From positions 1 through 44,505 of the forward strand of contig LJUC01000030.1 of the NCBI GenBank assembly GCA_001303695.1: a stretch of 44,505 bases of DNA, read 5' to 3'. Below, in pieces: positions 1 through 44,505 of this stretch (the stretch's first letter is position 1; every line of letters starts with the position of its first letter). The notes below the pieces were generated by a model, which was given only the letters and a program-made list of their open reading frames with translations, was not told the origin of the DNA and ran no database searches. Both the position numbers and the translations under genes were made by a program. This DNA comes from Phycisphaerae bacterium SM23_30. GTDB taxonomy: Bacteria > Planctomycetota > Phycisphaerae > Sedimentisphaerales > SM23-30.

Positions 1-5
1 ATAAA

Positions 6-389
6 TTACACACGTCTTCTTTTTTTGGGACGACAACCGTTATGGGGCAAGGGGGTGACATCCTCGATGGAAGCAATTCTCATACCGGCGCTCTGGAGGG
101 CGGTGATGGCCGACTCCCGACCGGAGCCAGCGCCCTTTACGCGGACCTCAAGCTCGACGACGCCGAATTTCCTGGCGGTGTTGGCGCATTTTTCCGCGGC
201 CCGCTGAGCGGCGAAGGGGGTGCTTTTACGGGAGCCTTTAAAGCCCAGGGTGCCGGCCGAATCCCAACACAAGGTTTCGCCATTCACGTCGGTGATGGTA
301 ATCAAGGTGTTGTTAAAGGAGGCCTTGATGTGGGCGACGGCCTTGCCGATGTTGCGTCTTACTTTTCTTTTTCCCGATTTTTTTGCCAT
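6..389 (-). CDS. rpsK: 30S ribosomal protein S11
   Basis: [19 protein letters not shown] and [12 protein letters not shown] motifs; follows rpsM. Confidence 0.98.
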
Positions 390-432
390 ATATATATACT
401 CCTCATGGAGGGATATTCATCTAATCACCATA

Positions 433-819
433 CTATGATCTCATTTCCTTGACGCCCTTCTTACCGGCGACGGTCTTCCGCGGGCCTTTACGGGTGCGGG
501 CATTGGTGCGGGTGCGCTGGCCGCGGACAGGCAGGCCGCGCCGGTGGCGGAGGCCTCGATAGGCGGCGATGTCCCGCAAACGAGCGATGTCCTGACTGAC
601 CTGGCGTCGTAACTGTCCTTCAATAACGTAGTTACGATCGATAACGCCGCTGATGCGACTGAGCTCATCCTCGTTGAGTTCCTTGGCGCGAATAGTATCA
701 GAAATCTGGGCTTCCTTAAGAATCTCGCGGGCCAAATGGGGGCCGATGCCATGAATATAAGTCAAGGCGATCCAAACCGGCTTTTCACTAGGTACATCAA
801 TACCAGCAATACGGGGCAT
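433..819 (-). CDS. rpsM: 30S ribosomal protein S13
   Basis: [10 protein letters not shown]...[26 protein letters not shown]. Confidence 0.98.
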
Positions 820-831
820 ACCAATACCTCA

Positions 832-951
832 CTACTTACCCTGCCGCTGCTTGTGTCGGGGATTGGCCTTACAAATGACCCTGACTACGCCGCGGCGTTT
901 GACAATTTTGCAGCTTTCACAAATCCTTTTAACTGAACTACGTACTTTCAT
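832..951 (-). CDS. rpmJ: 50S ribosomal protein L36 (not in ORF track)
   Basis: Hand translation [39 protein letters not shown]; CxxC..C..H zinc ribbon; lies between infA and rpsM. Confidence 0.96.
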
Positions 952-974
952 GGTTACACCTATTAAACCGGCAA

Positions 975-1190
975 CTATTTCCGCAGGATGATACGTCCTC
1001 TGGAGAGGTCATAAGGGCTGACCTCCACGGTCACGGTGTCGCCGGGTAATATTCTAATAAAATGCATACGCATTTTTCCGGAGACGTGGGCGAGGATTTC
1101 ATGGCCGTTTTCCAAAGCCACCTTGAAAACGGCATTGGGTAGAGCTTCCAATACGGTAGCATCAACCTTAATGGCTTCATTTTTGGCCAT
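975..1190 (-). CDS. infA: translation initiation factor IF-1
   Basis: [16 protein letters not shown]...[15 protein letters not shown]; start reassigned to the ATG of MAKNEAI at 1190. Confidence 0.96.
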
Positions 1191-1264
1191 ATTCGATTCC
1201 CATTTCAGCCAAGCGATACGATCTTGACTCCGGGGGCTCAAGACCCACACATAAATACCTTTAG

Positions 1265-1290
1265 ACGCTCAAAAATCCCTTTCTGAGCGT
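1265..1290. repeat. short inverted repeat ACGCTCA...TGAGCGT
   Basis: 7-bp perfect arms in the map-infA gap; no clear U-tract. Confidence 0.4.
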
Positions 1291-1317
1291 ATGGATTCCC
1301 GCTTTCACGGGAATGAC
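1291..1317. repeat. REP-like palindrome of ATTCCC-N8-GGGAAT (dRS3-like) type
   Basis: ATTCCC 1295-1300, N8, GGGAAT 1309-1314, then GAC; degenerate relative at 40562-40581. Confidence 0.6.
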
Positions 1318-1357
1318 ATCTCTTTACAACCTGCGGTTCAGGTTATGCTTACGCAAC

Positions 1358-2143
1358 TCAGTTCCGAGCGGTCTCGGTGAGGACCTCGGCGCCATTTTGA
1401 GTAATCGCCAAGGTATGCTCAAAATGAGCCGCGGGTTTTCCATCAGCGGTAATTACCGTCCAGCCGTCGGGCCTTACCTTAACCTTATAACTACCCATGG
1501 CAACCATGGGCTCCACCGCCAGGATCATGCCTTTCCGCAGGAGGATATCATTTTGCAGCAGTTCCTGACTGACGAAATTGGGCAGTTTCGGGTCCTCGTG
1601 CATTTTTCTGCCGATGCCATGGCCGACATAATCCCTGATGACGCCAAAGCCGGCCTGCTCCGCATGATGCTGCATGCGGCGAGCAATTTCACTCCACCAG
1701 CAACCCGGTTGAGCCTGGTCAACAGCGATATCAAGCAACTCGCGGGTGACATGGACCAAACGCTGCACCTGTGGGGTCGGCTGGCCTATCATAATCGTGA
1801 CGGCGGCATCACCGCAATAACCATTTAATTTTACGCCGCAGTCGATACTAATGATGTCACCGAAGTTCAATTTTCGAGGTCCGGGGATACCATGAACCAC
1901 CTGCTCATTTATGCTGGCACAAATACTGGCCGGGAAGGCGGTCTTGGCCGTGGGATTTTTAACGCCTTTAAATAAAGCTACGGAGCCGGTTTCGGCGATA
2001 ACGGCGTCGGCGATCTCGGCCAAATGGGCGGTGGTGACGCCCGCCTCGGCGACTTCCTGCAAATTTTTCAATATTCGAGCGACAATTCCTCCTGCATTAC
2101 GGATTCTTTCAATTTCACGTTCGGTGCGTATGGCGACGGCCAT
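1358..2143 (-). CDS. map: type I methionine aminopeptidase
   Basis: SINEQVVHGIP, DCG, GDAA, GHGIG..MHEDP, AVEPM and AHFEHT motifs; start at MAVAIR (2143); the in-frame sequence upstream is an adk remnant. Confidence 0.95.
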   Translation of the reverse strand: MAVAIRTEREIERIRNAGGIVARILKNLQEVAEAGVTTAHLAEIADAVIAETGSVALFKGVKNPTAKTAFPASICASINEQVVHGIPGPRKLNFGDIISIDCGVKLNGYCGDAAVTIMIGQPTPQVQRLVHVTRELLDIAVDQAQPGCWWSEIARRMQHHAEQAGFGVIRDYVGHGIGRKMHEDPKLPNFVSQELLQNDILLRKGMILAVEPMVAMGSYKVKVRPDGWTVITADGKPAAHFEHTLAITQNGAEVLTETARN

Positions 2144-2658
2144 AATTTTGGTTCTCACATTATCATTGACCGCCTGCAGGCCGTCGATCACCTGAAACAT
2201 ATCGGCGGTCAATTGTTCAATTTCTATATCACCGTTGAGAATATCAAGAAGACCTCATTCGTAATAATATGCCACCAAAGGGGCGGTTCGCTCATAATAA
2301 GTCCTTATTCGTTTGGGGACGATCTCCGGAATATCATCAGGGCGCTGGATGAGGATTTGACCATCCGCGTCGCAGAGCTCCTGCTTTTTGGGGGATTGAA
2401 GGTAATATGATAAACGGCGCCGCACTGCGGACAACTGCGGCGACCGGTTATTCGATCCAGGGTCATCATGAGTTCGTCACACACCAATTGACCGTTGTCC
2501 ATATAGGTTTGAGCTTTTTTGCCCCCCTCGGTGCCGTTTTTGATTTCCCGGCGTAAGCTATCGCCACTGGAAATATGCTGAAACTGATAACGATCAGCTA
2601 ACAATTTACCTTGCGTGCCTTTATCAGCGCCGGGCGGACCAAGAAAAACAATGATCAT
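2144..2658 (-). pseudogene. adk: adenylate kinase pseudogene
   Basis: P-loop GPPGADKGT (G>D); central DGFPR segment absent; frameshift at A5 run 2385-2389; shifted frame reads LCDADGQILIQRPDD..RIRTYYERTAPLVAYY with in-frame TGA at 2255-2257; canonical secY-adk-map position. Confidence 0.85.
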
Positions 2659-4000
2659 GCGTAGGCCCCCTTAATTCGACCGCCTTCCATGAAGCCGGCA
2701 TAGTTTCGCATAATCAGGTTGGTCTCAATTCTCTGGACCAGGTCCAAAGAGACGGAGACCACGATCAATAAACCGGTACCGCCCAGAAAAGTCGAGACGG
2801 TCCAGGGCACCTGCAGCCAAAGGAAGACGACGGTGGGGACCACGGCGATGATGGAGAGAAACCCGGCGCCGACATAGGTGATGCGCGCCATGACTCTTTC
2901 AAGATATTCGGCGGTACGTCTTCCGGGCCTGAGGCCGGGGATAAAGCTGCCGTAGTCCCGGAGGTTGTTGGCCATTTCCTTGGGCTGAAACTGGACGGTG
3001 GTCCAGAAATAAGCAAAGAAGTAAATCATGGCAATGTATAAAAGATTATAAATAAAAGATTCATATTGAAAGGCGTCATTGATTTCAGCGACGACCCGAG
3101 ACTGAGTAAAACTGAAGAGTTGGCCAAAGACCAGCGCCGGAAAGAGCATGATGGTAGAGGCGAAGATAATAGGCATGACGCCGCCATGATTAACCCGCAG
3201 GGGCAGGTACTGTCGCTGGCCGCCATAGACGCGTCTGCCGCGCATCATTTTGGCCTGCTGAATAGGGATACGCCTTTGGGCCTGGGTGATAAAGATGGCG
3301 CCGGCAATGACCCCGATAAAAGCCAGGAAGAGAAAGATAAGCTTGGAGGGTCCGATGGCATTGGCGGGAGCATTAATCGTGAAATCAGCCTGTTTGACGA
3401 CCATGTAAATTGCGGAGGGCATACGGGCGAGCTGATGCCGTTGCCGATACCGTACTCATCAATTTGCTCGCCCAACCACATGAGAAAGATGGTGCCGGCC
3501 GTCATGGCCACGATCCCCATAAAGAAAAACATAAACCAATGGTTTTGTTCGATGTCGGGGTAAACAAAGTTGTTTTTACGCATATAAGACAGCCAAAAGG
3601 CGGCCTGGATCAAACAGATGCCCACGGTGGCATAGCGGGTATATTCCTGGATTTTTTTTCTACCGGTTTCGCCTTCCTTATGGAGTTTTTCCAGGAAAGG
3701 GACCACGGTGACCATTAATTGGAAAATAATGGAAGCGGAGATATAGGGCATAATCCCCAGTCCAAACAAGCTGCTCTGGCGGAGGCTGCCGCCGGTGAAT
3801 AACTGGAGATAGTCGGCGACTTTGCCGAAAGGCGAGGTGCTCTCACCCTGCTGCTGAGTTACGCGGCGGAGCTCATCCTGGTTGATGCCGGGCACGGGCA
3901 CATGAAAACCGATGCGGTAGATACAGAGCATGGCGACGGTAAATAAGATCTTCCTGCGGAGCTCCGGGATTTTGAATATGTTAAAAATGGTATTAAACAT
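2655..4000 (-). CDS. secY: preprotein translocase SecY, split into two ORFs (3245-4000 and 2655-3422) by a frameshifting deletion at 3430/3431
   Basis: N-half has LGIMPYISASII and WLGEQIDEYGIGNGIS; C-half has LPLRVNHGGVMPIIFA, FIPGLRPG and GGTGLLIVV; the hydrophobic core of TM5 is missing. Confidence 0.93.
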
Positions 4001-4024
4001 AACGATTTCAAGGTTGATCAGGGA

Positions 4025-4480
4025 TTATTTTTTCTCCTCGGCCAATTCGGCGGCGCCGCCGGCGCTGGTGATTTTCTGGTGGGCGGAGCGGCTGAACTTG
4101 TGGGCCACGACCGTCAAGCGGCGATTGAGCTCACCGTCACCCAGAATTTTCACTCTCAGGTCAGCGTTGCGGATGAGTCCGGCCTGCAACAAGAGGAGCG
4201 GATCGACGCGGGAGCCTTCCTCAAATTTCGCTAACTGGGAGACGTTGACAATAGAATAACGGCAGGCAAAATTAGCGTTGTTGAATCCGCGTTTGGGCAG
4301 ACGCCGGAACAGGGGCATCTGACCGCCTTCTTTGGTGAAGGGCGGACGAGAACCGGCTCGGGACATTTGTCCTTTATGGCCGCGGCCGCAGGTTTTGCCC
4401 AGACCGCTGCCGGGGCCTCGTCCCAGACGTTTGCGGCGTTTATGTCTGCCGGCCAAAGCCGTAATCTGATGTATCATCAT
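4025..4480 (-). CDS. rplO: 50S ribosomal protein L15
   Basis: GRGPGSGLGKTCGRGHKGQ and EGGQMPLFRRLPKRGF. Confidence 0.98.
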   Translation of the reverse strand: MMIHQITALAGRHKRRKRLGRGPGSGLGKTCGRGHKGQMSRAGSRPPFTKEGGQMPLFRRLPKRGFNNANFACRYSIVNVSQLAKFEEGSRVDPLLLLQAGLIRNADLRVKILGDGELNRRLTVVAHKFSRSAHQKITSAGGAAELAEEKK

Positions 4481-4492
4481 ATCAATTAATCC

Positions 4493-5008
4493 TTATACGT
4501 TTATGCTCAAACCGCGTAATTTTTCGACCTGCTCTTTACTACATAAAGACGTAAGAGCTTTCATGGTGGCCTTGACGACGTTTTTTGCGGAGGTGCTGCC
4601 AAAAACCTTGGTCAGAACGTCATGCACGCCGGCTAATTCCAAAACGGCCCGAGCGGCAGAACCGGCGATGACGCCCGTGCCTTCGCTGGCGGGGACTAAA
4701 ACCACCTTGGTAGCGCCGAATCTGCCGGCGACCTGATGAGGAATGGTGGTGCCTAACAGGTTAATGGGGACGACATTTTTACGGGCCTCCTTGATGGCTT
4801 TTTCCACCGCGGGGGGCACCTCGTTGGCCTTGCCATAGCCCAAGCCGACCGAACCATTGCGATCGCCGACCACCACCAAAGCAGCAAAGCTGAAACGCCG
4901 ACCGCCTTTAACAACGGTGGAACAGCGATATACTTTCACCACCTGCTCCTCGTAAGGACTTTCCTCCTGAAACGCTTGCTTTTGTCTTTGTGGTCCTAAT
5001 TGAGCCAC
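4493..5008 (-). CDS. rpsE: 30S ribosomal protein S5
   Basis: [18 protein letters not shown] and [11 protein letters not shown]; GTG start. Confidence 0.98.
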
Positions 5009-5054
5009 TTTTCACTCCCAGAGGCCGTCGGTTACCCGACAGCTAGCATTTAAA

Positions 5055-5423
5055 TTAAAATATAAGTCCGGTTTTGCGGGCGGCTTCAGCTAAAGCCCGG
5101 ATCCGACCGTGATACTTATAGCCGTTACGATCAAAGCACACCCGTCTAATGCCCAGGGCCAAGGCCTTGCGAGCCAGGTCTTCACCCACCAGAGCCGCGG
5201 CCTTAACATTTCCGCCCGACTCGCCCCGGTCGGCAAAGTCCTTGTTAAGGGTGCAGGCGGAAATGACCGTAATCCCATTGTCGTCGTCAATGATCTGGGC
5301 ATAAATATGACGCAGGGAACGGAACACCGACAACCGAGGCCGATCGGAACCGCCAAAAACTTTTTTGCGCACCCGTCGTTTGCGTTTGACTCTTTTATTA
5401 TTTTCAAATTTCTGCTTGTTCAT
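5055..5423 (-). CDS. rplR: 50S ribosomal protein L18
   Basis: RPRLSVFRS..HIYAQIIDD and FDRNGYKYHGR. Confidence 0.98.
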   Translation of the reverse strand: MNKQKFENNKRVKRKRRVRKKVFGGSDRPRLSVFRSLRHIYAQIIDDDNGITVISACTLNKDFADRGESGGNVKAAALVGEDLARKALALGIRRVCFDRNGYKYHGRIRALAEAARKTGLIF

Positions 5424-5477
5424 GGCTAAAACATCTCACCGAGACGCGCCGTGCTCGATGAGCTTACCTGTTAAATA

Positions 5478-6053
5478 TTAAGTTCCACTGGCAAAGGCCT
5501 TGCCTGCCTTGTGTTTTACGTGTTCATTAGCGTAGCGAATACCCTTTCCAAGGTAAGGCTCCGGGGGACGCAGGCTCCGAACGGCGGCGGCGAACTGACC
5601 GACCCGGCATTTATCGGCGCCGACGACACTAAACTCGGCGGGCACGTCGTTACCCCGGGTAGCGGGCGTTTTGATGTCCACCTTTATGCCTTCGGGCAGC
5701 GGTAGTGATATGGGCCTGGCGAAACCCACCGAGACCATGAAATTATTGCCCTGCAGTTTGACATTATAACCGGTGCCGTAGATTTGCAGGTCTTTTTTAA
5801 AGCCCTGAGTGACCCCGTGTATCATATTGGCGATCAGGGCCCGGGTAGTGCCGTGAAGGGCGCGATGTAAGCGCGTCTCGCCCCGGCGGGCAACCTTAAT
5901 CTGAGCGGCCTTTTGATCATATTCGACCTTAACTTCCGGTCGAAGATCCACAGACAGGGCGGCGGCCGAGCTGCTGACTTTCAAATGAGCGCCGTCCAAT
6001 TCGACTTTAACGCCCTGGGGGACGGACACCGGTTTTTTTCCAATACGACTCAT
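5478..6053 (-). CDS. rplF: 50S ribosomal protein L6
   Basis: MSRIGKKP, HGTTRALIANM and RPPEPYLGKGIRY. Confidence 0.98.
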   Translation of the reverse strand: MSRIGKKPVSVPQGVKVELDGAHLKVSSSAAALSVDLRPEVKVEYDQKAAQIKVARRGETRLHRALHGTTRALIANMIHGVTQGFKKDLQIYGTGYNVKLQGNNFMVSVGFARPISLPLPEGIKVDIKTPATRGNDVPAEFSVVGADKCRVGQFAAAVRSLRPPEPYLGKGIRYANEHVKHKAGKAFASGT

Positions 6054-6108
6054 ATATTCATCCGTATCCGATTATTAGTATTCCATAACCAGGCGCCCAC
6101 CGAATGCC

Positions 6109-6507
6109 TCAGCAAACGGTGCACAATAATTCACCTCCGACGTTTTGCAGGCGACATTGTTGATCGGAAAGTACGCCTTTATTGGTGCTGATGATGCTGA
6201 CACCCAACCCGCCCATGACCGGCGGCAGGTCTTTGACGGTACAATAAACCCTGCGGGCCGGTTTGCTACAGCGCTTAATCTCATGTATGACCTTTTCTCC
6301 CAAGGGTCCATAACGGAGTTTAAGGCGAAGAAGGTCCTGGCCGCAGGCGGTGGGAATACGATCATAATCTTCGATATACCCCTGCTCGCGGAGCACCCGG
6401 GCGACACCTTCACAGACCTTCGAGGCCTGGACATTAACCTCGGGCTTTTCCATATGAACCGCATTACGAATGCGGGTGAGCATATCAGCAATCGGGTCAG
6501 CGTGCAT
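6109..6507 (-). CDS. rpsH: 30S ribosomal protein S8
   Basis: DPIADMLTRIRNA, GLGVSIISTNKGV and GGELLC. Confidence 0.98.
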   Translation of the reverse strand: MHADPIADMLTRIRNAVHMEKPEVNVQASKVCEGVARVLREQGYIEDYDRIPTACGQDLLRLKLRYGPLGEKVIHEIKRCSKPARRVYCTVKDLPPVMGGLGVSIISTNKGVLSDQQCRLQNVGGELLCTVC

Positions 6508-6537
6508 AATTACTTAACTCCCTGGCGTGGGGCGAAA

Positions 6538-6723
6538 TCACCAACTGGCCTTTCGAACCCCGGGGATTTTACCTTCATTAGCCAACACTCTAAAACATAT
6601 CCGGCAAATTTTAAATTTTCGATACACGGCGCGAGGCCGCCCGCACAGAAGACAGCGGGTATAATGGCGCACCTTAAATTTTGGTGCTCGTTGCGCTTTA
6701 ATTATCAAGGCCTTAGTTGCCAT
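6538..6723 (-). CDS. rpsN: 30S ribosomal protein S14, short zinc-binding (type Z) form
   Basis: 61 aa; RCLLCGR...CRICFR and IPGVRKASW. Confidence 0.97.
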
Positions 6724-6831
6724 GTGCTCCTCTTTTAAGCAATTAATTTTTTCACTTTTTTCTTTCGCACAGGTCTCAAGGTTGTTTCCGGTGCCCCAGG
6801 CCGGGAAAGCACAAAGTACTCCCAGCCGAGG

Positions 6832-7380
6832 CTAACTGTCGCGTAACGGCATTCCGAACAGTTTAAGCATCCGCCGGCCTTCGTCATCGGTTTTGGCGCT
6901 AGTGACCAGCGCGACATTCATCCCCTGGGTGGCCTCACACTGGTCGGGATTGATCTCCGGAAAAACCATCTGTTCGGTGAAACCCAGGTTATAATTTCCA
7001 TGCCCGTCGAAAGCGGAAGGGCTGAGCCCTCGGAAATCCCGAACACGGGGGATGGCCAAACTGATCATACGATCCAGGAATTCATACATCCGCCGGCCTC
7101 TCAGGGTAACCTTAAGACCAATATCCATGCCCTGACGAAGCTTGAAATTGGAGACGCTTTTTTTGGCCTTACAAATCAAAGGTTTCTGGCCCGTGATCTG
7201 GGCCAGATCGCGGGCGGCCCCTTCGATCAATTTTTTTTCGCGGGCGGCCATACCGACCCCCATCGAAACTACAATTTTCTCGATTTTGGGCACCTGCATT
7301 TTATTGGAGTACTTAAACTCGCTCATCATACCGGGAATAATTTTATCTTGATATATTTCTTCCAGCCGGGACATTTTCAT
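6832..7380 (-). CDS. rplE: 50S ribosomal protein L5
   Basis: ITGQKP, KVTLRG and PRVRDFRGL; start may be 7374. Confidence 0.98.
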   Translation of the reverse strand: MKMSRLEEIYQDKIIPGMMSEFKYSNKMQVPKIEKIVVSMGVGMAAREKKLIEGAARDLAQITGQKPLICKAKKSVSNFKLRQGMDIGLKVTLRGRRMYEFLDRMISLAIPRVRDFRGLSPSAFDGHGNYNLGFTEQMVFPEINPDQCEATQGMNVALVTSAKTDDEGRRMLKLFGMPLRDS

Positions 7381-7386
7381 CTGCCT

Positions 7387-7722
7387 TTACTTCGATGCAT
7401 GTCTGATAACATCGAGAGGCGTGCCATCAAGGGCGACGCGCTTTTTTTCTCCATTTTCATCGGTAATAAAACGTACGCGGGTGGCTCGATCGGTCTTGGG
7501 ATTAACCGGCAGCACGTTGCTGATGTCAAGGGGTTGTTCGACCTGCAGGCGGCCGCCCTGGGGATTGCGCCGGGAAGGCCGGACATGCCGATAGGCACGG
7601 TTGCGGCCTTCAACAACGACTTTGCGGTTAACAGGGTCCACGCGGAGGACTTTGCCGCGCTCGCCCTTGTCGTCGCCCGCGATAATTTCGACCAAATCAC
7701 CTTTTTTTACGTGCAAGGCCAC
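7387..7722 (-). CDS. rplX: 50S ribosomal protein L24
   Basis: KKGDLVEIIAGDDKG KOW motif and PLDISNV. Confidence 0.97.
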   Translation of the reverse strand: MALHVKKGDLVEIIAGDDKGERGKVLRVDPVNRKVVVEGRNRAYRHVRPSRRNPQGGRLQVEQPLDISNVLPVNPKTDRATRVRFITDENGEKKRVALDGTPLDVIRHASK

Positions 7723-8109
7723 TTAAACCACCTCCGAAGCTAAAGAGATTATCTTCATAAAATTCTTTTCTCTCAACTCCCGGGCCACCGCTCCGAAGAT
7801 GCGGGTGCCCAGGGGATTGCCGTCGTTGTCGATCAAGACGCCGGCATTGCGGTCAAACCGGACGTAACTGCCGTCAGGCCGACGGGTGGGATAGCTGGTG
7901 CGAATAATAACCACCCGGTGCACTTTCTTATCATCCAGAGTGAGGGTGGGTAAAGCCTTCTTGATGGCGACCACCACCACGTCTCCCACCCCGGCGGTGC
8001 GACGTGTAAATTGACCGCGCCCGGTGCTGCCCCCCAGGACCTTAACGACCAGGGCGGTCTTGGCGCCGGTGTTGTCGGCAATATCAATTATGGTTTCCTG
8101 CTGGATCAT
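7723..8109 (-). CDS. rplN: 50S ribosomal protein L14
   Basis: MIQQET..ADNTGAK and [13 protein letters not shown]. Confidence 0.98.
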
Positions 8110-8369
8110 TATTTCGATTCGATCACGCGTATTAAGCGCCAGTTTTTGGTTTTACTGAGCGGCCGACACTTGCAAATTTCCACCACGTCTCCCACTTTCG
8201 CCTGTTTGTCGGCATCATGCACGTGGGCGACGGTGCTGCGTTTGAGAATTTTTCCGTACTTGGGGTGCCGGGTGAGATAGTCCAGGACCACCCGAATGGT
8301 CTGGTCGCCCGATTCTCGGGAAACCACGCCTCGGTATTTAGTTAGGGGTTTTCTCGGCTTTTCGCTCAT
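8109..8369 (-). CDS. rpsQ: 30S ribosomal protein S17
   Basis: HPKYGK, GDVVEI and RPLSKTKNW. Confidence 0.97.
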
Positions 8370-8398
8370 AACAGGCCTATCCTATGACATTTTTTTCA

Positions 8399-8629
8399 TT
8401 ATTCATGTTCATTTTGATCCTTTTTCTCGGCTTTTTGCCGAGCCAGTTGCCGTTCACGCAGAATAGTCTTTAAGCGGGCGATATCACGTTTGACCTTGGT
8501 TAACTGGGTGGGATCCTCCAGTTTTTCGGTGACGGCCTGGGTGCGGATGTCGAAGAACTTTCGTTGCAGGTTCTCCAGCTCGTCGTCCAGCTCATCGGGA
8601 TTCATTTCTCTGATTTCACTAGCTTTCAT
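8399..8629 (-). CDS. rpmC: 50S ribosomal protein L29
   Basis: MKASEIR...KRDIARLKTIL; lies between rplP and rpsQ. Confidence 0.96.
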   Translation of the reverse strand: MKASEIREMNPDELDDELENLQRKFFDIRTQAVTEKLEDPTQLTKVKRDIARLKTILRERQLARQKAEKKDQNEHE

Positions 8630-8674
8630 ATTTCACCCGCTCTCATATCATCTGGCTTCGTTTAATTATAGTTT

Positions 8675-9094
8675 CTATCCGGCGTGCCGGCGGGTTACGA
8701 AACGACACCTCACGGGCATTTTGTGCGCCACCCGCAAGAGGGCGGCGCGGGCGACGTCTTCCGGGACTCCGCCTACCTCATACAAAATGGTACCCGGTTT
8801 GACCTTGGCCTCCCAGTGATCGGGCTCGCCTTTACCTTTTCCCATACGGGTCTCCAGGGGTTTGGAACTGACCGAGCGGTGGGGAAAGATTCTAATATAA
8901 ACCTTGCCGACCCGATGCAGGAAGTGAGTAGCGGCGATCCGACCCGCCTCAATCTGCTGACCGGTGATACGGCCCGGCTCCAGCGACTGAATGCCGTACT
9001 CACCATAAGCAACGTAATTGCCCTTGGTAGCATTTCCCTTGATCCTGCCGCGCTGGTATTTGCGCCATTTTACTCTTTTGGGCATTAAGGCCAT
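8675..9094 (-). CDS. rplP: 50S ribosomal protein L16
   Basis: MPKRVKWRK, QIEAGR and RMGKGKG. Confidence 0.98.
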   Translation of the reverse strand: MALMPKRVKWRKYQRGRIKGNATKGNYVAYGEYGIQSLEPGRITGQQIEAGRIAATHFLHRVGKVYIRIFPHRSVSSKPLETRMGKGKGEPDHWEAKVKPGTILYEVGGVPEDVARAALLRVAHKMPVRCRFVTRRHAG

Positions 9095-9199
9095 AAATCA
9101 ATCCTTACGGCGTTTTTTTAAAGTTTTCATTTTTATTTTATATGCTTCTGCTGGGCAAAAGCATGTCGCCAAATTTCTTTTTTATTTCGAGTCCGCCGC

Positions 9200-9883
9200 T
9201 CACCGGCGCGACTTGCGGGACGGGGCAGGCGGTGCTTCAACCTGTTCGCCAAAGTTGCCCCGATATACCCATACTTTCACTCCGATCACGCCATAAGTGG
9301 TGCGGGAGACGGCAAAGCCGTAATCCACATCGGCCTGCAGGGTGTGCAGGGGAATACTTCCCATGGTCTGTCTTTCCGAGCGGGCGATTTCGGCGCCGGC
9401 GAGTCGGCCGCTGATGATAATCTTAACGCCTTTGGCGCCGACCGCCATAGTCTGCTCGCAGTGCTGCTTCATGGCCCGACGAAAAGCGGCGCGTCTTTTA
9501 AGCTGTTCGGAAATGGCCTCGGCGACCAACTGGGCGTTCAAGTCGGGCTGCTTGATTTCCATAATATTAATAGTCACCTTCCGGTCGATCAGGTCCTCCA
9601 GTGCTTCACGAAGTTTATCGACTTCGGCGCCTTTGGGTCCGATAACCAGACCCGGCCGGGCGGTGTGCAGGACGACGCGGACATCATCACGGGTGCGTTC
9701 GATCTCGACCTCGGCAATGGCGGCATAAGGGGGCTGGCGATTCAGGCGATTGTCGATATAACGCCGGATTTGAGCATCCTCAACCAGGAAATCTCCAAAG
9801 GCGTTTTTGGGGGCGAACCACCGACTTTTCCAGCCCAGGGTTATGCCGGTTCGAAATCCAATTGGCGAAACCTTTTGGCCCAT
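9200..9883 (-). CDS. rpsC: 30S ribosomal protein S3
   Basis: MGQKVSPIGFR, RPGLVIG KH motif and SGRLAGAEIAR. Confidence 0.98.
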   Translation of the reverse strand: MGQKVSPIGFRTGITLGWKSRWFAPKNAFGDFLVEDAQIRRYIDNRLNRQPPYAAIAEVEIERTRDDVRVVLHTARPGLVIGPKGAEVDKLREALEDLIDRKVTINIMEIKQPDLNAQLVAEAISEQLKRRAAFRRAMKQHCEQTMAVGAKGVKIIISGRLAGAEIARSERQTMGSIPLHTLQADVDYGFAVSRTTYGVIGVKVWVYRGNFGEQVEAPPAPSRKSRR

Positions 9884-9915
9884 TCTATTTCCTCAAATTT
9901 TCGTCCAGGAGGGCA

Positions 9916-10473
9916 TTAAAATCCTTTTTCCACATCGACCGCCACGTGGATATGGCAGGCCTTTCGGCTCCAGGGCACGGCCCGGCCGCGATCTTTAGGT
10001 CGCCAGCGTCTGGTATTAAGCCGGACGCCAGCGTAATCCACCCGGGCCTGACAGACGTATAAGCGTTCGATATCAGCTTCCTGTTCATCGGCACTGGCAA
10101 TAGCGCTGCGGAGCACCTTGTCAACAAAGACCGCCGCTCTTTTATTGGCGAACTTGAGCACATCCAGGGCATCCTGCACGCTGCGGCCGCGTATCAGATC
10201 GGCAATGAGCCTGACCTTTCGGGGAGCAATGGGAGCAAAGCGATGGGAGGCCGACCAGACCACCAAATCCCGAGGCGAGATCCCCATCGCCCGCGCCAGG
10301 CCCTCAATATCACCGGACTTAGGTTCAGGCTTCAGATATTCGCGCTCCCAATTTTTCACCGCCGCGCAGGCCTGGTCTGCCGTTAAACCGGCGGGAATAA
10401 GAGCCGAGGCCAAATCCTCAACATTCATACCTACCGCCGTGCGCCATTGTCTTAGTTTTTCTCCGCTGAGCAT
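9916..10473 (-). CDS. rplV: 50S ribosomal protein L22 with an N-terminal ~70-aa XRE/Cro-type helix-turn-helix domain
   Basis: C-terminal ~115 aa are uL22 (APRKVRLIADLIRG, KVLRSAIASA, RGRA...CHI); the N-terminus follows the HTH_XRE pattern; canonical rpsS-rplV-rpsC position. Confidence 0.95.
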   Translation of the reverse strand: MLSGEKLRQWRTAVGMNVEDLASALIPAGLTADQACAAVKNWEREYLKPEPKSGDIEGLARAMGISPRDLVVWSASHRFAPIAPRKVRLIADLIRGRSVQDALDVLKFANKRAAVFVDKVLRSAIASADEQEADIERLYVCQARVDYAGVRLNTRRWRPKDRGRAVPWSRKACHIHVAVDVEKGF

Positions 10474-10512
10474 ATCGCTCTATCCTGATATTGTGCTGAT
10501 TTCTTTGTTGTT

Positions 10513-10782
10513 CTATCTTGCTTTACTGCCACTGTGTCCTTTGAAGATCCGGGTAGGAGAAAATTCTCCCAGTTTGTGGCCGACCATATCCTCGGTTACG
10601 TATATTTTGTTAAAAATTTTTCCGTTATGGACCATAAAGGTGTGGCCCACGAACTCGGGCACGATGGTGGATCGGCGGGCCCAGGTTTTGATGGGCGTAC
10701 GATCCCCATTTTCCTGCTGGCGGAACACTTTTTTCAGCAGTTTTTGATCTACATAAGGTCCTTTTTTCAGTGATCGTCCCAT
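10513..10782 (-). CDS. rpsS: 30S ribosomal protein S19
   Basis: [10 protein letters not shown] and [13 protein letters not shown]. Confidence 0.98.
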
Positions 10783-10798
10783 GCCGGGGTCCTTACTT

Positions 10799-11650
10799 TT
10801 ATATAGCTACCTGAATTCCTCGTGCAGTTTTTCTTCGACGAATAATACGTTTGTTTGAGTTTTTTCGCCTGTTTCTGGTTTTACCCCCTTTAGCCGGGAC
10901 ACCGGTGGGCGAGCAGGGATGGCGCCCGCCATTGCTGCGGCCCTCGCCGCCGCCCAAGGGATGGGCAACGGGATTCATGGCCTTTCCACGAACGTGAGGT
11001 CGGCGACCCATGTGGCGTTTTCGTCCGGCTTTGCCGATATGCACGTGCTGATGGTCCACGTTGCCCAGTTGGCCAATAGTTGCACGGCAGGCAACCGGTA
11101 TCATTCTAATTTCACCACTGGGCATAATAATGTGAGCCCACTTGCCTTCTCGGGCTGCCAGGGTAGCTACCGCACCGGCTGAGCGTACGAGCTTTCCGCC
11201 CTGGCCCTGTTTCATCTCGATATTGTGTATTTCCAGCCCGGTAGGGATGGCCGCCAGCGGCATACAATTGCCGACTTTAGGCTCGACCCGCGGACCGTTT
11301 TCCACCGTGTCGCCGACGGTCAGGCCCTGAGGGGCGAGAATGTATCTTTTTTCTCCGTCGGCATAGTGAAGCAAAGCAATGCAACAGGAGCGATTGGGAT
11401 CGTACTCGACGGCGGCGACGCGGGCGGGGATGTTATCTTTATTGCGTTTGAAATCGATGATGCGATAAATTCGGCGGGCCCCGCCGCCCCGGAAGCGGGC
11501 GGTGATTTTGCCGCTGTGGTTTCTGCCGCCGTTCTTTTTGATACGTCTGATAAGTGATTTTTCCGGCCGGGAGCGGGTGACTTCGGCAAAGTCGTTCACC
11601 GAGGAGTAGCGTCGGCCGGGACTGGTAGGCTTATAGTTTCTAATACCCAT
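10799..11650 (-). CDS. rplB: 50S ribosomal protein L2
   Basis: EYDPNRS, GKAGR and [13 protein letters not shown]. Confidence 0.98.
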
Positions 11651-11697
11651 TTTATCACGTTAAACCATTTGGTTTCCCAGGGGTTTGAAAGTTCTCC

Positions 11698-11979
11698 TTA
11701 GAATAAATCGATGCGGGAATTCTCATCCAGCACCACTACCGCCTTCTTCCAATGGGCCGTGATGCCGACAGTTCGACCACGACGGCGGCGTTTACCTTTG
11801 CGATTAGCTGTTCTAACATCAACCACCTTAACATTGTATATCTTCTCGACCGCCTGCTTGATCTGGGTTTTATTAGCCAGAGAGTGCACCTGAAAAGGGT
11901 AGGCGTTTAAGGTTTCAGCCTGATGAGTCCCCTTCTCGGTAATCAGCGGTCTGATAATTATCTGGTAGGGATTATCCAC
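11698..11979 (-). CDS. rplW: 50S ribosomal protein L23
   Basis: PLITEK, ANKTQIKQAVE and WKKAVV; GTG start. Confidence 0.97.
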   Translation of the reverse strand: MDNPYQIIIRPLITEKGTHQAETLNAYPFQVHSLANKTQIKQAVEKIYNVKVVDVRTANRKGKRRRRGRTVGITAHWKKAVVVLDENSRIDLF

Positions 11980-12742
11980 TTATATCACCTCGAGCCTCCG
12001 GTGAAGAAAGGCGGCTTTCATTGGGTCTTTTATCCGGTTCAGGCGGTTCCGCAGATTCGGTCTGTTCCGCAAGGTCGGTCTGTTGAGCTGGTTTATCCTG
12101 GTCCGCCGGTTCTGATTGGGGCGGCAGCGGATTGATCAAAGCTTCCAGGGCCGCCCGGGTGAAAAGCAGTTTCTGGCGCTGTAAAATATCACCGGCATTA
12201 AGCTGGGCCACTTCCAGGGCGTCCACACGCGGGATGTTACGGAGTGATTTATAAACCATGGGATTGTACTTTTCGGTGGCGACCAGACAGCTACGATCTA
12301 TTTTAAGATTGTTAAGGATATGCGCAAAGGCAGCGGTGCGCGGTTCATCGAAATTAAGCTGGTCGATGACGATGGCGTTATCACTCTGCATTTTGGCCAA
12401 GATGGCATTATTGCGGGCGAGGCGGCGTTGTTTTTTAGGCATGCGCTGGCGGAAATCACGCGGCATTTTAGCAAACGCGACCCCCCCTCCACGCCTAATG
12501 ACCGTACGGACCGTCCCCATGCGCGCCCGCCCCGTGCCTTTTTGCCGATAGATTTTTCGGGTCGATCCGCTAACCATACCCCGACTTTTCGTCGTCGCCG
12601 AACCCTGGCGTCGATTGGCATGATACATGACCAAGGCCTGCTTCAAAAGGGCGGGTCTGACGCGACCTCCCAGCAGGGTCTCATCGATCTGCAGACGATC
12701 GACCTGTTTTCCTTCTCGATCATATACCGGAATATCCAACAT
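11972..12742 (-). CDS. rplD: 50S ribosomal protein L4 with a ~50-aa low-complexity C-terminal tail
   Basis: TKSRGMVSGS..KIYRQKGTGRAR and RGGG. Confidence 0.97.
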   Translation of the reverse strand: MLDIPVYDREGKQVDRLQIDETLLGGRVRPALLKQALVMYHANRRQGSATTKSRGMVSGSTRKIYRQKGTGRARMGTVRTVIRRGGGVAFAKMPRDFRQRMPKKQRRLARNNAILAKMQSDNAIVIDQLNFDEPRTAAFAHILNNLKIDRSCLVATEKYNPMVYKSLRNIPRVDALEVAQLNAGDILQRQKLLFTRAALEALINPLPPQSEPADQDKPAQQTDLAEQTESAEPPEPDKRPNESRLSSPEARGDISG

Positions 12743-12779
12743 AATTTTTCATCCCAGCGAGGCCAGGTAAATCTTCGCC

Positions 12780-13421
12780 TCAACTCTTGGTTTTCGCTTT
12801 TGAAACTATAACGTAACTATCGGGAGGTCCGGCCACCGAACCTTTGATCACCAGTAGATGGTTCTGCCGGTCGATAGCGACGACTTTATGATTACGAGAG
12901 GAACAACGGACATGGCCTACATGGCCGGCCATTTTTTTGCCTTTTTTGATGCTGCGGCCGGTACTACCGGAAACCACGCTGATGGAACCGGGACTGCGGT
13001 GTTTTCGCTCGACGCCATGGCTGGCGGGCTGACCTTTAAAGCCATAGCGTTTCACGACGCCGGTAAAGCCCTTGCCCTTGCTGGTGCCGAGGACATCAAC
13101 AAATTTTATTTCCCGAAAAAGATCGACGGTCAGCTCATCCCCGATTTTCTGGGTGGGTTGTTGTTGCAGGGAGACTTCACGCACGAAGGCTTTGACGGGG
13201 GCGCCGGCCTTTTGGGCATGTCCGATTTGGGGTTTCTTTCGGCGAGAACGTTTAACATCTTCAAAACCCAACTGCAGGGCGTTATAACCGTCGGTCTGTT
13301 CGGTTTTTACCTGCATAACCGTACAGGGTCCGGTCCGGATAACGGTCACCGGGACGATGACGCCTTTTTCGTCGTACATGCGGGTCATGCCGATTTTTTT
13401 CCCTAAAAGGGCCTGGGCCAT
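12780..13421 (-). CDS. rplC: 50S ribosomal protein L3
   Basis: GKKIGMT, DGYNALQLG, SKGKGFTGVVKR and HRSPGSI. Confidence 0.98.
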   Translation of the reverse strand: MAQALLGKKIGMTRMYDEKGVIVPVTVIRTGPCTVMQVKTEQTDGYNALQLGFEDVKRSRRKKPQIGHAQKAGAPVKAFVREVSLQQQPTQKIGDELTVDLFREIKFVDVLGTSKGKGFTGVVKRYGFKGQPASHGVERKHRSPGSISVVSGSTGRSIKKGKKMAGHVGHVRCSSRNHKVVAIDRQNHLLVIKGSVAGPPDSYVIVSKAKTKS

Positions 13422-13461
13422 TTTAACTACTCGTTCCTGTTTGCTCTTTTTTCGTTCGGTT

Positions 13462-13489
13462 AAAAAAAGTGCCGCTCAAAAGCCGGCAC
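13462..13489 (-). terminator. intrinsic terminator-like hairpin between rpsJ and rplC
   Basis: Minus strand GTGCCG-GCTTTTGAG-CGGCAC followed by T7. Confidence 0.65.
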
Positions 13490-13509
13490 ATTTCACATCT
13501 TATGAGTAA

Positions 13510-13818
13510 CTATACCCGTATCTTGATAAACACGCCCGCCGGGACTACTAAACGGTTGAGAGCCTCCACGGTTCGGGGATTGGCCTCAAAAATATCAATA
13601 AGGCGTTTATGAGTGCGAATTTCAAACTGTTCCCGTGATTTCTTATCGATATGAGGCGATCGAAGGACGGTATAACGCTCGATACGGGTGGGCAGGGGAA
13701 TAGGACCGGAGACCTGGGCGTTGGTGCGCCGGGCATGATCGACTATCTCCTTGGCCGAAGCGTCCAAGGCTCGATGGTCGTAGGCTTCCATGCGAATTCT
13801 AATACGTTCGGTTTCCAC
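13510..13818 (-). CDS. rpsJ: 30S ribosomal protein S10
   Basis: GPIPLPT and [24 protein letters not shown]; GTG start with GGAG upstream. Confidence 0.98.
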
Positions 13819-13933
13819 ATCCAGGACTCCCAGTTATTCCACAGCCCCATATTTTTGTTAATCAACGTTATTCCGGTGGGGCAGGTCTGCTCGCTAAGCC
13901 TGTGGGATTCTCAAACACCAGGGCCCGGCGATT

Positions 13934-13964
13934 TTGACAAACTCATTACATTAGCATTTATAAT
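13934..13964 (+). promoter_or_regulatory. consensus TTGACA-N19-TATAAT promoter-like site, divergent from the S10 promoter
   Basis: Both hexamers perfect; 19-nt spacer; overlaps the minus-strand promoter. Confidence 0.35.
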
Positions 13965-13975
13965 ATTTTAGTCAA
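13948..13975 (-). promoter_or_regulatory. putative sigma70 promoter of the S10 operon
   Basis: TTGACT (13975-13970), N16, extended -10 TGc-TAATGT (13953-13948); ~130 nt upstream of rpsJ. Confidence 0.55.
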
Positions 13976-14170
13976 TAAAAACTTACAAAAAATCCACAAC
14001 CCCCGCTCAACACGAGGTTAAAAGGCCCTCTCCCCCGCCGTTGGGGCTGAATTATAACAACCTATATGGGTAGGGTTTGTTTGATTTAATAACTACCGGG
14101 GGCAGGCCCATTAAAGGCTCAACCCTTCCATCCGTGGATAACTATAGGCTAGACAATAACTTACACTAAC

Positions 14171-14192
14171 GCAGAAAATTCCATTTTTCTGC
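14171..14192. terminator. hairpin downstream of fusA
   Basis: GCAGAAAA/TTTTCTGC 8-bp stem; no U-tract. Confidence 0.3.
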
Positions 14193-14237
14193 TCGCAAGG
14201 ATCGAGAACAGAAATTTACTATTTATTTATGATCGTG

Positions 14238-16316
14238 TCAATAGGCTGTTTCCAAAACTTTTTGGGAAATTTGTTCCGGCATGGCGGCATACTTATAGGG
14301 TTCCATGGTGTAGCTGGCCCGGCCCTGGGTATTGCTCCGGAGGTCGGAGGCATAGCCGAAGGTTTCCGACAGGGGCACCAGGGCATCGATGATCCGAATT
14401 TGCTGGCGCTGCCGAGCGTGCCGAATGACCGCCCTTCTGCGGGTAAGATCGCCCTGTACCGCCCCGTAGTACTGCTCTGGGGTGACGATTTGCATTTTCA
14501 TGATGGGCTCAAGCAGGACAGGCTGTGCCTTTTTTACGGCATCATAAAAAGCCAAGCTGGCGGCCTGTTGGAAGGCAATGTCAGAGGAATCCACTGTGTG
14601 ATAGGAGCCGTCCATGATGGAGATTTTAATGTCAATAAGCGGAAAACCGGCCAGGACGCCACTGCCGGCGGCGGCGGAAACACCCGTTATAATAGAGGGA
14701 ATGTATTCTTTGGGGATGGCACCATGGGATACCCGATCCTCGAAGATCAGGTGATCTTCGTCCGGTTCCGGCTGATGAGGTTCAACAGATAGTACGACAT
14801 GGCCGTACTGTCCGCGGCCGCCGGTTTGTTTGATAAATTTCCCTTCGCCCTGAGCGGTCAGGGTTATGGTTTCCTTATATGCCACTCTTGGTCGGCCCAC
14901 ACGAATATTCAGACCCATATCCCTGGTTATTTTATGCTGCAGGATTTCCAGGTGTAATTCTCCCATGCCGCTGATAATGGTTTGCCCGGTTTCGGAGTTG
15001 AAATCAGCGGCAAAAGTGGGGTCCTCGCGTTTGAGGATATCAAGGGCCTGGCCGAGTTTGGCTCTTTCGCCGGCAGTGCGGGGTTCAATAGAAAGGCTCA
15101 TCACAGGCTCAGGGAATTTAATCCCCTCAAGGACAATAGGTTTTTTCGCGGAACAGAGGGTATCGCCGGTAAGGGTATGCTTCAGGCCCACCAGGGCCAC
15201 AATATCGCCGGCGATTGCCTGCTGGCACTGGATTCGGTGGTCGGCGTGCATCCGATAAATTTTGGTGATGTTTTCCTTACGGTCCCGAGAACTGTTTAAG
15301 AGCTTTATGTTGGTTTTCAGAGTACCAGAATAAATCCGGGTGTAGATAAGATCGCCGTGCTGGCCGGCGGTGATCTTAAAGGCCGTGGCCACCAATATAC
15401 CCTCCGGATCACATTGGTATTTAAGAGTTTTTTCGGGTTTGCCGGGGGCGTATCCGGGGATATACCGGCGATCTAAAGGACTGGGTAAATAACGAACCAC
15501 AGCATCAAGTAAGGCGCGTGAGCCGATACTTTGCAGGGCCGCGCCGCACAGGACCGGATGCAGTTTGCCCTCCAGGGTGCCGGCGCGCAGACCGGCAATA
15601 ATTTGATCGGAGGATATGGGCTGATCGTGAATATAAGCCTCCAGGAGCTGACTATCATATTCGGCGGCCTGCTCGATGAGGTCGTGACGGGCCTCTCGGG
15701 CGGCCTCGAGATATGGCTGAGGTATGGCCTGGGCCTCAAAAGTAGCGCCCACCTTTTCTTGTTTGAAAAAGAGGGCCTGCATCTCCAAAAGGTCGATAAA
15801 ACCGAGGAAATTATCTTCGGCGCCCATAGGAAGTTGGACGGGAACCGGTTGGGCGAGTAGTTTTTCGCGCAGACTCCTGACCGACATTTCAAAATCGGCG
15901 CCTATTTTATCCATTTTATTAATAAAGCATATACAGGGCACCTGATATTTCTGGGCTTGATGCCAAACGGTTTCAGACTGAGCCTGCACCCCTTCGCTGG
16001 CGTCAAAAACGGCCACCGCCCCGTCAAGAATAAGCAGAGAGCGCTCCACTTCAATGGTAAAATCGACGTGGCCGGGGGTATCGATCAGGTTGATGGTGTG
16101 ACCTTTCCAGGGACAGGTAGTAGCAGCGGAGGTAATGGTGATGCCGCGCTGCTGCTCTTCGGCGAGATAGTCCATAACGGTGGTGCCCTCATGGACCTCA
16201 CCGATCTTGTGGGTTCTGCCCGTGAAATAAAGAATGCGTTCCGTGACGGTGGTTTTACCGGCGTCAATATGGGCCATGATACCGAGGTTACGAATTTTTT
16301 CCAGGTTGCGACTCAT
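14238..16316 (-). CDS. fusA: elongation factor G (divergent str-operon copy)
   Basis: [43 protein letters not shown] and [10 protein letters not shown]. Confidence 0.96.
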
Positions 16317-16580
16317 GTTAATTACGATCCGGTGTTCAAAAAATGCTTATGCTTTGCAAAAGCATGCCCTTTCATCACAAGATGTTCAATTTTTTTGCGC
16401 GGGGCGACAATCCCCGGCATAAAGCCGGAGCTAAATAAATTATGCGTTATGTTTGTCATGACGATTAATAGGCATTTTTCAGTAGTTAATCGGATTACTG
16501 CGTTTCGCTGAAAAACCATGTAAAAAACTGCCACAATCAGGATCGCAGTCCTCATTGTGGCAGCAGATAAAAGCAATTGC

Positions 16581-17054
16581 TTACCAGGCAAAATGGGCGA
16601 AAGCCTTGTTGGCCTCGGCCATCCGATGCACATTTTCCCGAGTGGTCATCGCGGCGCCTTCTTCTTTGTAAGCGGCGATAAGTTCCTCGGCGAGCCGAAT
16701 AAACATGGGTTTGCCCTTTTTGCTGCGGGCGGCGGCCAGGATCCAGCGAAAGGCCAATGCCCGCTGTCGATTGGCATTGACCTGCATGGGCACTTGATAG
16801 CTGGCCCCCCCGACCCGTCGGGAACGGACCTCAATGAGTGGTTTGACATTGTTTACGGCGGTTTGAAAGACATCTAAAGGAGGGACGTCCTTGATACGTT
16901 TGGCGATGACATCCATAGCGTCATACATAACCCGCTGGGCGATGCTTTTTTTACCGTCCCACATCAGGCAATTAATAAACTTGGATACCAGCTTACTGTT
17001 GAATTTTGGATCCGGCTTGAGAAATTGAGCCGAAGCCACAAAACGTTTTGCCAT
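16581..17054 (-). CDS. rpsG: 30S ribosomal protein S7
   Basis: [15 protein letters not shown] and [12 protein letters not shown]. Confidence 0.98.
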
Positions 17055-17128
17055 TATTTTATGATCTCCGATTTAATTTAACCAAACATGGTTCACCATT
17101 AACGTTACATCAGGGTTTCTCTTGATCC

Positions 17129-17500
17129 TTATTTTGGTCGGCGGGCGCCGTATTTGCTGCGGCCCTGCTTGCGATTGGCAACCCCAAGGGTGTCAAGGAC
17201 GCCCCGGATAATATGATATCGAACCCCCGGCAGATCGCGGACCCGTCCCCCGCGAACCAGGACGATACTGTGTTCTTGCAGATTATGGTCGATCCCGGGA
17301 ATGTATGCGGTGACCTCTCTCCCGTTGCTTAATCTGACCCGGGCGACCTTTCGGAGAGCCGAGTTGGGCTTTTTAGGAGTTTGGGTTCTGACCTGCAAAC
17401 AGACGCCCCGTTTAAAAGGATGACTGTCCAGGTCAGGGGTATGACCCTTATGGCGCACTTTTTTACGGCCGTTTCTAATCAATTGATTAATGGTGGGCAT
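17129..17500 (-). CDS. rpsL: 30S ribosomal protein S12
   Basis: [18 protein letters not shown] and [10 protein letters not shown]. Confidence 0.98.
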
Positions 17501-17525
17501 CTAACACTCCAATTTCATATAATCT

Positions 17526-20500
17526 TTACTTTTCCGGTGTTAATCCCAAGGCTTCCTTGATGGCGGCCTCGGCACGAATCTCCTTTTCTTTACGTTTGAT
17601 CAATTCTTCGGTTTCGAGTTCCGGCGGCGTCGGCGGGGCGGCCAGGTGTTCAACCTGGATATCCATGTAAGGTTTGAATCCGGTGCCCGCCGGTATTAAA
17701 TGTCCCAGTATAACATTTTCTTTCAGGCCCAGCAAGCGGTCCTCTTTGCCGGAAATGCTGGCTTCCGTCAGGACGCGGGTGGTTTCCTGGAAGCTGGCGG
17801 CGGAAACGAAACTCTCGGATTGTAACGACGCCTTGGTAATACCAAGCAGCAAGGTGGCGGCAGTGGCCGGCCGACACTTGCCGCCCTGGGCTATATCACC
17901 CCCAATGGCAGAGATAGGCTCGTTGATACGATCTAACTCTTCCTTGGTGATAATGGCGCCCACCTTCAGATCCGAATCACCGGGATCGGTGATTTTAAGA
18001 CTATGGGAAATCCTTTGATTGGTGGCTCGAAAGCGGAATTTGTCCAACACGTCGCCAGGCAACAATTCCGTATCACCGGGATTTTCCACCTTTACCTTAC
18101 GCAACATCTGGGCGACGATTACTTCGACGTGCTTGTCGTTGATTTTAACGTTTTGGGCCCGGTAAACGTTTTGGATTTCCACCAGCAGATAGTTCTGCAG
18201 GGCTTCCTCTCCCCGGATCCGGAGGATGTCATGGGGGACGAGGGGGCCATCGGTGAGGGGTTCGCCGGCATCGACGTAGTCTCCCGTGTGAACATTAAGG
18301 TGCTTATCATGGGGTACATGGTGTTCGATTTCGAGGCCGGATTCGGATCGGACGATAATGGTCATTTTTCCCCGACGCTTGTCACTACGGAGTTCGACGC
18401 GACCGGAGATTTCGGCCAAGGCGGCTGGTTCCTTGGGCCGACGAGCCTCAAATACTTCGGTTACCCGGGGCAGACCCCCGGTGATGTCCTGGGTGCCGGT
18501 AATAGCTCGCGGCTGCAGGGCCAATAAGGCGCCGGCGGGAATTTCCTGACCTTCTTCAACCTGGATGATGGCTTTGGCCGGCAGATAATGGAAGTCAAGT
18601 ATGGTGCCCTGTTTATCTTCGATAACGATGCGGGGGTGTTTTTCGCCTTTATGTTCGATGACCATGGATTTTTGGCGGTGTCCGGCGGGGTCGATTTCGG
18701 TGCGGATGGTTTCGCCTTCTTCGACGTCTTGGCAGCGGACGATCCCGGCCACTTCGGAGAGGATGGGGATGCGGTGGGGGTCCCATTCACACAGGACGTT
18801 TCCTTTGGAGACGGTTTGTCCTTCCGTCACCAATATATGGGCGCCGTAGCTCACCCGGTATCTTTCCATTTCTCTATTTTTATTATCGACGATGATGATT
18901 TCCCCGTGTCTTTTGAGGGCGATTCTTTGGTTTATTTGCTCTGGTTGGGTCACCTCGACGGCGTTAAGTTCGTGATATTTCACGTATCCCGTCACGTTGG
19001 TTTTGGTTTGATGTTCCATGACGTCGCGTTCGGCGATGCCCCCGGTATGGAAGGTTCTCATGGTCAGTTGGGTCCCGGGTTCGCCGATGGATTGGGCGGC
19101 GATGATGCCCACGGCCATCCCTTCTTCGACCGGTCGTCCGCTGCTGAGATCGACGCCGTAGCATTGGGCGCACATACCCAGGTTCGCCTCGCAGGTCATC
19201 GGCCCCCGCACGCGGATGGTATCGATGCCCAGCTTTTCTATTTGCCGGGCGACGGTGTCCGTAATAATCTCATTTTCCGCCGCAATAATCTTGTCGTTGA
19301 TCGGGTTTCTTATGGTGTCGCGGGCGGTGCGGCCAAGGATGATCTCCCGTAAGGGGATTGAAACCTGCTCCCCTTTATAGATAGCGCTTTTGCTGATACC
19401 CTGGAGGGTGCCGCAGTCGTGTTCGGTGACAATGACGTTCTGGGCGACATCGGCAAGTTTACGGGTGAGATAGCCGCTGTCGGCAGTTTTCAGGGCGGTG
19501 TCCGCCAGGCCCTTGCGAGCACCGTGAGTGGAACTGAAATACTCCAGGACGTTGAGGCCTTCGCGGAAGTTGGCCTTAATAGGAGTTTCGATAATTTCCC
19601 CGGAGGGCTTGGCCATCAAGGCCCGCATGCCGCAAAGCTGTTGAATCTGATCGACCTTTCCCCGAGCCCCGGATTCGGTCATGATAAAGATGGGATTAAG
19701 GTAGGGCGCGCCCTCGCGCGTGTCTTCCTGGAGTTCTTTCATCATCTCACCGGTCACTTCGACGCGGGCATGGGTCCAGGCATCGATGATCTGGTTATAT
19801 CGTTCGCCCTCGGTGAGGGCGCCGGCTTGATAATTACGTTCGATGCGGTCCACGCGTTTTTGGGTTTTTTCGATAATTTCTGGCTTGCGGCTGGGGATGC
19901 GCAAATCGGTGAGACAAATGGATAAACCTGCGAGAGTGGCCTGTTTAAAGCCGCTTTCTTTGATCTGGTCGAGAAGTTCGATAGTGGCCGAGCGTCCGAC
20001 GTACTGAAAACAATCACTTATGACGCGGCTCAATCCTTTGGAACCGAGGGGAAAGTTATAAAACGGCATCCCCTCAGGAAGAATGTCATTAAAGATACAT
20101 CGTCCCACGGAACTTTCAACAAGAGCGCCATATTCACTGAACTTGTCATCGGCACCAATGGCCCGTTTGTTTTTAGGCAGACGCAGTTTGATATTAGCGT
20201 GCAAGGTGGTTTTATTATGTTCGTAGGCTAATATGGCTTCGAAGGGGCTGCTAAAAACCATCCCCTCGCCCTTTTGGCCGGGTCGGATAAGGGTGATATA
20301 GTAATTACCCAGAACGATGTCCTGGGAAGGCGACATGATAGGCGAGCCATTGGCCGGAGAAAAGATATTGTTGGTAGCCATCATCAGGGAATGGGCTTCC
20401 GCTTGGGCTTCAACACTCAAAGGCAAATGGACCGCCATTTGGTCGCCGTCGAAGTCGGCGTTAAAACCCCGGCAGACAAGGGGGTGAATTTTGATAGCAT

Positions 20501-21818
20501 TGCCTTCTATTAACACCGGTTCAAAGGCTTGAATACCCATGCGGTGCAAAGTAGGCGCCCGGTTCAACAAGACAGGGTGTTCGCGGATGACTTCCTCGAG
20601 GACATCCCAGACTTTATCTTCGCGGCGTTCGAGCATTTTTTTAGCACTTTTGATGGTGTCGGCCAAACCCAGTTCTTTAAGTCGCCGGATGATAAAGGGT
20701 TGATAAAGCTCCAGGGCAATACGCTTGGGCAGGCCGCATTGATGGAGATTGAGTTCGGGGCCGACGACAATCACCGAACGAGCGGAATAGTCAACACGCT
20801 TGCCAAGCAAATTTTCCCGGAAACGTCCCTGCTTACCTTTGATCATATCGGTAAGGCTTTTAAGGGGACGATTGCTGGAACCCAGGACGGGCCGACGGCA
20901 GCGGCCATTATCAAAGAGGGCGTCACAGGCCTGCTGCAGCATGCGTTTTTCGTTGCGAATAATAACTTCGGGGGCGTTCAGATCTACCAGTTTTTTCAAC
21001 CGGTTGTTGCGGTTGATGATCCGCCGGTAAAGATCATTAAGATCGCTGGTGGCGAAATTACCGCTTTCCAAGAGGACCAGAGGTCTTAGGTCCGGAGGGA
21101 TAACGGGCAAAACATCCATGACCATCCACTCGGCCTTGTTGTCGCTGAGCCGCAGCGATTCGACGATTTTCAGGCGTTTGCTGATGTCCTTGGCCTTTTG
21201 CTGGCTGTTGGTTTTACTCAAATCTTCGCGGAGCAAGGCCATTTCCCGTTCCAAATCAAGGGTGGCCAGGAGCGAACGAATGGCCTCGGCGCCCATTTCG
21301 GCCGTGAAGGTGTCGCCATATTTTTCCAGAGCCCGGCGATATTCTTCCTCCGTGAGCAATTGTTTGAGTTTTAAGGGCGTGTCACCGGAATCTGTGACAA
21401 TATAGTCCTGGAAATAAACAATTTTTTCGATGTCGGTGGTCTTCATGGCCAACAGGTTGGCCAGGCGGGAGGGCATGGCCTTGAAAAACCAGATATGAAC
21501 CACCGGGGCCGCCAGGTTAATATGGCCCATCCTTTTACGACGAACGCGGCTGTGGGTGACCTTTACCCCACAACGGTCACAGATAATGCCTTTATATTTG
21601 GTCCCTTTATACTTACCGCAGGCGCACTCCCAATCGCGTTCGGGACCAAAAATTCGTTCACAGAACAAACCGTCCTTTTCCGGTCGATAGGTACGGTAAT
21701 TGATGGTTTCGGGTTTGCGGACCTCCCCGAAAGACCAACTCCGAATATCATTGGGGCTGGCAAGGTTAATTTTTACCGAACCATAATCGTTGATACGGTC
21801 GTAAATCGACTCAATCAT
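17526..21818 (-). CDS. rpoC: RNA polymerase beta' subunit
   Basis: NADFDGD catalytic motif, N-terminal Zn finger and [12 protein letters not shown]; start taken at MIESIYD with GGAG upstream. Confidence 0.98.
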
Positions 21819-21852
21819 TTCTGGTTCTCTCCTCAATTATTACCATTTAGGA

Positions 21853-24800
21853 TCAAATGATCCTCTTTTTCTCTAATTGGATGTTAAGACCCAGGCCGCG
21901 GATTTCGTTGCACAGTACGTCAAAGGATACCGGGGTTCCGGCTTCGAGGCAGTTGAGCCCTTTGACCATGGATTCATAAATTTTGGTGCGGCCTTCCACG
22001 TCGTCGCTTTTGACGGTCAATAATTCCTGGAGGATATACGCGGTGCCGTAGGCCTCCAGGCCCCACACTTCCATTTCCCCGAAGCGTTGGCCGCCGGTGC
22101 GTGCCTTGCCACCCAGAGGTTGCTGGGTGATCAAGCTGTAAGGTCCGGTGGCCCGGGCATGGATCTTGTCATCGACCAGGTGATGCAGTTTCATCAGGTA
22201 GATGTAGCCCACTGCTATACCCTGATCGAACGGTTCGCCCGTCCGTCCGTCATATACCGTAACTTTGCCTCCAAAAGGCATCTCCACAAACAACTGATCC
22301 GGTTGCGGGGCCAGCTTATTTTCTTCGACTTTTTGATTGACTTTATAAATTTCTTGATTTGCCTGATTCAACACATCATGGATGTCTTGTTCGATGGCGC
22401 CGTCGAAGACGGGGGAGATGGCCTGGAAGCCGAGGATTTTAGCGGCCCAGCCGAGGTGGGTTTCGAGGATTTGTCCGACGTTCATACGACTGGGTACGCC
22501 CAGGGGATTTAGCAGTACGTCCAAAGAGGTACCATCTTCCAGGAAGGGCATATCCTCTTCGGGCAGGATACGGGCGATAACGCCCTTGTTGCCGTGACGG
22601 CCGGCCATTTTATCACCGACGGCCAGACGGCGTTTGGTGGCGATATAGACCTTGACCATTTCCAGAACGCCGGACGGCAGTTCGTCACCGCGTTTCATCT
22701 GCTGTAACTTGCGTTGTTTTTCTTCCTGGAGTTCCCGGATCCGGGTCCAGAAGGGCTCCATGATATTCAGGGCGTCTTTACGCTTAACGGCAGGTTTGAT
22801 CCAGGTTTCCACGAAGCTATCCACCTGCTCCAGAATGACATCGTCGGAATCACTGACGCCCATTTTTTGCCGGGTGGCGGGGTCCACGACCACGATTTTG
22901 AGCTGCTCGGTGACCAGGCGGGACATTTGACGAAAGACCGTGGAGATTTTATGGTCCATTTTCTGACTGTATCGCCTCATGGCGGCGTTATGGGCTTTAC
23001 GCTGTTCATCACTCATATACATCCGCCGAGAGAAGCGTTTGGTGTCGATAACAATGCCTTCCTGGCCGCTAGGGACTTCTAAAGAATCGTTTTTAACGTC
23101 CTCCCCGGCCCGACCGAAAATGGCATAGAGTAATTTTTCTTCCGGGGAAAGTTCGCTTTTACTCTTTGGAGAAACCTTACCCACCAGAATATCTCCGGGT
23201 TTGACGTAAGTGCCGACGCAAACGACGCCCCCTTCATCAAGACTGGCCAAGGCCTTTTCCGAAACATTGGGAATATCGCGGGTGAATTCTTCGCGTCCCA
23301 GTTTGGTCTCGCGGATTTCAATTTCATATTCCTCGATATGAATACTGGTGTAGATGTCGTCTTTGACCAGTTTTTCACTGATGAGGATGGCATCTTCAAA
23401 GTTATAGCCGTCAAACATCATAAAACCGACCAGGACGTTGCGGCCCAGGGCCAATTCTCCCTGACAGGTGGCGGCGCCGTCGGCAATGACATCACCTTCT
23501 TTAACGGTTTGACCGACCTTTACGATGGGTTTCTGGTTCAAACAGGTGCGTTCGTTGAGACCGACGAACTTGCGTAAAACATATTCATCCGCCTCGTCGA
23601 TAACAATTCTGAGAGAATCCACATAAGTTACTTTACCGCTGCGGCGGGCCCGGATGACCATGCTGCTGTTCTGGGCGACCATTTTCTCCATACCGGTAGC
23701 CACCATGGGCGGCTCGGTCTGTAAGAGAGGGACGGCCTGGCGCTGCATGTTAGAACCCATCAAAGCGCGGTTGGCATCGTCGTGCTCCAAAAAGGGGATC
23801 AAAGCGGCCGAAACCCCCACGGTCTGCCGGGAAGCCACATCAACAAACTGGACCTCGGAACTATCCACCTGGGAAAGATCACCGTCAACCCGGGCTAAGA
23901 CCATACCTTTTTTTAGTTTTTTGCCGCCCGGCTCCAGGGCATCGGTGGGGGCCAGTACTGCTTCCAACTCCTGGTCGGCGCGGAGATTAACAATCTCGGT
24001 AACCTTTCCTTTTTCCACTTTTCGATAAGGCGTAACTAAAAAGCCATATTCGTCCACGCCGGCATAGATACTCAACGAAGAGATTAGTCCGATATTGGTG
24101 CCTTCGGGAGTTTCGATGGGACAGATTCGGCCATAGTGGCTGATATGCACATCGCGGACCTCGAAACCAGCGCGTTTTCTGTTAAGGCCGCCCGGGCCCA
24201 AGGCCGAGAGGCGCCGCTCATGGGTCAACTGACTCAGGGGGTTGGTCTGATCCACCACCTGGCTCAATTCCCCCCGACCAAAAAAGAAATCGATGCTGCT
24301 GCTGATACTTTTGCTGTTGACCAGCTCGGCAATACGACCCAATTGTTCCGGATCTTTAATACTCATACGTTCCTGCACCGAACGCCGGAGCTTGAGAAAA
24401 CCCTTACGTAATTCGTCGATCGACAATTCATCAATGGTGCGTAGCCGACGATTCCCCAGATGATCAATGTCATCAACATGGCCCTCACCATTACGCAAAG
24501 CGACAAGATACTTCAGAGAGTTAAGAAAGTCCGCCGGCCGAAGGGTCATCTCGTCTTCAGCAAAATTCTGCCCAAACTTTCGATTCAAACGAAAGCGACC
24601 CACACGACCCAAACGGTAGCGATTGGCATCATAAAACTTTTCCTGGAAAAGCGTTTTGGCCTTATCCAGCTGAGCGGGATTGCCGGGACGCAGGCGGGTG
24701 TAAATGCGGAGCAGGGCCTGCTCATGGTCCACGCAGGCGTCCTCGGCCAAAGAGTTGAAAATAATCGGATCGGCGACTTTTTCGACGACTTCGACCTTTT

Positions 24801-25593
24801 TCAGGCTGGACTGCTGGATTCTCACCAAGGCTTCCCCGATCTGGCAGCCGGCCTTGACCAGCACCTCTCCGGTTTCTTTGTCAACGACAGGCCCTACCGC
24901 CCACATTTCCGGTTTAAGGTTATCCACCGCGATTTTTTTTGTGGGATAGAACTCGCGGACGATAGCCTCGGTGGAACTGAAGCGTTCATCCATGGCCCTC
25001 AGGAAAGTAGTGGCGCTGAGTTTGGCGGATTGGTCGATACGAACGACTATAATTTCCTTTTTGGTGACGCTAATCTCGATCCAACTGCCCCGTTCCGGAA
25101 TGATTCGGCACCCATGCAGGGGTCGGTCGCTCTCCTGCGATTCAATGACGAAATCGACGCCGGGGCTGCGGTGCAATTGATTAACGATAACCCTTTCGGC
25201 GCCGTTAATAATGAACTCGCCGCCGCCGATCATGAGAGGCAGCTCACCCAGATAAACGCTGTCCTCCATGATTTCGCCTTTATCTTTGCGAATCAGCCGA
25301 CAGCGAATGCGGAAAGGCACTCCGTAGGTCAGCCGTAAATGGCGGCATTCGTCCGGGGTATAACGAGGTTTGCCTAACTCATAATTGAGATACTCCAGTT
25401 GCAGGTTTTCGTCATAACTGATAATAGGAAATATTTCCTTGAGCAAGGCTTCCAAACCTATATTTTCACGTTCTGCGGGCAGGATATTCGCCTGCAGCAG
25501 CCGTTCATAACTAACCCGTTGCAGTTGGCTCAAGTCCGGTATCTTAATGGCTTCGGAGGCATTACCAAAGGAGCGAGTTTCTTTGAAATACAT
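21853..25593 (-). CDS. rpoB: RNA polymerase beta subunit
   Basis: [23 protein letters not shown] and GGQRFGEME. Confidence 0.98.
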
Positions 25594-25620
25594 ATTAGTT
25601 TCCTCGCAATATAAAAAACT

Positions 25621-26007
25621 TTACTTAACCTCGACAGTAGCACCTACTTCTTCCAAGGCTTTGGCGATTTTTTCCGCATCTTCTTTATTTAAACCTTCTT
25701 TGACGGGCTTGGGGGCGGATTCCACCAGCTCCTTGGCCTCTTTAAGCCCCAACCCGGTGGCGGCCCGTACTTCCTTGATGACCTTGATCTTCTGATCGCC
25801 GACGACCTTTAAGATGACGTCGAAGGCGGTCTTTTCCTCTTCGGCGGCGGCTTCGGCGGCGCCCGGGACGCCCGGGACGGCGGCAACTACCGCGGCGCCG
25901 GCGGCGGGAGCGATACCATGTACCTCCTTGAGATAATCGCTTAATTCCTGGGCCTTCAAAAGGGTCAAGCCCACAATTGTATCGCCTAGCTGTTTGATTT
26001 CGTCGCT
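25621..26007 (-). CDS. rplL: 50S ribosomal protein L7/L12 (start codon unresolved)
   Basis: [24 protein letters not shown]; the L12-like N-terminus [15 protein letters not shown] extends upstream of the GTG at 25974 with no ATG/GTG/TTG. Confidence 0.93.
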
Positions 26008-26051
26008 ATAAGTTTTCTCCGCGTTATTTGCTTAGTTATTGCTATAAGCGG

Positions 26052-26579
26052 CTAAGCGGCATCGGCGCTGTGTTCATCGATCAGCGCCTTAATGCAACCG
26101 GCGACCAGGCCGGCGGGACTAATAATGGCGGCGGCGACCTTACTGCCCGGAGAGGTCATTTGCCTGACCACAATGCCGCTAAGTTCCCGACGGTTAGGCA
26201 TCTTTGATAGATCTTTGGCCGCCAGGGAGTCCAGGATTTTGCCTTCGAGGTAACCGCCTTTGATTTCCAACGGTTCCAGTTTTTCACTCCATCCCACCAG
26301 CGCCTTGGCTACATCCACGATACTATCACCGCCATAGGCTATAGCACAAGGTCCGGTGAGAAGCTGTCCCATGGCGTCCATGCCCAAGTCTCGAAAAGCC
26401 CGACCGGCCAGGGAATTTTTAACCACGTTAATATTTATTTGCTTTTTCAGCAAATCACCCCGTAATTGGTTGTTTTCCACTCCTTTGAGACCTCGAATAG
26501 AAACCACCAGGCAGTCGTGGACGTTTTCCCAGCGAGATTTTAGCTCTTGTTGCATTAACGTTTTTATCTTTTTACTCAT
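26052..26579 (-). CDS. rplJ: 50S ribosomal protein L10
   Basis: VVKNSLA, LTGPCAIA and IKGGYLEG; lies between rplA and rplL. Confidence 0.95.
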   Translation of the reverse strand: MSKKIKTLMQQELKSRWENVHDCLVVSIRGLKGVENNQLRGDLLKKQININVVKNSLAGRAFRDLGMDAMGQLLTGPCAIAYGGDSIVDVAKALVGWSEKLEPLEIKGGYLEGKILDSLAAKDLSKMPNRRELSGIVVRQMTSPGSKVAAAIISPAGLVAGCIKALIDEHSADAA

Positions 26580-26604
26580 ATTGGCCTCTTAATCATCATA
26601 GACG

Positions 26605-27285
26605 TTACGAGATATCCACCTGCACGGACGGGCTCATCGTAGCACAAATACAGATCTTTTTAACGTATGTGCCTTTGGCGGCGGAAGGTTTCAGGCGCCT
26701 GATATAACCGACAAAAGCCTCGATGTTTTCGACCAATTTCGGGGGGTCGAAACTGAGTTTACCCACCAAGGCATGCACGTTGCCGCCGCTGTCATTGCGA
26801 AACTCAACCTTGCCGGCGGCATAATCCTTAACGGCCCCGACCACCTCGGGCGTAACGGTACCGCTTTTAGGGGAAGGCATTTTGCCCTGAGGCCCTAAGA
26901 TGCGGCCCAGTTTGCCGACTTTGCTCATCATCCGCGGGTGGGCGACCGCCACGTCGAAATCCAGCCAACCGCCTTGCACTTTTTCCACCAGTTCATCAGC
27001 GCCGGCCTCGACCGCCCCGGCGGCGCGGGCCTGGTCGGCATCGTCACCTTCGCAAAAGGCAATAACGCGCAGGGTTTTGCCGATACCATGGGGCAGGGAA
27101 ACTGCCCCCCGAACCGTTTGTTCGGCGTGTCGGGTGTCGATGCCTAACTGGACCACGCATTCAACCGATTGATCGAACCCAGCGGTGGCCCACTGCTTAA
27201 CCTTGTCAACTGCTTCGGTTAGGGGTAAGGGTTTGCTGTCGGCCTGGTCGGCAAGCTTTTTATAGCGCTTACTTCGAAAACGCAT
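26605..27285 (-). CDS. rplA: 50S ribosomal protein L1
   Basis: VRGAVSLPHGIGK and LGRILGPQGKMPSPKSGTV. Confidence 0.98.
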   Translation of the reverse strand: MRFRSKRYKKLADQADSKPLPLTEAVDKVKQWATAGFDQSVECVVQLGIDTRHAEQTVRGAVSLPHGIGKTLRVIAFCEGDDADQARAAGAVEAGADELVEKVQGGWLDFDVAVAHPRMMSKVGKLGRILGPQGKMPSPKSGTVTPEVVGAVKDYAAGKVEFRNDSGGNVHALVGKLSFDPPKLVENIEAFVGYIRRLKPSAAKGTYVKKICICATMSPSVQVDIS

Positions 27286-27500
27286 TTTTCACCTCGCAAG
27301 TATCTGCTCGCTCCCACTGTTACCGGCCGTGGTGCGCCGTTTTAAATCTTTATTTTAAGAGGGCCAAAAGCACCTGTCTAGTTTTCCTGTTATTTTCCCC
27401 CGTCCCTTTTATATCTTACTTATTGCTTACTTTAAGGGGCATTCTATGCTCCATATGGCGTCTGTTTTTCACGATAACCTTGCCGAGAAGACCAGCGGCT

Positions 27501-27935
27501 TCAATCGGTTATCTCCACTCCCATGCTGCGGGCGGTGCCTTCGATGATCTTAACGGCATGCTCCATGGAAAAAGCGTTCAGATCGTCAAACTTGGTTTTA
27601 GCAATCGATTCGATCTGCTGCCGCGTAACCGAACCCACCTTTTCCCTGTTGGGAACGCCGCTGCCTTTAGCTATGCCGACGGTCTGTTTCAGCAGTTCGG
27701 CAGCCGGGGGACTTTTGCAGACAAATTCAAAAGTCTTGTCCTGGTAAACCGTGATCACCACGGGGATAATGGTGCCGTTATATTCCTTAGTACGTTCGTT
27801 AAACTGTGAGACAAACTGACCGATATTGACGCCATGCTGACCTAGAGCGGGCCCTATGGGAGGAGCCGGGGTGGCCTGACCGCCCGGGGCCTGCAACTTA
27901 ATCTGCGCTATAATTTCTTTACCTTTTTTCGCCAT
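27501..27935 (-). CDS. rplK: 50S ribosomal protein L11
   Basis: [18 protein letters not shown] and IEGTARSMG. Confidence 0.98.
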
Positions 27936-28014
27936 ATTGATTTTTGCGTCTTACAAAAAGATTACGTTACACAAGTAAATTTATAAAAACATAGTTTTTT
28001 GGGTCGGGAGCTAT

Positions 28015-28578
28015 TTAAAGTTTTTCTAATTGCCAATATTCGATGTCCAAAGGGGTTGCCCGGCCAAAAATAGTAACGATGACCCTGACGGTTCCCTTTT
28101 CGGAGTCGATGTCCTCGATGTCGCCTTCAAAACCTTCAAACGATCCGCCCTTGATTTTGATGCGGTCGCCTCTTTTGAATTCCATTTGGATGGAAGGCGT
28201 TTCTTCGGGTCTTTCGGCTTGATTAAGCATCTTGGCAACTTCGACATCGCTCATAGGCGAGGGTTTACCTTCGGTGCCGATAAAATCTCCCACGCCGGTG
28301 GTCTCTTTAATGATAAACCAGGATTCCTCCTGCACATTGCCGTCATCGGTGGGGGCCATTTCTACGAAAACATATCCCGGGTAGAGTTTCCGCTCATAAA
28401 CGCGCTGTTGGCCCCCGCGGACCCGTTTGACCTTTTCGGTGGGCACGAGGATGCGTCCGATCTGTTGGTGCAGTCCTTCGATTTCCACTTTCCGGGCCAG
28501 AGCTTCACGAACCTGCTCTTCCCGGTTGGAGGCCACCCGCAGCACGTACCAACGTTTTGTCGTCTCGGCTTCAGTCAC
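28015..28578 (-). CDS. nusG: transcription termination/antitermination factor NusG
   Basis: WYVL, YPGYVFVEM, KOW motif and IFGRATP; GTG start with AGGAG. Confidence 0.97.
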   Translation of the reverse strand: MTEAETTKRWYVLRVASNREEQVREALARKVEIEGLHQQIGRILVPTEKVKRVRGGQQRVYERKLYPGYVFVEMAPTDDGNVQEESWFIIKETTGVGDFIGTEGKPSPMSDVEVAKMLNQAERPEETPSIQMEFKRGDRIKIKGGSFEGFEGDIEDIDSEKGTVRVIVTIFGRATPLDIEYWQLEKL

Positions 28579-28587
28579 CCTACTCCT

Positions 28588-29022
28588 CTATGACAAACTA
28601 AATACCTTTAAAACCCCAATCTCATATAACAAGAAACTAAAAACTACATCTACGACCATCAGCAGGATCGCCATAATAATAACGGTGATAATCACCACGA
28701 TCGTCGAGGAGACAATTTCCTTGCGGCTTGACCAGGAGACCTTTTTCATCTCCCCTTCGGTGGCGATCATAAAATCGGCGCAACGTGGGGAATTGACCAT
28801 TTTCAGGATCACCCACGCCAGAATCAAAAACACCAGCGCCGGCACCCCGGCTCGCAGCCAGGTTTTTATGGCGGGCGTTATCAAACTTTCCTGGCTGGCT
28901 CCGATAGCGTCCAACTTATCGTAGAGACGATAACAGCCTAAAGCGGTTAGGATGCCGGCCGCGATGGCCGAGCATAAGCGGGTATAATAACCTTGGCCTT
29001 TCTTGTAAAATTCTAACCCCAT
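28588..29022 (-). CDS. secE: preprotein translocase SecE (long, 3-TM type)
   Basis: EGEMKKVSWSSRKE plus C-terminal TM; start at MGLEFYKKGQG; the ORF-track extension overlaps the tRNA. Confidence 0.93.
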   Translation of the reverse strand: MGLEFYKKGQGYYTRLCSAIAAGILTALGCYRLYDKLDAIGASQESLITPAIKTWLRAGVPALVFLILAWVILKMVNSPRCADFMIATEGEMKKVSWSSRKEIVSSTIVVIITVIIMAILLMVVDVVFSFLLYEIGVLKVFSLS

Positions 29023-29040
29023 ATATAACTTACTCCTCAA

Positions 29041-29114
<74 letters not shown>

Positions 29115-29138
29115 GGGCGTTTTCTTCGATTTTTTCGC

Positions 29139-29306
29139 TTATTTTTTACGCAACTTGTGTAGGGTTCTTTTACGCTGGCGCTTGCAAAATTTTTTCAATT
29201 CCAGCTTCGGCACCCCCCCCATGGTATTAACTTCCGTACGGTAGTTGCGGTCTCCGCACTCTTTACATTCCATCCAGAAATATTCTCGTTTGGTTTTTTT
29301 TGCCAT
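29139..29306 (-). CDS. rpmG: 50S ribosomal protein L33 (not in ORF track)
   Basis: Hand translation MAKKTKREYFWMECKECGDRNYRTEVNTMGGVPKLELKKFCKRQRKRTLHKLRKK*; tuf-rpmG-tRNA-Trp-secE synteny. Confidence 0.94.
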   Translation of the reverse strand: MAKKTKREYFWMECKECGDRNYRTEVNTMGGVPKLELKKFCKRQRKRTLHKLRKK

Positions 29307-29480
29307 GGTCTCTCTTTCAACAGGGACCTACCAAAAAACTACTACCTCTACTGAAACCAGGATCATCTCCGGTAAATCATCGGGCCCCACACTTGTTCTG
29401 ATAACCAGGTTTTTTCTATGTTTCCAAGCTCGGCGTCACAGTGTAATCAATTATGCTGAGCCGCGCCTGCTGGTTTGATG

Positions 29481-30686
29481 TCATTCGATTATCTTGGTCA
29501 CGACGCCGGCACCGACGGTGCGGCCGCCTTCCCGCACGGCAAAACGCAATCCCTCTTCCATGGCAATCGGATAAATAATTTCCACTTCTACCGTGATGTG
29601 ATCGCCGGGCATACACATTTCCGCCTCGCCCAGAAGCTTCAAACCGCCCGTCACGTCTGTGGTACGGAAATAAAACTGGGGTCGATAGCCGGTGAAGAAA
29701 GGTGAGTGACGACCGCCTTCTTCTTTGGTCAGCACATAGATATCACCCTCAAATTTAGTGTGCGGGGTAATACTGCCGGGCTGGGCCAAAACCTGACCCC
29801 GCTCCAGTTCATCCTTTTCTATGCCTCGTAGCAGGCAACCGACATTGTCGCCGGCCTGACCGAAATCCAGGGTCTTGTTGAACATTTCGACTCCGGTGAC
29901 AACGGTTTTGCGGGTGTCGCCCAGGCCGACGATCTCCACCTCATCGCCTACCTTGATTTTGCCCCTTTCAATACGACCGGTGCCCACCGTGCCTCGACCC
30001 TTAATAGAAAAGACGTCCTCCACGGGCATCAGGAAAGTTTTTTCGGTATCGCGGATGGGCTCGGGAATATGTTCATCAATCGCATCGAGCAGTTCTTGGA
30101 TGCATTTGGTTTTTTCCGGGTCTTCCGGATTGTTCATTGCCTCGCTGGCCGAACCTTGAATAACCGGGATATTGTCACCGTCAAATTCGTAAGTGGTCAA
30201 CAATTCCCGCACTTCCAACTCCACCAACTCCAACAGATCGGGATCATCGACCAGGTCAACCTTATTTAAAAAAACGACCAGGGCAGGTACATTTACCTGT
30301 CGGGCCAGCAGTACATGCTCCCGGGTCTGGGGCATGGGACCATCAGCCGCCGAGACTACCAGGATGGCGCCATCCATCTGAGCAGCGCCGGTGATCATGT
30401 TTTTGATGTAATCTGCATGACCGGGGCAGTCGATGTGGGCATAGTGACGTTTTTCTGTTTCGTATTCCTGGTGACTGGTGGCAATGGTCAGGATCTTGGT
30501 GGCGTCCCGACGACCCTGGGATTCCGAAGCTTTGGCGACTTCGTCATAGGTTCTCGGCTTGGAAAGGCCCTTAATTGCCTGTACCAAGGTAATAGCCGAG
30601 GTCAAGGCCGTCTTGCCATGATCAATATGTCCAATCGTACCGACGTTTACGTGAGGTTTGGTTCGCTGAAAAACCTCCTTAGCCAT
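29481..30686 (-). CDS. tuf: elongation factor Tu
   Basis: [33 protein letters not shown] and REGGRTVG. Confidence 0.98.
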
Positions 30687-30811
30687 GTCTAATGTCCTCC
30701 TGTTTCACGGGTGGAGTCAATACTCATAATTTTATTAATATTTGTCTTTACCCAGGGTAAAAACCTAATCCTTACATAATTCTAAGCTGTTTGCTCAGCG
30801 AGCTTTAACAA

Positions 30812-30883
<72 letters not shown>

Positions 30884-31024
30884 AAGGGTCTCTTTCCCAC
30901 ATTACCCGAGCTGATAAGACTAAAACTCTGCCCAAGCTTGAACCAAACAAACCGCTTTTTATACCCAAAGATCAATTTGTCTGTTCTTTGGGATTTTTAT
31001 TATTTATCCGTTACCCGGATTATA

Positions 31025-31054
31025 AATTTACACTATCTCCGCAGAATCCGTCAA
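31025..31054 (-). promoter_or_regulatory. putative sigma70 promoter for tRNA-Thr/tuf
   Basis: TTGACG (31054-31049), N18, TAAATT (31030-31025); A/T tracts upstream could be an UP element. Confidence 0.45.
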
Positions 31055-31059
31055 GCTTA

Positions 31060-31470
31060 TAAACCTTGATTTGATAATGCCAAAGAAAAATTAAAAAAAT
31101 TAAATTTTTTTTGTAAAATCCTTTATATAGAGTTCCAAAAGCAATATTGCAAACAATTAGCTTATTATATATCATATATTTCACTATATTTCATAAATAT
31201 ATAATTTTATAGAGATATGTAATAATATCTTTATTTATGACTTAAAGCAATAGATTTACTCATATCCTTGAATCTTGTTTTGGGCCTACCAAAAAATTGA
31301 CAAAGAGCTTATTATAGTATCAAATTAGTTGATTTATAAAGCTATATGTTAAAAATACCCAAGATTTGATCCAGGCAGGCCCGCTGAAATTATTGAATTA
31401 TGTTTCTAATTTTGATAAGTTGGTGCTTCATAATAATGCAATTTTTATAAAATATCATAACAGGAGGTAT
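31060..31470. other. very AT-rich divergent intergenic region
   Basis: Abrupt compositional change between the housekeeping cluster and the plus-strand cluster; TTGACA at 31297 lacks a well-spaced -10. Confidence 0.6.
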
Positions 31471-31474
31471 CCCA

Positions 31475-33226
31475 ATGATGCGTAAGTATTTCACAAAGCT
31501 GATGTTATCACTATTTTTACTTGCAATTTGTAGTTGTAAGGAATCCGATTGGGGGCAGTCACTGAAAGGATACGGTACTACCGCGGATCTGGTGATTACC
31601 AATGCGAAGATTGTGACGATTGATAAGGAGAGGCCGCAGGCAGAGGCAGTGGCGTTTTTGGGGGAGGAGATTATGGCGGTGGGAACCGATGCGGCGATTG
31701 AGAAGTTTATTGAGGAAGGAACCACCGAAGTTATTGACGCAGGGGGCAGGCTGGTGATACCGGGATTCAATGATGCACATACGCATTTTAATGCGCTAGA
31801 TCCGGATTATATTGATTTGAGGTATATAACGGATCCGGCGCTTATCACCGAGCGGGTGAAGGCGCAAGTAGCGAAAGTGGAGCCGGGGGTGTTGATCGAG
31901 GGGGGCCGGTGGGAGCATGAGATGTTTTATAACAAGCAATGGCCGAGCAAGGAGTTGCTCGATCCGGTGGCGCCTGATAATCCGGTGGTGTTGACCCGGG
32001 CGGACGGTCATTCTTACCTGGTGAACAGTTACGTACTTAAATTATCGGGAATAACCAAAGACACGCCGGATCCTGCCGGAGGAGAGATTCAGCGGGATCC
32101 GGCGACGGGCGAACCCACGGGGATAGTTAAAGAAACGGCACGACTGCTGATTAAAACCGGTGTTCAGGAGGAGACTTTATCTCCCGAAGAGCAAGTACAA
32201 AAATCGATGCGGGAATGGCAGGCGGCATTTGATATGGCCAAGCACTTGGGAGTGACTTCAGTGCAAATCGTAAAGTCGTCAACGCAGCCGGGGGGGTATA
32301 TCGATCCGACGATGTATGACAAGTTTCGTGCGGTTGGCAAGCTGACGCTGCGGGTATATTTTTCGGGGTGGTTGACGGCGGACGAAGAGGAATTGGCAGA
32401 ATATCAGACGTTGAAGGAGAAGTATCCGCTGGGGGACAACTGGATAAGGTTCGGGATGCTGAAGGGTTTTATCGACGGTACGCTGGGTTCGGGGACGGCT
32501 TTATTCTTTGAGCCGTTTGCGGATGAGCCGGACAAGTCGGGTTTGCCGCAAATGCCCTATGAAGAACTGGAAAAAAGGGTATTAGCGGCGGACAAGGCGG
32601 GATTTCAAATTGCCATTCATGCTATTGGTGATAAGGGCAATCACTGGATACTTAACGCTTTCGAAAAAGCGCAAGAAGTTAACGGCAAGCGGGACAGCCG
32701 GCATCGCAGTGAGCACGCGCAAATTATTCGCGCGGACGATATACCGCGTTTTGCCGAGCTGGGCGTTATACCATCGATGCAGCCGACGCACTGTATTACC
32801 GACAAACGCTTTGCGGAAAAACGGATCGGGCTCAAGCGCTGCAAGGGGGCATATGCCTGGCGGAGCTTGCTGGATGTGGAGGCCAAAATTGCCTTTGGAA
32901 CTGATTATGCGGTGGAGCCTTTGGATCCAATGGAGGGGCTTTATGCCGCGGTGACGCGGAAAGATCGCCAGGGTGAGCCGGGCGAGGGGTGGTTTTGCGA
33001 GCAGAAACTGACGATGGAAGAAGCGATCGAATTATATACGCTGGGATCGGCATATGCGGAATTCATGGAAGACCGCAAGGGGATGATCAAAGAAGGTTAC
33101 CTGGGCGATGTGGTTATCCTTAACCAGGATTTGATGACTATCGCTCCGGAAGAGATTATGAAGACCAAGGTGGATTACACCATTTTGGGAGGCAAGGTGG
33201 TGTATAAAAGGGAAGGAGCGAGATGA
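31475..33226 (+). CDS. amidohydrolase family 3 (YtcJ/NfdA-like), probable lipoprotein
   Basis: PGFNDAHTH, KGFIDGTLGS, HAIGD, RSEHAQ, SMQP and GTD; signal peptide ending LAICSC; GGAGG RBS. Confidence 0.9.
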   Translation: MMRKYFTKLMLSLFLLAICSCKESDWGQSLKGYGTTADLVITNAKIVTIDKERPQAEAVAFLGEEIMAVGTDAAIEKFIEEGTTEVIDAGGRLVIPGFNDAHTHFNALDPDYIDLRYITDPALITERVKAQVAKVEPGVLIEGGRWEHEMFYNKQWPSKELLDPVAPDNPVVLTRADGHSYLVNSYVLKLSGITKDTPDPAGGEIQRDPATGEPTGIVKETARLLIKTGVQEETLSPEEQVQKSMREWQAAFDMAKHLGVTSVQIVKSSTQPGGYIDPTMYDKFRAVGKLTLRVYFSGWLTADEEELAEYQTLKEKYPLGDNWIRFGMLKGFIDGTLGSGTALFFEPFADEPDKSGLPQMPYEELEKRVLAADKAGFQIAIHAIGDKGNHWILNAFEKAQEVNGKRDSRHRSEHAQIIRADDIPRFAELGVIPSMQPTHCITDKRFAEKRIGLKRCKGAYAWRSLLDVEAKIAFGTDYAVEPLDPMEGLYAAVTRKDRQGEPGEGWFCEQKLTMEEAIELYTLGSAYAEFMEDRKGMIKEGYLGDVVILNQDLMTIAPEEIMKTKVDYTILGGKVVYKREGAR

Positions 33227-33273
33227 CGCACGTGGGGCAAAGCCTCACCCTGCGAATATAACACCCCCGGCGA

Positions 33274-33296
33274 TCCCCTCTCGGGAGGGGACTTTT
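33274..33296 (+). repeat. REP/terminator-like hairpin TCCCCTC-TCGG-GAGGGGA-CTTTT
   Basis: 7-bp perfect stem followed by a short T run, between the amidohydrolase paralogs. Confidence 0.5.
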
Positions 33297-33298
33297 AA

Positions 33299-33337
33299 AA
33301 TGACGAATGACGAAACCAGAATGACAAATAACGAAAT
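33299..33337 (+). repeat. degenerate 7-nt (AATGACG) tandem repeat, copy 1
   Basis: AATGACGAATGACGAAACCAGAATGACAAATAACGAA; aligns with 35048-35097. Confidence 0.65.
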
Positions 33338-33351
33338 ATGGGAGAGTAATT

Positions 33352-35052
33352 ATGTCCGGCTGCAGATCGTTTTATTTTTTGAGCGGGATTTTTTTAGGGA
33401 TCATTTGCCTGTTTTTGACGGCCGGGTGCGGCGGATCAAGCGATGCGCTGTTGGCGGATATAATTTTTGTCAACGGTCATATAGTAACAATGGATGAGAA
33501 CAATCCGGAGGTGGAAGCGATGGCAGTAAGGGCGGGGAAAATCATAGCTGTCGGCACCACCGAAGAGATGGAGAGATCGTTTTTCTATCCGGAACTTGTG
33601 GATCTCAAAGGTAAAACGTTGATGCCGGGAATTATCGAATCACACGGGCATTTACTGACGTTAGGGGAGAGTTTTTTAAAACTCAACGTCATGGGAGTCG
33701 AGACACCCGATGAAGTGGTTGAAAAAGTCAAAGAACAATTACAAAACATCCCCACAGGCCAATGGTTAATAGGTTGGGGCTGGGATGACGGCGCCTGGGC
33801 CGACAATTATCCGACCAACGAAAAGCTCAACGCAGTGTCGCCGGATAATCCGACATTATTGAACGGATTGCATGGTTTCGCCTTATGGGCTAACGATAAG
33901 GCACTGGAGATCGCCGGTATCACCAAAGACACGCCGAACCCGCCCAATGGTATCATTTTTAAAGATGTTCAAACCGGTCGGCCTACGGGCATCCTAAAAG
34001 ATCAAGCCCAGCAGTTATTGACCAAATACATACCGCCATTGAGCCGCCAGCAGTTGGAAGAGGCGCTGCGTCTGGCAATCGACGAATGCGTAAGATACGG
34101 CTGCACCAGCGTACATGAAGCCAAAACCTCAGGGGAAATGGTGGAAGTATTCAAGAACCTGAAGAAGAAAGACGAGCTTAAAAGTCGTATCTACGTTATG
34201 CTCGACGGGGCGGATGCGGAACTTATCGATCCTTATCTAAGAAAAGGCCCGGTGATCGATCCGGATCATATGTTGACGATTCGATGTATCAAAATTTTTG
34301 TAGATGGGGCACTGGGCTCGCGCGGAGCGGCGATGCTGAAGCCTTACAGCGACGCACCCGAGGAGACCGGGGAGATTGTTACAACTGAAGATGAGCTGTA
34401 TAGCCTGACCAAACGCGCACTACAAAAGGGTTTACAGATGGCCATACATGCCATCGGCGACCGGGGCAACCGGATAACGTTAAATGCTTTCCGCCGGGCT
34501 CTCAAAGAAGTCCCCAAAGCAAAGGACCATCGTCTGCGGCTGGAACACGCCCAGGTAGTGGCATTGGAGGATATATCCCAATTTGCTCCTTTAGGAGTGG
34601 TTTTGAGTATGCAGCCGCCGCATGCGACTTCCGATATGGGCTGGGCGGAGACGCGGGTGGGGCCGGAACGGATTAAAGGGGCTTATGCCTGGCGGTCATT
34701 TGCAGATTCGGGGGTGCATTTAACGCTTAATTCTGATTTTCCGGGCGAGACGCTAAATCCGTTTTACGGGATGTACGCAGCCCTGACGCGACAAAGTCCG
34801 GAGGGCGAACCGGCCGGAGGCTGGTATCCGGAGCAATGTCTTACGCGGGAAGAAGTATTAAGAGGCTATACCGTGGAAGCGGCGTATTCCGGATTTGAAG
34901 AGGGAATTAAAGGACAGATCAAGCCGGGGATGCTGGCTGATCTTATTGTGCTTTCGGATGATATTCTGATGATTAGTCCGCGGGAGTTTTTATCGCTGGA
35001 AGTGGAACAGACCTATTTGGGCGGGAAATTGGTATATGAGAAAGAAAAATGA
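33352..35052 (+). CDS. amidohydrolase family 3 (YtcJ/NfdA-like) lipoprotein, paralog 2
   Basis: PGIIESHGH, KIFVDGALGSRGAA, HAIGD, RLEHAQ and NSD; lipobox LTAGC. Confidence 0.9.
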   Translation: MSGCRSFYFLSGIFLGIICLFLTAGCGGSSDALLADIIFVNGHIVTMDENNPEVEAMAVRAGKIIAVGTTEEMERSFFYPELVDLKGKTLMPGIIESHGHLLTLGESFLKLNVMGVETPDEVVEKVKEQLQNIPTGQWLIGWGWDDGAWADNYPTNEKLNAVSPDNPTLLNGLHGFALWANDKALEIAGITKDTPNPPNGIIFKDVQTGRPTGILKDQAQQLLTKYIPPLSRQQLEEALRLAIDECVRYGCTSVHEAKTSGEMVEVFKNLKKKDELKSRIYVMLDGADAELIDPYLRKGPVIDPDHMLTIRCIKIFVDGALGSRGAAMLKPYSDAPEETGEIVTTEDELYSLTKRALQKGLQMAIHAIGDRGNRITLNAFRRALKEVPKAKDHRLRLEHAQVVALEDISQFAPLGVVLSMQPPHATSDMGWAETRVGPERIKGAYAWRSFADSGVHLTLNSDFPGETLNPFYGMYAALTRQSPEGEPAGGWYPEQCLTREEVLRGYTVEAAYSGFEEGIKGQIKPGMLADLIVLSDDILMISPREFLSLEVEQTYLGGKLVYEKEK

Positions 35053-35097
35053 CGAAAGACGAAACTCGAATGACGAATTAATGACGAATATCGAATT
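35048..35097 (+). repeat. degenerate 7-nt (AATGACG) tandem repeat, copy 2
   Basis: AATGACGAAAGACGAAACTCGAATGACGAATTAATGACGAATATCGAAT; overlaps the stop codon of the preceding CDS. Confidence 0.65.
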
Positions 35098-35209
35098 TTA
35101 AATATGGAGCGAAAGGTGTGGAGAACAAAGGATGCCCCCTCTTTTACGGTCGGGGCTGGTTGAATGTTCAATTTTGGATAAACAGGTAAATTATTGAGAG
35201 GAAGAAAAC

Positions 35210-37960
35210 ATGAGAAACTACAAACGACAAGTGTTGTTGGTGCTGGTTATGACGCTGTTGCTGGGCCCGGTTATGTCAGGGGCCCAGGGAAGTGATGAGA
35301 AGAAGCCGCTTTCCTTTGAAGATTACAGCCGCTGGCGAAGCATCAGCTCGACGGCCATCTCCGAGGATGGCAACTGGATTACCTATGCTTATGCCGCCCG
35401 CGATAAGGATGGAACGTTGTACATCAAACATCTAACGAGTGACAAGGTCATTGAAGTCGAGCGGGGTTCGGCGCCGCGTTTTTCCGACGACAGCCGCTGG
35501 GTGGCTTATAACATCAATCCGCCGGTAAGGAAACCGGGTGAGCGGCGCGGGCAACAGCCGGGCGGGCAGCCTCAGCAGCCGGGCCAGAGGGGTCAACGAG
35601 GCCCTTCCGAGCCGCGCAAGGTGGAACTTTTGGATCTTTCCACCGGGGACAAATATACAGTGGAGAATGTGTCATCTTTTAGCTTTTCCAAAGGATCGAA
35701 TTTTTTCACGGTCAGAAAAGCCAAAGCCGATCCGCAGGCCCAAGGCCGAGGCACCGATCTTCTGCTGCGTAATCTAAAAACCGGCATGAACGAGTTGATC
35801 GGCAATGTAACACAGTTTGCCTTTAATAAGCCGGGGACGCTACTGGCTTATGTTATTGACGTACCCGATAAAGCCGGCAATGGACTCTATCTGATCGACC
35901 TGGCCGCCAGCGTGCGAAAACCGCTGGATACCGACAAAGCGGTTTATGAACACCTCACCTGGGACGAAGAAGGCACGGCCCTGGCGGTATTAAAAGGTGA
36001 CGAAAAGGAAGGATTCACGCAAAAGGAAAATGCCCTGCTGGCCTTTACCGGATTAGACCAAGCCCAGCCGGAAAAGATAGTATATGATCCGACCACGGCG
36101 TTTGATTTTCCCAAGGATACGGTAATCAGTGAAAAGGCGGGATTTTCCTGGAGTGAGGATCTGAGCAAGGTATTTTTCGGGATAAAAGAACAGGAAAAAG
36201 AACCGCAAGAGAAAGAAGACGCTGAACCGGTAGCCGACGTCGATATCTGGCACTGGCAGGACGACCGGATTCAATCGGTGCAGATGATTCAGGCGAATCG
36301 GGATCGCAATTTCACTTATCAGGCGGTTTTCAATCTCGACACCAAGCGGTTTGTACGGCTGACGGATGAAAAGATGCGGCGGATCAGTTTGACGCGGGAC
36401 GGCAACTGGGGCATCGGCCAGGACGACAGCGCGTATATCTCCGACTGGAAACCATCTTTGGCTGATTACTACCGGGTAGATGTCAATACGGGCGAGCGAA
36501 CGTTGATGTTCAAGGGGCACGAGCGGACGATGGGATTGTCGCCGGACAGCAAGCATTTTCTTTACTGGAAGAACAGCAACGTATGGGATTATAAGATCGA
36601 AAGCGGCGAGTCGGTTAATCTAACGAAATCGGCGCCGGTTAATTTCAGCAATGACGAATATGACCATCCAGGGGAGATACCGCCTTACGGGGTGACGGGC
36701 TGGACCAAGGACGGCGAGTCGGTGATATTGACGCACAAGTATGACCTATACTTACAGCCGCTGGACGGCGGCGAGGCAAGGAACCTCACCAATGGATACG
36801 GCGATAAGAACGAGATTCGTTTCCGCTACGTCAGGTTGGATCCGGAAGAAAGGTTTATAGATTTGTCAAAGCCGATTCTGCTGTCGGCGTTTGGCCAGTG
36901 GACGAAAAAGGCCGGCTACTACGAACTAAATGATAGCCGACTCGAACAATTGATATATGAAGACAAGAAATTCGGCCAGCTGACCAAAGCCAAAAACGCC
37001 GACAAATTAATGTACACCATCGAGACCTTCGCTGATTTTCCGGATTACTACATCAGCGACACGAGTTTTACTTATCCCAAGCGGGTAACCGACGCCAATC
37101 CCTGGCAGTCAGAATACATCTGGGGACACCGGATACAGTTCGACTTCGAAAATAAAAGCGGGGTGCGGCTGCAGGGGACGTTAGCGATACCAGATACTTA
37201 TGAAGAAGGTCAGAAACTGCCTATGCACGTCAATTTTTATGAGAAGAATTCACAGAACCTTCACAGTTACACGGCGCCGCGTCATGCGGGTTCGCCTAAT
37301 TTTGCCGGGATGGTCAGCAACGGTTACCTGGTGATGCAGCCGGACATTCATTTCAACACCGGCACCTCGCACAGCGATATGCTGGAGTGCGTGGAGGCGG
37401 CGGTGCAAAAGGTGATCGATATGGGTTATGCCGATCCCAAGGCCGTCAGCCTGCACGGGCACAGTTACAGCGGCCAGGGTTCGGCGTATATCTCCACACG
37501 GTCAAAGATGTTCGCGGCGATTGTCTATGGGGCCGGGGCCACCAATTTGATCAGTGATTTCAACCAGCTCTGGAAATCGGCGGGCACCAATCAGCATCGA
37601 TATGATATTTACGGCCAGGGGCGTTTCGGCACCAATCCCTATGATGATCGAGAGCTATACGAGCATGAATCGGCGGTTTTCAACGCGCGGTCGATGGATA
37701 CGCCGCTTTTGATTATGCACGGCACCGAGGACGGCTCGGTGGAATGGCTGCAGGCGATTGAGTTTTACAACGCCCTGCGCTTCAATAACAAGCCGGTAAT
37801 TCTGCTGTCCTATCCGGGAGAAGGGCACGGCCTGGGGAGGCTGGAAAATCAGAAAGACTTCCAGCTTCGCACCCGCCAGTTTCTCGATCATTATCTCAAA
37901 GGCAAAGAAGCCCCGAACTGGATGACCAAAGGCGTACCGTTTATCAAGAAGAAAAAATAA
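35210..37960 (+). CDS. secreted S9 family (prolyl oligopeptidase/acylaminoacyl peptidase-like) serine peptidase
   Basis: Signal peptide, beta-propeller-like N-terminus, GHSYSG nucleophile, HGTEDGSV (Asp) and YPGEGHG (His). Confidence 0.9.
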   Translation: MRNYKRQVLLVLVMTLLLGPVMSGAQGSDEKKPLSFEDYSRWRSISSTAISEDGNWITYAYAARDKDGTLYIKHLTSDKVIEVERGSAPRFSDDSRWVAYNINPPVRKPGERRGQQPGGQPQQPGQRGQRGPSEPRKVELLDLSTGDKYTVENVSSFSFSKGSNFFTVRKAKADPQAQGRGTDLLLRNLKTGMNELIGNVTQFAFNKPGTLLAYVIDVPDKAGNGLYLIDLAASVRKPLDTDKAVYEHLTWDEEGTALAVLKGDEKEGFTQKENALLAFTGLDQAQPEKIVYDPTTAFDFPKDTVISEKAGFSWSEDLSKVFFGIKEQEKEPQEKEDAEPVADVDIWHWQDDRIQSVQMIQANRDRNFTYQAVFNLDTKRFVRLTDEKMRRISLTRDGNWGIGQDDSAYISDWKPSLADYYRVDVNTGERTLMFKGHERTMGLSPDSKHFLYWKNSNVWDYKIESGESVNLTKSAPVNFSNDEYDHPGEIPPYGVTGWTKDGESVILTHKYDLYLQPLDGGEARNLTNGYGDKNEIRFRYVRLDPEERFIDLSKPILLSAFGQWTKKAGYYELNDSRLEQLIYEDKKFGQLTKAKNADKLMYTIETFADFPDYYISDTSFTYPKRVTDANPWQSEYIWGHRIQFDFENKSGVRLQGTLAIPDTYEEGQKLPMHVNFYEKNSQNLHSYTAPRHAGSPNFAGMVSNGYLVMQPDIHFNTGTSHSDMLECVEAAVQKVIDMGYADPKAVSLHGHSYSGQGSAYISTRSKMFAAIVYGAGATNLISDFNQLWKSAGTNQHRYDIYGQGRFGTNPYDDRELYEHESAVFNARSMDTPLLIMHGTEDGSVEWLQAIEFYNALRFNNKPVILLSYPGEGHGLGRLENQKDFQLRTRQFLDHYLKGKEAPNWMTKGVPFIKKKK

Positions 37961-38049
37961 AGGAGAACTATAAAGTAGTCACTCCAAATAACATCCGGCA
38001 TAAACATACCCAAGCACAGTATGGGCATGATGCTTTTCCTGCTTGCTGG

Positions 38050-38099
38050 GCGGTTGAGTATATAAGTAGATGAGTAGAGGGGTAGATGAGTGTATGAGT
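38050..38099 (+). repeat. degenerate 8-nt period tandem repeat (GTAGATGA-like, x6)
   Basis: GCGGTTGA GTATATAA GTAGATGA GTAGAGGG GTAGATGA GTGTATGA GT. Confidence 0.6.
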
Positions 38100-38131
38100 T
38101 TTAGGTACTGCTGCGCGATGTTGTTTTCAAC

Positions 38132-38158
38132 AGATTTTTCGCTGCGCTCGGAATGACA
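38132..38158. repeat. REP-like element (reverse complement TGTCATTCCGAGCGCAGCGAAAAATCT)
   Basis: Shares the GGAATGAC end with the element at 1291-1317; resembles a widespread intergenic palindromic repeat. Confidence 0.5.
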
Positions 38159-38168
38159 ATAGAAGTCA

Positions 38169-39515
38169 ATGACGGGAGAGAGCTCCAAATTACGACGGGT
38201 GATCGGCCTGCCGCAGGCGACGGCGATGGTAGCCGGGACCATCATCGGAGCATCGATTTTTATTCAGCCATCGGAAATAACCGGCCAGGTCCCCTCGATC
38301 GCCGGCGTGTTTGGGGTCTGGCTGGTCAGCGGCATATTGACCTTTTTCGGGGCTTTGGTTTGCGCCGAACTGGCGTCGATTTTTACCCAAACCGGCGGGG
38401 TATATGTCTATTTAAAAGAGTCTTTTCATCCCGCGCTGGGATTTTTGTGGGGCTGGGCCATGCTGGTAAGCATGCATTCGGGGATCATCGCCGCCATTGC
38501 TAATGTATTCGCCCGCTATACCAACTTCTTTTTCCATCAGGGTGATAATTTTGTCAGAGTAGTGGCCATAGCAATAATTTTACTGCTCTCGGCAATTAAT
38601 TACTTAGGCGTTAAACAAGGCAGCACCCTGCAAACACTTTTCACTATGGGGAAAATCCTGGCTATTTTGTTTATTATCATTATAGGCTTTACGCTGGGCT
38701 CAAGGATTCCGGAGCATTTTATTACCGAAAACCTAGAGGACAACACCGTCTCAACCAGCAGTTTTCTGCAGGCGCTGGTGGCGGGTTTATTTGCCTTTGG
38801 CGGCTGGCACATGGTCACCTATAACTCCGAGGAGACCGTCAACCCGCGCCAAACCATTCCTCGCGCTTTAATGGCAGGTACTTTAATTGTGACCGTGTGT
38901 TACATCGCCTTGAATGCAGTGTACATGTATGTTTTGCCTCTGGATAAAGTAGCATCCTCCCAGCAAATTGCCGCCGACGCCGCTGATGCCGTATTGGGTC
39001 GCGGCGGCGGGGCGTTCATGTCCGGCTTGGTAATGTTTTCCACCGCCGGGGCCTTAACCGGGATTATCCTTTGCGGCCCCAGGGTTTATTACGCCATGGC
39101 GCAAGATGGTTTGTTGTTTAAGTGGGTAGGCGAAATACATCCCCGATATAAAACTCCGCACCGGGCTATCATGATTCAGGCCCTCTGGTCCTCGATCCTA
39201 GTGGCCACGGGGACCTACAAACAACTTTTCACCCGGGTAGTCTATAGCGAATGGATATTCTTTGGCTTGATGGCCGTCGGCTTGTTTGTATTTCGACGGC
39301 GTCCGGAACTAAAGAGGGATTATAAAATATGGGGCTATCCGGTAATCCCGGCGATTTTTATCATTTCATCGTTCGCTATTGTCATTAACCAGGTTATTTC
39401 CGAACCTAATGAGAGCATTTTCGGGCTTTCCATAGTGCTGGTTGGTTTACCGATCTATTTTTTGTGGGTCTATAGGGCCAGAAATAAAGAAAAACAGAAG
39501 GAGTTTAAGGCATGA
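38169..39515 (+). CDS. APC-superfamily amino acid permease (LAT/SteT-like)
   Basis: GTIIGASIF, AELAS..GGVYVYL, FAFGGW, EETVNP, RVYYAMAQDG and HPRYKTP; ~12 hydrophobic segments. Confidence 0.92.
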   Translation: MTGESSKLRRVIGLPQATAMVAGTIIGASIFIQPSEITGQVPSIAGVFGVWLVSGILTFFGALVCAELASIFTQTGGVYVYLKESFHPALGFLWGWAMLVSMHSGIIAAIANVFARYTNFFFHQGDNFVRVVAIAIILLLSAINYLGVKQGSTLQTLFTMGKILAILFIIIIGFTLGSRIPEHFITENLEDNTVSTSSFLQALVAGLFAFGGWHMVTYNSEETVNPRQTIPRALMAGTLIVTVCYIALNAVYMYVLPLDKVASSQQIAADAADAVLGRGGGAFMSGLVMFSTAGALTGIILCGPRVYYAMAQDGLLFKWVGEIHPRYKTPHRAIMIQALWSSILVATGTYKQLFTRVVYSEWIFFGLMAVGLFVFRRRPELKRDYKIWGYPVIPAIFIISSFAIVINQVISEPNESIFGLSIVLVGLPIYFLWVYRARNKEKQKEFKA

Positions 39516-40492
39516 CCATTATTGATTTTCATAATCATTTTTATCCCGCGGAATATTTAAAAGCCTTAGAGACCGGGCCTAGTAATATAAAAATAACCCA
39601 TGATGATGACGGCAATCCGCTTTTGCATTATCCCGGCGATTACAACATTCTGGTGCCCAGTCACCGGGATATTGAGCATCGAGCCAGTGTTCTGGAAAAG
39701 GTAGGCGTGGATAAGCAGATTCTCACCTTCACCACGCCGGGCACCCATATTGAGACGCTGGAACGTTCGGTGGAGCTGGCGAAAATTGTCAATGACGGTT
39801 TTGCTGAGATTATGACGGAGCACAGCGATCGCTTTACGGCATTGGCGACACTGCCCATGAATGATATCGAAGCTTCGGTTGCCGAATTGGAGCGGGCTTT
39901 TAATGAGCTGGGTTTTAAGGGCGTTACGGTTTACAGCAACATCAATGGCGTGGCCTTGAGCGATGAAAGGTTTTGGCCTATATATGAAAAGGCTAATGAA
40001 CTGGGGGCCGTATTCGATATTCATCCTCACTTTCCCGTCGGTGTGGAGGCCATGACGGAATACTGGCTCATGCCCTTGGTGGGATTTACTTTTGATACCA
40101 CCCTAGCGGCGGCCAAGCTGGTTTTCAGCGGGGTAGCGGAAAAATTTCCCAATATCCGATGGGTGCTAAGCCATCTGGGCGGCGCCATTCCTTATCTGGC
40201 GGAAAGACTCGATCGGGGATACTACGCCTTCAAGGAATGTCGAGCATACATCGGCAAACCCCCCAGTGAATATCTCAAACAGTTTTACTTCGACAGTGTA
40301 AACTTCGATTTAAATTGCCTGAATTTGGCTATCAAATTCGCCGGGGCCGATCATATCGTGGCCGGCAGCGATTATCCCCATCAGATCGGCAGCCTGGAGA
40401 AAATGGTTGACAGTATTGCAAAATTGGATATTTCTGAAAAGGACAAAGCCGCCATATATGGAGAAAACGCCCGCAAGTTGCTGGAATTATAA
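39512..40492 (+). CDS. amidohydrolase family 2 (ACMSD/aromatic decarboxylase-like), cytoplasmic
   Basis: IDFHNH, IHP, SHLGGAIP..ERLD and GSDYPH; ATGA overlap with the permease. Confidence 0.88.
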   Translation: MTIIDFHNHFYPAEYLKALETGPSNIKITHDDDGNPLLHYPGDYNILVPSHRDIEHRASVLEKVGVDKQILTFTTPGTHIETLERSVELAKIVNDGFAEIMTEHSDRFTALATLPMNDIEASVAELERAFNELGFKGVTVYSNINGVALSDERFWPIYEKANELGAVFDIHPHFPVGVEAMTEYWLMPLVGFTFDTTLAAAKLVFSGVAEKFPNIRWVLSHLGGAIPYLAERLDRGYYAFKECRAYIGKPPSEYLKQFYFDSVNFDLNCLNLAIKFAGADHIVAGSDYPHQIGSLEKMVDSIAKLDISEKDKAAIYGENARKLLEL

Positions 40493-40561
40493 TTTTAAGC
40501 TGGGAGCTTCAAATAAATAAGCTGTTGTTTATAAGTTTTTAGATGATAAATCCAAATCGTT

Positions 40562-40583
40562 ATTCCCGCGCCGGCGCGAATCC
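40562..40583. repeat. degenerate ATTCCC-N8-GGGAAT-type palindrome
   Basis: ATTCCC-GCGCCGGC-GCGAAT-CC, one mismatch. Confidence 0.45.
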
Positions 40584-40639
40584 GGTTTGTTGGCAAAAAT
40601 TGTGTTGGTGTAATAACTTTTTTAAGCAAAGGTAGAATC

Positions 40640-43417
40640 ATGAAAACAAAAAGAAAAATGATGTGGTTGATGGCCGTTCTTGCGGTCATGGTTGTTTGTG
40701 GTAACTTACCGGCTCAAGAAAATAGCGAAAAGAAGCCTTTAAGCATCGAAGATTATATGCTTTGGCGCAATATAGGTTCGACCGCCATCTCCGACGACGG
40801 CAACTGGTTTACCTATGCCTACAGCCGGCGCAACGAGGACGCTTCGTTATACATCAAGCATCTGACCAGTGACAAAATTATTGAAGTGGAGCGGGGTTCG
40901 TCGCCGCGCTTTTCCGATGACTGCCGCTGGGTGGCCTATAACATCAATCCTCCGGCAAGTCAAGGGAGCCAGCAGCGCGGGCAACAACCGAGCCCTCCGC
41001 CTCAGCAACCGGGCCGGCGGGGCCAGCCAAACCAAGCCGGATCACGCAAAGTGGAATTGCTGGATCTGTCCACCAATGAAAAATATTCGGTGGAAAATGT
41101 ATCTTCGTTTAGTTTCACCAAGGGATCAAAATATTTTATTGTCCGCAAAAGAGCATCAGGTTCAGGGGGCAGAGGTTCCGATCTATTGCTGCGGAATCTG
41201 GAAACAGGTATGAACGAATTGATTGGTAACGTATCGGAATTTAGCGTAAATAAAACGGGCGTCCTGCTGGCTTTTATTATTGACGTGGAAGATAAGGCCG
41301 GCAATGGTCTATACCTGATTGATCTGGCTACCCACACCCGTCGGCCTTTGGATACCGATAAGGCGGTCTATGAGCGGATGACCTGGGACGAAGAAGGGAC
41401 GGCTTTGGCGGTGTTGAAGGGTGATAAGAAGGTAAGTTATGTTCAGAAAGAAAATATTTTGCTGGTCTTTATGGATCTGGATAAGGCTCAACCCGACAAG
41501 ACCGTATATGATCCGGCGACAGCGTTTGATTTTCCCAAGGATATGGTGATCAGTGAAAATGCGGGCCTTTCCTTCAATCCCGATTTAACGAAGGTATTTT
41601 TGGGCATCAAGGAACAGGAAAAAGAGCCGGAAAAACCCAAAGACGCCGAGCCGGTGGCCGACGTGGATATTTTCCACTGGAAAGACGATCAGCTGCAAAC
41701 CGTGCAAAAGGTGCAGGCCAGCCGGGATCGTAACTTTACTTATCAAGCGGTGTTTCATCTGGATACCAAGCGTTTTGTGCGGCTGACTGATGAAAAAATG
41801 CGCCAGATCAGCCTTACTCGCAACGGTAAATGGGGTGTCGGTCAAGACAACCAGGCTTACATCTCCGACTGGAAGCCGCGGGTGGCTGATTACTATCGTG
41901 TTAACACCGGCACCGGCGAACGCACCTTAATGTTCAAAGCTCATGAACGAACTATGGGGCTATCGCCGGACAGCAAGCACTTTCTCTACTGGAAAGACCA
42001 TCACGTCTGGGACTATCGCCTGGAAACCGGCGCAACAATCAACCTGACCAAAAACGCCTCCGTCAGTTACATTAACACCGAGGATGACCATACCGGCTCC
42101 AAACGCCCCTACGGCGTGACCGGCTGGACCAAAGACGGCCAGGCAGTGATCTTGACCCATCGGTATGACCTGTATCTGCAGCCTCTGGACGGCGGTGAAG
42201 CCACTAATCTTACCGGCGGTTATGGGGATGACAATGACATTAGCCTGCGCTATGTCAGAGTGGATACGGAGGAGCGATTTATTGATTTATCCCAACCGAT
42301 ATTGTTATCGGCTTTTGGGCAATGGACGAAAAAAGCGGGCTACTATGAATTAAACAACGGCAAGCTGGAACAGTTAATATATGAAGATAAGAAATTCGGT
42401 CGGCTGACCAAGGTCAAAAACGCCGACAAGTTTATTTACACCATCTCCACTTTCCATGATTTTCCCGATTATTATATCAGCGATACTAAATTTACCTATC
42501 CCAAACGCCTCACCGACGCCAATCCGCAACAATCGGAATATAAATGGGGTTATCGTATCCTTTTTGATTACACCAATAACGATGGTGTCCGTCTGCAGGG
42601 TACTTTGGCTATCCCTGATGACTATGAAGATGGTCAGAAGCTGCCTATGCTGGTGAATTTCTACGAAAAATATTCTCAGAACCTGCATAATTATTATTCA
42701 CCGGGGTACGCCTCCAGCCCGCAGTTTGCCGGCTTTGTCAGTCAGGGTTACCTGGTGATGCAGCCGGACGTTCATTTTCGCACCCGCACCTCACACAGCG
42801 ACATGCTGGAATGCGTGGAAGCGGCGGTCAAGAAGGTAATCGAGATGGGATATGCCGATCCAGAACGCATCGGCCTGCACGGTCACAGTTACAGCGGCGG
42901 CGGTTCGGCTTACATTTCCACGCGCTCGAAAATGTTCGCCGCCATTGCCGCCGGAGCTGCCCCGATTAACTTGACCAGCGAATTCAACCAGCTTTTCAAC
43001 AGCAGCGGCCAAAACAACCACAGCTACGATATTTACGGCCAGGGCCGTTACGGCACCAATCCCTATGATGATCCTGAGTTGTATCGAGAGCAATCGGCCA
43101 TTACCCACGTCCGCACCATGAACACCCCGCTTTTATACCTGCATGGCGTGGATGACCCCACGGTGGAATATCTCCAGGGCATGGAGTTTTATAACGGCCT
43201 CCGCTTTAATGAAAAACCGGTGATATTTCTTTCCTACCCGGGCGAAGGGCACGGCCTGCGCAGATTAGAGAATCAGAAGGATTTCACGATTCGCCTGCAT
43301 CAGTTTTTCGACCATCACCTCAAAGGAAAACCCGCTCCCGAATGGATGACCAAAGGCGTACCCTATCTGAAAAAGGAAAAAATGCGGGCCGCGGGCGAAA
43401 TTATCTATAAAGATTGA
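40640..43417 (+). CDS. secreted S9 family serine peptidase, paralog 2
   Basis: Collinear with 35210-37960; GHSYSG, HGVDDPTV and YPGEGHG; signal peptide. Confidence 0.9.
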   Translation: MKTKRKMMWLMAVLAVMVVCGNLPAQENSEKKPLSIEDYMLWRNIGSTAISDDGNWFTYAYSRRNEDASLYIKHLTSDKIIEVERGSSPRFSDDCRWVAYNINPPASQGSQQRGQQPSPPPQQPGRRGQPNQAGSRKVELLDLSTNEKYSVENVSSFSFTKGSKYFIVRKRASGSGGRGSDLLLRNLETGMNELIGNVSEFSVNKTGVLLAFIIDVEDKAGNGLYLIDLATHTRRPLDTDKAVYERMTWDEEGTALAVLKGDKKVSYVQKENILLVFMDLDKAQPDKTVYDPATAFDFPKDMVISENAGLSFNPDLTKVFLGIKEQEKEPEKPKDAEPVADVDIFHWKDDQLQTVQKVQASRDRNFTYQAVFHLDTKRFVRLTDEKMRQISLTRNGKWGVGQDNQAYISDWKPRVADYYRVNTGTGERTLMFKAHERTMGLSPDSKHFLYWKDHHVWDYRLETGATINLTKNASVSYINTEDDHTGSKRPYGVTGWTKDGQAVILTHRYDLYLQPLDGGEATNLTGGYGDDNDISLRYVRVDTEERFIDLSQPILLSAFGQWTKKAGYYELNNGKLEQLIYEDKKFGRLTKVKNADKFIYTISTFHDFPDYYISDTKFTYPKRLTDANPQQSEYKWGYRILFDYTNNDGVRLQGTLAIPDDYEDGQKLPMLVNFYEKYSQNLHNYYSPGYASSPQFAGFVSQGYLVMQPDVHFRTRTSHSDMLECVEAAVKKVIEMGYADPERIGLHGHSYSGGGSAYISTRSKMFAAIAAGAAPINLTSEFNQLFNSSGQNNHSYDIYGQGRYGTNPYDDPELYREQSAITHVRTMNTPLLYLHGVDDPTVEYLQGMEFYNGLRFNEKPVIFLSYPGEGHGLRRLENQKDFTIRLHQFFDHHLKGKPAPEWMTKGVPYLKKEKMRAAGEIIYKD

Positions 43418-43462
43418 TCTAACTGTACTGTCTTATTAAAACAGAACGGGTGGCACCGGTGC

Positions 43463-43491
43463 CATGCCCACGCTTGCGTGGGCATGTTTTT
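43463..43491 (+). terminator. strong hairpin with T-tract between convergent genes (terminator or REP)
   Basis: CATGCCCACG-CTTG-CGTGGGCATG-TTTTT; adjacent palindrome TGGCACCGGTGCCA at 43451-43464. Confidence 0.7.
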
Positions 43492-43563
43492 ATATTGCAG
43501 TAATACAAAGTGCCCAAGTTAACGTATGGAGCAAAGCCCTACCCTATTGACTCTTAATAAAAA

Positions 43564-44505
43564 TCATTGATAGGGGATTGGTTTACAAAGGGCGCGTAAT
43601 TTCTCCGGCGGGGTGTCGCCGGGGATCTCGCAGCCGGCGTTGACAAAATAGGGATTGCCGACGGTTTTATAGATTTCCTCGAAACCCTGCCGGATTTTAT
43701 CGGGAGTGGAATTCCTAACGGCATGAACGGGGTCGAGGTTGCCGGTAAGGACTACCTTATCGCCCAGGATTGCTCGCGCCTTTTCCATATCGACCATCCA
43801 GTCGCAATCTATAATATCGATCCCCAAAGCAGCTATCAGAGGTAAATGCCGATTGATATCGCCGCAGATATGCAGCCGCACTAAACCATCCCTTTCATGG
43901 ATTGCCTCCACCAAACGTATTTCGTGGACCAGCACCAACTGCTCATACATTCTGGGAGAAATCTGGCTGACAATGGCATCGCCCACTCCGATGGTATCTG
44001 CCCCTTCTTCAATTTGCGCCCGGGCAAATGCAATCGCCATATCCACACACAGGGTCATCAGTTCATTACAAAATGTTATATTATCCGTCAGGTCCATCAT
44101 AAAATTGGTCACGCCGCGGAGATTGGCGGCTTCGGCAGCGGGGCCTTCCACCCAACCGGTGATGGAATATTGTCGCCCGCCGAATTCTTTATATGCTCGT
44201 ATTGCTTTAACTGCATTACTCATCCGTTCGGAGTTGACCGGGTTCGGACTTTGCAGTAAGTTCAAATCGGTCCTCTCCTGCAGCGGATGATGTAATACAC
44301 GGGGAATTGTATCTTTCTGATATTCAATTTCGCCGCCGAAGTCGGTCATCTCCCGCCAGGGATCGGACATGATATCCAACTGATCTATGCCGAAATCCTC
44401 TACCAGACGCCGGTTCGCCTCTACCAGCACCTTATAATCCCGGGCGAAATCGGCAAAACTCGCGTTGATATATCGGGCGGCAAAGTGCATCAAAATCGGT
44501 ATCCG
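43564..44505 (-). CDS. uroporphyrinogen decarboxylase / MtaA-CmuA methyltransferase superfamily protein (5' end outside window)
   Basis: EGP..EAANLRG, LHICG, GNLDP and AGCEIP (H-x-C...C zinc ligands); the frame is open to the window edge. Confidence 0.85.
   Translation of the reverse strand, partial: RIPILMHFAARYINASFADFARDYKVLVEANRRLVEDFGIDQLDIMSDPWREMTDFGGEIEYQKDTIPRVLHHPLQERTDLNLLQSPNPVNSERMSNAVKAIRAYKEFGGRQYSITGWVEGPAAEAANLRGVTNFMMDLTDNITFCNELMTLCVDMAIAFARAQIEEGADTIGVGDAIVSQISPRMYEQLVLVHEIRLVEAIHERDGLVRLHICGDINRHLPLIAALGIDIIDCDWMVDMEKARAILGDKVVLTGNLDPVHAVRNSTPDKIRQGFEEIYKTVGNPYFVNAGCEIPGDTPPEKLRALCKPIPYQ

What the first reader, a model, noticed from the sequence alone, without database searches (positions are those of the whole stretch)
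9916..10473. Ribosomal protein uL22 fused to an N-terminal XRE-type helix-turn-helix domain
Seen: rplV is 185 aa rather than the usual ~110-120. Residues ~1-70 (10473-10264) read GEKLRQWRTAVGMNVEDLASAL-(IPAGLTADQ)-ACAAVKNWERE..KP..GDIEGLARAMGISPRDL and run without stop or linker into uL22. No Met occurs at the usual uL22 start. Known: this matches the HTH_XRE/Cro pattern (G..LR..R...G.S...LA..L....IS.WE.G...P....L..LA.ALG.S...L), here with a short insert before the recognition helix, and the uL22 globular domain lies at the exit-tunnel mouth. Inference: either free L22 acts as a DNA-binding autoregulator linking unassembled r-protein to transcription, or the HTH is a ribosome-surface module binding rRNA, nascent chain or SecY/SRP/trigger factor. 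This is the best candidate for an uncharacterised system here. It may be a lineage-wide trait already present in databases.
Basis: partly seen in the sequence, partly recalled or inferred. Interest (0 to 1): 0.82.

Follow-up and report, generated by a model that had tools for sequence, protein, structure and literature searches.

The report
Ribosomal protein uL22 with built-in HTH domain
The only uL22 ribosomal protein gene of this Phycisphaerae bacterium really does carry a conserved, folded Cro/XRE-type helix-turn-helix domain at its start, a lineage-wide trait whose job on or off the ribosome is still unknown.

Summary
The ORF at 9916-10473 (-) is 185 aa. Residues 75-179 are a full uL22 (Pfam 97.5 bits). 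Residues 1-73 fold as a five-helix Cro/C1 (XRE) domain (AlphaFold pLDDT 90; all 50 listed Foldseek matches are XRE-type HTH domains).

The extension is real coding sequence. It starts at a conserved Met-Leu in every relative inspected, mostly with an SD-like motif, and shows dN/dS of 0.02-0.23. It is the only uL22 found in the genome.

It is lineage-wide. It occurs in every sampled genome of the window's own order (labelled Sedimentisphaerales) that has an rplV match, and in one non-sister family (Phycisphaeraceae-like). It was not found in the rest of the class or in the other Planctomycetota sampled.

No solved ribosome shows it and five literature searches found no description.

Function is inferred. 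It is most likely a fixed module on the ribosome surface beside the tunnel exit rather than a classical operator-binding repressor. The reasons are the rigid two-residue junction, a lengthened and variable helix 2-helix 3 hairpin, and the absence of a palindromic operator. DNA or RNA binding by free protein is not excluded.

I class it as a new variant of a known kind (a lineage-specific ribosomal-protein extension), of moderate interest.

The parts
9916..10473 (-). rplV: whole CDS (185 codons plus TAA stop) for the HTH-uL22 fusion protein
   Evidence: ORF list, translation, Pfam and NCBIfam. Only one uL22 match in the genome.
10255..10473 (-). N-terminal domain, residues 1-73: five-helix Cro/C1 (XRE)-type HTH fold
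   Evidence: AF2 pLDDT 90.4 with helices 4-14, 18-23(28), 32-43, 53-63 and 67-70. The 50 listed Foldseek PDB matches are all XRE-type HTH domains, TMq 0.55-0.76. HTH_31 matches 22 of 34 and HTH_3 17 of 34 family members at E<=0.01. dN/dS 0.02-0.23.
10375..10404 (-). Seven of 34 aligned relatives carry a further 7 residues here.
   Evidence: Alignment A1 columns 34-40. Pfam HTH models match in two halves, 4-34 and 38-70. The full-length model has helix 2 at 18-28 and helix 3 at 32-43.
9919..10254 (-). uL22 core, residues 74-185, with the tunnel beta-hairpin
   Evidence: Pfam PF00237 at 75-179. Foldseek against solved uL22 chains: TM by target up to 0.95, 106-116 aligned columns.
10483..10486 (-). 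AGGA, an SD-like motif 9 nt upstream of the ATG at 10473
   Evidence: Sequence. An SD-like 4-mer lies upstream of the homologous start in 31 of 39 relatives.
10513..10782 (-). Upstream neighbour that reads as rpsS (uS19); context only
   Evidence: ORF and translation; identified by eye, not scanned.
9200..9883 (-). Downstream neighbour that reads as rpsC (uS3); context only
   Evidence: ORF and translation; identified by eye, not scanned.

Best explanation
This is the cell's only uL22, so essentially every 50S subunit should carry the extra domain.

Shown:
- The gene encodes one polypeptide in which a well-folded XRE-type helix-turn-helix domain (residues 1-73) runs, with a two-residue junction, straight into the first beta-strand of a normal uL22.
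- The fusion is old, is kept under purifying selection, and is present throughout the window's own order and in one other Phycisphaerae family.

Inferred:
- uL22's globular part lies on the solvent face of the large subunit at the rim of the polypeptide exit. N-terminal extensions of other kinds are tolerated there in solved ribosomes.
- The HTH domain is therefore most likely a fixed, ribosome-borne surface module beside the tunnel exit.
- It would work as a structural brace on neighbouring rRNA or protein, or as a docking surface for a factor that acts on nascent chains or on the subunit. It would not work as a classical dimeric operator-binding repressor.
- The partner is unknown.
For: Real and translated:
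- A conserved start (Met-Leu, then Lys-Leu at positions 6-7) is seen in 20 of 20 loci of the own family, 7 of 7 loci of family f19 (GTG start) and 20 of 20 loci of the other families of the order.
- It is also seen in 71 of 79 parsed species-representative loci (64 ATG, 7 GTG), with an in-frame stop within 12 codons upstream in 60 of those 71.
- An SD-like motif precedes this start in 31 of 39 loci, against 3 of 39 for any internal start.
- dN/dS of the domain is 0.018-0.232 in 18 of 18 pairs; the core is 0-0.11.

Fold.

Only uL22: one match per genome in all 40 matching genomes of 41 searched in the order.

Rigid attachment: the full-length model has pLDDT 91.5 and pTM 0.82, with helix 67-70 followed directly by strand 73-80.

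The N-terminus tolerates additions on assembled ribosomes. Solved uL22 chains begin their core at residue 18-26 (Deinococcus, Porphyromonas, Flavobacterium), 40-61 (chloroplast) and 78-107 (mitochondria).

Not a canonical HTH: helices 2 and 3 are lengthened, and 7 of 34 relatives carry a further 7-residue insert at the tip. The first turns of helix 3 are variable or alanine.

No palindromic operator lies at the S10 promoter.

Precedent: the closest solved sequence relative, the ShTniQ HTH domain (E 2.8e-4), contacts another protein (TnsC) and not an operator (PMC9798831, passages read).

Tunnel-exit position of uL22: PMC5071890 (passage read).
Against: - No structure, proteomics or binding data exist for any member. 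The position and contacts on the ribosome are inferred, because I could not obtain model coordinates to dock onto a 50S.
- No 23S rRNA length change co-segregates with the fusion: 13 variable segments in 15 genomes.
- No loss of the neighbouring bL32 or bL17 co-segregates: found in 17 of 17 and 16 of 17 genomes; the miss is the 78.5% complete G000.
- So nothing points to a particular ribosomal partner.
- The family keeps basic residues at positions 6, 8, 40, 44, 48 and 52 and a mean net charge of about +3.4 (the window's own copy is -1). That would also suit nucleic-acid binding.
- Related Phycisphaerae families do well without the domain, so it is not needed for uL22's core role.
Confidence: 0.55

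Rival explanations
1. Moonlighting repressor. uL22 that is not yet assembled binds DNA through the HTH and tunes transcription, for example of ribosomal-protein operons, linking free r-protein level to transcription.
For: The fold is that of Cro/C1 repressors. N41-W42 at the end of helix 3 are invariant and basic residues are conserved at 6, 40, 44, 48 and 52. A promoter-like site (10 of 12 consensus matches) precedes the S10 operon.
Against: - No palindrome or conserved inverted repeat lies at that promoter. The conserved box there is non-palindromic and is followed by a hairpin whose stem sequence differs between genomes while staying complementary by eye, which looks like RNA.
- The helix 2-helix 3 tip is lengthened and of variable length.
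- The residues that would read bases are variable or alanine.
- There is no separate dimerisation domain.
- The junction to the core is rigid.
- Being the sole uL22, most copies must sit in ribosomes.
Confidence: 0.12
2. RNA-directed role of the domain. It either helps uL22 dock on 23S rRNA early in 50S assembly, or it binds the structured 5' leader of the S10-operon mRNA for autogenous control.
For: uL22 is listed among the proteins needed for the first step of 50S assembly (PMC10931766, passage read). The own order has a conserved leader element at the 5' end of the S10 operon (10 of 10 genomes). The domain's family-wide net charge is positive.
Against: The leader element was not found convincingly in the second fusion-bearing family (0 of 3; the pattern search was non-specific), so the two do not co-occur. 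No rRNA indel co-segregates with the fusion. XRE domains are not known to me as RNA binders (recalled, not tested).
Confidence: 0.12
3. Passenger domain. An ancient accidental fusion is kept because removing it is mildly harmful to folding or expression, and it has no function of its own.
For: Several Phycisphaerae families have a normal-length uL22. Under the 23S rooting this requires either at least two losses or two gains. The domain evolves about three times faster than the core.
Against: dN/dS stays at or below 0.23 in 18 of 18 pairs. Surface positions are invariant. The domain is retained in all 40 order genomes with a match and in 7 of 7 f19 genomes.
Confidence: 0.08
4. Annotation artefact. 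Translation really starts near the uL22 core and the upstream 70 codons are not made.
For: TTG and GTG codons lie at codons 70-71 and an ATG at codon 63 of the window's gene.
Against: Purifying selection acts on the extension. It has a confident fold. The N-terminal start and its SD are conserved. Fifteen of 39 relatives have no in-frame start codon near the junction.
Confidence: 0.02

Closest known systems
Canonical bacterial uL22 (RplV; Pfam PF00237, TIGR01044)
   Same: Residues 74-185: full-length family match, the same fold including the tunnel hairpin, the same operon position between rpsS and rpsC, and a single copy.
   Different: It carries 73 extra N-terminal residues forming an independent folded domain. 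None of the 60 listed solved uL22 sequences (of 118 at E<=0.001) matches profile positions before 68.
Cro/C1 (XRE) family HTH domains, e.g. C.AhdI, P22 c2, 434 Cro, SinR, DdrO
   Same: Five-helix fold, TMq 0.55-0.76. The helix 3 end and following loop keep the family's W-x-x-G...P pattern. Pfam HTH_31, HTH_3 and HTH_19 hit many family members.
   Different: - The window's own copy scores below the Pfam cut-offs.
- Helices 2 and 3 are longer, with a variable tip.
- It is fused to a ribosomal protein instead of an oligomerisation or sensor domain.
- DNA binding is untested.
uL22 with other lineage-specific extensions (Deinococcus and Bacteroidota N-terminal tails, mycobacterial C-terminal tail, chloroplast uL22c, mitochondrial uL22m; NCBIfam PRK12279 'L22/unknown domain fusion')
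   Same: A universal uL22 core enlarged in one lineage. This shows that the termini can be extended on working ribosomes (PMC5071890 passages).
   Different: None of those extensions matches this domain: the profile hits begin at position 68 or later, and PRK12279 matched the core only. I recall most of them as tails and not as a recognisable DNA-binding-type fold; this was not checked here.
N-terminal HTH domain of type V-K TniQ (ShTniQ, 7oxd, 8bd4)
   Same: Best sequence match among solved structures (E 2.8e-4 over positions 22-71), sharing the longer helix 2-helix 3 segment. That HTH is used for a protein-protein contact (PMC9798831).
   Different: The similarity is weak, there are no zinc-finger domains and there is no transposon context. 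It is an analogy for how such a domain can work, not a family assignment.

Membership tests
uL22 (Ribosomal_L22, PF00237 / TIGR01044 rplV_bact) | Family model matched over its curated cut-off along its whole length | tested here: met
   PF00237: 97.5 bits against 28, profile positions 1-103 of 104. TIGR01044: 95.4 bits against 73.65.
uL22 (Ribosomal_L22, PF00237 / TIGR01044 rplV_bact) | uL22 fold with the long beta-hairpin | tested here: met
   AF2 strands 138-150 and 157-181. Foldseek against solved uL22: E down to 3.5e-11, TM by target 0.9-0.95.
uL22 (Ribosomal_L22, PF00237 / TIGR01044 rplV_bact) | Position in the S10 operon between rpsS and rpsC, and the only copy in the genome | tested here: met
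   Neighbouring ORFs (named by eye). One match in G000 and in each of the other 39 matching genomes. G000 is only 78.5% complete.
Cro/C1 (XRE) HTH (PF01381 HTH_3, PF13560 HTH_31) | Pfam model matched over the gathering score | tested here: not met
   Window copy: HTH_31 19.2 bits (cut-off 27) and HTH_3 18.5 bits (cut-off 23). Among 34 relatives, 22 and 17 match at E<=0.01, best 6e-7; I did not tabulate how many pass the cut-off.
Cro/C1 (XRE) HTH (PF01381 HTH_3, PF13560 HTH_31) | Five-helix Cro/C1 fold | tested here: met
   AF2 pLDDT 90.4. All 50 listed Foldseek PDB rows are XRE-type HTH domains (probability about 1.0, E 0.012-0.26, none at or below 0.001). Atlas structure rows have TM 0.73-0.78.
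Cro/C1 (XRE) HTH (PF01381 HTH_3, PF13560 HTH_31) | Short helix 2, tight turn, recognition helix 3 of standard length | tested here: inconclusive
   There is an insert relative to the Pfam models (they match in two halves). Helix 2 spans 18-28 and helix 3 spans 32-43 with a three-residue turn in the full-length model, but the domain-only model shows a loop at 24-31. Seven of 34 relatives carry 7 more residues here.
Cro/C1 (XRE) HTH (PF01381 HTH_3, PF13560 HTH_31) | Sequence-specific binding to (usually palindromic) DNA as a dimer | not testable with these tools
   This needs EMSA or ChIP. No palindromic operator was seen at the S10 promoter.
TniQ (N-terminal HTH plus zinc fingers) | Zinc-finger domains after the HTH, and a Tn7-like transposon context | tested here: not met
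   The HTH is followed by uL22 and the context is the S10 operon. Only positions 22-71 resemble ShTniQ, at E 2.8e-4.

The most novel reading that the evidence does not exclude
The HTH is a working binding module carried by every ribosome of these bacteria. It would be a built-in adaptor at the tunnel-exit face that ties the large subunit to a partner no other bacterial ribosome binds this way: nucleoid DNA, a structured mRNA leader, or a lineage-specific nascent-chain or hibernation factor. In its free form it could also report excess uL22 to gene expression. That would be a new way of wiring a DNA-binding-type domain into the ribosome.
Probability: 0.2. Interest if true: 0.8.

Novelty: new variant of a known kind. 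Interest (0 to 1): 0.55.

Why it matters
uL22 is universal, lines the exit tunnel and sits at the docking rim for factors that handle nascent proteins. A folded domain of the classic repressor type, welded to it and kept for a very long time in two Phycisphaerae lineages, means these ribosomes have an extra surface feature that no solved ribosome shows.

If the domain binds something specific, it would add a case of lineage-specific ribosome specialisation in a phylum with unusual cell biology. If it binds DNA or mRNA, it would be a direct physical link between the ribosome and gene regulation.

The question is easy to test. Complete single-contig genomes of the order carry the fusion, and the domain is small and predicted to fold on its own.

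Tried and rejected
- Homodimer prediction of the domain (two copies, alignment A1): no verdict, score 0.01. I do not use it as evidence either way.
- The search for related loci with the domain alignment alone failed because it had no conserved 7-10-column stretch. I used the full-length alignment instead.
- Co-variation with 23S rRNA: 13 length-variable segments in 15 complete or near-complete genomes plus E. coli. None is shared by both fusion lineages and absent from the others.
- Compensation for a lost neighbour: bL32 is present in 17 of 17 genomes and bL17 in 16 of 17. Rejected.
- Whole-gene transfer between the two fusion lineages: the uL22 cores do not group together and both halves are more diverged between the lineages than within the order. 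Not supported.
- Operator search at the S10 promoter: only a non-palindromic conserved box and a hairpin whose stem sequence differs between genomes.
- A loose pattern for that leader was no more frequent than its reversed control in whole genomes. The one hit upstream of rpsJ in an f19 genome lies in a GC-rich repeat without a promoter.
- MAFFT plus RNAalifold on the leader gave a poor structure of 3 pairs, because the 3' arms were misaligned. I built no covariance model.
- The Rfam scan of 9000-14500 found nothing relevant.
- Top hits of the 1.84-billion-protein search with many 'stretches' (P0122, P0123, P0136 and others) are tandem arrays of ordinary XRE domains whose scores add up. They are not close relatives.
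- TniQ membership was considered and rejected.
- Supplements of papers were not consulted.

Full report
**What is there.** The window holds an ATG-started ORF of 185 codons at 9916-10473 on the minus strand. It sits between ORFs that read as uS19 and uS3 in a long ribosomal-protein operon (neighbours named by eye).

Pfam Ribosomal_L22 matches residues 75-179 end to end (97.5 bits, cut-off 28). NCBIfam rplV_bact scores 95.4 bits against a cut-off of 73.65.

**Is the extension translated?** All the evidence available says yes.
- In 20 of 20 loci from the window's own family, the frame opens only 0-14 codons before a conserved ATG that begins Met-Leu, with Lys-Leu at positions 6-7.
- Twenty of 20 further loci from the seven other families of the order show the same start (my script parsed 12, and the other 8 were read from the printed frames).
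- Seven of 7 loci from a second family (f19) show it with a GTG start.
- Of 80 species-representative loci from public genomes, 79 were parsed and 71 cover the whole protein. Sixty-four start with ATG and 7 with GTG. Sixty of the 71 have an in-frame stop within 12 codons upstream, and 69 of 71 are 180-191 aa.
- An SD-like 4-mer precedes this start in 31 of 39 loci. Only 3 of 39 have an SD-preceded start codon near the junction, and 15 of 39 have no start codon there at all (one row was mis-indexed).
- dN/dS of the extension is 0.018-0.232 in all 18 pairs of 75-99.5% identity. The core gives 0-0.11.

**Fold.** An alignment of 34 extensions (A1) has invariant M1, N41 and W42, and at least 90% conservation of L2, K6, L7, A22, P49 and A60.
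- AlphaFold2 on this alignment gives pLDDT 90.4, with helices 4-14, 18-23, 32-43 and 53-63 and a short final turn.
- Foldseek against the PDB lists only XRE/Cro/C1-type HTH domains in its 50 shown rows: C.AhdI, DdrO, P22 c2, SinR, 434 Cro, CapH, and the HTH-like N-domains of HppE and HEPD. TMq is 0.55-0.76. E-values are 0.012 or worse, as expected for 75 residues.
- Pfam HTH_31, HTH_3 and HTH_19 hit 22, 17 and 13 of the 34 members at E<=0.01.
- The ESM Atlas structure search agrees.
- A profile search of PDB sequences puts the HTH domain of type V-K TniQ first (E 2.8e-4) and CapH next.

The full-length model (50-sequence alignment) has pLDDT 91.5 and pTM 0.82. Helix 67-70 is followed after two residues by the first uL22 strand (73-80). 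In this model helix 2 runs 18-28 and helix 3 runs 32-43, so the HTH hairpin is longer than usual. Seven of 34 relatives add 7 more residues at its tip.

**Distribution.**
- Forty of 41 genomes sampled from the window's order have one match each, and all cover the extension. The miss is a 70% complete genome.
- In a 151-genome sample of the class, the 20 order genomes and all 7 genomes of family f19 match from residue 16 or earlier. The other 123 matching genomes match only from residue 35 onward.
- In 11 of 13 such loci that I read, uL22 starts with Met at the core; my script printed the wrong frame for the other two.
- A profile of the domain alone finds it in 13 of 301 sampled Planctomycetota genomes: 7 of the order, 5 of f19, and one weak hit inside a 912-aa frame. 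There is never a second copy.
- Public record titles call the order's members Sedimentisphaerales, Phycisphaerae or, for many third-party MAGs, 'uncultured Pirellulales'. The f19-like set is called Phycisphaeraceae or Phycisphaerales.
- Databases name the protein simply '50S ribosomal protein L22'. About 19 of the 120 listed relatives already carry a precomputed HTH Pfam hit beside PF00237.
- Against 1.84 billion representatives, only 233 proteins reach E<=0.001. Those with high summed scores are tandem arrays of ordinary XRE domains.

**History.** On a 23S rRNA tree of 15 genomes rooted with E. coli, f19 is sister to a family without the fusion (support 1.0). The order is sister to a clade of three families without it (support 0.91). 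On a tree of uL22 cores the two fusion groups are likewise apart.

Both halves are more diverged between the two lineages than within the order. The domain is 26-29% identical between lineages against 36% within the order; the core is 46-48% against 61%. So there is no sign of recent transfer. Either the fusion is as old as the class and was lost at least twice, or it arose or moved very early. I cannot tell which.

**Function.** Nothing here measures function.

Because this is the only uL22, the domain should be on the ribosome. uL22 is one of the proteins around the tunnel exit (PMC5071890, passage). Solved uL22 chains from several lineages carry other N-terminal additions, so the site tolerates extra mass. 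None of them carries this domain. I recall, without a source in hand, that peptide deformylase docks in the groove between uL22 and bL32.

I looked for a ribosomal change that goes with the fusion and found none. No 23S length change co-segregates, and there is no loss of bL32 or bL17.

For the repressor idea I examined the 420-nt gap upstream of rpsJ. A promoter-like site matching 10 of 12 consensus positions (14241-14213) is followed by a conserved non-palindromic box and a hairpin. The hairpin stems differ in sequence between genomes but stay complementary when read by eye. The element is present in 10 of 10 genomes of the order, 0 of 3 f19 genomes and 0 of 3 others. That looks like an RNA leader and not an XRE operator, and it does not track the fusion.

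The family's domain is on average basic (+3.4; the window's copy is -1). Conserved basic positions are at 6, 40, 44, 48 and 52, while the first turns of helix 3 are variable or alanine.

The closest solved sequence relative, TniQ's HTH, binds a protein partner (PMC9798831, passages).

On balance I favour a fixed ribosome-surface module (0.55) over a free DNA-binding regulator (0.12), an RNA-directed role (0.12), a passenger domain (0.08) or an artefact (0.02).

**Literature.** Five full-text searches returned no paper describing an HTH-uL22 fusion (uL22 or L22 with helix-turn-helix, Planctomycetes, Phycisphaerae, Sedimentisphaerales, domain fusion, lineage-specific extension).
- The library covers only CC-licensed PMC papers and bioRxiv.
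- A 2024 review of extraribosomal functions mentions uL22 only as an early assembly protein and never mentions helix-turn-helix (PMC10931766, term search).
- PMC7203096 had no relevant passage in the 300,000 characters held.
- Supplements were not seen.

**Verdict.** The fold assignment and the 'lineage-wide trait' caveat are supported. The functional readings remain open. This is a new variant of a known kind (a lineage-specific ribosomal-protein extension). It is unusual because the extension is a recognisable repressor-type domain, and it is cheap to test.

Noticed in passing
window 14154-14241 (-), within the 13819-14237 gap upstream of rpsJ: A promoter-like site (TTGACA, 17-nt spacer, TAAATT; 10 of 12 matches) overlaps the stop of the upstream 692-aa ORF. 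About 15 nt after its second hexamer in the window comes a box (consensus GAAGCGAGC; the window's copy reads TTGCGAGC, only GCGAGC is invariant), a hairpin whose stem differs between genomes but stays complementary by eye (window arms 14185-14192 and 14171-14178), and an AGTGTA(A/G)GTT-like tail. The element is present in 10 of 10 genomes of the order examined, 0 of 3 f19 and 0 of 3 other class genomes. There is no Rfam match. It is probably a 5' leader RNA of the S10 operon.
   Followed up: partly
window 13819-14237: About 420 nt lie between the ORF I take for fusA (14238-16316, by size and position only) and rpsJ, with no tuf gene between them.
   Followed up: no
L155 (G031 23S rRNA), at about E. 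coli positions 1868-1878: One genome of the order has an insertion of about 298 nt in its 23S rRNA gene where relatives have 0-15 nt. Its second rRNA copy has nearly the same length. It may be an intervening sequence or an intron.
   Followed up: no
L031, L033, L036 (uL22 of Phycisphaerae families f12 and f14): Some families without the HTH carry C-terminal low-complexity, Lys/Ala/Pro-rich tails on uL22 instead.
   Followed up: no
L137 (public MAG contig): The HTH-uL22 frame stays open for 430 aa and matches the query only to residue 133. This may be a frameshift, an assembly error or a further fusion.
   Followed up: no
P0122, P0123, P0136, P0141, P0142: Large proteins of 525-1927 aa are built from 7-10 tandem XRE-type HTH repeats. 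In P0123 every repeat has a similar insert before helix 3.
   Followed up: partly
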